DNA of 50,507 nt from Chitinophagales bacterium (lineage in GTDB: Bacteria; Bacteroidota; Bacteroidia; Chitinophagales; CAIOSU01). Made by a program: the position numbers and the translations under genes. This document shows, piece after piece, positions 1 through 50,507 of the stretch. The stretch lies in NCBI GenBank assembly GCA_041748615.1, contig JBGTCY010000259.1, forward strand, positions 1 through 50,507, in the 5' to 3' direction. Under the pieces are notes generated by a model. It ran no database searches. It saw only the letters and a list, made by a program, of their open reading frames with translations, and was not told the origin of the DNA. Every line of letters starts with the position of its first letter. Position 1 is the stretch's first letter.

Positions 1-412
1 TAGCACCCGCGCACAACTAAACGGCAGCCATCGAAGCGGCAACACCGGTGCACATTGTTGCGATGTCGGGGTTGATATATTGCATGGTGTCATAAATACC
101 TAAGCCGGAATAAACAATTCCGCCCGGGCTGTTGATATAAATCTGGATATCGCGCTTCGGGTCGGCAGATTCAAGAAAAAGCAACTGCGCCTGAATCACG
201 CTTGCCACATAGTCGTCCACCGGGCTGCCGAGGAAGATGATACGGTCCATCATGAGTCTGGAAAAAACGTCAATCGCCTGAATGTTCAGCGGGCGCTCTT
301 CAATGATATAGGGAGTGAGTCCGGTGATGGTGGTGGCGGCATATTTTTCCAAATGCGCGCTGTTCATGCCTTTGTGCTTCACGGCATATTTCAGAAATTC
401 ATTTTGATTCAT
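1..412 (-). CDS. clpP: ATP-dependent Clp protease proteolytic subunit; partial (runs off window) with an in-frame TAG at 17-19
   Basis: [37 protein letters not shown] motifs with Bacteroidota-type N-terminal extension. The frame continues past the TAG as LCAGA, matching ClpP 'AAVLLCAG'. Confidence 0.93.
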
Positions 413-498
413 AGGTTGGATTAAATTAAAGTGGCGTAAAGTTATACTTTACGGTTTTATAAATGGTAATTTTCGATTTCTTTTCAATATAGAACTCC

Positions 499-876
499 AT
501 GAGTTTAAAAATTAACGGCACGATTGCCATCGAAGGCATGATGTTCCACGCCTATCACGGTTATTACGCGGAAGAAAGGAGAAAAGGCGGTCAGTTCAGG
601 GTGGATGTATATGTGCAAACGGATTTGCAGCGCGGTGCGGAAACGGATTTGCTGAAAAACACGGTGAATTACGAATTGATTTGCGCCATCGTGCATCGCG
701 TGATGCAGGAAAAACATCATTTGCTGGAGCATGTTGCTTTCAGAATGCTGGAATTGATGGATGAAATTAACGGTATCCACAGCGCGAAGGTGCGCGTCAG
801 TAAAATTCACCCACCGCTTGACATTAACGCGGAAAGAGTGTACATAGAACTTGAAAAACAATGGTCAGTTTCTTAA
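499..876 (+). CDS. folB: dihydroneopterin aldolase
   Basis: FHAYHG..EER..GQFRVDV, D.L..TVNY, LLEHVA, K.HPP motifs. Confidence 0.93.
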   Translation: MSLKINGTIAIEGMMFHAYHGYYAEERRKGGQFRVDVYVQTDLQRGAETDLLKNTVNYELICAIVHRVMQEKHHLLEHVAFRMLELMDEINGIHSAKVRVSKIHPPLDINAERVYIELEKQWSVS

Positions 877-990
877 ATTCTTGCGAATACGCCAATCATC
901 AGGAAAGGGTAGGGGAAGGCAAAAAAAAAGTGTAATTTTTGAAACAGTCTGATAGGATTAAAGCGAAAAATTGATAACTTCGCACATTAA

Positions 991-1061
991 GGTCGCGTGG
1001 CCGAGTGGCTAGGCACAGCTCTGCAAAAGCTGCTACAGCGGTTCGACTCCGCTCGCGACCT
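991..1061 (+). tRNA. tRNA-Cys(GCA)
   Basis: Acceptor GGTCGCG/CGCGACC, D-loop GGCCGAGTGGCTAGGC, anticodon arm CAGCT-CTGCAAA-AGCTG, T-loop GGTTCGACTCC; CCA not encoded. Confidence 0.97.
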
Positions 1062-1075
1062 CACCTTCCTCACTG

Positions 1076-1125
1076 AGTTTAAAGTCTAAAGTTCAATATT
1101 GTTCTCATTAGATTGACTTTAAACT
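1076..1125. repeat. heptamer-based inverted repeat downstream of tRNA-Cys
   Basis: AGTTTAA-AGTCTAA-AGTTCAA tandem; AGTTTAAAGTC (1076-1086) pairs with GACTTTAAACT (1115-1125). Confidence 0.6.
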
Positions 1126-1262
1126 TTTAAATAAAGAAATTTGAAAACTGATTTTTCAGAAAAATTCTAATTTTTAAATAACCGGAATCATTCTTAGCTA
1201 TTGAGTTTTCAATTGGGTGTGTTAACTAATTATCAAAAGTTGATTTTTTAAAAAAAAGCTAT

Positions 1263-1270
1263 TATATTTG
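1263..1270 (+). promoter_or_regulatory. Bacteroidota sigma70 -7 element for the PorP-like gene
   Basis: TATATTTG matches TAnnTTTG, 17 bp before ATG 1288. Confidence 0.6.
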
Positions 1271-1287
1271 TTGTAAATACAATCTGA

Positions 1288-2336
1288 ATGGCAGCGCCAC
1301 ACCGCGTAATCGCGTTTATTCTCTTAGCGGGCATTCTACTTTTTCCCGCTATCGAACTTGCTGCTCAGGAAAGTAAAAAAAGAGTTTCAAGGCGCGCCAA
1401 CCGAATCGTAGTCAACGATCCGAACTTGTGGAATTATTCGATTATCAATATTTGGGAAAACCCTGCACTTGCTGGTGAAAACCGGAGGCATAACATTACG
1501 GCTGACTTAAATTCCGAACCTTCCGTTTATGGGATTAACCTGGGATATGATTTTCTTCCAATACCGTTCAAAAAATCAATGGCGGCAGGATTCGGAGCAT
1601 ATTATCTGCGGGATACTTATACTGCATTCTCCAACAGCACCATCACAAAAAATACTGTTGGAATAGCAGGTTCGTTTAAATACCAATTTAAAAATGAAAC
1701 GGTACTCAGCGCGGGTCTTTCGCTTGGATTATCGCAGGAAAAAAGCGGCTATTACCAGTCTTTTTATTTTTCAAATACGTATTCAAATAATAACAATCAC
1801 TATCCTTGGGGGAAGAAGAGTTTGAATATTTTGGAGATGAAGAGTGGGATGGTTATCAATTGGAAACCGATATCGTAAGGTTTGGTCCGGTGAATATTGG
1901 AGCATGGTATGCCGCAAAAAAATATTTTGCGGGTGCTGGCGTCCGCAACCTCACGCGCTATAATGAAAGCCATATTGGGAAGCCGCATCCCGGGCCCATT
2001 TATTTACATCTGATTGGGGGCTATCATTTCAATATCAAGGAAAAAGCGACCATTACCCCATCAGTGATATATAGGACGCAGGGATTACTGATGCACAGAT
2101 TTGACCCACGGCTGACCGTGAGCTTTGCAAAAAGCCGGGTGATTTTTGGAACTTATTATCAAAACAAAGGTCTTTACGGCTTGGCAGGCGCTGACTTGTT
2201 CTCGCATTTGCAATTCACACTTGAGGCAGGCGCTTCACTGAAAAAGACCGCTCATCGTCATGACTCATTTGTGAGAGCTACATTTCGTCTCCATTTTTTT
2301 ACAGGCAACGAAAAAAATAAATATCGCAACCGATGA
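1288..2336 (+). pseudogene. PorP/SprF-family T9SS membrane beta-barrel, split by a frameshift near 1808-1812
   Basis: Signal peptide and NPALAG motif in ORF 1288-1878. Barrel strands continue in ORF 1806-2336 (GAWY, LIGGYHF, TPSVIYR). One more G in the G5 run joins them (YPWGEEEF...). Coupled to a type B CTD gene. Confidence 0.72.
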
Positions 2337-2956
2337 GGATTACCTTATTTATAGTATTTATTGCTGTTTCACTCTCTGCATGCCAGAAAGACGCCCTGTT
2401 GTTGCCTCAAACGGGCGATCCTGTACGGCTTGATACGGTTGTCGCCTACATGTCAAAATCATTTGGCTATCCTTTGATAGCTTCAGTTACATGCGGGCAG
2501 ACGCTTGTCTTGGATGCAGCCGTCAAGAATGCTCGTTACAGGTGGATACCGGATAATGATACTACACAAACCATCACTGTTTCCAATATCCCTGACAAGG
2601 TAGCGCTTTATTATAGCGTGGAAATTATCAAACCCGATACCGTTTATATGCTGACTGCACAGGTGAATGGGAACCATAGGCCCCGTTTCTTCATTCCAAA
2701 TGTTTTTACTCCCAATGGTGACGGCATTAATGATGTTTTATATGTTTCAGCGATATGCTATACGGATTTGCATCTGCAAATTTTTGATACGTTTTCGAAT
2801 AGTTTAATATATGAATCAACGGATCCCAACCTCGGATGGGACGGAAGTTATAAGGGAAAAATAGTACCTGCCGGTAAATACCGTTACCAGATTGAAATCA
2901 CCACACTCGATAACGAGGTTACAAAATCTTCAGGATATTTTCAGTTAATCAGGTGA
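2333..2956 (+). CDS. lipoprotein with gliding-motility-associated (type B T9SS) C-terminal domain
   Basis: Lipobox LSAC; FIPNVFTPNGDGIND...WDGSYKG..VPAGKY.Y...GYFQLIR; ATGA overlap with the upstream gene. Confidence 0.85.
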   Translation: MRITLFIVFIAVSLSACQKDALLLPQTGDPVRLDTVVAYMSKSFGYPLIASVTCGQTLVLDAAVKNARYRWIPDNDTTQTITVSNIPDKVALYYSVEIIKPDTVYMLTAQVNGNHRPRFFIPNVFTPNGDGINDVLYVSAICYTDLHLQIFDTFSNSLIYESTDPNLGWDGSYKGKIVPAGKYRYQIEITTLDNEVTKSSGYFQLIR

Positions 2957-3162
2957 TGGCGAACCGTAAGCCCGCTTATTTCAAAAGCAACACTGATAAA
3001 TAAACTCACAACGCAAACACTATCTTGAAAAGCGGAAATTTTATTCAGCTCATCTTTCATGAAAAATTTTAATACCGAATCATTGGTTTCAGATACGCGG
3101 AAAAAATCCGAGATCATTTTACTTATATAATTCCCTATGACAAAAAATTCTTTTGTTAAACT

Positions 3163-3170
3163 TACTTTTG
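3163..3170 (+). promoter_or_regulatory. -7 promoter element for the carbon-nitrogen hydrolase
   Basis: TACTTTTG; supports a start at ATG 3186 rather than 3153. Confidence 0.55.
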
Positions 3171-3185
3171 TCAAAATCATCATTC

Positions 3186-4031
3186 ATGCAGGAAGAGATG
3201 CGAGTAAAAGTCGGTATGGCGCAGTTGCTCGTGGAAGGCACCGAGCCTGAGCGCAATTTCGAGCGGGCGCACAAACTTATCAAACAGGCGGCTGAAAAAA
3301 AATGCGACCTCGTGTTGCTGCCAGAAACCATTGACTTTGCGTGGACACACCCCAACGCGCTCATAGAAAGCCAGCCGATTCCGGGAACTTACAGTGACAT
3401 TTTTTGCGAACACGCCCGCAACTACGGAATTTATATATGCGTAGGATTAACGGAAAGAGTTGAAGGCAAACTGAATTATAACACAGCCCTCCTCATCAAT
3501 CCGCAAGGCGAGATTATTTTGAAGCACCGGAAAATCAACTTGCTTGAAGTGGAATTTCCCTATTATGAAGTGGGGCAAAAATTGGAGGTGGCAGATACGC
3601 CTTTCGGAAAAATCGGGCTGAATATCTGCGCGGATAATTATCTTGAAGCGACCTGCCTCGGACATTCACTCGCCCGCATGGGCGCTCAGATTTTGCTTTC
3701 CCCTTCATCGTGGACAGTGGAACATTCCATCACTGAAAAGGACGAACCCTACCGCGACAAGTGGGTGAAGCCGTTAGGCACGCTGGCAAAATTGTACGAC
3801 ATGGTGGTCATCAGCACCACGAGTGTCGGCTACATCGTGGGCGGTCCGTATGAGGGAAAAAAAATGGTAGGCTGCTCACTAGCGATGGACAAAAACGGTG
3901 TTTTGAAAAAAGGCTTGTTTAACGAATTTGCGGGTGTGCTCGAAGAGGTGGAATTTGAAGTGCCGCAACGCAAAGAGAAAGGCACGCAAACCGGGGAGAT
4001 GTTGAAGAAAAAGGGGGTGAGGTTTGAGTGA
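3186..4031 (+). CDS. carbon-nitrogen hydrolase (nitrilase superfamily)
   Basis: Glu-Lys-Cys triad: LLPET, HRKIN, NICADN; YNTALLINPQG. Confidence 0.9.
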   Translation: MQEEMRVKVGMAQLLVEGTEPERNFERAHKLIKQAAEKKCDLVLLPETIDFAWTHPNALIESQPIPGTYSDIFCEHARNYGIYICVGLTERVEGKLNYNTALLINPQGEIILKHRKINLLEVEFPYYEVGQKLEVADTPFGKIGLNICADNYLEATCLGHSLARMGAQILLSPSSWTVEHSITEKDEPYRDKWVKPLGTLAKLYDMVVISTTSVGYIVGGPYEGKKMVGCSLAMDKNGVLKKGLFNEFAGVLEEVEFEVPQRKEKGTQTGEMLKKKGVRFE

Positions 4032-4098
4032 AGAAAGTTGATAGAATTCTTTCAATAATTACTTGACAAAAAATCTTTTTGTATTCTTGCTGAACTAA

Positions 4099-4965
4099 AT
4101 GAAGTCATCCCTGCAATTATTACGTCCAAAGGAATGGGTAAAGAATCTTTTTCTATTTGCTCCCTTATTTTTCAGTGGGGAATTGCTTGCTGTTCATAAA
4201 TTACTTTATGCAAGTGCCGGTTTTTTCTTGTTTTCTTTCGCGGCAAGCAGCATGTATATTTTGAATGATATTCTTGATTTGGCTTTTGACAAATTGCATC
4301 CCGTGAAAATGAGACGACCGCTGCCTGCGGGAAAAATATCAGTAAAATCAGCCTGGTTAATTTTTCTAACCTTGATTATTATTTCTCTTGCAGGAAGTTT
4401 TTTTTTGCATCAAAATTTTGGATTTGTAGTTCTTAGCTATTTACTCCTCAATTTTGCATATTCCTTTTTCCTCAAACGATTTGCAATTATTGACATCTCC
4501 TGTATCTCGATTGGATTTTTGTTGAGGATTGTTGGAGGTGGAATCCTTGTATCGGTTATGTTATCTCCCTGGCTGTTCATCATGACTTTTCTTGTTTCTA
4601 TTTTTCTCGCGCTTGGGAAAAGAAGAGATGATGTTTTGTTGTTGCAATCAAATGGAGAGCAGATGCGCAAATCCATCAAAGGTTATAATCTGGAGTTTAT
4701 TAATTCAGGAATGGCAATTATGGCTGCCGTATTGATTGTTTGTTATATTAATTACATCACTTCACCGGAAGTGACTCAGCGTATCGCAAGCCCTTATCTT
4801 TTTATCACTGTATTTTTTGTTGTCATCGCTTTGTTAAGATATTTGCAAATCACGCTGGTGGAACAGAAAAGCGGCTCGCCAACTGAAATTGTGACGAAAG
4901 ATTTCATTATACTTTCGATGATTGCAGCGTGGTTTATCCATTTTTCAATTTCAATTTATCAATGA
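4099..4965 (+). CDS. UbiA-family polyprenyl-phosphate phosphoribosyltransferase (DPPR-synthase-like)
   Basis: RPKEWVKN, YILNDILDLAFDKLHPVKMRRPL, GFLLR, LALGKRRDD, SGSPTE: typical of the decaprenyl-phosphate phosphoribosyltransferase subfamily. Confidence 0.88.
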   Translation: MKSSLQLLRPKEWVKNLFLFAPLFFSGELLAVHKLLYASAGFFLFSFAASSMYILNDILDLAFDKLHPVKMRRPLPAGKISVKSAWLIFLTLIIISLAGSFFLHQNFGFVVLSYLLLNFAYSFFLKRFAIIDISCISIGFLLRIVGGGILVSVMLSPWLFIMTFLVSIFLALGKRRDDVLLLQSNGEQMRKSIKGYNLEFINSGMAIMAAVLIVCYINYITSPEVTQRIASPYLFITVFFVVIALLRYLQITLVEQKSGSPTEIVTKDFIILSMIAAWFIHFSISIYQ

Positions 4966-5612
4966 GGGTTCCCGGAAATTCAGAGTTAAGCGCTTACCTT
5001 TCAGAAACGGAAGTGAATGCCGGAATGATAGACAGGCTGAAAATCGCTTACCGACCTTATATCTGTCCGTTTGATGATTTGCTGACTTTAGTTCAAGCGC
5101 GGAGCAGAATCTATGATATCGGTTGCGGTTCGGGTCAATTTTTATTGCTGGCAGCAAAATATACTGATGCAACTGCTTTATATGGGATTGAAATATCAAA
5201 ACAACTTATCAGTAATGCAAAGCAGCAGTTTGAACAGCAAAATATCACCGTTCCTTTTCATTTTCAAACTTATGACGGAGTACATTTTCCTGAAAATCTT
5301 AAAGAGGCGAACCTGATTTTTATGATTGACGTTCTGCATCATCTTCCATCCAAAACACAGGGGCTTTTTCTTGAGAATATTTATCACGCGATGCAACCGG
5401 GTGCAAAATTGGTGTTGAAAGATATTGATGCTGCATCCATGCTTGTATATTGCAACAAGTTGCATGATTTAATCCTTGCCAAAGAAATCGGTAACGAAAT
5501 CTCTGTAGATGGTGCGAAAGCGATAACTGAAAAAATTGGTTTTCGGGTTGAAAGTCTGACTTACAGGAGAATGTTATGGTATCCTCACTTCACACTTTTA
5601 TTGCGAAAATAA
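4962..5612 (+). CDS. class I SAM-dependent methyltransferase
   Basis: YDIGCGSG motif I, DVLHH, PGAKLVLKD; start overlaps the UbiA stop (ATGA). Confidence 0.88.
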   Translation: MRVPGNSELSAYLSETEVNAGMIDRLKIAYRPYICPFDDLLTLVQARSRIYDIGCGSGQFLLLAAKYTDATALYGIEISKQLISNAKQQFEQQNITVPFHFQTYDGVHFPENLKEANLIFMIDVLHHLPSKTQGLFLENIYHAMQPGAKLVLKDIDAASMLVYCNKLHDLILAKEIGNEISVDGAKAITEKIGFRVESLTYRRMLWYPHFTLLLRK

Positions 5613-5622
5613 ATCTGGTAAA

Positions 5623-7260
5623 ATGCGCAATGAAAATTCTATATCATTGATTGCAGGTTGCATCATTTTATTTTCTCTCTGTTTTGTTTACCTGATAACG
5701 GCTGTGACTTTCATGTTCAATCAGCCGGTTACCCAATTTCATTTTCCGGCAGGTATTCTCATCGCATTTTTGGTAGTCAGTATTTTGTTCAATAACACCA
5801 TACAAATTGTTGCCGGAACACTGGTTGCGGTAGCCGCTTTTTTTCTTTCGTATTTTATTGCAACTCATACCATTGATATTTCATGGGATGGATTATGGTA
5901 TCATCAAAACGCGATTATCGCGACTGTCAAGGAAGGGGTAAATTTTTATCACACTAAATTTCCTGAAGGTGAAACCGGACTATATGTCAATCACTATCCT
6001 CCGGCAGCCTGGATTACGGGCTCAGCCATCTTCTGTTTTTTCGGTGATATTGAAATCGGAAAAATTGTACATCCGCTCTGGATTATTTCAGCAGCCTTTT
6101 TGGCGTGGAATTATTTCAGGAATGTGTTGCAGGTGTCAATCGCCTACTCATTCCTTGCCGGTATTTTAATTTCATTTAACCCCATTGCGCTCAATCAATA
6201 CAATTCGTTTTACATTGATGGGCAAATCGCATCTCAACTCACCTGTTTCATCTTGCTCGGATTAAGTTATCACAGTACAGGCAGGTCCTTGTTTCTTATT
6301 GCAGGTTTTCCGCTCGTCATTCTGATGTTCAATATGAAATTTACCGTGACTGCTTACATTGTGATTTTCATTGTTGCCGTCAGTACAATCCTCCTGTTTT
6401 CACTTAACTGGACAAGATTCAGGAAATATCTTCTTGTGCATACATTTTCGTTATGTATCGGAGCTTTCATTTTTGGATTTCAGCCTTATGTCAATAATTT
6501 TCTGCATCACGAACATGTTTTTTATCCGCTTGCCGGAATACATAAAATTGATATGATGACCGGTCAATACCATTATCCGAAACATCTGATTGGAAAGTCA
6601 AATTTGGAAAAATATGTCACCGGATTTATTTCATTTACCCGTCATACCGAACAGCATTATGCGTCAAAAGGACCTTTGGTGTTTAAGGAAAATGAATATT
6701 ATGCTACCAGCGGAATTCAGTGGCTGATTGGAGGAATGGGTCCGCTCTTCAGCGGAATAATGTCGCTCTCAGTTTTCATTTTTATAGTTAGTCGTTTTTT
6801 AATTGACGAAAAAAAACTATGGAATTTTTGCTTCTTGCTTTCCTTGTTTATTTTGATTTCTGTAATTATCAATCCAGAAAACTGGAGCGCGCGCTATGTT
6901 CCGCAGCAATGGTTGATACCATTTTTATTAATTCTACCATCGTTTGCCGTTTCAACTTTATTTATTCAACTGCTCAGGCTATTCGTTTTTGTAGCGATGC
7001 TGATCAACAGCGGCATGTTCCTGACTACTTCGATAGTTTTTAATCAACAAAGAGATTTTAGGGTGATTCAAAATAACCTGAAGGAAGGCTATCAGCAGTA
7101 TCCTGAAGCAATCATGTATGCGGGGTATTTTGACAGGAGTATGCATGAATGGTTCAAACGGGAAGGAATCAAAACATGGGATATCTCATCAGATAATTTT
7201 CACGAGCAATGTGAAAATCCATTACACATCATGAAAAATATTTACGTGTGTCCGAAATGA
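5623..7260 (+). CDS. polytopic membrane protein, probable GT-C-fold glycosyltransferase
   Basis: Many TM segments; acidic loop motif DISWDGLWYH, YIDG, KFT, WSARY. Confidence 0.6.
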   Translation: MRNENSISLIAGCIILFSLCFVYLITAVTFMFNQPVTQFHFPAGILIAFLVVSILFNNTIQIVAGTLVAVAAFFLSYFIATHTIDISWDGLWYHQNAIIATVKEGVNFYHTKFPEGETGLYVNHYPPAAWITGSAIFCFFGDIEIGKIVHPLWIISAAFLAWNYFRNVLQVSIAYSFLAGILISFNPIALNQYNSFYIDGQIASQLTCFILLGLSYHSTGRSLFLIAGFPLVILMFNMKFTVTAYIVIFIVAVSTILLFSLNWTRFRKYLLVHTFSLCIGAFIFGFQPYVNNFLHHEHVFYPLAGIHKIDMMTGQYHYPKHLIGKSNLEKYVTGFISFTRHTEQHYASKGPLVFKENEYYATSGIQWLIGGMGPLFSGIMSLSVFIFIVSRFLIDEKKLWNFCFLLSLFILISVIINPENWSARYVPQQWLIPFLLILPSFAVSTLFIQLLRLFVFVAMLINSGMFLTTSIVFNQQRDFRVIQNNLKEGYQQYPEAIMYAGYFDRSMHEWFKREGIKTWDISSDNFHEQCENPLHIMKNIYVCPK

Positions 7261-7856
7261 AAACTAAAAGGGTTGTTGCAGCATTTGATTTTGACGGAAC
7301 CATCATCCGGGGTGACAGTTTTTTTGAATTAATCAAACTGAGTCATCCACCCTTTCAGCGATGCATCGTCTTGCTGAAGGCAACGCCATTTTTATTACGC
7401 TATTTACTAAAACTGATTTCAAACTCAGAAGCGAAGGAGCGATTATTCAAGTTGCTCTATGAAGGAATTTCCATGGATGAAGCAATTTTTTGGGGAGAAA
7501 TATTTCAAAAAAATATGCTCCCAGAAATGATAAAAATGGAAGCACAAGCAAAACTTCAATGGCATCAGAAAAACGGACATGAAGTAGTAATTGTCACCGC
7601 AACATTCATTTTTTTGTTGGATAAATGGTGTGAAGAACATGGATACGAACTCCTATGTACTGAGCCTGAAACCAAAAACGGGAAACTAACCGGTTTTTTT
7701 GCTAATAATAACTGCTACGGTGAAGAAAAAATAAAAAGACTGAAAGCGTGGTGGGGTAAAAATCCGCCTGACATCCTATATGCTTATGGGGATTCAAAAG
7801 GAGACAGACCGATGTTATCGCTCGCAAATTTTTCTTTTTACCGGAAATTTAACTGA
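7257..7856 (+). CDS. HAD-IB family phosphatase
   Basis: FDFDGT, VTAT, NCYGEEK, YAYGDSKGD; ATGA overlap with the upstream gene. Confidence 0.9.
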   Translation: MKTKRVVAAFDFDGTIIRGDSFFELIKLSHPPFQRCIVLLKATPFLLRYLLKLISNSEAKERLFKLLYEGISMDEAIFWGEIFQKNMLPEMIKMEAQAKLQWHQKNGHEVVIVTATFIFLLDKWCEEHGYELLCTEPETKNGKLTGFFANNNCYGEEKIKRLKAWWGKNPPDILYAYGDSKGDRPMLSLANFSFYRKFN

Positions 7857-7863
7857 AGCCGGA

Positions 7864-9666
7864 TTATTGAAATGATTCTATTTTCAGATTATCAATCATG
7901 ATGCTTTGAGTTCCGTCTGCATTCCAAAATTTAACTTTCACTGTATTTATTTTTTTAATGGGAAGTTTTACATCGAGATAGATATTTTTCAGTTCTCCAT
8001 TGTTGAGCAGGCGATGCACCCGTATCAATTTTGACTTGACTTCTTTCTCATCATTTGACAGGGTGACGATGAATTGTGTCATTTTCCAAACGTCCCATTC
8101 TTTCAGGATACAATGAAAATCCGCAGATACACGAATCCACTTTTGCTCATTTTTTTCAAACGGAATGATGTATGCCGGACTCCATTGCCGGACTTCATTC
8201 AGACACAGGGATTTTTCACCTTCAATAGGAAGTGCATTACAACCCGTGTGAACCGTATCTTTTTCAAAATCATTCTTATAAATCAGTTCAACATTTTTTC
8301 TTTCACCGCAAAATGATTCATCCGTATCCAAAAGTTTGAGAACATTTTCTTCAGGTTGATATCTACCAAGCGTATTCCAGAAATAAGCTTTGGTCATGTG
8401 ACCAGCGTGCAATAAACCTCCCCTGTGCGCCTGATGGGTCAGCCATAAATTATAATAAATGAAAATCACGATTAAAACATAAATAAAATATTTTATGATT
8501 TTTTTGTGCTCAATCCAGGATATCCACGCACATAACGGGAAAGCAAGGATGGCATAACTCTGAACCATCGCGCGCTGACCAAGACTGCCTCCGTACCACC
8601 AGATGTTCCATGCAAAGGCGATATAGATGAAGATTGATGTAAAGAGTGCAAACGACCAGAATAATTTTTCTTTCATCAGAAACAACGGTAAGAATCCAAG
8701 AAGCGCAAATAACATTGCCGGAGAATAAATCAACCATCCCGACCTGTAACTGAATAGTCCATTCAGCAAATGAGGCTTAAACCAACTAAACCCCTGGTCT
8801 TGATAACTATAAACCAACCACTCGCCTGATACATATTTCCAGTAGGATAATTGCAAACTCCCAACCACTAAAATGGTGAATAGCGCAGAAAAAAATTCTT
8901 TTTTGTGATTCCGGAAAAAGGAAATTCTATCTAAAAGATTCTTCCTGAGCGGCATGGAAATTCCCCAAAATGCCGGTATCAATATGGAGATGATTTCAGT
9001 TGGACGCGTGATGGCTGCCAATCCGACTAACATGCCGATTCCCACGGCTTTTATGACAGATGGAGTTCGATAAAATGAAATCGTAATAAAAATCAACAAA
9101 CTGTAAATAGTGAATAAATAATTGTGCGTCATTGCTCCATTGATAGCGGAATAATCAAGGTAATTACTCGCAAAAACGATAGTTAACATGGAAACAGAGA
9201 CAGCAGTGTCGGAAAAAAAATGCAGTAAGTTTTTTCGCAGAAAAAACAAACCTATAAACGCGATGAACAAACTCCCGATACTTATCATAAATTGATATGG
9301 GCGTGAAAATCCGTCTGCTTCGGCATCACTGTTAATGGCGTAAAGGTGAGCCATGCTGAAAAACGGCAAATACTGTATTGCCTGCCCGACAGGATATTTC
9401 ATCACGTAATTACCGCTTTCGTGTAAAAATGCCTGATCGAAACCCGGAGCCGGGTGATACTTGCTGATTATATCTTCACCGAATTCAAGTTTTTTTAAGT
9501 CTTTATAAATGAAAATTGCGGGTAGATATAGATAATAACCGGAAACATCCCAACTAATAGTAGCTTCCGTTCTGTCCATTTTCCATTTTGGATAATAGAA
9601 AAATGAAACCAGCGATAGGAAAACATAACTGCCGAGAAGTGCAAGAAGCGAATATTTATTTTTCAC
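7864..9666 (-). CDS. polytopic membrane protein, probable GT-C-fold glycosyltransferase with soluble C-terminal domain
   Basis: ISWDVSGYYLYLP, KYPVG, RPT, WWYGGSLGQR motifs; many TM helices. Confidence 0.62.
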   Translation of the reverse strand: MKNKYSLLALLGSYVFLSLVSFFYYPKWKMDRTEATISWDVSGYYLYLPAIFIYKDLKKLEFGEDIISKYHPAPGFDQAFLHESGNYVMKYPVGQAIQYLPFFSMAHLYAINSDAEADGFSRPYQFMISIGSLFIAFIGLFFLRKNLLHFFSDTAVSVSMLTIVFASNYLDYSAINGAMTHNYLFTIYSLLIFITISFYRTPSVIKAVGIGMLVGLAAITRPTEIISILIPAFWGISMPLRKNLLDRISFFRNHKKEFFSALFTILVVGSLQLSYWKYVSGEWLVYSYQDQGFSWFKPHLLNGLFSYRSGWLIYSPAMLFALLGFLPLFLMKEKLFWSFALFTSIFIYIAFAWNIWWYGGSLGQRAMVQSYAILAFPLCAWISWIEHKKIIKYFIYVLIVIFIYYNLWLTHQAHRGGLLHAGHMTKAYFWNTLGRYQPEENVLKLLDTDESFCGERKNVELIYKNDFEKDTVHTGCNALPIEGEKSLCLNEVRQWSPAYIIPFEKNEQKWIRVSADFHCILKEWDVWKMTQFIVTLSNDEKEVKSKLIRVHRLLNNGELKNIYLDVKLPIKKINTVKVKFWNADGTQSIMIDNLKIESFQ

Positions 9667-9681
9667 GGTAATCTTTCATAA

Positions 9682-12600
9682 TCAAAACGCCCTCCCCACG
9701 CCTACTACCCACCTGAACTGAAAATGGTCAGGCGACACTGCCGGGGTGTGGCTGAGGAACAGCGGCATGTCGAAGCGGAGCGTCAATGGTTTTAGTTTTT
9801 CAAACGGCTCGAATTTTTTAATCGTGAGCGCAACGCCTGCGCCCGCATCGGTGCGGAAATTGGAAATCGCTTCGCTAATCGTGTTAATCCCTTTGTTGTA
9901 AACGATGAAACCGCCATCGGCAAACAGATACACATCGAGGTGCAGGTAGTTGCTGAGTTTTTTCGGTTTCCAGTTCACCAAGCCGTCCAAATCCAACTCG
10001 GCATTGAACGAGCCGCCCGAACTGCCGCGGTATGCCGTGAACGCCTGTCCACCGCTTTCTTCCACCAATAAATAACCCGCGTAGCCGCGCACATTCAGCC
10101 CGCCACCGTGATGAAAATGATTGACGTCATTCCCGAAACCGCCCACCCATGCAGGCGGGAAATACCCTACCGAGCGGGTGAAAACATTCTCCATCATCTC
10201 CTCCGGACTGGCTTGCGCGAAAAACAGTGCGCTTTCGGGCGCGGGGTTCGAGCCGGTGCCATACCTGCCATGCAGACGTGAGCGCAGTTCCAATTTCCAA
10301 AAACGGAAGCTGTTCGTGTGTGTCGCCTGCAAATAATGATAATCAAAATCGCTGGCGATCCCGTTGCTGCGAAGCGTGAGGTTGAACGTGCCGTCAGCAT
10401 TAGTCTTTTTGTAGCGGTGGTTCATTTCCACATTCACCGTGTTGTTGATTTCATTCGCGCCTCCCCACTCGCCCGGATACAGCAGATAATTCCGCTTGGC
10501 GTCACGCGGGCGGTTGAGCAGTTTCATGTATAAAATAATTTCGGTATTTTGTTTTTTGCCCACCCGCACATCAGCGCCTAATTTGTACGCCTCTAATCCT
10601 TCGAAATACAGTGCACTCACAAACACGTTGGAATTTCTGAGCAGTTTATCCATCGTGGTGCGATAATCGAAGCGGTAATTAATCGGGTCAAAATTTCTTG
10701 TTGTTTCCTGCGGAAAGCCGAACCGCTCCGCGCTGCCCCTGCCGAGCGTTGTGATGCCCCACACCGTGAGGCTAAAGCGGTGTTTATAGTTCAGATAATT
10801 ACCGTTGAGGTGCAAGCCGAGTTTGATGCCGTCATACGCGTTCCACCAGATTGCCGGTCGCCAGTACATGCGGTAATTTTTCCAGTCGGGATAATTCCAT
10901 ACCTGCGAGTCGAAGCGCAACTTCACTCTGCGCGGCTTCGAATTATCCGGCATATAGACGTCCGCGAGCCGCTCGCTCGGGTCAATCACTACACTTTTGA
11001 TTTTATCCGGCAGCGCCACAGTCGCGGTGTAAACCGGATGCAGTTTATCCCACCCGTGCCATTTCGGAAGCACTGTCGCGCTCGTCTCTTTCAAAAACCA
11101 TTGATTGGGAATATGAAAATACAGACTGTCATTGCTTCTCGTAGTAATCAAAATATCAAGCGGCATTTGCATGCGACCTTTTCGCTTAAAAGTAATCGTG
11201 TAGATATGGGAGTTTTCAGTTGTAGTCTCTAAGTCGCGGGTCAAATAGTCGCGAGTCAAAGTGATTTGGGATTTTTCACTATTAGCAATAAAAGTATTTT
11301 CATCCATGACATTCCCCGACCCGCGACCCGCGACTAATTGACTTTCGACTATCTGACCCGTGACCGTTTGACCTTCGACCAAACCTCCCCCGTCCCCTGT
11401 CCCCTGCCCCTTGTCCCTTGTCCCTCCCTCGCCACTCGTCCCCCGTCCCTCGTCCCTACTTATCCGTTGCCTCAACGCCCCATCTTTCACCCTTCTCACT
11501 CTGCCAATCCTGTAATCCACATTCTTCATCGTCTCCAACCACTGGTCGAAAAACCAATTCAAATCCACTTTGGTGAATTGAATGAATGCGTTGCGGAAAT
11601 CTTCGGGATAGGGATGCGCGAATTTCCACCGGTCATAAAAATGCAACATCGCTTGCGTGAACAGGCTGTCGCCCAGCACATATTGCAAGTTGTACAACAT
11701 CACGGAAGTTTTGCTATACACATGCCGGTAGCCGCCACCCTGCCGGAGTGCGCCATGAAAACCATCGGAGTGCGTATTGAGAAAAGCATCTTCACCGGTC
11801 ACCGCGTCTGACAGATACCCCCAATAGGAAGTTGTTGTTCTTGCATCTACCGGCTCGCGGAATTTCCGCTTGTAGCGGTTTTTCGGAATAGCAATACGCC
11901 TGTCATATTTACCTTCGAGTGCTTCAAGCGCCCAGGCAGTGAGGAACTGTGTCAGGCCCTCGTCCATCCATGCGCGATACGTTTCGTTTGTACCGATGAT
12001 GCCGTAAAACCAGTTGTGCCCGACCTCGTGTGCTATCAGCCCGTGGTTGGATGGTTCCAAGCCTCCGCACAGCGTGAGCATCGGATATTCCATGCCATCC
12101 CGCGCGTCCGCCACTACCATTTTGTGATAGCCGTACATGCCGAAATCATTTGAAAAAAGTTCAACACATTGTGCGGTAAACTCCGCCACCGTCTGCCAGC
12201 GTGATGCATGTGGTTCTTGCACGAGCGCGATGCACTGAATGCCGTTCCACTCCGTTTCCCCGATACGATAGTGCGGGTTGGCGGTGAACGCAAAGTTGTG
12301 GACGTTCTCTGCATAGAAATGCCACTTCTTGCGCTCACCGGGGATATAGGGAATGATTTCACCGGGTGCGGAGTAGAGCGGTTTTTCACGGAAAAGTTTA
12401 ATGTCCAATTTTTCACGAAGCGTATCGGGCAACACCTCTTCGCGGTTTAAAAGATTGCCGGTGGCTTCCACGATGTAATTATTCGCAAACGTAAGCTCGA
12501 CATCAAACGTGCCGAAGTTGGCGTAAAACTCACGTCCGAGATGCTGGTCGGTTGTCCAGCCGAACTTGGCGTCATACACGCAGATAATCGGATACCAATG

Positions 12601-13203
12601 CACGCCATTGAATTGTTTTGCTCCATAGCTTGTAAAAGCCTTGTTGCGTCTGCGCACGTTGCCATCCAACTGGAAATACGTTTTGAACTCCACTTCGAAA
12701 AAAGTGGAAGCATTCGGCAGCAACGGTTTATTCAGCTTAACACGGAAAACCGTGTTGTCCAACTCAATTTCCATATCTTCTCCTTCATGCCTGAATGATT
12801 GAATAGTGGTTCCAAATCCTTGTTTTTCGTAATGACCGTACTCCACTTTCACCTGATTATTTTTTTGCAGGTTATCCAAATAAGAGCCGGGCTGATAGGC
12901 GTTTTCATACAAATGAAAAAACACCTCATAGAGCGTATCAGGTGAATTGTTCCAATAAGTGAGTTTCTGGCTGCCGGTGATAATGTCCGTCAACTCATCC
13001 ACATCCGCTTTGATTTCATAATGCACATCTTGTTGCCAGTAGCCGGGATGCGGGAGTTTGTTTTTCCAATAAAAAGGATTGTCCGCATTGCGGAAGGTAT
13101 TAGGGGGCGATTGAGGGTTGTAGCTTGTCTGTCCCTGACCAATACTGAAACCAAAAGATAAAATGAAGCAAATAAAGATTTTGAAAACGGTTGATGATGT
13201 CAT
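9682..13203 (-). CDS. M1-family zinc aminopeptidase with C-terminal Omp85-like beta-barrel
   Basis: Signal peptide after ATG 13203; YWQQ, GMEYP, HEVGH-X18-E (WMDEG); C-terminal region has VRGY, FADGG and a terminal Phe. Confidence 0.88.
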   Translation of the reverse strand: MTSSTVFKIFICFILSFGFSIGQGQTSYNPQSPPNTFRNADNPFYWKNKLPHPGYWQQDVHYEIKADVDELTDIITGSQKLTYWNNSPDTLYEVFFHLYENAYQPGSYLDNLQKNNQVKVEYGHYEKQGFGTTIQSFRHEGEDMEIELDNTVFRVKLNKPLLPNASTFFEVEFKTYFQLDGNVRRRNKAFTSYGAKQFNGVHWYPIICVYDAKFGWTTDQHLGREFYANFGTFDVELTFANNYIVEATGNLLNREEVLPDTLREKLDIKLFREKPLYSAPGEIIPYIPGERKKWHFYAENVHNFAFTANPHYRIGETEWNGIQCIALVQEPHASRWQTVAEFTAQCVELFSNDFGMYGYHKMVVADARDGMEYPMLTLCGGLEPSNHGLIAHEVGHNWFYGIIGTNETYRAWMDEGLTQFLTAWALEALEGKYDRRIAIPKNRYKRKFREPVDARTTTSYWGYLSDAVTGEDAFLNTHSDGFHGALRQGGGYRHVYSKTSVMLYNLQYVLGDSLFTQAMLHFYDRWKFAHPYPEDFRNAFIQFTKVDLNWFFDQWLETMKNVDYRIGRVRRVKDGALRQRISRDEGRGTSGEGGTRDKGQGTGDGGGLVEGQTVTGQIVESQLVAGRGSGNVMDENTFIANSEKSQITLTRDYLTRDLETTTENSHIYTITFKRKGRMQMPLDILITTRSNDSLYFHIPNQWFLKETSATVLPKWHGWDKLHPVYTATVALPDKIKSVVIDPSERLADVYMPDNSKPRRVKLRFDSQVWNYPDWKNYRMYWRPAIWWNAYDGIKLGLHLNGNYLNYKHRFSLTVWGITTLGRGSAERFGFPQETTRNFDPINYRFDYRTTMDKLLRNSNVFVSALYFEGLEAYKLGADVRVGKKQNTEIILYMKLLNRPRDAKRNYLLYPGEWGGANEINNTVNVEMNHRYKKTNADGTFNLTLRSNGIASDFDYHYLQATHTNSFRFWKLELRSRLHGRYGTGSNPAPESALFFAQASPEEMMENVFTRSVGYFPPAWVGGFGNDVNHFHHGGGLNVRGYAGYLLVEESGGQAFTAYRGSSGGSFNAELDLDGLVNWKPKKLSNYLHLDVYLFADGGFIVYNKGINTISEAISNFRTDAGAGVALTIKKFEPFEKLKPLTLRFDMPLFLSHTPAVSPDHFQFRWVVGVGRAF
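11232..11457. repeat. composite short-repeat array inside the M1 peptidase CDS
   Basis: AGTCGCGGGTCAAAT-like x2 (11232-11260); inverted YGAC-based 7/8-bp units (11317-11381); YGTCCCY heptamers (11391-11457). Confidence 0.85.
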
Positions 13204-13424
13204 TTTGAATAAATACAGTTTGTTATCGCAATAAATATGGTATAAAATTTTGCAGTTACATCTGCAATAGAAGATTACTGCTGAATTGCAAAGTAACAAT
13301 AATTCAATTTTTAAACTAAATCCGGAAGCAGATTCGCTTTTTTAAAAGATGTCAAAGGTGCAGTGAAATCAAATAGAATTGAGGAAGGATTCCACTTTAT
13401 AAAGTAAGCTTCGCCTAAAAAGTA

Positions 13425-13457
13425 AAAACCCCTATGAGAGTTGTTCACAGGGGTTTA
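13425..13457 (-). terminator. intrinsic terminator after tRNA-Asp
   Basis: AAACCCCT...AGGGGTTT stem followed by T-rich tract on the minus strand. Confidence 0.7.
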
Positions 13458-13465
13458 GTTTTATT

Positions 13466-13542
13466 TGGCGGACCGGACGGGACTCGAACCCGCGACCTCT
13501 GCCGTGACAGGGCAGCATTCTAACCAACTGAACTACCGATCC
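13466..13542 (-). tRNA. tRNA-Asp(GTC)
   Basis: Reverse complement GGATCGGTAGTTCAGTTGGTTAGAATGCTGCCCTGTCACGGCAGAGGTCGCGGGTTCGAGTCCCGTCCGGTCCGCCA; encoded CCA. Confidence 0.98.
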
Positions 13543-13562
13543 TTGCTTTTTAAAAGCGATTG

Positions 13563-13570
13563 CAAATATA
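13563..13570 (-). promoter_or_regulatory. -7 promoter element for tRNA-Asp
   Basis: TATATTTG on the minus strand, 20 bp upstream of the tRNA. Confidence 0.65.
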
Positions 13571-13670
13571 CAGCGTTTTTTATTTTTTCATCAACGGATT
13601 TTATTCTTTTTGCGACCCGGTCAATATTTTCCGACTGATAATTTACATATCTTTAGCCCCACGTTAAGTT

Positions 13671-14651
13671 ATGGTTTATCTCGATTTTGAAAAACCCATT
13701 GCTGAGTTACAGGAGCAATTGGATGTCCTGCTTGCGCAATCTGCCGGAAATGGAACGGATGTTTCACGGAATATCAAAGCGTTGCAAGAGGGGATTAAGT
13801 TAAAAAAGAAGGAAATTTACGGCAGTCTTACCACTTGGCAAAAAGTACAGATTTCGCGTCACCCCGACAGACCTTACACTCTTTTTTATACAGAAAATAT
13901 TTGCGAGCGTTTCATAGAATTGCATGGTGACCGCCATTTTGCCGATGATAAAGCAATCGTAGGCGGATGGGGCGAAATGGATGGGCAAAGCATTATGTTC
14001 ATCGGCCATCAAAAAGGCATTAATACCAAAATGCGGCAATACCGCAACTTCGGAATGGCGAATCCGGAAGGGTATCGCAAGGCGCTGCGGCTGATGAAAC
14101 TGGCGGAAAAATTCAACAAACCGGTGGTTACCCTGATTGATACGCCCGGAGCCTATCCCGGTTTGGAAGCCGAGGAACGCGGACAGGCTGAAGCCATCGC
14201 GCGTAACATTTATGAGATGATGCAACTGCGTGTGCCGGTGATTTGTGTGATTGTAGGCGAAGGCGCTTCCGGAGGAGCTTTGGGCATTGGGATTGGCGAC
14301 AAGGTGGCGATGTTGGAAAATACCTGGTATTCCGTGATTTCACCGGAATCCTGTTCTTCTATTCTCTGGAGAAGCTGGGAGTTCAAAGAAAAAGCCGCGG
14401 ATGCATTAAAGCCGACAGCAACAGACATGTTGAAAGCCGGATTGGTGGATGATGTCATCAAAGAGCCGCTGGGCGGAGCGCATCATGACCCTGAAACGAT
14501 GGCAAATACCCTTAAGAAATATTTGCAAACCCAATTACCCAAACTGAAGCGCATGAGCGCGGAAGAGCGCATCGAACGGAGAATTGAGAAATTTTCTTCC
14601 ATGGGAAAATTTCTGGAAGTTGATGCCGAACTAAAGTCACTGAAAGAATGA
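13671..14651 (+). CDS. accA: acetyl-CoA carboxylase carboxyltransferase alpha subunit
   Basis: [55 protein letters not shown]. Confidence 0.98.
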
Positions 14652-14652
14652 T

Positions 14653-15177
14653 ATGTTCAGGAAATTCAGAACACATGCCCATCATTTTTTTCTCAAAAGG
14701 AAACTGAAGAAAAATCAACATCCGCGTAAAACATTCAACTACTGGAATGCCGCTAAAATCATCGTGTTAGTGGATATTACTATCCCGCAAAATCTCTCCG
14801 TGGCAAGAAAATTGGTTCAAAGCCTGAAAACACAGAATAAAAAAACGGATATTCTTGCATACATCGAAAAGGAACGACCTGGGGAAGCCATTTCGGTGGA
14901 TTATTTTTCCGGGAAAGACATCAATTTATTTTATTTTCCGAAACAAGCAAAAGCATTGGAATTGATGAATACAAAATATGATTTGTTAATTAATCTTTGC
15001 ACGGAAGAATGCTTGCCGCTCGAATATATTTCCGCGTTGTCAAAAGCGAGTTTCAGAACCGGTAGGTATCTCCCGGATAAAACTTATTGTTATGATTTGA
15101 TGATTGAAACTTCGGGAAATAAAAGCGCTGAATATTTAGCAGGGCAAACAGAACATTTTTTAAAAATGATAAAATAA
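14653..15177 (+). CDS. conserved Bacteroidota hypothetical protein (DUF6913-like)
   Basis: KDINLF..PK, YDLLINL, SKASFRTG, YDLMIE pattern; 1 bp after accA. Confidence 0.65.
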   Translation: MFRKFRTHAHHFFLKRKLKKNQHPRKTFNYWNAAKIIVLVDITIPQNLSVARKLVQSLKTQNKKTDILAYIEKERPGEAISVDYFSGKDINLFYFPKQAKALELMNTKYDLLINLCTEECLPLEYISALSKASFRTGRYLPDKTYCYDLMIETSGNKSAEYLAGQTEHFLKMIK

Positions 15178-15515
15178 AAAACCTACATAATCTGCCACAG
15201 ATTCGCAGATTAAGCATTCCGGTAACCCGGAACGGAAATAACAAAACAGCAATTATCAAATAGCAAATAAATTCAAATTTTCAATTCAAAAATACAAGGT
15301 GAGCGGTTATTAGAGAAAGGACTTTTTTGCTTATGGTAAAAATGATACTATGAATGATGTGAAACACTTCATCGTTTGGAATTCCAATATTTTATATTGT
15401 GTATTATTTTATATTTGTGCTTTGATTTTTGATTATTTTCTTGACAACATGTTGGTAAAAGTTGAGCGTTAAGTGCCTATTTAATTATTTGTAAAATCCT
15501 TTCGAAAACACTGTC

Positions 15516-17447
15516 ATGCAACAGGACGAACAACCCTTCATCAGCCCTTCAACCATCCTGCCTGAAACGACAGTAAAAGCCCTGATTCTTGGCTTTATTC
15601 TTTCAGCGGTGCTTGCCGCTGCCAATGCCTATCTCGGATTGCTGCTGGGAATGACCGTTTCCGCATCTATCCCTGCTGCGGTGATTTCGATGGCGGTGTT
15701 AAAACTTTTTCGCAAAAACAATATCCTTGAAAATAATATCGTGCAAACTGCAGCCTCCTCTGGCGAGTCGCTGGCGGCAGGTGTGATTTTTACTTTACCC
15801 GCATTGGTGTTGATGAATTACTGGGCGGATTTTAATTATTGGGAAACCACCGCCATCGCGCTGACGGGCGGATTACTCGGAGTACTCTTTACCATTCCAT
15901 TGCGCAAGGCATTAATCGTTCGTGAAAAACTGAAATTTCCGGAAGGGGTGGCGACAGCCGAAGTTTTAAAAGCCGGCAATAACGGCAGCGCTTTGTTAAA
16001 ATATCTCATCACCGGTTCATTACTTGGCGGGGGAATCAAACTCATCGTGGAAGGGTTGCAGTTGTGGCAGTCGAAATTTCATGCTGGAGTCATTCTGAAC
16101 GGGAAAGCATTTCTCTACTTCGGCACTTATCTCACACCTGCGGTGGTTGCAGTTGGATACATCGTGGGGTTGAATATTGCCGTACTCGTTTTTCTTGGCG
16201 GGGCTATCAGTTGGTATGGCGCAATTCCCGGATACATCGCGCTGAACGGAGCGCCTGAAGGTTTAACCGCCACTCAAGCCGGATTGCAAATCTGGAGCAC
16301 CAAAGTGCGCTACCTTGGTGTAGGGGCGATGATAGTAGGCGGTTTATGGGCGATTTTCAGCATCCGTCAATCATTGGGCAGCGCGATGAAGCAGGGATTG
16401 GAAGCATTCAAAAAAGCAAAAGATTCAACAAAAACTTTACGAACGGAATATGATACTCCGATGTCATGGGTGCTGATAGGTATCGGAATTTTATTGGTGC
16501 CGGTTTTCATCATCTACCTGCGTGAAGTGCAGTCTGTGGCGCTTTCTTCTTTAATGACGGTGTTGATGGTGATTGCGGGTTTTCTTTTTTCCGCGGTGGC
16601 GGGATACATGGCGGGCTTGGTAGGCAGTTCCAATAACCCGATTTCTGGCGTAACGATTGCCACCATTCTCACTTCCGCTTTGATACTTGCCGCTTTGCTC
16701 GGTACTGATTCGCCTGTGGGCGCGGCATCCGCCATTATGATTGGCTCGGTAGTATGTTGCGCTGCTGCGATTTCAGGCGATGTGATGCAAGACCTAAAAG
16801 CAGGTCATATTCTGGGCGCTACTCCCGCGCGTCAGCAAGTGATGGAAGTGGTGGGAGTTACAGCAGGCGCTTTGGTGATGGCTCCCGTGCTCACACTGCT
16901 AAACAACGCTTATCAAATTGGTTCTGAAAAATTATCCGCTCCGCAAGCATCTCTCATGCGCAGCGTTGCGGAAGGCGTGTTTGGAGGAAACCTTCCGTGG
17001 AACATTATTTCCATCGGAGCGCTCATTGGAGTTATCGTGATTGTTTGCGATTTGATTTTGCAGAAAAGAAATTCTTCCTTCCGGATGCCGGTACTGGCAG
17101 TTGCGGTGGGAATGTATTTGCCACTTTATCTTGATACCGCAATTTTCATTGGGGGCATTATCGCTTGGTTAGTCAGCAGGTTTTACAAAAAAAATGAAAA
17201 CAATCCCCGTCATTTAGAAGCTAAACAATCAGCCGAAAATGCAGGATTGTTGTTTGCCTCCGGATTAATCACCGGGGAAGCATTGCTTGGTATTTTTCTC
17301 GCCATTCCGATTGCCGTAAGTGGGAATGATAAAGTATTAAAAGTTTTTGATTATGAATTTCCTTCGGTGATGGGATTAGCGGTATTGTTCGGATGTTGTC
17401 TGCTGCTTTACAATGCGGTGAAAAAAGGCTATCACAAAGCCGGATAA
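15516..17447 (+). CDS. OPT-family oligopeptide transporter
   Basis: NAYLGL..GMTVSASIPAAVIS, ENNIVQT, FPEG, GSSNNPISG, QDLKAG, APQA, ASGLITGE. Confidence 0.95.
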   Translation: MQQDEQPFISPSTILPETTVKALILGFILSAVLAAANAYLGLLLGMTVSASIPAAVISMAVLKLFRKNNILENNIVQTAASSGESLAAGVIFTLPALVLMNYWADFNYWETTAIALTGGLLGVLFTIPLRKALIVREKLKFPEGVATAEVLKAGNNGSALLKYLITGSLLGGGIKLIVEGLQLWQSKFHAGVILNGKAFLYFGTYLTPAVVAVGYIVGLNIAVLVFLGGAISWYGAIPGYIALNGAPEGLTATQAGLQIWSTKVRYLGVGAMIVGGLWAIFSIRQSLGSAMKQGLEAFKKAKDSTKTLRTEYDTPMSWVLIGIGILLVPVFIIYLREVQSVALSSLMTVLMVIAGFLFSAVAGYMAGLVGSSNNPISGVTIATILTSALILAALLGTDSPVGAASAIMIGSVVCCAAAISGDVMQDLKAGHILGATPARQQVMEVVGVTAGALVMAPVLTLLNNAYQIGSEKLSAPQASLMRSVAEGVFGGNLPWNIISIGALIGVIVIVCDLILQKRNSSFRMPVLAVAVGMYLPLYLDTAIFIGGIIAWLVSRFYKKNENNPRHLEAKQSAENAGLLFASGLITGEALLGIFLAIPIAVSGNDKVLKVFDYEFPSVMGLAVLFGCCLLLYNAVKKGYHKAG

Positions 17448-17566
17448 GGCAATAATACAGTATAACTTTCTTAAAAAATCTAAAATCTAACATCTGATTT
17501 CTGATAATAATACATAAGTTTAAAATGTTATTTTGACAACATTACTAAGTGCAAGAATTATTATAA

Positions 17567-17745
17567 TATCATGATTGCTTAAACTGGCACGGTTATAATC
17601 TCATAGATTGCCAATTGCATGAATTTGTGGACATCTGGAAAGACATCAAAACCGCTCCTTCCATCAAAGACAAAATTCGCTATCTCTATAAACCTCCCGG
17701 ATGGAAACATGATGGAAGCGGGATGACAGTGGCTGACATGAGAAT
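17567..17745 (+). pseudogene. orphan C-terminal remnant of a sterol desaturase/fatty acid hydroxylase family gene
   Basis: GYN...HEFVDIWKDIKTAPSIKDKIRYLYKPPGWKHDGS resembles this family's C-terminal tail; in-frame TAA at 17564 upstream and no His boxes. Confidence 0.6.
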
Positions 17746-17756
17746 CGGGGGAAACC

Positions 17757-19052
17757 TCAACTCTTCAACCTCGGGTCCAGCGCATCGGTCAAGCCTTCAC
17801 CTAAAAGATTGAATACCGTGACGGTGATGAAAATCGCGAAGCCGGGGAAGATGGCAAGCCACCAGGCTTCGGGTGCCTGACGAGCGATGGAGAGCAGCTT
17901 GCCCCACGTCATCACTTCCGCTTGCACGCCAATGCCGAGAAACGACAGCGCAGACTCGGTGAGAATAGCGCCCGCCACACCGAAAGCAATGCTAATCAGC
18001 ACGGGCGTGATAGAGTTGGGGATTGCATGACGGAAAATAATCCTCCATTCGGGATAGCCGAGTGCTTGTGTCGCTTCGATATATTCAAGGCTGCGCACAC
18101 GCAGGAGTTCGCCCCGGATAAACCGCGCGATGGACATCCAGGCGGTCATGCCGATGACAACCATTACAAGCATGATGGATGGTTTCGCAATTGCTACAAC
18201 TGACAGAATGAGCAGCAGTGTGGGAATGGAAATAAAAATTTCGATGATGCGCGAAATAATGATGTCCACAGGCACGGCAACCCGTTGACCCAACCACGGC
18301 AGTTTTTTCATCGGGATGGCTAAAATATTCGGGATTGCCATGAAGGCGATAAAGAGAAACATGCTGACATGTAACTGCACCACGAAACTGAACATGCTTT
18401 CTTCAAACGCGTCCGCCAATGTGTAGTTGCGCACGCTGAAGGCGTAGAAAAAAGCCAGAAAAATAAACAGCAGGTTGAGAATAATTCTGCCGCGCGTTAC
18501 TTTCAGCCGCTGGTCGCCAAAATAACCGGCTAATGAACCCAACAAAATTCCAATGAGCGAGGCGATGGACATGGACACCACACCCACCAGCATGGCGATA
18601 CGCGTGCCATGTATCATCCCAGAAAGCACATCGCGCCCGATTTCATCCGTGCCCATGAAGTGCAGCCATCGCCACGAAGGCACATCCTGTTTGTCAAACG
18701 GACCTTTGTACTGCACATTATTAATATCCATCTCGGTGGGCGAATAGGGAATGAGGGGCCAAATCACCGCGTCATATTTCACTTCTTTCCAGTCGGTTAC
18801 GTTGCGCAGTTCGGTGTGCCATTTGCCGATACCCGCGTCCACCATGTAGCGTTTCACAATCGGAAAATATGTCTTGCCATCTATTTTGCAATACACCGGT
18901 TTTTCATTCGCGAGAAAATCAGCAAACAACCCGATGAAAATCACCACGTAAATCATCCGCAGCGACCACACCGCGAGTTTGTTTTTCCGGAACTGCCTTT
19001 TGACAATCGCCCAATAACCCTGGTCAGCCTGTTGTTTGGTTGCTTGCGTCAT
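17757..19052 (-). CDS. peptide ABC transporter permease (OppC/DppC-like)
   Basis: HFMGTDEIGRDV, ARFIRGE..RVRSLEYIEA, HAIPNS, FNLLGEGLTDALDPR. Confidence 0.93.
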   Translation of the reverse strand: MTQATKQQADQGYWAIVKRQFRKNKLAVWSLRMIYVVIFIGLFADFLANEKPVYCKIDGKTYFPIVKRYMVDAGIGKWHTELRNVTDWKEVKYDAVIWPLIPYSPTEMDINNVQYKGPFDKQDVPSWRWLHFMGTDEIGRDVLSGMIHGTRIAMLVGVVSMSIASLIGILLGSLAGYFGDQRLKVTRGRIILNLLFIFLAFFYAFSVRNYTLADAFEESMFSFVVQLHVSMFLFIAFMAIPNILAIPMKKLPWLGQRVAVPVDIIISRIIEIFISIPTLLLILSVVAIAKPSIMLVMVVIGMTAWMSIARFIRGELLRVRSLEYIEATQALGYPEWRIIFRHAIPNSITPVLISIAFGVAGAILTESALSFLGIGVQAEVMTWGKLLSIARQAPEAWWLAIFPGFAIFITVTVFNLLGEGLTDALDPRLKS

Positions 19053-19058
19053 ATCCGG

Positions 19059-20549
19059 TCAGCGGGTCTTTTTTGTGAATGAAATACGCGGGTCCACTAA
19101 GGCATACAGCAGGTCAGACACCAAAATGCCGAGCATCGTGAGGATGGCGGAAAACATCAGCACCGTGTAAAGCACCGGATAGTTTCGCGCCACCACACTT
19201 TCGTAACTCACCTTGCCCATGCCGGGAATGCTGAAAATAATTTCAATAATCAACGCGCCACTTATCATCGCGGGAAACAATCCGGCAAACATGGTGATAA
19301 TCGGGATGAGCGAATTTCTGAATGCATGTTTCCAGGTGACGGTTTTGTTGTCCAACCCTTTGGCGCGTGCGGTGCGGATATAATCCTGGCGGATAACGGT
19401 TAACATGCCGCCCCGCATTTGCCGGGAAATAAAAGCAAATGAACCATACACAATACAAAACACCGGTAGAACAAGATGATAAGCAAGGTCGCCTATCCGC
19501 TCGAAGAAAGAGGCGTCAGATGAAAGATGCTGCGAATGCACTCCATGGGTGGGAAACCAATTCATGCCATATTCACTGTTGGTGAAAAAGATAATCAGCA
19601 TCGTGGCTATCCAAAAGGAGGGCAATGAATAAAGAATAAAAAGTGTGGTGGTGGTAAATCGGTCGAACACCGTGTCTTTGCGGATGGCGGTTTCCACGCC
19701 AATCGGAATGGAAACAAGATACGCGATGATAATCGCGATGATGTTGATGAGCATCGTATAGCCCACCGCGTCCCACAGGATGGATGAAACCGGGCGACCG
19801 TCTAAGTAGGACACACCGAAATCAGCGCGAAAAAAACCACGCGCCTGCTTGCGCGGGTCATCATTTTCGCCAATCCACGGCACATCGCCAAACAGCCAGC
19901 GGTGATATTGATTGTGCGTGCCATAGAAATGAAATGCCGGAATATATTTTTTGCCGGGCGTTGCCTGACTTTGCATCAGGGCGTATTTTTCTTTCACCGC
20001 TTTGGCATATGGTTGTGCGGAAGCGAGGGAGTTGACGTTCACCGCTTCTTCAATCACTCCAATCAGCCGCTGAATGGTGATGTCGTCATATTTAGTATAA
20101 AGTTCATTACATGTTTCCCGGATTTGCCTCACGCGGGCGAAATTGGAAGTGTCAGTCTGCATGTCAAACAAAGAAAATTCCAATTGCTTCACGCTGTGAT
20201 AATAATCGGAAATCTGCTGCCAGTTGCCATATTCATTCACCAAACGGCTGAGGTTTTCGCGCTCTTTTTTGCGGGGTATTTTATAAAGCGTGTCGGGAGA
20301 TGCTTTTGAGGTGATTTCAAAATAAAAAGCCGGCAGGTTCAGTCCCATGCGCTCGCTCAAATCCAAATAGGCTTTTTCTCCGGCTAACTTTTCGGTGAGC
20401 TGCCCGCCCGCCTGACTTTGCATACCGCCCTGTAAACGCAATTCCACAGGGTCGCCTGGCGCTACTTTGCTGAGAAAAAAAGTAATCAGCGAAATCGCGA
20501 ACAGCGTGGGAATAAAATACAGGATGCGCTTGAGGATGTACTGAAACAT
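19059..20549 (-). CDS. peptide ABC transporter permease (OppB/DppB-like)
   Basis: YILKR, APGDP, DFGVSY, QDYIRTARAKGL, KHAFRNS, DLLYALVDPRI. Confidence 0.93.
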   Translation of the reverse strand: MFQYILKRILYFIPTLFAISLITFFLSKVAPGDPVELRLQGGMQSQAGGQLTEKLAGEKAYLDLSERMGLNLPAFYFEITSKASPDTLYKIPRKKERENLSRLVNEYGNWQQISDYYHSVKQLEFSLFDMQTDTSNFARVRQIRETCNELYTKYDDITIQRLIGVIEEAVNVNSLASAQPYAKAVKEKYALMQSQATPGKKYIPAFHFYGTHNQYHRWLFGDVPWIGENDDPRKQARGFFRADFGVSYLDGRPVSSILWDAVGYTMLINIIAIIIAYLVSIPIGVETAIRKDTVFDRFTTTTLFILYSLPSFWIATMLIIFFTNSEYGMNWFPTHGVHSQHLSSDASFFERIGDLAYHLVLPVFCIVYGSFAFISRQMRGGMLTVIRQDYIRTARAKGLDNKTVTWKHAFRNSLIPIITMFAGLFPAMISGALIIEIIFSIPGMGKVSYESVVARNYPVLYTVLMFSAILTMLGILVSDLLYALVDPRISFTKKTR

Positions 20550-20567
20550 GTCTGTTTTTTTCCCGGA

Positions 20568-22376
20568 TTATGGCATTTTCGCTTCGACTTTCACACCGAA
20601 ATCAGGGTTCAGTTTAAATTCTTCCACCATATACCCGGGGCGATACACATAGCTGTTGGCTTCAAAGCGTTTGTGAATGGCGATTTTCGAAAGCGGAGTC
20701 AGCATGAAAATATAAGGCACTTCATCGTGCATGATTTCCTGGATTTTAAAATACATCTGGTCGCGTTTTTCCACATCATTCTCATAGCGGATTTTGTCAA
20801 TCAAATCATCGGTTTCCTGATTGCCGAAGCCTACATAATTGCTGCCGCCATTATAGGAAGTAGTGTGCCAGATTTGTTTCAAATCCGCCAGGGTGGGAGC
20901 AGCGCTCCAGCCGCTTTGCATCATTTCAAAATCATGCGCTTTGGTCTGGTCAATGAATACCGTCCATTCTTTCTGCACGATTTCCATCTTGCCGCCAATA
21001 CGCTCGATATTTTTCCTGAAAATCAACGCTAATTTTTCCCCCACCGGATTGTCAGATGGCATCAGCAATTCCAAACGTAAAGGTGTCTTCACCCCGTTAA
21101 TTTCTTTGTCGCGAACGCCATCTCCATCCGTATCTATCCACCCTGCTTCATCAAGCAATGCCTGCGCTCTCGTCAAATCATAGGGATAGGGTTTGATATT
21201 TTTGTTGTAATAAGGCTGCGAAGGATGTATCGGTCCGACAGTGCGGTCGGCAAGACCATAATACAATACATCAATCACCTGTTCCACATCCATCGCATAA
21301 GCCAATGCCTGTCTCACCCTTTTATCGGAGAGTTTGCTGTTGCGCATGTTTAAGCCGATATAGAGATAGGCAAGCTGCATGGGAGTATGTAAATTATATT
21401 TTCCAAGAAAACGCTCGTCTTTTTCGAGGTCTTTAAAATCTTTCGAGGGAATGCCGCGCATCACATCCAATCCCTCGTCTTTCAGCGCGGTCAGCGCGGT
21501 GCGGTCGCTGGTGATAATTTCAAAGATGAGGCGGTCGGGATAATTTTCAAAACCGCGAACTTTCCCTGTGAATTGTTCACCCCACCAGTTTTTTGTTTTT
21601 TTCAAAATCAACCGCTGACCGGTTTTCCAGTCATCAAATTCATACGCGCCACAACCCACCACAAAACCTCTTTCACGTTGATATTTCTGCGCATTGAAAT
21701 TTTCAGCAAAACGGATAATATCAGCATCACCTTTCAACCTTTCAGCCTCCTCTTGGTTGCTCAATTGCTTCACGGTGAATTTGCGCATGAGGCGTTCGGG
21801 GTCATAAATGTATTCGGGAACAGGGGTCACCGCGCTCCAGATTTCAGCCATGAAATAACGGTCGTTACAAAAGAAAGTGAATTTTTTAGGGTCACTTTCA
21901 TCAATCGTCATGTCGCCAATAAATTCATAATAGGAACGGAGGTGCGCAGCATCCGATTGAGGATTTTTGATTGCCTTTAAAGAAAACTCCACATCATGAG
22001 CCGTTACAGGCGAGCCATCGGGCCAAACCGCCTCGGTTCTGATACGATAAGTGATTGTTAATCCGCCCGTAAAATCGCCCTCATTTACTTCTTCAATTTC
22101 GGGACGCGCTTCCGCCAAAATCGGCAGGTAATCAAAAGGAGGTTCGGGATTGAGCGCTAATAAAGAGGGAAACAAGGTGCGTGTCACAATTCCGGAGTTG
22201 GCGCTCGTTGAGGTAATCGGGTTCATCTTGTCAAAATCCGCTGACTCATAGATAATAACTTCATTGATGCCTGCGCGCTTGCTTGTGCCGTCACCGGAGC
22301 CGCCCGTGCAGGAAACCAGCAATCCCAGGATGATGATGAACGGAATAAACTTTTTCAGGTTCGATGTGTTGTTCAT
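20568..22376 (-). CDS. peptide ABC transporter substrate-binding lipoprotein (family 5, OppA-like)
   Basis: Lipobox LVSC; WPDGSPVTAHDV, VGCGAY, DKRVRQAL, LLDEAGW.DTDGDG. Confidence 0.92.
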   Translation of the reverse strand: MNNTSNLKKFIPFIIILGLLVSCTGGSGDGTSKRAGINEVIIYESADFDKMNPITSTSANSGIVTRTLFPSLLALNPEPPFDYLPILAEARPEIEEVNEGDFTGGLTITYRIRTEAVWPDGSPVTAHDVEFSLKAIKNPQSDAAHLRSYYEFIGDMTIDESDPKKFTFFCNDRYFMAEIWSAVTPVPEYIYDPERLMRKFTVKQLSNQEEAERLKGDADIIRFAENFNAQKYQRERGFVVGCGAYEFDDWKTGQRLILKKTKNWWGEQFTGKVRGFENYPDRLIFEIITSDRTALTALKDEGLDVMRGIPSKDFKDLEKDERFLGKYNLHTPMQLAYLYIGLNMRNSKLSDKRVRQALAYAMDVEQVIDVLYYGLADRTVGPIHPSQPYYNKNIKPYPYDLTRAQALLDEAGWIDTDGDGVRDKEINGVKTPLRLELLMPSDNPVGEKLALIFRKNIERIGGKMEIVQKEWTVFIDQTKAHDFEMMQSGWSAAPTLADLKQIWHTTSYNGGSNYVGFGNQETDDLIDKIRYENDVEKRDQMYFKIQEIMHDEVPYIFMLTPLSKIAIHKRFEANSYVYRPGYMVEEFKLNPDFGVKVEAKMP

Positions 22377-22431
22377 GTGAAAACTTTTGAAAAAATACTT
22401 TATTTAATGATTTGCTAAAATCAGCGGTCAG

Positions 22432-22439
22432 CAAATATA
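22432..22439 (-). promoter_or_regulatory. -7 promoter element for the opp operon
   Basis: TATATTTG on the minus strand. Confidence 0.55.
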
Positions 22440-22538
22440 ATAATTTGGAGAGGTTAAAGAAATGAAGAGGATAATTTGATATAAAACATCGCTCGAAGTC
22501 ATTAATGTTACTTTTGTTCAATAGTTTAAAAAATAGAA

Positions 22539-23450
22539 ATGCACACCACACTCATCACCGGAGGAACCGGATTAATCGGCAGTCATCTCAGCCGCCTGTT
22601 AGCGAAAGAAGGTCACACAGTCAACCTGCTCAGTCGGGGAGCATCTGCTCCATCGGAAGGCGTGAGCAAAGTCTATCAATGGGATATTGATAAGGAGCAA
22701 ATAGATGAGAAGGCGATTGCCACTGCCGATTATATCATTCATCTGGCAGGCGTTCCCGTTGCCGGGGCAAAATGGACAAAAAAAAGAAAAGAGCAGATTT
22801 ATTTCAGCAGGGTGGCAGGCACGATGTTGTTATCCAAAAAAATCAATGAGGTTGGAAAAAATGTGAAAGCCTTTATCAGCGCATCGGCTGTCGGTTATTA
22901 TGGCGATTGCGGAGACCGATGGCTCACTGAGGACGCTCCTAACGGAAATGATTTTCTGGCGCATGTCTGCCGCGACTGGGAAAAATACAGCATCGGGGAA
23001 GGCGCTCCGGATGTCCGTTCGGTTGCTTTACGTACCGGCATTGTGTTGTCCAAAGAAGGAGGCGCACTGCCCGAACTTGAAAAGTCCATGAACTTTGGAA
23101 TAGCGACCTACCTGGGTGACGGCAGTCAATATTATTCATGGCTGCACATTGATGACATCTGTCGCATGTATCTTCACGCCCTTCAAACCGAAACCATGCA
23201 AGGCGCTTACAATGCCGTAGCGCCTGAGCCGGTCACCAACAAAGAACTTGTCAGCGCTATCCGAAAAGCCAAAGGCTGTTTCGCATTGGAACTACCGGCA
23301 CCAACATTCGTACTCAAATTTGCTTTGGGTGAAATGAGTGATGCCATTCTCGGTAGCCAGCGCTGCACCTCCAAAAAAATCGAGCAAACCGGGTTTCGGT
23401 TTTCGTTTCCGGATTTGAAAGGGGCATTGAGGGATATTTATGCAAAGTGA
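22539..23450 (+). CDS. TIGR01777-family NAD(P)-dependent epimerase/oxidoreductase
   Basis: ITGGTGLIG, HLAG, SASAVGYYG, FLAHVCRDWE, RTGIVL, WLHIDD; TACTTTTG promoter at 22509-22516. Confidence 0.92.
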   Translation: MHTTLITGGTGLIGSHLSRLLAKEGHTVNLLSRGASAPSEGVSKVYQWDIDKEQIDEKAIATADYIIHLAGVPVAGAKWTKKRKEQIYFSRVAGTMLLSKKINEVGKNVKAFISASAVGYYGDCGDRWLTEDAPNGNDFLAHVCRDWEKYSIGEGAPDVRSVALRTGIVLSKEGGALPELEKSMNFGIATYLGDGSQYYSWLHIDDICRMYLHALQTETMQGAYNAVAPEPVTNKELVSAIRKAKGCFALELPAPTFVLKFALGEMSDAILGSQRCTSKKIEQTGFRFSFPDLKGALRDIYAK

Positions 23451-23455
23451 TTGTT

Positions 23456-23511
23456 TGTCCATAGTCCATTGTCGATAGTCCATCGTCAACAGCCCACAGC
23501 CCACGGTTGAC
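23456..23511. repeat. degenerate heptamer tandem array (8 units)
   Basis: TGTCCAT AGTCCAT TGTCGAT AGTCCAT CGTCAAC AGCCCAC AGCCCAC GGTTGAC. Confidence 0.85.
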
Positions 23512-23601
23512 AGTTGTTCGGTATTTAATTTGCGAATCTGGTGCAATTAACAACCGCAGCATTCAAATCTTACAAGACAAATCCGTTCATAAAAATTTAA
23601 C

Positions 23602-23653
23602 GGAAACTTTGAAACATTTTTTTGTTTCCTAAGTTTATTTGTGTATAAATTTG
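23602..23653 (+). promoter_or_regulatory. promoter (-33 TTTG 23621-24, -7 TAAATTTG 23646-53) with overlapping palindromic operator candidate
   Basis: 21-bp spacer; GGAAAC...GTTTCC and nested GAAACA...TGTTTC inverted repeats over the -33 box. Confidence 0.6.
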
Positions 23654-23686
23654 CCAACCGCTTACAAACATACCCTTCACACTGTC

Positions 23687-24289
23687 TTGAAAAACACAAG
23701 TCATATCCTTTCAAAAACCGAAGAGCTTTTCCTGAGCTACGGGATTAAAAGCATCACGATGGATGATGTGGCGCGGGAGATGGGGATTTCCAAGAAAACG
23801 CTCTATCTCCATGTGAGTGACAAGTCCGACTTAGTGAATAAGACCATGAAAAACCACTTGCAGCGGGAGAGAGCGGCAATCAAAGAAATTTGCCAGCAGA
23901 GCAACAACGCGATTGAAGAAATGTTTGAAATCGGAAAACATGTGACCGTGCATCTGCGCTCCTTAAACACCTCCATCGTTTATGATTTGCAGAAATACTA
24001 TCCGCAAACGTGGCGCATTTTCATGGAATATAAAATCAGCTTCGTTTATTCCGTGATTTTTCAAAACATCAAAAAAGGAATCAATGACGGTTTGTATCGC
24101 GAAGAAGTCAACCCGGATATTATCGCGAAATTCTACACTTCCCGTTCCGAGATGCTGGTGAATCAGGAAATATTTCCATTTCCGGAATATACGGTGATGA
24201 AGGTGTATGAAGAATACCTGAAATACCATATTCGCGGTATCGCGACTGCTAAAGGATTGCGTTATCTGCAAAAACAAAAACTCGACTGA
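23687..24289 (+). CDS. TetR/AcrR-family transcriptional regulator
   Basis: LFLSYGIKSITMDDVAREMGISKKTLY HTH; TTG start inferred downstream of the -7 box. Confidence 0.92.
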   Translation: MKNTSHILSKTEELFLSYGIKSITMDDVAREMGISKKTLYLHVSDKSDLVNKTMKNHLQRERAAIKEICQQSNNAIEEMFEIGKHVTVHLRSLNTSIVYDLQKYYPQTWRIFMEYKISFVYSVIFQNIKKGINDGLYREEVNPDIIAKFYTSRSEMLVNQEIFPFPEYTVMKVYEEYLKYHIRGIATAKGLRYLQKQKLD

Positions 24290-25626
24290 TGAATCCGCAA
24301 AAAATATTTTATTTCATCATAATGTTTCTGGCAACAGTAAGCCCAGCTGCCGGACAGGAAAAGATTTTAAACTTCAGCCTGGAAGAGGCAATTCAATTCG
24401 CGTTGATCAATAATACAAATGCGAAGAATTCAAGATTAGATGCGGACATCAACCGGAAGCGGGCTTTGGAAATTCTTACGGAGGGATTACCGCAATTGAG
24501 CCTTGATGTAAGATATAGACATAATTTAAAGTTGCCGGTCAGTATTGTTCCCGCCAATACTTTCCCGATGCAGTCGGAGGAGTTTGCGGTGGAATTTGGC
24601 ACGAAACACAATGTGACCGCGGATTTCTTAGTGACACAATTAATTGTTGACGGCAGATATTTTATCGGATTGAAAGCGAACAAAACGCTCGTTGCGATGG
24701 GCGATGAAATCATTGGGTTGTCGGAAAGTGAAGTGCGCCTGAATGTATCAACCGCCTATTACGCGGTATTGGTTGCCCGTGAAAGCAGGATGTTTGTTCA
24801 AAAGAACCTTGAGTCGCTGAATAAATTATTATACGAAACCACAGAGTTATACAACAGCGGGTTTGCCGAAGAATTGGATGTTGACCGCCTGCAACTGCAA
24901 TTATCCAACATGAAATCCAACGATCGTAAAACGGAACTTCAGTTGGAGCTGACAAAAAACATTTTAAAATATCAAATGGGACTGGACCATACGATTGATA
25001 TTTCGTTGAGCGACAATCTGGAATCATTGCTGGCAGCCACCACGGTGGACGCGGACGCGGCTTTCAGTTACGAGAGCCGCAAAGAATTCCGTTTGCTTTC
25101 CTTGCAGGGGAACATGCGCGCCTTTGATGCGCAGCGGATAAAAGCAGCTTACATGCCTTCACTTTCCGCTTTTGCCGGTTATGGTTTCAATGCGCAGCGA
25201 CAGGAGTTCAATATTTTCGATTTTAATGAAAAATGGTTTCAAATCGCTTACTGGGGCATCGAGTTGAGAGTGCCCATTTTCGACAGTTACCGCAATGGCG
25301 CTATTTATCAGCAGAAGCGATTGGAGCAGCAAAAAATCATGAACCAAATCAGTGATTTCAAACAACAATCCAACCTACAGGTGACACAAACAAAAACCGG
25401 GTATAAAAACTCATTGGATGAATTTCAAAACCAAAGAAAAAATCTCGACCTGGCTCAGAAAATTTATGACAAGGTGCAAATCATGTACAAAGAGGGAGTA
25501 GGAACAAGTTTGGAGTTGGCGAACGCGGAAACTTCGCTGACTCAAACGCAAGCCAATTATGTAAACGCCATTTACGATTTGTTAATGAAGCGCTCTGAAT
25601 TGGAAAACGCGTTGGGAAAATATTAA
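24289..25626 (+). CDS. TolC-family outer membrane efflux protein
   Basis: SLEEAIQFAL, LPQL, AYYAVL, YMPSLS, YKEGVGTSLEL. Confidence 0.92.
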   Translation: MNPQKIFYFIIMFLATVSPAAGQEKILNFSLEEAIQFALINNTNAKNSRLDADINRKRALEILTEGLPQLSLDVRYRHNLKLPVSIVPANTFPMQSEEFAVEFGTKHNVTADFLVTQLIVDGRYFIGLKANKTLVAMGDEIIGLSESEVRLNVSTAYYAVLVARESRMFVQKNLESLNKLLYETTELYNSGFAEELDVDRLQLQLSNMKSNDRKTELQLELTKNILKYQMGLDHTIDISLSDNLESLLAATTVDADAAFSYESRKEFRLLSLQGNMRAFDAQRIKAAYMPSLSAFAGYGFNAQRQEFNIFDFNEKWFQIAYWGIELRVPIFDSYRNGAIYQQKRLEQQKIMNQISDFKQQSNLQVTQTKTGYKNSLDEFQNQRKNLDLAQKIYDKVQIMYKEGVGTSLELANAETSLTQTQANYVNAIYDLLMKRSELENALGKY

Positions 25627-25649
25627 AAGAACATTTTAAAATATTATCA

Positions 25650-26801
25650 ATGAAAAGCCTGCAGATTTATTTTTTATTTATCCTCATCGTATTCTCCGGT
25701 TGCGGGAGTGGAAATGATATGGAAAAAAAGAAAAAGAAACTCGAAAGCGTGAAGCAAAAGCGCGGGAAGCTGGATTTCCAGATTCAGGAATTGGAAAAAG
25801 AAATTCTTGAGTTGGATACCACCGCGCTTGATATAATTAAACACGGCAAGTTAGTTACCGTATTCAAGGCTGAAAAAAAAGAGTTCAAAAACTTTATAGA
25901 CATTCAGGGTACTGCTGAATCCAATAAAAATGTACCGATGAGCGCTGAGTTGGGTGGTGAAATTGTCGCGCTTTCCGTCAAAGAAGGAGAACGTGTGAAA
26001 GCCGGACAGTTATTGCTGAGGATTGATGATGAAATCATTCTGAAAGATATCAACGAGGTGAAGTTAGCTCTGGAACTGGCAAAAACCGTTTTTGAACGTC
26101 AGCAGAATTTATGGGAAAAAAATATCGGCTCAGAAATACAGCTTTTGGAAGCGAAAAATAAAAAAGAATCTCTGGAAGCGAAGTATTCAAAATTACAATC
26201 CCAATTAGGAAAAGCACGCGTCACAGCACCCGTAAACGGAACCGTGGAGAATATCAGGGTGAAAATTGGGGAGATGGCGAAACCAGGTATGTTGTTGATG
26301 AATGTTTTGAACCTTGACCAAATCATCGTGAAAGCCGATGTGCCGGAACGCTATGTCGGAAAAGTTCACAAAGGAGATGAAGTGAGCATCAGTTTTCCCG
26401 CCACCAAAGAAATGAGAAAAGGAGTTATTAATTCAGTGGGCAACCTGATTAATCCGGCAAACAGAACATTCAGGGTGGAAGTCGAACTGCCGAATAAAGA
26501 CCATTCGCTGAAGGCAAACCTGCTTGCAGTCATCAAAATTGTGGATTATAAAAACCCGGAAGTGGTGGTGCTGCCAACCCGCCTGATTCAGCAGGACAAA
26601 GAACAATCCTATGTTTTCGTTGCAGATGACAATAGCGAAATGCCGGTTGCGGTAAAAAAGACCATTACCGTGGGAATTACCTACGGGTTTGAAACTGAAA
26701 TATTATCCGGTGTTTCAGTCGGAGCGTTGGTGATTGATGAGGGCTATCATGATGTGACGGAAGGCTCTGTGCTTGATATTCAACAACCTACTGAAAACTA
26801 A
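25650..26801 (+). CDS. RND efflux periplasmic adaptor subunit
   Basis: Lipobox FSGC; VKEGERVKAGQLL, VTAPVNG, INPANRTF. Confidence 0.92.
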   Translation: MKSLQIYFLFILIVFSGCGSGNDMEKKKKKLESVKQKRGKLDFQIQELEKEILELDTTALDIIKHGKLVTVFKAEKKEFKNFIDIQGTAESNKNVPMSAELGGEIVALSVKEGERVKAGQLLLRIDDEIILKDINEVKLALELAKTVFERQQNLWEKNIGSEIQLLEAKNKKESLEAKYSKLQSQLGKARVTAPVNGTVENIRVKIGEMAKPGMLLMNVLNLDQIIVKADVPERYVGKVHKGDEVSISFPATKEMRKGVINSVGNLINPANRTFRVEVELPNKDHSLKANLLAVIKIVDYKNPEVVVLPTRLIQQDKEQSYVFVADDNSEMPVAVKKTITVGITYGFETEILSGVSVGALVIDEGYHDVTEGSVLDIQQPTEN

Positions 26802-26810
26802 CCAACAGCG

Positions 26811-29800
26811 ATGGAAGGAAATGAAACAGCAGGCAGAGCGGTCATCAGGGAGTTTGGATTATCTTCCCTCGCGGTGAATAACCGTACGGTGGTTTTCATT
26901 CTCATGTTTATGATTTTATTGGGAGGATTGAGCGCTTACAGAATGATGCCGCGCGAAAATTTTCCCGAGGTGGTGATTCCTACAATTTATGTGGGCACCA
27001 CCTACGCGGGTAACTCGCCTGCTGATATTGAAAACCTCGTTACCCGCCCGCTTGAAAAAGAAATCAATACCATCAAGGGCATCAAAAAACTCAACTCTAC
27101 TTCCATTCAGGATTTTTCCACGATAATCGTGGAGTTCAATATTGATGTGAGTGTAGTTAAAGCGTTGCGCGATGTGAAAGACGCGGTTGACAGAGCCAAA
27201 AGAGAATTACCCGCTGACCTTGACCGTGACCCTAATGTGTTCGAAATGGATTTCTCGCAGTTTCCAATTATGAACATCAACTTGTATGGCGACATTCATC
27301 TTGACATTCTGAAAGAATATGCTGAATACCTGCAGGATGAAATCGAAAAATTGTCTGAAATATCAGAGGTGGTCATCAAAGGCGCTTTAGACCGTGAAGT
27401 GAGAATTGATGTGAATGTATTTAAGATGAACTCGGTGGAAGTGAGTTTCAATGATATTGAAAATGCGATTGCCGCTGAGAACGTCACCATCTCCGGAGGC
27501 GATTTGCGGACGAATGACACGCGCAGGAATATCCGCGTCATCGGGGAGTTCAAAGATGTCAGTGAAATAGGAGACATCATCGTCAAGCATAAAGATGAAG
27601 ACATTGTTTTCCTGAAAGACATCGCGGATATTTCCTTTGATTATGAAGACCGTAAAAGTTTTGCTCGCGCGGGAGATCTGCCGGTGGTTTCGCTTGATGT
27701 GAAAAAAAGAGGTGGAGAAAATTTGGTGAATGCCGCGGATAAGATTAAGGTCATCATTGATAAAGCGAAGGAAAAAAAGTTTCCGGAAAACCTGATAATC
27801 TCTATCACCAATGACCAGTCGAAGCAAACGAAAGTGCAGGTGAGTAATCTCGAAAACAGTATCATTTCGGGAGTCCTCTTAGTAGTGTTGGTGCTTCAGC
27901 TTTTCATGGGTTTGCGCAACTCGATGTTTGTGGGCATTGCCATTCCGCTTTCCATGCTCATGAGTATCGGGTTGCTGAATATGTTTGGCGTAACGCTGAA
28001 TATGATGGTGCTTTTTTCACTCATTCTCGCACTCGGCATGTTGGTGGATAATGGCATTGTGGTGGTGGAAAATACCTATCGCCTGATGCAGGAAGGCATG
28101 TCGCCTTTGCGCGCTGCCAAGGAAGGCGTGGGCGAAGTGGCGATGCCCGTGATAATTTCTACGCTGACCACTCTCGCGGCTTTCGCACCACTGCTGTTTT
28201 GGGACGACATCATGGGCGAGTTTATGAAGTTTCTGCCCATCACGCTCATTATTTCACTCTCTTCTTCACTTTTCATCGCGCTCATTATTAATCCGGTGCT
28301 GGCTTCGGTTTTCATGAAGGTGCAGGATGAGCGGAAAAAAATCCGGTGGCGTCCGTTGCTGATTACCCTTGCCATCCTTGTTATTATCATGACAGTCGGC
28401 TACGTTCTTAAAATCTGGATGCTCGGTAATTTTTTCCTGTGGGTCATTATCATCACTGTGGTAAATGTTTTCATCTTAGTTCCGTTTTCATATTGGTTCC
28501 GTCACAATATTTTGGTTTGGATTGAAAATTTATACATGCGTACCCTGAAATTCGCGGTGTCAGGATACAAGCCGGTTTTCTTTTTGATAGGCATGGTTTT
28601 CCTGTTGGTTTTTTCTATTACTTTTCTGTTTTTGAGAGGTCCATCCGTTTCGTTTTTTCCCATCAACGAGCCATTATATGTTAACATTTTCATTGAACTG
28701 CCATTAGGTTCTGATATAGAAAAAACCAATGAAGTAACTAAAAAAGTGCAAAGACGCGTGAATGCCGCGTTGGAAGGGTATGAATTTCTTGTGGATGCCA
28801 TCATAACCAACGTGGGAGAAGGAACCACTGATCCGATGGAGGGTCCGAGTATAGGCGTCACTCCGCATAAAGGAAAAATCACGGTGGGTTTTGTGGATTA
28901 TGAATTGAGAGAAGGCGTCAATACACAAGATGTGATGGAGCGCATCAGGGAGAATGTGCAGGTTTTTCCGGGCGTATTAATTACCGTTGACAAAAACAGA
29001 AATGGTCCCCCGGTCGGAAAGCAAATCAGTATTGAAGTCAGCGGGGAAGATTATCCCGAACTGATTTCCCTTGCAGAAAAAATCAAAACGCAAATTGACA
29101 ATTACAACATTCCCGGAGTTGAAGAACTGAAACTTGATTTGGAAAAAGGAAAACCGGAATTGATTGTGCATGTGGACCGTACTGCAAGCAGGCGATATGG
29201 CGTATCCACCGGTCAGGTCGCTTCAACGATTCGTACCGCTTTATTCGGAAAAGAGATTTCAAAATTCAAACAAGGTGAAGATGATTATCCCATCATGTTG
29301 CGTTTCAATGAAGAAGACCGGCATGAGCTTTCTTCCATTCTGAATCAACGCATCACCTTCCGCGACCAGGGCAGCGGTAAAATAGTTTCCATCCCGATTT
29401 CATCACTTGCCACAATAGAATACACTTCAACTTATGGCTCGATTAAGCGGAGAAACATGAACCGCGTCATCACGATTTCTTCCAACGTGAATGAGGGATA
29501 TAACGCCAATGAAATCAATGAAAAAATAAAACAGGTTATTTCAGGATATGAAATACCTTCAGGATTCATCGTCAAATTCACCGGTGAACAGCAGGAGCAG
29601 GCAAAGACACAGGCATTTCTAACCAATGCTTTCATCATTTCCATCTTCTTGGTATTCCTAATCATCGTGGCGCAATTCAATTCTTTGCATTCACCGATTA
29701 TTATCATGAGTTCTGTTGCCTTCAGCACAATCGGGGTTTTCCTCGGTCTTGCCATTTCTAAAATGGATATTGTGGTATTGATGACCGGTATCGGCATCAT

Positions 29801-30257
29801 ATCGCTGGCGGGGGTGGTGGTGAATAATGCGATTGTATTGATGGACTGTATTGACCTCATCCGGGCAAGGCGCAGGGCGGAACTCGGATTGGAAAATCAA
29901 AGGCTGCCCTATAACGAAATCGTTGCTTCGGTCATCAAAGGCGGACAGCTCAGGTTACGCCCTGTATTACTGACTGCCACTACAACCGTACTTGGTTTGA
30001 TTCCGCTAGCGATTGGTTTTAACATCAATTTCACTTCGCTGCTGCAATCCTGGAATCCTGAAATTTTTATCGGAGGCGATAACGTAGTGTTTTGGGGACC
30101 GCTTTCCTGGACGATTATTTTCGGTCTTACTTTCTCTACCTTTCTGACGCTGGTGATAGTGCCGGTCATGTACCTTCTGTTTGACGCGGTCATTTACTGG
30201 ACGACTAATAAGTTCAGTAAAACATCAAAGGAATTAATGGGTGAGAAGGTGATTTAA
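26811..30257 (+). CDS. RND efflux permease (AcrB/MdtC-like)
   Basis: PRENFPE, GMLVDNGIVVVEN, GVVVNNAIV, RLRPVLLT. Confidence 0.95.
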   Translation: MEGNETAGRAVIREFGLSSLAVNNRTVVFILMFMILLGGLSAYRMMPRENFPEVVIPTIYVGTTYAGNSPADIENLVTRPLEKEINTIKGIKKLNSTSIQDFSTIIVEFNIDVSVVKALRDVKDAVDRAKRELPADLDRDPNVFEMDFSQFPIMNINLYGDIHLDILKEYAEYLQDEIEKLSEISEVVIKGALDREVRIDVNVFKMNSVEVSFNDIENAIAAENVTISGGDLRTNDTRRNIRVIGEFKDVSEIGDIIVKHKDEDIVFLKDIADISFDYEDRKSFARAGDLPVVSLDVKKRGGENLVNAADKIKVIIDKAKEKKFPENLIISITNDQSKQTKVQVSNLENSIISGVLLVVLVLQLFMGLRNSMFVGIAIPLSMLMSIGLLNMFGVTLNMMVLFSLILALGMLVDNGIVVVENTYRLMQEGMSPLRAAKEGVGEVAMPVIISTLTTLAAFAPLLFWDDIMGEFMKFLPITLIISLSSSLFIALIINPVLASVFMKVQDERKKIRWRPLLITLAILVIIMTVGYVLKIWMLGNFFLWVIIITVVNVFILVPFSYWFRHNILVWIENLYMRTLKFAVSGYKPVFFLIGMVFLLVFSITFLFLRGPSVSFFPINEPLYVNIFIELPLGSDIEKTNEVTKKVQRRVNAALEGYEFLVDAIITNVGEGTTDPMEGPSIGVTPHKGKITVGFVDYELREGVNTQDVMERIRENVQVFPGVLITVDKNRNGPPVGKQISIEVSGEDYPELISLAEKIKTQIDNYNIPGVEELKLDLEKGKPELIVHVDRTASRRYGVSTGQVASTIRTALFGKEISKFKQGEDDYPIMLRFNEEDRHELSSILNQRITFRDQGSGKIVSIPISSLATIEYTSTYGSIKRRNMNRVITISSNVNEGYNANEINEKIKQVISGYEIPSGFIVKFTGEQQEQAKTQAFLTNAFIISIFLVFLIIVAQFNSLHSPIIIMSSVAFSTIGVFLGLAISKMDIVVLMTGIGIISLAGVVVNNAIVLMDCIDLIRARRRAELGLENQRLPYNEIVASVIKGGQLRLRPVLLTATTTVLGLIPLAIGFNINFTSLLQSWNPEIFIGGDNVVFWGPLSWTIIFGLTFSTFLTLVIVPVMYLLFDAVIYWTTNKFSKTSKELMGEKVI

Positions 30258-30281
30258 TTTGCCACTGCAAGTTTTTTAAAA

Positions 30282-31190
30282 TCAGTACCCCGGTTCTTTT
30301 GTCTTCTTTTTCTTTCCTGAAAAAGTGATGTTGCGATTGATATTAAAACCCAGTCTGATTTCTTTATCCCACCATTGTCCGGTGTTGTTTGAAAGGTAAA
30401 ACTGTTCAATCATTCCGGTAGAGTTGGAAAGTGTCACCTGGAAAACGTGACCACCCGTTTCAATGTCAATGCCGAAAGCAAGCGAGCCGGTGTAGAGTTC
30501 ACCGTCCTCCCGTTTGGTAGTAGGTTGGAAATATTCAAGATTCAGACTCACGCTGCGGGTGATGAGATACCGCGCTCCGAAACCAACGGCAAACACATCG
30601 TTTTTATCATTCGGTGTTGGAACAATGTTTTGATGAACGTATGTCGGCATCACCTGGAAAGAAAAATCACGGGTGAATTTTCGCGAAATCAATAATTGAT
30701 GCGCATAGCTCAGGCGATGTACTTTGTCTAATTCAGCAGACTGAGGCTTGGTGTTGAATCCCATGTTGGAATACCAGACCATCGTCACCGGAATGTTTTT
30801 AGCGCCCTTGCTTTGGCGGAGTATTTTCAGCCGGGTATATAAATCAATGGTGCCGCCCACGCTGCTTCTGCCAAACCCCGCGCTCCACCAGTCGAAAATT
30901 CCGTATTCAATCCCGATGCGCATATCGGCATTGTCAATGCCGAAAAAGTCGCGCCAGCCCTGGTCCAATCTGCCAAACCGATGGGAGATGATAAACTGCA
31001 TGTCGTTCTTTACAGGCATTTCGGTGGAGTGGCTGTTCACGATGCGAACCGCTTTGAAAGTATTCATCGTGTATTCGGTGACAGGCGCTTCTTTAGCTAA
31101 GGTTTCATCCAGCAAATCCAATAAATCTTCCTGGGCAAAAATTAAATTAGAAAGGCATAGCGCGGTGAGCGAGAGCAGGAGTTTTTTCAT
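30282..31190 (-). CDS. outer membrane beta-barrel (DUF5777-like)
   Basis: Signal peptide then QEDLLDLL; TFKAVRIVNSHS, ISHRFG, FFGID, DIETGGHVFQ..SN, LGFNI.R. Confidence 0.8.
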   Translation of the reverse strand: MKKLLLSLTALCLSNLIFAQEDLLDLLDETLAKEAPVTEYTMNTFKAVRIVNSHSTEMPVKNDMQFIISHRFGRLDQGWRDFFGIDNADMRIGIEYGIFDWWSAGFGRSSVGGTIDLYTRLKILRQSKGAKNIPVTMVWYSNMGFNTKPQSAELDKVHRLSYAHQLLISRKFTRDFSFQVMPTYVHQNIVPTPNDKNDVFAVGFGARYLITRSVSLNLEYFQPTTKREDGELYTGSLAFGIDIETGGHVFQVTLSNSTGMIEQFYLSNNTGQWWDKEIRLGFNINRNITFSGKKKKTKEPGY

Positions 31191-31207
31191 GACCAAAATT
31201 TTCAAGT

Positions 31208-31759
31208 TTATCTTGCCATTGGTTCGTAGGTGATGTCCACGTGAATGTCGAGGATTTTCGCGATGTTATCTTTTACGCCAGCTGGTATTTTTATTTTGTA
31301 ATCTTCCACCGCAACCTGAAAAGTGGATTTGGCAAGAATTTTACCCGATTTCACTTCAACTGTTCCCGCAGTTTTCACGGGTTGGGTAACGCCATGAATG
31401 GTTAACTGACCTTCCACCTGTGTTGCATATGTTCCGTTTTCGCTGAAATCAATATTTTCGAAATTGGTGATTTTTCCTTTGAAAGTAGATTCCGGAAACT
31501 TGTCGGATTCAACATATTTTTCATTAAAGTGCTGCTGCATCAGGGCTTTTTCAAACTGAAAGCCGGTCATCATCACTTTAAAAACCATCTCCCCGGTTTT
31601 TGAATCAAGAATGCCGGTGGATTGGTAGTTATGTGCTTCAATGGTTTCAAGGGGCGCTTCGGAATGAAACCAGATGTGACCGGTTTTAGTGAAATATTTC
31701 TGGGCTTGAACAGTGAACAAACCTGTCAGGAAGATGGAGAAGAGAAGGATTTTTTTCAT
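31208..31759 (-). CDS. YceI-family protein
   Basis: Signal peptide; FHSEAPLETIEA, FEKALMQQHFNEKYVESDKFP, GQLTIHGVT, DYKIKIP. Confidence 0.9.
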   Translation of the reverse strand: MKKILLFSIFLTGLFTVQAQKYFTKTGHIWFHSEAPLETIEAHNYQSTGILDSKTGEMVFKVMMTGFQFEKALMQQHFNEKYVESDKFPESTFKGKITNFENIDFSENGTYATQVEGQLTIHGVTQPVKTAGTVEVKSGKILAKSTFQVAVEDYKIKIPAGVKDNIAKILDIHVDITYEPMAR

Positions 31760-31807
31760 GTTAAATTTATTTTTGGCAAAATTGACAAATACCATGCCCG
31801 CCAGGAT

Positions 31808-32200
31808 TTAGTCTTCCAACGCCCCGTTGCAAATCCAGATTTGAATTTTTTCAATATCGCTTTGAGCCAACTTTCCGCCACCCTGGGGCATAGGCAAGCA
31901 ACCGTTTCCATGCTGGATTGAGCAAAGTAATTTGCCATTCTCCACATAAGTTTTCAAAGCGTTATATTCATCTAACCGGATTCCTCCGCCCACAATTTGA
32001 TGAGAATTCAGGTTATGGCAGGCGTAACAATTAAACGCTAAAACCGGAACAACTTCATTGCTGTAACTGACAGCCAAAACCGTATCACAGGGATTCGGGT
32101 TAATGTTTAACAAATCCTGAAAATTGTCGCTTCTGCACGAATTCAGCATCAGTAAAAAAAGTAGGGCAGAAATGAAAGCAGTGACAACCTTTATTTTCAT
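31808..32200 (-). CDS. monoheme cytochrome c lipoprotein
   Basis: Lipobox LNSC; CYACH heme motif, GGIRLD, distal MP, I..WI..GA ending. Confidence 0.78.
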   Translation of the reverse strand: MKIKVVTAFISALLFLLMLNSCRSDNFQDLLNINPNPCDTVLAVSYSNEVVPVLAFNCYACHNLNSHQIVGGGIRLDEYNALKTYVENGKLLCSIQHGNGCLPMPQGGGKLAQSDIEKIQIWICNGALED

Positions 32201-32245
32201 GTTTAATAACTTATGGGTATATTCGGTCGCAAAAATATCATTATA

Positions 32246-32767
32246 ATGAAGACAATTCCAAAATGGCTAACAGTTTTAGTGGTAATTAGTTTTATCGCCT
32301 TGCTGGGCGGGGGTCTGATGTTTTATTCTGTCACACAAAAACCCAACAGTCCTTTCACACAAAAAGTCATTCGTCCCATCGTAGGTTTCGTTTCAGGATT
32401 CACGAAACATCAGGAGGTTGAAAATTCAAAGCCGGCTTTTGAAATGACAGCCGATGAGTTGCAGGCGGCTTATTTGAACAATCGTGAAAATGCCATGAAG
32501 TCGTATGACGGTAAAGTGTTGCAGGTGAGCGGAAAGATTTCCAATATCGCCAGTCCTACCGATACCAACATCGTGATTCTGCTGACGATTGAGAACGACC
32601 CGCTTAGCAACATCAGTTGCCAGATGGACCCCGCTTACAATGAGCGGCTGAAGCAGATTGCTCCCGGGGAAACCATCACCATGAAAGGTATTTGTAACGG
32701 CTTCAAAGAAGACGACCTGTTGGGCAGTCTCGATGTTTTATTGAACCGATGCGTGGTTGTTCAATAA
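32246..32767 (+). CDS. membrane-anchored OB-fold protein (tRNA_anti-like)
   Basis: N-terminal TM; TADEL..AY..N...A...YDGKVLQVSG, ISCQM, GETITMKGICNG, LNRCVV. Confidence 0.75.
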   Translation: MKTIPKWLTVLVVISFIALLGGGLMFYSVTQKPNSPFTQKVIRPIVGFVSGFTKHQEVENSKPAFEMTADELQAAYLNNRENAMKSYDGKVLQVSGKISNIASPTDTNIVILLTIENDPLSNISCQMDPAYNERLKQIAPGETITMKGICNGFKEDDLLGSLDVLLNRCVVVQ

Positions 32768-32774
32768 AAACAAA

Positions 32775-35240
32775 TTACCGGCTGATTACAAATCGTTGCT
32801 GATGCAACTGCATTCCATCATTGATTTGCAGGAAATAAAGTCCCGGTGAAAGTTTAGAAGTTGAAAGCTTCAGTAAATTATTTCCCTCCTGCACAGCATT
32901 GTATTCAAGCGAAAGTTGCCGCCCGGTGATGTCTGTCATCATGATTGATACATCCGTGTTCATGATGCTTTCAAATTCAACCATGATGAAGTCGGAAGCT
33001 GGGTTAGGATAAAGCTGACTGATTAAATTCTCTTCAGCATGATAGGTGAAAATTTCACTTCCAAATCCTCTGAAAGCGTTTCCGCTCAACTCAAGGAATA
33101 AATTATAACAATGGGTATTGCTGAAAGCGCCTTGATAACCGAATACTTTAATAAAAAATGAACCAAGTGAATTTTGATTCAAAACTATGGATTCGTTTGC
33201 CGTTCCGCGATTGTAAGAGTGGGCAACTAATTGTCCTTTTGAATTGTACAATTCGATGTCATAGTCAGCGGGTAAATCTTCCAATGTAATCCGGATATTT
33301 CTTCTGGATGACTGTGTTCCGAAGCGGTAAAAATCAACATCTGTGACGGTTGCAATTTGCGCCTGAATATTGGTGTTTGAACCGATGGATTTACTGCTGC
33401 CTGAAGTTTCATTCGGTTCATGGATGTCGTCACAAGTAGGTTCAGTATGCAGTGGATTGGAGAGCGTGGTGAAATAGGAAGAGCCGGAAAAATTGCTCAT
33501 TTCAAATCCGCAATCCGACTGAACCTGAAACTCATAATTTGTTGATTCCAGTAATCCGGTGACGTTGATGGATGAGGAAGCTGAGTTTAATGTCAGCCAA
33601 TTGACGGTTCCGTTTCTCCTGACTCTCAGATTGTAATTGACTGCTCCATTCACATCGCTCCAAGTGAGTAAAGCGGATGAAGAAGTAATCGTTGAAGCGC
33701 TGAGTGAGGTAGGTAGGTTGCATACCGCTCCGGTAGAGAAGTAAAATGAAACTGAGTAACTGCTTTTCACTGCTCCGCAATTGGAGCGTACCTGAAATTC
33801 ATATTGTGTGCCATTCTGCAAACTGTTGAGCGTATAAACAGTATTGGTTGTGCTGTAATATGACCATGAATTTGTGGCAACACGTCTGATTCGCATCAGG
33901 TATGAACTTGCTCCCGAAACAGTATTCCAGGATAAAGTTGCGGAAGGGCTGACAATATTTGAAGCGCTTAGTACGGTTGGCGGGGAGCAGGCAGAACCGG
34001 TTGTGAAATTAAATGAAGTTGAATAATTGCTGCTAGAGGAGACGCAAACCGTTCTTACCTGAAACTCATATTGGGTGGAAGCGGTAAATACGCTCAAACT
34101 AAGCGAAGTTGAAGTGGTATTGTAAGTTGTCCAGCTTGAAGAAGCAACGGATTTTATTCTCGCTTGATAACTGCTTGCCCCATTCACAGCGTTCCATGAA
34201 AGATTGGCGGAAGAAGTAGTGATGTTGGAAACATTGAGCGATCCGGGTGTCGAACAAGTAGGAGGCGCGGGCGCGTTGCAACCATTGGAGGAGAGCAGAC
34301 TGTGCCTGAATCCGCCAGGAGCAAGTTGTGCGCGCATTCTCGATTTTTGTCCAAGCGTGAAAACATTCATGCAGGCATCATTGGTGTAGTCCATATAATT
34401 CTGCACCATGTCCAATGAGTTGCAGGAAACCCGTGAAAGCGGGCAACCGTAATTGGCGGCTGTTGCTGGCGGTGTGTCCGCCACGCCATCATCATAACTG
34501 CAATTTCCATCACCCCAGATATGTCTAAGATTGAGCCAGTGACCGACTTCATGGGTGGCGGTTCTGCCAAGATGAAATGGTGAACTGGCAGTACCGATGG
34601 TGCCGAATGCCATGAAATTTACCACTACGCCATCCGTTGCGGCATTCCCACCGGGAAACTGCGCGTACCCTAATAAATTACTCAGATTGCAAACCCAGAT
34701 ATTCAGATAACTTTCACGATGCCATGCGTCCTTGCCTCCCTGTGAAGTGTATTTTACCTTATTGTCATAAGAGAATGAAGTTAGATTAGTGTAAGTGCGG
34801 GTGATGCCATTGGTGGAATTTCCGTCAGGGTCAACGCTTGCAAGGCAAAAATTGATTTCACTGTCCGCTGCTATGCTTTGAAATTGTGAAAGCGTGTTGG
34901 ATGCATCGGTATTCAGCCGCCTGAAATCCCGGTTCAGCACCTCAAGTTGAGATTGGATTTGCGCATCGGAAATATTTTGTGCGCTGGTATTATAAAGTAC
35001 ATGCACCACCACGGGGATTGTGTAAACGGTTCTTGATCCGGTTTCATCGGGATGGTTGGTTATCCATTGTTGTGTAAATAATTCAATGGATTCCATGTTG
35101 ATGGTAAGTTGCGGGTCTTGTTGTTCCTGTAAATGCAGGTGGTCCATTGTTGAACAACTTCTGTGATGTTGCGCCTGTGAAGAATAGGTCAGGAACATAA
35201 TAACCGACCAACAAAGTGAAAGAATTACAAGTTTTCTCAT
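32775..35240 (-). CDS. M43 (ulilysin/pappalysin-like) zinc metalloprotease with 3 FN3 repeats, PPC-like domain and T9SS type A CTD
   Basis: RSC Cys-switch-like segment, IPVVVHV, HEVGHWLNLRH, NYMDY Met-turn, three FN3 units, DIHEPNE, LYPNPA..LSPGLYF. Confidence 0.92.
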   Translation of the reverse strand: MRKLVILSLCWSVIMFLTYSSQAQHHRSCSTMDHLHLQEQQDPQLTINMESIELFTQQWITNHPDETGSRTVYTIPVVVHVLYNTSAQNISDAQIQSQLEVLNRDFRRLNTDASNTLSQFQSIAADSEINFCLASVDPDGNSTNGITRTYTNLTSFSYDNKVKYTSQGGKDAWHRESYLNIWVCNLSNLLGYAQFPGGNAATDGVVVNFMAFGTIGTASSPFHLGRTATHEVGHWLNLRHIWGDGNCSYDDGVADTPPATAANYGCPLSRVSCNSLDMVQNYMDYTNDACMNVFTLGQKSRMRAQLAPGGFRHSLLSSNGCNAPAPPTCSTPGSLNVSNITTSSANLSWNAVNGASSYQARIKSVASSSWTTYNTTSTSLSLSVFTASTQYEFQVRTVCVSSSSNYSTSFNFTTGSACSPPTVLSASNIVSPSATLSWNTVSGASSYLMRIRRVATNSWSYYSTTNTVYTLNSLQNGTQYEFQVRSNCGAVKSSYSVSFYFSTGAVCNLPTSLSASTITSSSALLTWSDVNGAVNYNLRVRRNGTVNWLTLNSASSSINVTGLLESTNYEFQVQSDCGFEMSNFSGSSYFTTLSNPLHTEPTCDDIHEPNETSGSSKSIGSNTNIQAQIATVTDVDFYRFGTQSSRRNIRITLEDLPADYDIELYNSKGQLVAHSYNRGTANESIVLNQNSLGSFFIKVFGYQGAFSNTHCYNLFLELSGNAFRGFGSEIFTYHAEENLISQLYPNPASDFIMVEFESIMNTDVSIMMTDITGRQLSLEYNAVQEGNNLLKLSTSKLSPGLYFLQINDGMQLHQQRFVISR

Positions 35241-35436
35241 TGTTTAAATAATTTATATTAATAATAATATAAGCCTGAAATGCTTGTCAGATATGGGAGT
35301 TTCCGGATATGCAGGTCGGAAATGCAGAACAGGCGCGGAAAACGAGCGGGAAGCTAAAACTTTAGCAGAGCGGATTGACGAAATTTATGGCAGAAATTTT
35401 CTTTTGTGGAAAAGTATTCTCCTTTTACAGGTTAGC

Positions 35437-36618
35437 CTACAACACTATACACATCAAGCCTTTCAGATAGGCGGCTTCTGGAAAGCTCAATAATACGGGA
35501 TGGTCGGGGGATTGGGTAAGATATTGCGCCATTAACGCTTCCCTGCCCGCATCTATTGCGGCATCAGCGATTATTTTTTGAAATAAAGCTGCATCCAGCA
35601 ATCCGGAACAGGAAAACGAAAAGAGCAGTCCACCGGGTTTGATGATTTTCATCGCCAGCAGGTTGATGTCTTTATAGCCGCGCGCGCCTTTGTCAAGGTT
35701 TCTTGCCGAGTCAATAAACTTGGGCGGGTCAAGAATCACGCAATCAAATGAGGCTCCCTTGTCGCGAAACTGGCGCAACTGAAGAAAAACATCCCCTGTT
35801 ATGTTTTCAAACAGGGAGTTTTCAAATTCATTTATTTTCAAATTTTTTTCAGCCAATTGTAAGACATCCTCAGAAGAATCAATATTTGTAACATGCGATG
35901 CGCCTCCCTTTAGCGCTGCAACAGAAAATCCGCCCGTGTAAGAAAAGCAATTCAAAACAGTTGCACCACGAACATGTTGTGAAAGCAGGGCGCGGTTGTC
36001 ACATTGGTCAAGGTAAAAACCGGTTTTGTGTCCGTTTCTGATGTCCACAAAAAATCGGGAGCCGTTTTCTTCAATTTCAATAAATTCAGGAGGTTCCTCT
36101 CCGGCAACGAGCCCTGTTTTTAGTGGCAGTCCTTCTTTTTCGCGCACCGCGCTGTCCGACCTTTCATAAATACCTTTGCAGCGGGTGATTACTGAAATCG
36201 CTGAAATAATTTCTTTGCGCCATCTTTCCGCACCGGTGGAAAGAAACTGAACAACTACAAAATCGCCATACCGGTCAGCAATCAAGCCGGGCAACCCGTC
36301 AGACTCGCCATAGACTAAGCGTTGCGCGCTGTTTTTTGAAAAATATTTTTCCCGCCAGGCAATGGCAGCGGTAATTTTCTGATGAAAAAAATCTTTGCCA
36401 ACAGATTCGTTTTTATCAAACGTCCAGACGCGCGCCCTGATTTGAGATTTAGGCGAATAGGCGGCTTGTGCAATCCATTTTCCGCTGGCTGAAACCACCT
36501 CTACCGTATCACCGGCATTCGGGGTGCCCTGTACTTTGTCCACCGCTCCGGAAAAAATCCAGGGATGTTTTCTAAGTAAAGCGGTTTCGCGATGGGGGAG
36601 GAGAGTGAGTGTGGACAT
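35437..36618 (-). CDS. rlmI: 23S rRNA m5C1962 methyltransferase
   Basis: HPWIFSGAV, ESDGLPGLIADRY, GHKTGFYLDQ, LNCFSYTGGF, ILDPPKF, FSCSG, PDHP. Confidence 0.93.
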   Translation of the reverse strand: MSTLTLLPHRETALLRKHPWIFSGAVDKVQGTPNAGDTVEVVSASGKWIAQAAYSPKSQIRARVWTFDKNESVGKDFFHQKITAAIAWREKYFSKNSAQRLVYGESDGLPGLIADRYGDFVVVQFLSTGAERWRKEIISAISVITRCKGIYERSDSAVREKEGLPLKTGLVAGEEPPEFIEIEENGSRFFVDIRNGHKTGFYLDQCDNRALLSQHVRGATVLNCFSYTGGFSVAALKGGASHVTNIDSSEDVLQLAEKNLKINEFENSLFENITGDVFLQLRQFRDKGASFDCVILDPPKFIDSARNLDKGARGYKDINLLAMKIIKPGGLLFSFSCSGLLDAALFQKIIADAAIDAGREALMAQYLTQSPDHPVLLSFPEAAYLKGLMCIVL

Positions 36619-36722
36619 GCGCTAAAGATACCACGAACCATTCAACCGGATGGTTTATCCTGCCAAAGAAAAAACTTGAAATAGATTTTATAAATCCAAA
36701 AACTAATTGTAGTTTTTTGTTC

Positions 36723-37370
36723 ATGGATAACTTTTTTGTCTCACCGGAATCCTAATCCTACGGACTGACAATTTTTTTGTCCATTGTCTTTTTTCAGATT
36801 GCGTACATCTTTTTGCAATGGCGCTATATTCGCAGGCGCGAGTATCTCTATTACATCGCGTATATGATTTCCATCGTTCTCTATGCTTTGGCGGAGTTTG
36901 AAGGTGTTTTACCCTTCAAACTTTTTACCCGGTTTTACCCTGACTTTTATTATCACGCAAGACATGCCTTGCCTTTAGTTTGTATTCTGCTTTATTATCG
37001 CTTTGCCCGGACGTTTCTCAATCTGCCCGACAACAGACCAAAATTGAATGTCTGGGTGAAACGATTGGAATATTTCATCCTGTTTTATGCAATCCTTTCG
37101 CCAGTGCTGATTTTAAGGGGCATGAGCATCCAAATGGAGGAATATATTTTCATCGGGGTTGCAATCATCATGGCGGTTAGTACAATCATCTTTATCATTT
37201 CTTTTCTTTCAGTCAGTGTTCCTCTCACGCGTTTTGCTATGCTTGGCGTGGGGTTTCTTTTAATAGGTTCTGTGATTTCAATGATATTGCTGTTATTGAT
37301 GGACAGAGGTTCAACTTTTTCATTTGACCCTTATTTTTCATTATTTGCAATATTCATAAACAGAATTTAA
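36723..37370 (+). pseudogene. 7TM-DISM-type membrane sensor domain, interrupted (TAA at 36753) and lacking a cytoplasmic output domain
   Basis: ATG 36723 is in frame with ORF 36777-37370; multiple TM segments with EYLYYIAY and YYRFARTFL patterns; ends abruptly. Confidence 0.6.
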
Positions 37371-37574
37371 ATCTGTACCTTTGATTTAACCGATTACAAG
37401 TAAATAACAAAATATATTTAGGGCAGATTTGAAATAGTCTTTTACTCTTCTATTTTAGAGAAGGAAGGTATGATGCAATCAAAAGATTGAATTTTTTGGA
37501 CTATCCTTCAAATATTCTTTTCACTTTGAAATATTTATTTTAAAACAATCTGTCAAGCATTCAACCAACCGCTT

Positions 37575-38147
37575 ATGACTCTTGAATACTTTAATTCCAT
37601 CAAACATCAAATTTTGCCTTTCATCCAATCGCGGAATGAACCTGAGTGGGGGACGAATCAAAAGAAAATACAGATTGACAGCGAGAAGCGCCCGGTGTAT
37701 GCGCCTTTGCCGGGTGATTTGATTTGTTTGTTCGGAGTGAAAATAAAAAACATCATCCGGGTAATCATGAAACATCAGTTGCCGAAAGGTGTGACACCGC
37801 GACAGATTGATAAACTCGCTAAAAAAAATCTCACCAAAATCCTGCAAGATAAAATCACGGTCGAAAAGGAACCGTGGGGCGCTCTACGGCTTACAACAGG
37901 CGATGCATATGAATCAGCAACTTGTATGCTGGGTTGGGTTTGGGAATACCTGATGGAGACATTGGGCGATGAAATTATTTTCGCCATCCCCGCATCCGAT
38001 GTGATTTTATTTTTGCCTGCCGGAAACAAAACGGGATTGATTCAACTTGAAAAAAAGGTGAAAGCCATTCACAAAAAATCAAACCAGAAACTTTCCAAAA
38101 AAATATTTAAGTATGATGGGTGGAATAGTGAAGTTGTGAAAGAGTGA
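37575..38147 (+). CDS. hypothetical protein, DUF1444/YtpQ-like
   Basis: A..NL, GDAYESA, IIFAIPASDVI, LSKKIFKY patterns. Confidence 0.55.
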   Translation: MTLEYFNSIKHQILPFIQSRNEPEWGTNQKKIQIDSEKRPVYAPLPGDLICLFGVKIKNIIRVIMKHQLPKGVTPRQIDKLAKKNLTKILQDKITVEKEPWGALRLTTGDAYESATCMLGWVWEYLMETLGDEIIFAIPASDVILFLPAGNKTGLIQLEKKVKAIHKKSNQKLSKKIFKYDGWNSEVVKE

Positions 38148-38217
38148 TGGGCTGATTATCATATGTGATGATTTGATGATGTGGTGATTAGCGGATGTGA
38201 CGATTCGATGAAGGGTG
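38146..38217. repeat. degenerate octamer tandem array
   Basis: GATGGGCT GATTATCA TATGTGAT GATTTGAT GATGTGGT GATTAGCG GATGTGAC GATTCGAT GAAGGGTG. Confidence 0.75.
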
Positions 38218-38301
38218 AATTTTGGAATGAAGCAAACAAGCGTAAAGATTCTTATTGAGAATTTACTCTGCAAGCCTCATTAAAATTTTCTATTTTGACA
38301 A

Positions 38302-38334
38302 AAAAAAAGCACGGCTGATTACCGTGCTTTTTTT
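38302..38334. terminator. bidirectional intrinsic terminator
   Basis: A-tract-GCACGG-CTGATTA-CCGTGC-T-tract between convergent genes. Confidence 0.88.
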
Positions 38335-38352
38335 AAACTTTAAAGAAAAAGT

Positions 38353-40146
38353 TCAGAAGCTATAACCATTAGCAGCGATAACCATGTCAGCAACTTTCCT
38401 TCTCAGTTCTTTTGTATTCACCACCTCGAAATTCGTGAAGCGCTTCAAACCCATGAGCATGATTTTCAACTCGTCACCGGCAGCAAATGCGGCAAGCGCA
38501 TGTTTACCGTGCAAATTCATCCGCTCAATCGCATCGCTGAAATAAACTTTGAGCATCGCTCTTTGCCCTTCAGTGGCTGCTTCACCTTTCAGGACAACCA
38601 ACTTTTCCGTCCTCAGCAAAGTTGACTCGCAGGCATACAGTTCAATGAGCATATCTGCAAGGTTCATCAGAATTTCCTGTTCGTCCTTCAGTTTCATCAT
38701 CAGTTTTTGAGCGGCAGAACCAGAAACCATCAACACGGCTTTTTTAAGATTCTTGATTGCTTTTTTCTCGGAAGCAAACAATCCTGAATCACCGTTCTCA
38801 AAGGAAGGTACTGAAGTCAACTCTTTCTGAATTGCCATGCCGGGCGTCATCAAATCCAACTGTCCTTTTAGGGCACGTTTCATCAGCATATCAATGGACA
38901 ACATGCGGTTGATTTCATTGGTGCCTTCAAAAATGCGGTTGATGCGCGCGTCACGGTATGCTCTTGCTGCGGGCGCTTCTTCAGAATAACCCATGCCGCC
39001 ATATACCTGTACCGTTTCATCCACTACATAATGCAACACTTCAGAACCAAACACTTTCATGATGGATGATTCAATGGCATATTCTTCGGCAGCGCCCTGA
39101 ACGGCAGTCGCATAATCCTTTCCTTCAGCGACTAATTGCTTTTCCTTCTGGTCAATCAAATCACTGGTGCGATAGGTCATGGATTCCAGCGCATAGATGC
39201 GAATCGCCTGTTCTCCTAATTTATATTTGATTGCACCGAAATTGGAAATCGGCTGACCAAACTGATTGCGCTCGTTGGCATAATTGATGGCGAAGCTGCT
39301 CACTTTTTTTGCCCCACCCAGCACACCCGCACCTAATTTGAACCTGCCGAGATTCAGGATGTTAAACGCGATTTTGTGCCCCTGACCGATTTCACCTAAA
39401 AGATTTTCAGCCGGCACTTTTACATTTTCAAAAAAGATTTGACGTGTAGAAGAACCTTTGATACCCATTTTATATTCTTCAGCGCCTACGCTGAATCCTG
39501 GTGAGTCGCGCTCCACGATAAAACCAGTGAATTTTTCACCACCGATTTTTGCAAACACTACAAAGACATCCGCGAATCCTGCATTGGTAATCCACATTTT
39601 CTGACCGTTCAAAACATAATGAGAGCCATCTTCACTCAGGTCAGCGCGGGTTTTTGCGGCAAGCGCATCCGAGCCAGAACCCGGTTCCGTAAGACAGTAA
39701 GCGGCTTTCAATTCACCGGTCACTAATTTGGGCAGATACTTTTGCTTTTGCTCCGGTGTTCCGAAATAAAGAATCGGTAATGTTCCGATACCAGTGTGAG
39801 CGCCCATCGTAACTGAAAAGGAAGATGCTTTTCCCATCACTTCCATCAATACGGTGTTTGTATTGAAATCTTTTCCGAATCCGCCATATTCTTCCGGAAT
39901 GGAGGTGCCGAGCAAACCTAACTCACCGGCTTTTTGCAAGAGCGATACCGTGAGACCTTCTTCCTGTTTTTCAATACGTTCGAGGTTGGGATAAATTTCT
40001 TTCTCAATAAAATCATTGCACATTTCCTCAATCATGCGCTGCTCTTCGTTCAGTTCTTCACGAATGAAAACATCTTGTGCTTCTGAATCTTTGATTAAAA
40101 ACTCACCGCCTTTCAGAACTTCTTTTGTTGCTGTGTCTGTTGACAT
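38353..40146 (-). CDS. acyl-CoA dehydrogenase (FadE-like)
   Basis: KGGEFL, AYCLTEPGSGSDA, NGQKMWITN, KMGIKGSST, RDARINRIFEGTNEINR. Confidence 0.96.
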   Translation of the reverse strand: MSTDTATKEVLKGGEFLIKDSEAQDVFIREELNEEQRMIEEMCNDFIEKEIYPNLERIEKQEEGLTVSLLQKAGELGLLGTSIPEEYGGFGKDFNTNTVLMEVMGKASSFSVTMGAHTGIGTLPILYFGTPEQKQKYLPKLVTGELKAAYCLTEPGSGSDALAAKTRADLSEDGSHYVLNGQKMWITNAGFADVFVVFAKIGGEKFTGFIVERDSPGFSVGAEEYKMGIKGSSTRQIFFENVKVPAENLLGEIGQGHKIAFNILNLGRFKLGAGVLGGAKKVSSFAINYANERNQFGQPISNFGAIKYKLGEQAIRIYALESMTYRTSDLIDQKEKQLVAEGKDYATAVQGAAEEYAIESSIMKVFGSEVLHYVVDETVQVYGGMGYSEEAPAARAYRDARINRIFEGTNEINRMLSIDMLMKRALKGQLDLMTPGMAIQKELTSVPSFENGDSGLFASEKKAIKNLKKAVLMVSGSAAQKLMMKLKDEQEILMNLADMLIELYACESTLLRTEKLVVLKGEAATEGQRAMLKVYFSDAIERMNLHGKHALAAFAAGDELKIMLMGLKRFTNFEVVNTKELRRKVADMVIAANGYSF

Positions 40147-40172
40147 TTTAAATGTGTTTTATTTTAAGTGAA

Positions 40173-41348
40173 TTAATTAAGCAGTTCATAAATTCCCGCG
40201 ATGCCCTGACCGCCACCAATACAAGCGGTGACCATGCCGTATTTCTTTTTTCTTCTGCGGAGTTCATTGACGATTTGAACGGTAAGCTTCGTCCCGGTGC
40301 AGCCAAGAGGATGACCGAGGGCGACAGCGCCTCCGTTAACATTCACTTTTGACGGGTCAAGACCGGCTTCTTTAATTACGGCTACAGCCTGCGTAGCAAA
40401 AGCTTCATTCAGTTCAATCAAATCAATATCATCCAATTTCATGTTCGCTTGTTTTAATACTTTCGGGATGGCGGTAACCGGACCCATGCCCATGATGCTC
40501 GGGTCAACGCCCGCGGCAGCACAATTCACCATCCGTGCAATTGGGGTGAGGTTCAGTTCTTTTACCATACGTTCAGACATCACAATCACGAAAGCCGCCC
40601 CGTCAGAAGTCTGCGAAGAGTTGCCTGCCGTCACCACACCACCCAATGAGAACACCGGTTTCAATTTGCCCAATGCTTCAAGGTTTGTATCTGCTCTCGG
40701 TCCTTCGTCTGTGTCCACAACAAAAGATTTGGTTTGTTTTTTACCATTGGCAAAATACACTTCCTCCACAGTCACGGGAACGATTTCGTCTTTGAACAAA
40801 CCGCTCTTAATCGCGTTCAAAGCTTTTTGGTGGGAGTTGTAAGAAAACTCGTCTGACTCCTGGCGCGTGACATTGAACTCCACCGCGATTTTTTCGGAGG
40901 TGTGTCCCATGCCCAAAAAGTAGTGGGGCCATTCTTTGGCGACACTATAGTTCGGAACGGTCTTCCAGCCGACAGTCGGCACGAGCGACATGCTTTCCGA
41001 GCCGCCCGCGATAATGCAGTCCGCGAAACCCGCGCGGATTTTGGCGGAAGCCATATTGATGGTTTCCACGCCTGAGCCGCAGTAACGGTTCACCGTTACG
41101 GCAGGAACGCCAATCGGCAATGAACGCACCGCAATCCAGCGCGCCATCTGCAATCCCTGCTCGGCTTCCGGCACGGCATTGCCGACAATCAAATCGTCAA
41201 TGCGCGTAGGGTCGAGCTGGGGGACTGATTTTAGTAAGTGATCAATGACCTCTTTTCCGAGATCAACGGGGGATAAAAATTTAAATCCACCGCGATTTGC
41301 CTTTCCTACCGCGCTGCGGTATCCGGCTACTATATATGCTTCTTGCAT
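40173..41348 (-). CDS. fadA: acetyl-CoA C-acyltransferase (thiolase)
   Basis: VNRYCGSG, TAGNSSQTSDGA, NEAFA, GHPLGCTG, CIGGGQG. Confidence 0.95.
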   Translation of the reverse strand: MQEAYIVAGYRSAVGKANRGGFKFLSPVDLGKEVIDHLLKSVPQLDPTRIDDLIVGNAVPEAEQGLQMARWIAVRSLPIGVPAVTVNRYCGSGVETINMASAKIRAGFADCIIAGGSESMSLVPTVGWKTVPNYSVAKEWPHYFLGMGHTSEKIAVEFNVTRQESDEFSYNSHQKALNAIKSGLFKDEIVPVTVEEVYFANGKKQTKSFVVDTDEGPRADTNLEALGKLKPVFSLGGVVTAGNSSQTSDGAAFVIVMSERMVKELNLTPIARMVNCAAAGVDPSIMGMGPVTAIPKVLKQANMKLDDIDLIELNEAFATQAVAVIKEAGLDPSKVNVNGGAVALGHPLGCTGTKLTVQIVNELRRRKKKYGMVTACIGGGQGIAGIYELLN

Positions 41349-41387
41349 GATGTGATTTTTTTGTGGTTAGTTAAATTTTGAATTATC

Positions 41388-41524
41388 CGTCATTGCGAGG
41401 CTGACCGCATTTGCCTTGCAGCCAGAGTCAGGCGAAGCAATCCGCTGATGAAAGCAACCCTTCAAGGGGGGATTGCTTCCCCCGATGCCACGCTCAAGGC
41501 TGTGCAATCGGGGTCGCAATGACG
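41388..41524. repeat. REP/RPE-like palindromic element (GTCATTGCGA family), copy 1
   Basis: CGTCATTGCGA...TCGCAATGACG termini; inner GAAGCAATC...GATTGCTTC stem; extra side hairpins. Confidence 0.85.
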
Positions 41525-41542
41525 AATTATTTATTTGCATAA

Positions 41543-43981
41543 TCAATTTCTAAGTGGTCTGCCTTTTTCCAGCATGTGCTGCATCCTCTCCAACGTCTTC
41601 TTTTCACCCAACAATGAGAGGAACGCTTCACGCTCTAAGTCCAGCAAATACTGTTCAGATACTTTTTGTTCGCCTGACAAATCACCGCCTGCAAGCACGT
41701 AGCCGATTTTTTGGGCAATCAGGTAATCGTGTTCAGAGGCGTATTTACCGAAATGAAAACCGTAAGCGCCTGAGTAGAAACCGCTCAATGCTGTTCTGCC
41801 GAGGACGGTGATGTCTTCGCGTGCAGCCGGGCGGGTGTAACCGCGCTCATACAAGCGGATGGCTTCTTTCTTCGCTTCGGCAATCTGACGGTCGCGGCTC
41901 ACTACGATGATGTCGCGGTCTTTATTCAGGATGTTCATTCCCACCGCTTCGTAAGCGGAAGTAGCGACTTTCGCTGTTGCGATGTTGATGAAATATTCCT
42001 GTATGACGTTGAGTTGCACATCGCCTTTTTTATAAGTGTCTGAAGCGCGCAAAGCATATTCTTTCGTACCACCGCCAGCGGGAATTAAGCCCACGCCAAC
42101 TTCAACTAATCCGATATAGGTTTCGGCATGTGCGACTACTTTGTCAGCGTGCATCGTGAGTTCGCAGCCGCCACCGAGCGTCATGTTGTGAGGCGCAACC
42201 ACCACCGGAATATCCGAGTAGCGCGCGCGCATCGTAGTGTTCTGGAACGTGCGCACCGCAAGTTCGAGTTCGTCCCACTCCTGCTGCGCGGCAAGCATCA
42301 TAATCAACATGAGGTTCGCGCCCACGGAAAAATTCTGTCCGTTGTTGGCAACCACCAATCCTTTCCATCCCTGCGTTTCAGCAATCTCAATCGCTTTGTT
42401 GATGCCTTCAATCACTTCCGGTCCCATCGAGTTCATCTTCGACTGGAATTCGAGGTTCAATACGCCATCGCCAATATCATGCAACCATGAACCATCATTT
42501 TTCCAAACCGCTTTTTGCGAGCGCAGGTTATCGAGAATGATGTAAGAACCCTGTCCGGGAATTTCTGTGTAAGACTTGGATGAAATATTGTAATACTTGC
42601 GGACGCCATTTTCCACTTTATAAAAGCTTTCGCATCCGGCACCGAGCATGTCATAGACCCACTGCGCGGGTTTTTTGTCAATGCTTTCCATGTACTTCAC
42701 TACTTCCGCAACGCCCACGGCATCCCATGCTTCGAAGGGACCGATTTCCCATGCAAAACCGGCACGCAGCGCATCGTCCATCTTGTAGAGGTCGTCCGCG
42801 ATTTCGGGTATGCGGTTGGTGCAATATTGATAAACGTAAGCGGAAAGTTTTTTCAAAAATTCAGCGCCCTTGTCCGTGCCTTTGTGAATGACGCGGAGAC
42901 GCTCACGCAAATCTTCCACATTTTTCGCGGCAGCGACAACTTCCAATTTCGGTTTTGAAGACGGCTGATACTCGAGCGTTTCCGGATTGAGTACCAAAAT
43001 TTCTTTCTTGCCTTCCTTGGTTTTTGTTTTCTTGTAAAAGCCCTGACCGCCCTTGTCGCCTGTCCAGCCTTTTTCTACCATCTTATTGATGTAGTCGGGC
43101 ACAACGAACATCGAACGCGACTCATCGTTCACGCAATCAGCCTGCGCATTATTGGCAACTTTTACCAATGTGTCAATTCCAATCAAATCACCGAGGCGGA
43201 AAGTGGCGGTTTTCGGTTTGCCGGAAATCGGACCGGTCACGGCATCCACTTCTTCGATGGACATACCGACTTCTTTCATCAAATGATAAACTGCCATTAC
43301 GCTGTAAACACCAATCCTGTTGGCGATGAATGCGGGCGTGTCTTTGCAGAGTACGGTGGTTTTGCCCAAAAACTTGTCGCCATATTCCATCATGAAATCC
43401 ACTAAGGTCGGGTCGGTTTTTGGCGTGGGGATGATTTCGAGCAACTTCAAATAGCGCGGAGGATTGAAGAAGTGTGTGCCGATGAAATTTTTCTGAAAAT
43501 CATCGCTTCTGCCTTCGAGCATTTTGTGAAGCGGAATGCCGGAGGTGTTGGTGGAAACAATGGTTCCGGGCTTGCGGTATTTCTCCACTTCGGTGAACAC
43601 CTTCTTTTTGATTTCGAGATTTTCAATGACGGCTTCGAACACCCAATCAATGTCGGCAATGTCCTTCATGTTATCTTCAAAGTTGCCGGTGGTAATCCGC
43701 GAGGCGAATGACGCGTCATAAATCGCTGCCGGTCTGCCTTTGAGGGCGGCTTTCAGCGAGTCGTCCGTGATTTTGTTTCGGGCGGCTTTGTTGTTTTTGA
43801 GATTTTCGGGGAGGTCGCGGGGCACGATGTCTAACAAAAGCACCTTTACTCCGATGCCTGCAAAATGACACGCGATGCGCGAACCCATTACACCCGAACC
43901 GAGTACGGCAACCGAGCGGACGTGTCTTGATGTTTTCACGCCAGCCTGCTGCGTTTTGGGTTTTTCAGCTACTGCTTCCAT
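41543..43981 (-). CDS. fadN: 3-hydroxyacyl-CoA dehydrogenase/enoyl-CoA hydratase (FadN-like)
   Basis: GSGVMGSRIA, EAVIENL, STNTSG, HFFNPPRY, KDTPAFIANR, GGGCE, GLVEVGVGLIPAGGG, PLRN. Confidence 0.95.
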   Translation of the reverse strand: MEAVAEKPKTQQAGVKTSRHVRSVAVLGSGVMGSRIACHFAGIGVKVLLLDIVPRDLPENLKNNKAARNKITDDSLKAALKGRPAAIYDASFASRITTGNFEDNMKDIADIDWVFEAVIENLEIKKKVFTEVEKYRKPGTIVSTNTSGIPLHKMLEGRSDDFQKNFIGTHFFNPPRYLKLLEIIPTPKTDPTLVDFMMEYGDKFLGKTTVLCKDTPAFIANRIGVYSVMAVYHLMKEVGMSIEEVDAVTGPISGKPKTATFRLGDLIGIDTLVKVANNAQADCVNDESRSMFVVPDYINKMVEKGWTGDKGGQGFYKKTKTKEGKKEILVLNPETLEYQPSSKPKLEVVAAAKNVEDLRERLRVIHKGTDKGAEFLKKLSAYVYQYCTNRIPEIADDLYKMDDALRAGFAWEIGPFEAWDAVGVAEVVKYMESIDKKPAQWVYDMLGAGCESFYKVENGVRKYYNISSKSYTEIPGQGSYIILDNLRSQKAVWKNDGSWLHDIGDGVLNLEFQSKMNSMGPEVIEGINKAIEIAETQGWKGLVVANNGQNFSVGANLMLIMMLAAQQEWDELELAVRTFQNTTMRARYSDIPVVVAPHNMTLGGGCELTMHADKVVAHAETYIGLVEVGVGLIPAGGGTKEYALRASDTYKKGDVQLNVIQEYFINIATAKVATSAYEAVGMNILNKDRDIIVVSRDRQIAEAKKEAIRLYERGYTRPAAREDITVLGRTALSGFYSGAYGFHFGKYASEHDYLIAQKIGYVLAGGDLSGEQKVSEQYLLDLEREAFLSLLGEKKTLERMQHMLEKGRPLRN

Positions 43982-44021
43982 AGGTTAAAAATTTTGGGGT
44001 TTGAGAAAAATATTGAGAAAC

Positions 44022-44142
44022 CGTCATTGCGAGCGCGACTGCTATGCTTCGTTGCGCAGTGTCGTGCGAAGTAACCCCCTGAATTTGGAGATTGCTTCGT
44101 TCGCGGCAACGCTGTGAAGCCTGACGCGCCCTCGCAATGACG
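44022..44142. repeat. REP/RPE-like palindromic element (GTCATTGCGA family), copy 2
   Basis: CGTCATTGCGAG...CTCGCAATGACG termini; inner CGAAGTAAC/GATTGCTTCG. Confidence 0.85.
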
Positions 44143-44160
44143 TTTGATATTCATGTAGTA

Positions 44161-44202
44161 CAATTTTATTCAGTTATTATGTTTTGCCAAACGCCCGTTT
44201 GA
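44161..44202 (-). promoter_or_regulatory. putative internal fad promoter with TetR operator CCAAACGCCCGTTTGA
   Basis: -7-like TAAAATTG (44161-68), -33 TTTG (44188-91), palindrome 44187-44202 resembling 44860-44875. Confidence 0.55.
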
Positions 44203-44763
44203 TACTGTTTCCAAACGGTCCATCAATCTTCTGTTAGCTTTTACAAAATATTCCTTCTTATTAAAAATTCTGGAAAGCATCAATGCGCCTTCCATTTCAG
44301 CCACCGCTTGTTCTGCAAGGTCATACGCTTTCTCCTCCGGATACTTTTCGGAATAAATGGTTTTCAGGGCTTTCAGATATTGCTTAAAGAAAACCTGAAT
44401 TTGTTCCTGAAATTCTGGATGAACATGAGCGGTTTCCAATCCCATGTTGCCCATAATGTTTCCTTTATCCGGACCCAAAAAAACACGTTCCGCCACATCA
44501 ATCATTTTCTGTAACCGCATTTCAGGAGGAAGGTTTTTATCATAAGCATGAACAAATACCTGATCGCGAAAAAATTTGTGTACATAAAACATCACTTCTT
44601 TCATCAATTCTTCTTTACTGCTGAAGTAATGGTAAATGCTGCCTTTCAATAACCCGACAGCCTCACCGATGTCAGCCATCGTAGTTTGATGATAGCTTTT
44701 TCTGCGAAACAGCTTCAGTGCTTCATGCACAACATATTCTTTATTGACTTTTTGTTTGGGCAC
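44170..44763 (-). CDS. TetR/AcrR-family regulator of the fad operon
   Basis: LFRRKSYHQTTMADIGEAVGLLKGSIYHYFSSKEEL HTH; GTG start. Confidence 0.92.
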   Translation of the reverse strand: MPKQKVNKEYVVHEALKLFRRKSYHQTTMADIGEAVGLLKGSIYHYFSSKEELMKEVMFYVHKFFRDQVFVHAYDKNLPPEMRLQKMIDVAERVFLGPDKGNIMGNMGLETAHVHPEFQEQIQVFFKQYLKALKTIYSEKYPEEKAYDLAEQAVAEMEGALMLSRIFNKKEYFVKANRRLMDRLETVSNGRLAKHNN

Positions 44764-44832
44764 GTTTGTCAGAGATTTTCAGAGATTAGATAGTATTCGT
44801 CTAAAGTCTAATTATTAATATCTGTCTGTCAA

Positions 44833-44875
44833 CAAATTTATCAAGTTTATACGATTTTACCAAACGGTTGTTTGG
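44833..44875 (-). promoter_or_regulatory. tetR promoter with overlapping operator CCAAACGGTTGTTTGG
   Basis: -7 TAAATTTG (44833-40), -33 TTTG (44861-64), 20-bp spacer, palindrome 44860-44875. Confidence 0.7.
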
Positions 44876-45047
44876 GAAGATTATTTCCTTTAACATTTTT
44901 TTAACATTTGCCTTGATTTTAAAAATGTTAAAATCTTAATAAAGAAAAGGAACAGAGATTTGAGCTACTGACTTTTAAACCGGATTTAAATTCCGCTCAT
45001 ATTGAATTAAAAAACTCTTTCTCCTTAATTCGGTTTATTTTGCACAA

Positions 45048-45138
45048 GGGCAGTTCTAAAAATTCTACCGCTTGCATCCTCTCTTTCGAAGAGGGATGGG
45101 GTGAGGCAATGAAAAAAAACAATTTTTTAAAACTGCCC
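45048..45138. mobile_element. MITE-like element with terminal inverted repeats and internal REP-like hairpin
   Basis: GGGCAGTTCTAAAAA vs reverse complement of the right end GGGCAGTTTTAAAAA (14/15); internal CATCCTCTCTTTCGAAGAGGGATG-GGGTGAGG; AA on both flanks. Confidence 0.55.
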
Positions 45139-45175
45139 AAAAGAAATTCTTCGTTATGCACTTACTGATATTTAA

Positions 45176-46300
45176 ATGATGCATCCTTCAGGTTTAGATA
45201 TTTTATTTTCAAAAAAATCAGGTTTCAGAAGACCGCTCCTGATTGCAGGACCTTGTAGCGCTGAATCTGAAGAACAAGTATTGGAAACAGCGCACGCTTT
45301 GTTAAACAATGGCATCGCGTTATTCCGATCCGGCATTTGGAAACCCCGGACACGCCCTGGCGCGTTTGAAGGAGTCGGAACATTGGGTTTGAAATGGCTG
45401 CAACAAGTTAAAAAGGAAACCGGACTGCCGGTCACGGTTGAAGTTGCTACTGCCCGGCATGTAGAATTGTGTTTGAAACATGAAATTGATGTATTGTGGA
45501 TTGGTGCCCGCTCAACAGTGAATCCTTTTACGGTTCAGGAAATCGCGGATGCTTTGCTTGGAGTGAATATTCCGGTGATGATTAAAAACCCGGTGAATCC
45601 TGACCTGAACCTATGGATAGGCGCGATTGAACGTATCGGAAATGCCGGTGTAAAAAAAATAGTCGCAATTCACAGGGGATTTTCCTCTTTCGAAAAAAAT
45701 AAATACCGCAACAAGCCGATGTGGGAAATCCCGATTGAGTTGAAACGGCTCTTTCCGCAGTTGCCGATAATCTGCGACCCGAGTCACATCAGCGGAAATC
45801 GCGAATGGCTGCCATCGGTTTCGCAGCAGGCGATGGATTTGAATTTTGACGGGCTGATGATTGAAACGCACCCGAACCCTGAACGGGCGATGAGCGACAG
45901 AGAACAACAGTTAACACCTGCCGCATTAAAAATGCTGGTGGAAAACTTAGTCATCAGGGAAATCAGTCCTGACAACCTTGTCCTGAAAGCCACCCTCGAA
46001 GAATTAAGAGAAATTGTGGACAGGTATGACGAAGAACTTGTCAGGGCTTTAAAAGAAAGACTCGAAGTGATTCACCAAATCGGAATTTTCAAAAAAGAAA
46101 ATAGCATCTCCATTTTACAACCTGAGCGCTGGAATGAAATCGTAAACACCCGCACCGAATGGGCAAGAAAATTCGGGATTTCAGAAGAGTTGATGCTGCA
46201 TATTTTCCAACTCATCCACCAAGAATCCATTGTGAAACAAACCGAAATTTTGAATGCTCAATCTTCGATTATTGAACAACATTCTGAGGATAAATTCTAA
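45176..46300 (+). CDS. bifunctional DAHP synthase (type I-beta) / chorismate mutase
   Basis: IAGPCSAE, WKPRTRPG.FEG, WIGARS, HRGF, CDPSH; C-terminal AroQ-like LEELREIVDRYD..R..IG..KK. Confidence 0.93.
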   Translation: MMHPSGLDILFSKKSGFRRPLLIAGPCSAESEEQVLETAHALLNNGIALFRSGIWKPRTRPGAFEGVGTLGLKWLQQVKKETGLPVTVEVATARHVELCLKHEIDVLWIGARSTVNPFTVQEIADALLGVNIPVMIKNPVNPDLNLWIGAIERIGNAGVKKIVAIHRGFSSFEKNKYRNKPMWEIPIELKRLFPQLPIICDPSHISGNREWLPSVSQQAMDLNFDGLMIETHPNPERAMSDREQQLTPAALKMLVENLVIREISPDNLVLKATLEELREIVDRYDEELVRALKERLEVIHQIGIFKKENSISILQPERWNEIVNTRTEWARKFGISEELMLHIFQLIHQESIVKQTEILNAQSSIIEQHSEDKF

Positions 46301-46343
46301 AGGGTTGAACTCAGAGAAGTATTTTCTAAAGCCTTCTATTTCC

Positions 46344-48449
46344 CTAAATTATTCCTAAAAACTCCTCCTCACTTAATATCTTCACCGTCCCGATTTTTTT
46401 CGCTTTCTCCAACTTGCTGCCGGCTGACTCGCCCACAACCAAATAATCCAATTTTTTGCTCACCGAGCCGAGTATTTTCCCGCCATGCTCCTCCACCATT
46501 TTCTCCGCTTCAGTGCGGGAGAATTTTTCGAGCGTGCCGGTGAATAAAAATGTTTTGCCTTCGAGTTTATTCGACACCAACTGCGAAGAAGCATCTGCCG
46601 TCATGTTCACTCCTAACTGTTCGAGTTCGCGGATGAGTTGAATGTTATCTTCATGATGAAAAGATTCGGCAATCGCACTTGCCACTTTCGGTCCGATGTC
46701 TTCCATCTCCTGCAACTGTTCGGCTGATTTCTCCTTGATTTCCAAGAGATGATTTACGCTTTTCGCCAACACTTTGGCGGTTGTTTCACCAACGTGACGA
46801 ATACCCAATCCGAAAATCAGCCGTTCGAGCGGTTGTTGTTTAGAGGCTTCAATAGCGCTTTTCAAATTGCTCACCGATTTTTCCTGGAAGCCTTCCATCT
46901 CCAAAATCTTCGCGTAATCGAGCCGGTAGATGTCGGCAATATTTTTCAGCAAGCCCGCATCGTAAAATTTATACACGAGCGATGAACCCATTCCGCGAAT
47001 ATCCATGGCATCGCGCGACACGAAATGAATGATGCGCCCCACGACTTGCGTTGGACAATTCACATTCACGCAGCGAATGACTGCCTCATCGGGATTTTTT
47101 ACCAACTCCGAACTGCACGAGGGACAGTGTTTCGGAAACTCCACAATTTGTTCATTGCCCTTCCGCGCTTCGGGAATGGATTTCACGATATAAGGAATGA
47201 CATCGCCTGCACGCTCAATCAGCACCATATCCCCGATGCGCACATCCTTTTCTCGCAGCACGTCTTCATTGAAGAGCGAAATATTCGAAATCGTAACGCC
47301 TGCGAGCGCGACCGGTTCCACCTGCGCAATCGGGGTGATTGCGCCCGTTCTCCCCACGCTGAAAAAAACATTATTCAGACGCGTGGTCGCTTGCTTTGCT
47401 TTGAATTTGAAAGCGATTGCCCAACGCGGGTGATGCGAAGTCGCGCCCGACATTTCCTGCATCCGGTACTCATTCACTTTCACCACCATGCCATCAATTT
47501 CATAAGGAAACGTATCGCGCTTATCTTCCCACTCCCTGCAAAAGCGCATCACTTCCTCAATGTTTTTGCAGACCTTTTTGATTTCGTTGGGCGTTTTGAA
47601 ACCCAAGTCATACAGCATTTCCAGCGACTGACTGTGCGAAGTAATCGTGTCGCGCAGCAGATTTTTTCCCTGCATATCCACCGCATACGCGAGATGATAC
47701 ATGAACCCTTCCAAACCTCTGCCCGCGACTTCTTTGGCATCCAACATCCGCAATGCGCCCGAGGCGGTGTTGCGCGGGTTTGCCAAAATGTTCAATCCTT
47801 CCTCCTGCCGCTTTTCATTAATCGCTTTAAACTTTTCTTTATTAATGAGCACCTCGCCCCGCAGTTCAGCTTTAGCGATGCCATATTTTGAAAAGTTTGC
47901 GGACAAAGGCAAAGAGCGCAATACACGCACGTTATTGGTGATTTCCTCCCCCACCGCGCCATCGCCCCGCGTAGCTCCGCGCACGAGCAGGTCATTTTCG
48001 TAGATGAGCGCGATGCTTGCCCCGTCAAACTTCGGCTCCACGCAATATTCGATGTGCGGCATTTCCGTGAGGTCGCGCACCCTGCGGTCAAACTCGGTGA
48101 GGTCGGCTTCGTTGTAGGAATTGTCTAATGAAAGCATCGGCACAAGGTGCGGCACGGAAGGAAAGGCTTTCGTCAATCCGTAAGCTACGCGCTGTGTTGG
48201 CGAGTCAGGTTTCATCAGTTCAGGAAACTGCGCTTCGATTTTTTTCAGCAGTTTGAAAAGCATGTCATATTCAAAATCGCTGATGACCGGTTCCGACTGC
48301 ACATAATATTTCCAGTCGTGGAAGTTGATGATTTTAATCAGGGCTTCGGTTGCCGATTGCGCTTCATTCAAAACTACGGACGGTTCCGTTTTTTTCAGAT
48401 ACTGCCGCGTGAGTTCGAGGAGTTCCTGTTGTTGGTTTTTCGAGTACAT
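46344..48449 (-). CDS. ligA: NAD-dependent DNA ligase
   Basis: EPKFDG, ATRGDG, ELRGE, NPRN, DGMVVK, C4 zinc finger, HhH and BRCT domains. Confidence 0.98.
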   Translation of the reverse strand: MYSKNQQQELLELTRQYLKKTEPSVVLNEAQSATEALIKIINFHDWKYYVQSEPVISDFEYDMLFKLLKKIEAQFPELMKPDSPTQRVAYGLTKAFPSVPHLVPMLSLDNSYNEADLTEFDRRVRDLTEMPHIEYCVEPKFDGASIALIYENDLLVRGATRGDGAVGEEITNNVRVLRSLPLSANFSKYGIAKAELRGEVLINKEKFKAINEKRQEEGLNILANPRNTASGALRMLDAKEVAGRGLEGFMYHLAYAVDMQGKNLLRDTITSHSQSLEMLYDLGFKTPNEIKKVCKNIEEVMRFCREWEDKRDTFPYEIDGMVVKVNEYRMQEMSGATSHHPRWAIAFKFKAKQATTRLNNVFFSVGRTGAITPIAQVEPVALAGVTISNISLFNEDVLREKDVRIGDMVLIERAGDVIPYIVKSIPEARKGNEQIVEFPKHCPSCSSELVKNPDEAVIRCVNVNCPTQVVGRIIHFVSRDAMDIRGMGSSLVYKFYDAGLLKNIADIYRLDYAKILEMEGFQEKSVSNLKSAIEASKQQPLERLIFGLGIRHVGETTAKVLAKSVNHLLEIKEKSAEQLQEMEDIGPKVASAIAESFHHEDNIQLIRELEQLGVNMTADASSQLVSNKLEGKTFLFTGTLEKFSRTEAEKMVEEHGGKILGSVSKKLDYLVVGESAGSKLEKAKKIGTVKILSEEEFLGII

Positions 48450-48451
48450 GG

Positions 48452-48688
48452 CTACGAAAATAATTCATCAATCGCTTTTGCCAATTTACGGTCTTTGTCT
48501 GTTACGATATTGCCCGCGTCATGGGTATTGAGAAAAATCTCCACCTTGTTCCACACATTTGTCCAATAGGGATGATGATTGTGTTTCTCCGCCAAGATTG
48601 CCACGCGGGTCATAAAGGCAAAAGCTTCACTGAAGTCTTTAAATTCGAATTTGCGGTAGAGTTGGTTATCGCGTTCATTCCATTCCAT
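48452..48688 (-). CDS. phhB: pterin-4-alpha-carbinolamine dehydratase
   Basis: [34 protein letters not shown]. Confidence 0.93.
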
Positions 48689-48768
48689 GGGAAGTATTTT
48701 ATACAATATTAGTTCTCTAACCAATTTTTGATAATTCCCACAACTTCATCAGGATTTTTCACCAATTG

Positions 48769-48857
48769 TAGTGACCGACTAAAGCCCGTGAGGCTTGGGT
48801 TTTATGTTATTGCCCCATCCGCCTTGGCGTGATGGGGTTATAAAATGCCTGTCACTA
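48769..48857. repeat. multi-hairpin palindromic element
   Basis: TAGTGAC/GTCACTA outer stem enclosing AAGCC/GGCTT and CCCCATC-CGCC/GGCG-T-GATGGGG hairpins. Confidence 0.6.
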
Positions 48858-48950
48858 AAGGGATTTAGCCCAAAAAAATATTTTTTAGTCAGACAATACG
48901 TTTTTTTTTAAATCGAGCATTTTCCCAAAAGGAAGATTATTACAAACCGA

Positions 48951-49057
48951 GTCATACCGAAACAACTCAGGTTTTCGAATAATGAAACGGAAAAACATTC
49001 GGTATTAACCGAGAGTACGTCTCATTCCTTCGGAAATTCGACTACTCTCGGTATGTC
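48951..49057. repeat. REP-like double-hairpin element (GTCATACCGA family)
   Basis: GTCATACCGA...TCGGTATGTC termini; ATACCGAA/TTCGGTAT and ACCGAGAGTA/TACTCTCGGT stems. Confidence 0.65.
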
Positions 49058-49541
49058 AATTAAAACTAATCATCAAATACACTGAAAAAAGTTCCACCTT
49101 ATCTGCCGTTCTTCCCTGGTAATTTTTGATAAGCCTGATTTCTGTACCATCACTTTCCGTATGTAACATACTTCTGCTGTCCACATTTTCAAACGTCAGC
49201 GCGTTGGGATAGCAATTATAGAATTGATACATTAAAATATCATACACCCTGTCCGCATCTTCTTCGGAAACTTTCACCGCGTAATCCTGCCGGATGGTGT
49301 TTATATTACCCGTATTTTGATTGACCATTGTGGAGCCGGAAACCACATTTTCAAAAAGCGTCTTGGATTCGTAATTGGTATAAAAATTATCCTTGCTGAT
49401 TTCTTCTCCGATGAATCCCATCTTTTTTTTATCAAAATCAAACAGGTAATCATTGATTTCTTTACAGTCAATATAATATTGGGCGAATGAAGGCGACTGT
49501 ATCAGGATGCAAAAAAGGAAACTCAAAATGAAGTGATTCAT
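49056..49541 (-). CDS. secreted hypothetical protein
   Basis: Signal peptide ending SFAQ; TATATTTG -7 box at 49556-63 favours ATG 49541. Confidence 0.6.
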   Translation of the reverse strand: MNHFILSFLFCILIQSPSFAQYYIDCKEINDYLFDFDKKKMGFIGEEISKDNFYTNYESKTLFENVVSGSTMVNQNTGNINTIRQDYAVKVSEEDADRVYDILMYQFYNCYPNALTFENVDSRSMLHTESDGTEIRLIKNYQGRTADKVELFSVYLMISFN

Positions 49542-49583
49542 GGAATGATTTTCCACAAATATAATCAGGAATAAGCCGACCCG

Positions 49584-50507
49584 TTACCGGGCAACCAAGA
49601 GTTTTCTGTAATCCCTTTTTTCGTCAGTAATCAATTCAATAAAATAAATTCCCGAAGACAAATTGGAAGTATTCAGCGTGAATTGATTGCGACCGGATTC
49701 TAATTGTAAACCTGTCATAGAAATCAACTCGTTGCCGGGCAAATCTCTCAGGATGATTGAGGCAGTTGTTTTTGAAGCGACAGACAACTCGATGTTTGTT
49801 TTTTCTGATGCCGGATTAGGATAAATCGTAAAATTCAAAAGCTGATGAACCGGTTTATTGGAACTCATTTCCAGAAATGCCAGATAAATTTCCATCCCGC
49901 TCACGCAATAAATTTGATTGCAATCCATGATGTAGATGCAAATCGTATCATTCATGGTGGAGTCAACCGGGAAAATCAGGTTCGGGTCATTTGAAACACT
50001 GCCGTCACCGATTATCCAGTTCCAGTCCGGAGCATTTTCAGTGGCTGAATCAGGATAGATAACCACCGTTCCGTCAGGATTAATGTCATAGCCAAACCAC
50101 GGATGACAACCGCTGTCATTCTTGCCGATGTAGATAGAATCGCAGTAGGTTTCAACGCATTGCTCTGCGGTATCGCTCACGGTCAGACACACCCGATAAA
50201 CATTGATGGAAGTGTCGGTGTAAACATGAACCGGAGATTGTTCGGTGGAAGTATTCCCGTCACCAAAATCCCACAGCCAGCTTTGCGAGCCGGAGGGTGA
50301 CGGTGGAAACACATTGACACCAGTTGAAAAATAAACGGTGAACAAACTTGAATCCTGACCATCTTCCCAATAATAAAAGTAGGCATCACACGGAGGATAG
50401 CTGTAACATTCACCTTCAAAAAAGGAGACGATTCCAGAATAATAAAAAGCATCACAAATATTTGAATAAGTAATGCCGTCACAAAGTCCGCAGACCGGCT
50501 CATAGAT
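49584..50507 (-). CDS. T9SS type A cargo protein with Kazal-type and PKD domains (5'-partial)
   Basis: Frame open to the window end: IYEPVCGLCDGITYSNICDA...EGEC, then PKD (WLWDFGDGNTS..QSPVHVY), then IYPNPA..LSSGIYF CTD. Confidence 0.88.
   Translation of the reverse strand: MYEPVCGLCDGITYSNICDAFYYSGIVSFFEGECYSYPPCDAYFYYWEDGQDSSLFTVYFSTGVNVFPPSPSGSQSWLWDFGDGNTSTEQSPVHVYTDTSINVYRVCLTVSDTAEQCVETYCDSIYIGKNDSGCHPWFGYDINPDGTVVIYPDSATENAPDWNWIIGDGSVSNDPNLIFPVDSTMNDTICIYIMDCNQIYCVSGMEIYLAFLEMSSNKPVHQLLNFTIYPNPASEKTNIELSVASKTTASIILRDLPGNELISMTGLQLESGRNQFTLNTSNLSSGIYFIELITDEKRDYRKLLVAR

Follow-up and report, generated by a model that had tools for sequence, protein, structure and literature searches.

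An M1 zinc aminopeptidase and a BamA-like outer-membrane barrel in a single polypeptide of Bacteroidota

Until recently, Omp85 proteins were all thought to assemble or translocate other proteins, and a gene of a Chitinophagales bacterium raises the question of what an Omp85-type barrel does when it is joined to an M1 peptidase. The gene lies on the minus strand of the 50,507-nucleotide stretch of DNA analysed here in full (the window), where a program-made list of open reading frames has a single ORF at 9682..13299. The ATG at 13203 gives an N-terminus that aligns with the signal peptides of homologues, and the coding sequence (9682..13203, minus strand) then specifies a protein of 1173 aa and a stop codon at 9682-9684. 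The protein runs from a signal peptide through an M1 module with domains I-III and about 12 connecting residues to a C-terminal 16-strand barrel. The full-length AF2 model has a pTM of 0.84, so that the relative placement of the M1 and barrel halves is confident. The putative signal peptide, recognised from the sequence at about residues 1-23 (MTSSTVFKIFICFILSFGFSIGQ...; 13135..13203, minus strand), contains a helix at residues 4-20 of the model, and homologues have comparable hydrophobic N-termini; its Cys12 seems too near the N-terminus to look like part of a lipobox, and nothing in the homologue consensus corresponds to it. That an M1 zinc aminopeptidase and a BamA-like outer-membrane barrel are present in one chain is confirmed by this analysis. 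The first-pass annotation had described an M1 module that was intact and, behind it, an Omp85-type barrel lacking POTRA, and this description is borne out by the models, the DSSP assignments, the structural matches and a profile-profile alignment; every motif that it named is present in the translation, HEVGH and VRGY at the coordinates that it gave.

We assign the N-terminal part to the M1 family because of a Pfam match, the alignment of its motifs with those of 3cia and LTA4H, and its structural likeness to F3. The N-terminal beta domain (domain I, about residues 55-329; 12217..13041, minus strand) was delimited by DSSP of the full model and by VIA alignments, of which those to F3, IRAP, LTA4H and PepN begin at model residue 53-58. 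The thermolysin-like catalytic domain (domain II, about residues 330-562; 11518..12216, minus strand) matches PF01433 with E 2e-12 and a score of 47.6 bits, the cut-off being 27.7, and carries GMEYP at residues 370-374 (12082-12096), HEVGH at residues 392-396 (12016-12030) and WMDEG at residues 412-416, with the zinc-ligand Glu415 encoded at 11959-11961. In the HMMER alignment to 3cia and LTA4H, DGMEYP pairs with GGMENP, HEVGH with HELAH and WMDEG with WLNEG. His392, Glu393, His396 and Glu415 are invariant in a 90-sequence alignment, and both HExxH-x18-E and GME[YFN] are present in 71 of 71 full-length orthologues. Tyr492 and Tyr496, also invariant in the 90 sequences and situated 77-81 residues past Glu415, are candidates for the catalytic tyrosine by their conservation and spacing.

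The structural comparison places the module among the M1 aminopeptidases (F3, IRAP/ERAP1, PepN, LTA4H and a two-domain M1 of Deinococcus radiodurans), with VIA Z values of 29.1-25.9. The best of these is F3 (Z 29.1, rmsd 2.9 Å, 465 residues aligned); the two-domain enzyme gives Z 26.9 over 389 of about 430 residues, as against 465-488 residues for the four-domain structures. These enzymes share with the fusion the N-terminal beta and thermolysin-like domains, HExxH-x18-E and the Glu of GxMEN, and sequence similarity is confined to the active-site region. At the position of M1 domain III there is an all-beta sandwich, residues 654-770 (10894..11244, minus strand) together with a strand at 564-571; DSSP finds strands at 666-674, 682-688, 693-698, 724-731, 735-740 and 760-764 and one 4-residue helix only, and this is not a POTRA domain. 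No Pfam match to ERAP1_C was found in the protein. Unlike the other M1 aminopeptidases, the fusion lacks the helical domain IV, whose place in the chain is taken by the membrane barrel that follows domain III, and its exopeptidase motif is GMEY and not GxMEN, with Gly, Met and Glu kept and Tyr replacing Asn. The module with its domains I-III appears to carry a complete set of catalytic residues.

The C-terminal part, residues 771-1173 (9685..10893, minus strand), is a 16-strand Omp85-type beta-barrel by AF2, Foldseek, VIA and hhalign, an extent in keeping with the roughly 400 aa first proposed. Its AF2 model has pLDDT 90.4 and pTM 0.87, and DSSP of two AF2 models predicts 16 strands between residues 777 and 1169. 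The best 50 Foldseek matches, with E from 7.6e-10 to 2e-8, consist solely of BamA and TamA, and the best 18 of 48,161 chains in VIA all belong to the Omp85 superfamily (Z 20.2-15.3); the next fold, an OccD porin, follows at Z 12.8, at least 2.5 Z units lower. D. radiodurans BamA leads (Z 20.2, 297 residues, rmsd 4.1), followed by Sam50 (19.9) and TamA (18.7), and the Omp85 translocators FhaC and CdiB are also among the matches (Z 18.3-15.3). The ESM Atlas cluster closest to it bears the name 'surface antigen (D15)' (score 0.97). The modelling and Foldseek search that the first-pass annotation had put forward as a check gave the expected 16-strand barrel.

Its second check, with Omp85 sequence models, turned out otherwise. 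Neither PF01103 nor ShlB nor the NCBIfam BamA/TamA models match the protein at E<=1, the Omp85 models match 0 of 25 barrel-bearing sequences at the same threshold, and a PDB profile search with the protein returned no Omp85 at E<=10. PF01103 does match five other ORFs of the genome (386-795 aa), the fusion ORF not being among them. Profile-profile comparison does connect the barrel: hhalign against 35 PF01103-positive Bacteroidota barrels gives 92.4% probability and E 5.3e-7, in an alignment that spans 307 columns and keeps every hallmark motif in register. Pfam gave no POTRA match at E<=1, and the stretch of 200 residues that leads up to strand 1 is either disordered or all-beta; there is likewise no autotransporter match at E<=1 and no helix before strand 1, and no patatin match in the protein. 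A classical autotransporter (type Va) barrel does not fit the 16 predicted strands, where 12 would be expected, or the lack of a helical pore linker.

The residues that characterise Omp85 barrels are found where the fold would place them. Loop 6, between strands 11 and 12 (residues 987-1061, 75 aa; 10021..10245, minus strand; from DSSP and the consensus), is conserved more strongly than any other part of the barrel, with Ser991, Glu1001, Arg1010, Gly1034, Arg1039 and Tyr1041 invariant in the 90 sequences. It contains GGGLNVRGY, in which VRGY is residues 1038-1041 (10081-10092), has the form LN(V/L)RGY and is aligned by hhalign with GGxxxRGY of PF01103-positive barrels. Strands 12 and 13 (9910..9999, minus strand) carry NAEL (within GGSFNAEL), with Glu1069 at 9997-9999, and YLFADGG, residues 1092-1098 at 9910-9930; the hhalign alignment sets the Glu of NAE and FxDxG in register with their counterparts in Omp85 barrels, NxE and FxDxG. 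The protein ends VGRAF, its C-terminal Phe1173 being encoded at 9685-9687, and SDFDY, AGAGV and PLTLRFD, also named at the outset, are all in the translation. Glu1069, Tyr1092, Phe1094, Asp1096 and Phe1173 are invariant in the 90 sequences; among the full-length orthologues [VILM]RG[YF] is present in 71 of 71 and [FYL]xDxG in 69 of 71. We take Glu1069 and the strand-13 FxDxG to be the partners of the loop-6 Arg, as in BamA structures. The likeness to BamA, TamA and Sam50 thus extends to the 16 strands, a long loop 6 with (V/L)RG(Y/F), the strand-12 Glu, the strand-13 FxDxG and an aromatic last residue; unlike them, the fusion has no POTRA, is not universal, is only 11-14% identical in its barrel to these structural matches, and has a signature of its own at strands 1-2, RPxxWWNxxDGxKxG.

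An in-frame Gly-rich insert in the window's protein, residues 588-653 (11245..11442, minus strand), is disordered in the model (pLDDT 25-38) and outside the conserved architecture, and the consensus of homologues lacks it. Its DNA consists of G-rich repeats and inverted repeats, pieces of which are found again at 15 further sites of this genome. The insert had gone unmentioned in the first-pass annotation.

A draft genome in 330 contigs, a copy with a repeat-derived insert, and the bridging of this insert solely by a run that may itself be the source of the window could together suggest that the fusion is an artefact of misassembly, of read-through between two genes, or of chance mimicry of Omp85 motifs by the C-terminus. 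We regard this as scarcely conceivable. The single ORF recurs as 71 full-length orthologues (992-1222 aa) from 80 species-level loci, with both motif sets kept in 71 of 71; the same architecture is present in 80 of 80 related species-level loci; 120 of the 120 homologues listed have PF01433 and 100% barrel coverage; and the structural and profile evidence is concordant. Recurrence across the orthologues and the homologues listed refutes the artefact. The fusion is encoded in at least 240 species-level Bacteroidota genomes, and in a sampling of the phylum the family was present in 2 of 301 genomes. Barrel-only relatives with the same motifs also exist, and one genome keeps the barrel without its passenger. 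Where database names are given they are 'M1 family metallopeptidase', 'aminopeptidase N' or 'hypothetical protein', and the barrel is never mentioned.

The topology of the full model suggests on which side of the outer membrane the enzyme lies. In DSSP of that model, connections on the loop-6 side of the barrel total 158 residues compared with 45 on the other side, and strand 1 begins on the side with the short turns. By topology rules the short-turn side would be the periplasmic side, facing the M1 module. The relevant precedent is PlpD, whose enzyme domain has been placed experimentally in the periplasm (PMC11116518). On balance we favour a reading in which the outer membrane carries the aminopeptidase on its periplasmic face, as in PlpD. 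The protein would be exported by Sec, the barrel would be inserted in the outer membrane by BAM by way of its C-terminal aromatic signal, and the peptidase module, only about 12 residues from strand 1, would remain docked at the periplasmic mouth of the barrel, where it may remove residues from the N-termini of oligopeptides arriving in the periplasm and so serve peptide nutrition. A point against this nutritional role is the genomic context, which gives it no backing: OPT and Opp genes are near the fusion gene in the window but are not conserved neighbours, conserved neighbours are absent altogether (the best neighbour family is in only 26 of 80 loci), and the window's own neighbour genes recur in 0 of 80 loci, except for two Opp permeases in 1 of 80.

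The first-pass annotation had left open whether the exopeptidase is anchored by, exported through or fed by its own barrel. Anchoring stands as the best reading, with export to the surface and a self-feeding channel both less likely. Cell-surface peptidases are in use among Bacteroidota, and the order of enzyme and then Omp85 barrel is that of PlpD, for which the type Vd model was originally drawn, so the barrel might be thought to export the M1 module to act outside the cell. We consider such autotransport or surface display very unlikely: the module faces the short-turn side, there is neither a POTRA nor a long linker able to span the barrel (about 12 residues serve a folded module of about 750 aa), this compact module would need to cross a lumen occupied by loop 6, and one genome retains the barrel with no passenger. 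For PlpD itself secretion of the passenger is disputed and the enzyme domain stays periplasmic (PMC11116518).

A different possibility, that peptides enter through the lumen and are trimmed by an M1 cap at its periplasmic mouth, with the barrel as the lid that domain IV would otherwise form, agrees with the position of the barrel in the sequence, with the few residues (about 12) between domain III and strand 1, with the fixed arrangement implied by the pTM of 0.84, and with the presence of the translocators FhaC and CdiB among the structural matches. The closest structures, however, are insertases and not translocators, and the conserved 75-residue loop 6 with its RGY lock argues against an open path. 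In BamA and TamA the RGY-bearing loop 6 fills the lumen, closing it beneath an extracellular dome. Both barrels are described as fully closed to the outside by Heinz and Lithgow (PMC4104836, main text). We think a channel-coupled peptidase quite unlikely.

Periplasmic anchoring may nevertheless be an incomplete account of the barrel. The strong conservation of loop 6 over all of its 75 residues and the existence of barrel-only forms suggest an activity of the barrel's own that a pure anchor would leave unexplained, and because the loop-6 lock is kept and the barrel also occurs without a peptidase, we propose that it probably contributes more than passive anchoring. M1 enzymes are exopeptidases with buried sites, and their substrates are short peptides and not unfolded proteins. 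This property weighs against a device for envelope biogenesis or quality control, in which a barrel with insertase- or receptor-like activity would capture substrates at its seam or in its lumen for the attached peptidase to degrade or process, a one-chain analogue of BepA on BAM; so do the absence of a POTRA for substrate hand-over and the lack of conserved partner genes, and the rarity of the family in the sampled genomes means that it is not a core biogenesis factor. On the other side, the loop 6 and the Arg-Glu-Asp set are invariant, as expected of a working Omp85 and not of an anchor, stand-alone members of the barrel family share these motifs, other Bacteroidota have a second zincin-Omp85 fusion, apparently independent (Peptidase_MA_2 with a TolB-like propeller and PF01103), and BepA is reported to bind BAM for quality control (PMC13478230 and PMC13655028). 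We judge such a device unlikely; a milder version is that the M1 module merely replaces POTRA as the periplasmic accessory of a functional Omp85. BepA, an M48 enzyme, is like the fusion in being a zinc metallopeptidase at the periplasmic face of an Omp85 barrel (same sources), although it is not joined to the barrel, is an endoprotease and belongs to a different peptidase family, whereas the fusion is covalent and of exopeptidase type. An unlikely reading is that the barrel, which keeps the loop-6 lock and the family's own signature at strands 1-2 and persists alone in other genomes, is a working Omp85 module and no anchor. In this one-chain machine of the outer membrane the barrel would cover the catalytic chamber in place of domain IV, and substrates that it captured or let in would go directly to the aminopeptidase; these could be peptides from outside or the N-termini of mis-assembled envelope proteins. 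If true, the protein would correspond to BAM-BepA in covalent form and represent an Omp85 class with a new function.

Among known systems, PlpD/FplA (patatin-POTRA-Omp85, 'type Vd') shares with the fusion a single chain in which a hydrolytic enzyme precedes a 16-strand Omp85 barrel, and an enzyme domain expected in the periplasm, as demonstrated for PlpD (PMC11116518). They differ in that the enzyme here is an M1 zinc peptidase and not a patatin lipase, that POTRA and a helical linker are lacking, and that PF01103 does not detect the barrel. The 'noNterm' and 'Metallo' groups of Heinz and Lithgow (2014) are also comparable, being respectively POTRA-less Omp85s accepted as members and fusions with a PF00149 metallophosphoesterase, found in Bacteroidota and other phyla (PMC4104836, main text); these families are defined by PF01103 matches, of which the fusion barrel gives none, and the words 'peptidase' and 'aminopeptidase' have 0 occurrences in the main text of that paper. 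We found one Metallophos+Omp85 example ourselves (L131). Proteins of other Bacteroidota combine Peptidase_MA_2, a TolB-like propeller and Omp85 (L128-L130, about 1053-1128 aa), and we know of no description of them. They resemble the M1 fusion in having a zincin peptidase N-terminal to an Omp85 barrel but differ in peptidase family, in the extra beta-propeller and in a barrel that is PF01103-positive in 2 of 3, and the fusion appears to be independent; no such protein was found in the source genome, where the PF01103-positive ORFs are 386-795 aa. For the M1-Omp85 fusion itself the literature searched gave no description, in agreement with the first impression that none had been characterised. 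It is an undescribed member of a rare class, enzymes built on an Omp85 scaffold.

PlpD established that an Omp85 scaffold is able to carry a periplasmic enzyme (PMC11116518), and the M1 fusion family adds a peptidase version without any POTRA. It also represents an Omp85 subfamily, fused and stand-alone, that is invisible to current domain models, and surveys based on PF01103 therefore record less Omp85 diversity than Bacteroidota contain. Two questions can be put to the family as a natural test, namely what function an Omp85 barrel has when POTRA is lacking and how an M1 enzyme works without domain IV, for which the natural barrel-only derivative L024 is a possible comparison.

The locus contains a single long ORF (9682..13299, minus strand), and translation from the ATG at 13203 gives P0001, a protein of 1173 aa (9682-13203, minus strand) whose hydrophobic N-terminus aligns with the signal peptides of its homologues. 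Every motif on which the first-pass annotation had based its reading, of an M1 aminopeptidase fused to an Omp85-like barrel, is found in this translation where that reading had placed it. From the translation we compute positions of aa 392-396 for HEVGH (12016-12030) and aa 1038-1041 for VRGY (10081-10092), both on the minus strand.

The only Pfam match in P0001 is Peptidase_M1 (aa 386-555, E 2e-12, 47.6 bits against a cut-off of 27.7), and matches in NCBIfam and PDB sequence searches are limited to the active-site region of LTA4H-like enzymes. HMMER alignments to LTA4H and to 3cia, a cold-active aminopeptidase, pair DGMEYP with GGMENP, HEVGH with HELAH, and WMDEG with WLNEG, such that P0001 has DGMEYP where these enzymes carry the exopeptidase motif GGMENP. 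The Glu of GxMEN and a downstream Tyr are functional residues of M1 enzymes, and across an alignment of 90 sequences G370, M371, E372, H392, E393, H396, E415, Y492 and Y496 are invariant, making the two tyrosines candidate catalytic residues. The full-length AF2 model (pLDDT 87.4, pTM 0.84) is a rigid two-part structure that aligns with tricorn factor F3 (Z 29.1, rmsd 2.9 A, 465 residues), IRAP (Z 28.0, 483 residues), the two-domain M1 enzyme of Deinococcus radiodurans (Z 26.9, 389 residues) and LTA4H (Z 26.6). In DSSP of the model the catalytic helices end near aa 557 and an all-beta region follows (a strand at 564-571, then 666-764), which as modelled matches M1 domain III in position. There is no Pfam match to the helical domain IV, and the modelled chain leaves no space for such a domain. 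We conclude that the peptidase half is predicted to comprise three M1 domains and to be catalytically competent.

A disordered, Gly-rich insert of about 78 aa (aa 588-653, 11245-11442, minus strand; pLDDT 25-38) lies in frame within a loop of the domain III-like sandwich; it is unique to the window copy and missing from the homologue consensus. Its DNA consists of G-rich direct repeats of the GGGAC type followed by inverted repeats of 26-27 nt; pieces of it are also present at 15 further sites in the genome, and unrelated metagenome contigs show a pile-up of the G-rich part that has loose ends on either side. Contigs from three metagenome runs (X2-X4) cover the gene in part, and none bridges 11221-11336; X1, from which the window may derive, is the only run to bridge the insert. 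The insert resembles a short dispersed repeat that has come to lie in a tolerant loop.

The barrel half is more elusive in sequence searches. Pfam and NCBIfam scans give no Omp85 match in aa 771-1173 at E<=1, PDB sequence searches give none with either a single-protein or a profile query, and in a Pfam scan the Omp85 models match 0 of 25 barrel-bearing family members. PF01103 detects five other ORFs in the 4.23-Mb genome and not the P0001 gene. The fold is nevertheless clear. An AF2 model of aa 740-1173, built on an alignment of 89 homologues (pLDDT 90.4, pTM 0.87), has 16 barrel strands, with a 75-residue loop bearing GGGLNVRGY between the 11th and 12th, and each of the top 50 Foldseek matches in the PDB is a BamA or a TamA (E 7.6e-10 to 2e-8, TM 0.40-0.49), bearing out the 16-strand Omp85-type barrel expected in the first-pass annotation. 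In an exhaustive structural alignment against 48,161 representative chains, the first 18 ranks are Omp85-superfamily chains (Z 20.2 to 15.3), led by D. radiodurans BamA (Z 20.2, 297 residues, rmsd 4.1) and followed by Sam50, TamA, the BamA proteins of F. johnsoniae and B. thetaiotaomicron, FhaC, Toc75 and CdiB (Z 15.3); the next fold, that of the OccD porins, appears at Z 12.8. The nearest ESM Atlas cluster is 'surface antigen (D15)' (score 0.97).

Recognition of the barrel by an Omp85 HMM, as the first-pass annotation had proposed, thus fails for single sequence models and succeeds profile against profile. When a profile built from 88 family barrels is compared by hhalign with one built from 35 PF01103-positive barrels of Bacteroidota, the two align over 307 columns (92.4% probability, E 5.3e-7), and GGxxxRGY, NxE, FxDxG, GxG, RxD and the terminal aromatic residue are all in register. 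The 35-sequence template was needed because the genome's five Omp85 paralogues alone gave a weak alignment (21% probability, E 0.001, 100 columns). R1039, Y1041, E1069, Y1092, F1094, D1096 and F1173 are invariant in the 90-sequence alignment. BamA structures show pairing of the loop-6 Arg with a Glu of strand 12 and with the Asp of FxDxG in strand 13, and the P0001 barrel has counterparts of all three. No Pfam POTRA model matches P0001, and DSSP finds just one four-residue helix before strand 1. Because the fold searches, the profile alignment and the invariant motifs agree, the C-terminus of P0001 is a true Omp85-superfamily barrel, though a cryptic one, without POTRA.

With the barrel as query, a database search returns 723 proteins at E<=1e-3, and each of the 120 listed is 914-1222 aa long, is PF01433-positive and matches over 100% of the barrel; those that bear a name are called 'M1 family metallopeptidase', 'aminopeptidase N' or 'hypothetical protein'. 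A search of 1.84 billion 50%-identity representatives finds 339 relatives at E<=1e-3, of which 226 reach 1e-10 and 109 reach 1e-30, and in every row listed the match ends within 8 residues of the protein C-terminus, apart from fragments and a handful that stop earlier. At least 240 species-representative genomes encode a relative, and nearly all of the best 80 of these are MAGs of uncultured Bacteroidota under the labels Chitinophagales, Flavobacteriales or Bacteroidia. In 71 of the best 80 loci the ORF is full length (992-1222 aa, median 1073), and these ORFs have HExxH-x18-E, GME[YFN] and [VILM]RG[YF] in 71/71 and [FYL]xDxG in 69/71; that the fusion should be an artefact is, in our view, vanishingly improbable. 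In the remaining loci the gene runs off a contig end, is divided between two ORFs (L039) or consists of the barrel alone (L024). Among 301 evenly sampled Bacteroidota genomes a full orthologue is found in two, the window genome and one of the same order; the family is widespread yet patchy. Three loci deserve separate mention. In L039:442-3835 the fusion is divided into ORFs of 782 aa and 355 aa, by a frameshift or as a real split; L009:14773-17280, at its locus end, contains the beginning of another family member; and L065 is labelled an Azovibrio (Pseudomonadota) MAG, a contig that may be mis-binned because its gene nests among Chitinophagaceae copies.

The gene stands alone. A 600-aa protein, multi-pass membrane by eye (7864-9666, minus strand), starts 15 bp downstream on the same strand, and neither it nor a 545-aa ORF (5623-7260, plus strand) flanked by genes for a methyltransferase and a HAD hydrolase belongs to a Pfam or NCBIfam family. 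Transporters lie 2-9 kb from the P0001 gene (15516-22376): an OPT oligopeptide transporter on the plus strand, and two Opp-type ABC permeases with a family-5 solute-binding protein on the minus strand. The possibility that P0001 belongs to a peptide-uptake operon is rejected, as 0 of the 80 related loci contain any of the window neighbours tested (the 600-aa protein, AccA, DUF6913, OPT, the Opp solute-binding protein) apart from the two Opp permeases, which recur in 1/80, and the commonest flanking family reaches just 26/80, with no neighbour gene conserved. Because relatives do not share this arrangement, the nearby OPT and Opp transporters are no evidence of function.

The barrel of this family can occur without the enzyme. 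In the 301-genome sample we find stand-alone barrels of 392-455 aa that are 22-31% identical to the window barrel along its full length, mainly in two Bacteroidota families (32/49 and 4/4 sampled genomes; loci L116-L121, L126 and L127, for example L117:5957-7135, L121:6150-7340 and L119:5839-7119). Those with a visible N-terminus have their own signal peptide (as in L119 and L120), and all lack a Pfam or NCBIfam match; they have the motifs of the window barrel, their common signatures being PDxWYNxxDG, GGxNLRGY, NxE, YLFxD, ADAGxG and RYDxPxWLS. They lie amid housekeeping genes, adjoining those for GreA, NUDIX and AckA/Pta, and L126 has two tandem copies. A separate search for shorter homologues gave 78 matches, mostly ORFs cut by contig ends, and missed the stand-alone barrels. 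The barrel-only gene of L024 (L024:7857-9182, plus strand; 441 aa with its own signal peptide) is closer, being 44% identical to the window barrel and lying in the small-gene/NadC/YihY synteny that is the site of the fusion in other genomes. A quick tree places it within the fused clade (74 rows, SH-aLRT 100), with support of just 91 and 89 at the inner nodes around it and a long branch (1.22), which suggests, short of proof, secondary loss of the peptidase.

Other architectures are also seen. A diverged, PF01433-positive M1 subfamily of about 980-1007 aa (L122:4420-7443, L123:5667-8618, L124:4113-7055) is about 32% identical to P0001 in the M1 part, and its C-terminal ~380 aa keep the first barrel strands while the loop-6 RGY and FxDxG are degenerate. 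Proteins of 1053-1128 aa in other Bacteroidota combine Peptidase_MA_2, a PD40/TolB-like propeller and PF01103 Omp85 (L128:526-3687, L129:519-3770, L130:410-3796, the last with no Omp85 match at E<=1e-3), and consequently fusion of a zincin peptidase to Omp85 arose more than once. L131:635-4471 encodes a 1278-aa Metallophos and Omp85/ShlB fusion.

As to topology, P0001 would be exported by Sec and its barrel inserted by BAM into the outer membrane through the invariant C-terminal Phe, a C-terminal aromatic residue being the beta-signal that directs BAM insertion. In DSSP of the full AF2 model the strand connections total 158 residues on the loop-6 side and 45 on the opposite side. The side of short connections in outer-membrane proteins is usually periplasmic, and we infer that this side of the modelled barrel, where strand 1 starts, would be so too. 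As only about 12 residues separate the last strand of the M1 module from barrel strand 1, the peptidase should then occupy the periplasmic mouth of the barrel. This placement agrees with that of PlpD, the patatin-POTRA-Omp85 protein, whose enzyme domain Hanson et al. (PMC11116518) showed to be periplasmic, in a challenge to the type Vd secretion model. Export of the M1 module to the surface through its own barrel, the type Vd-like route entertained in the first-pass annotation, is disfavoured by the short link and the N-terminus on the short-turn side, besides the loss of its PlpD precedent, and we consider it very unlikely.

We lean towards P0001 being a periplasmic aminopeptidase, tethered to the outer membrane, whose role would be to trim imported oligopeptides. 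Strong conservation across all of loop 6 and the existence of barrel-only relatives count against a barrel serving purely as an anchor. The barrel might instead be an active Omp85 with the peptidase in quality control or biogenesis, a cis analogue of BAM-BepA, which seems unlikely, or a channel to which the peptidase is coupled, which seems quite unlikely; functions outside these readings take up what probability remains.

The first-pass annotation knew of no characterised M1-Omp85 fusion, and a full-text literature search likewise yields no description of one. Heinz and Lithgow's Omp85 census (PMC4104836) has patatin, 'Metallo' (PF00149) and noNterm classes, and 'peptidase' occurs 0 times in its main text; being PF01103-based, it could not have seen a barrel of the P0001 type. 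Enzyme-Omp85 fusions as such are already known, and we rate the fusion in P0001 as one that rests on a previously unrecognised Omp85 subfamily.
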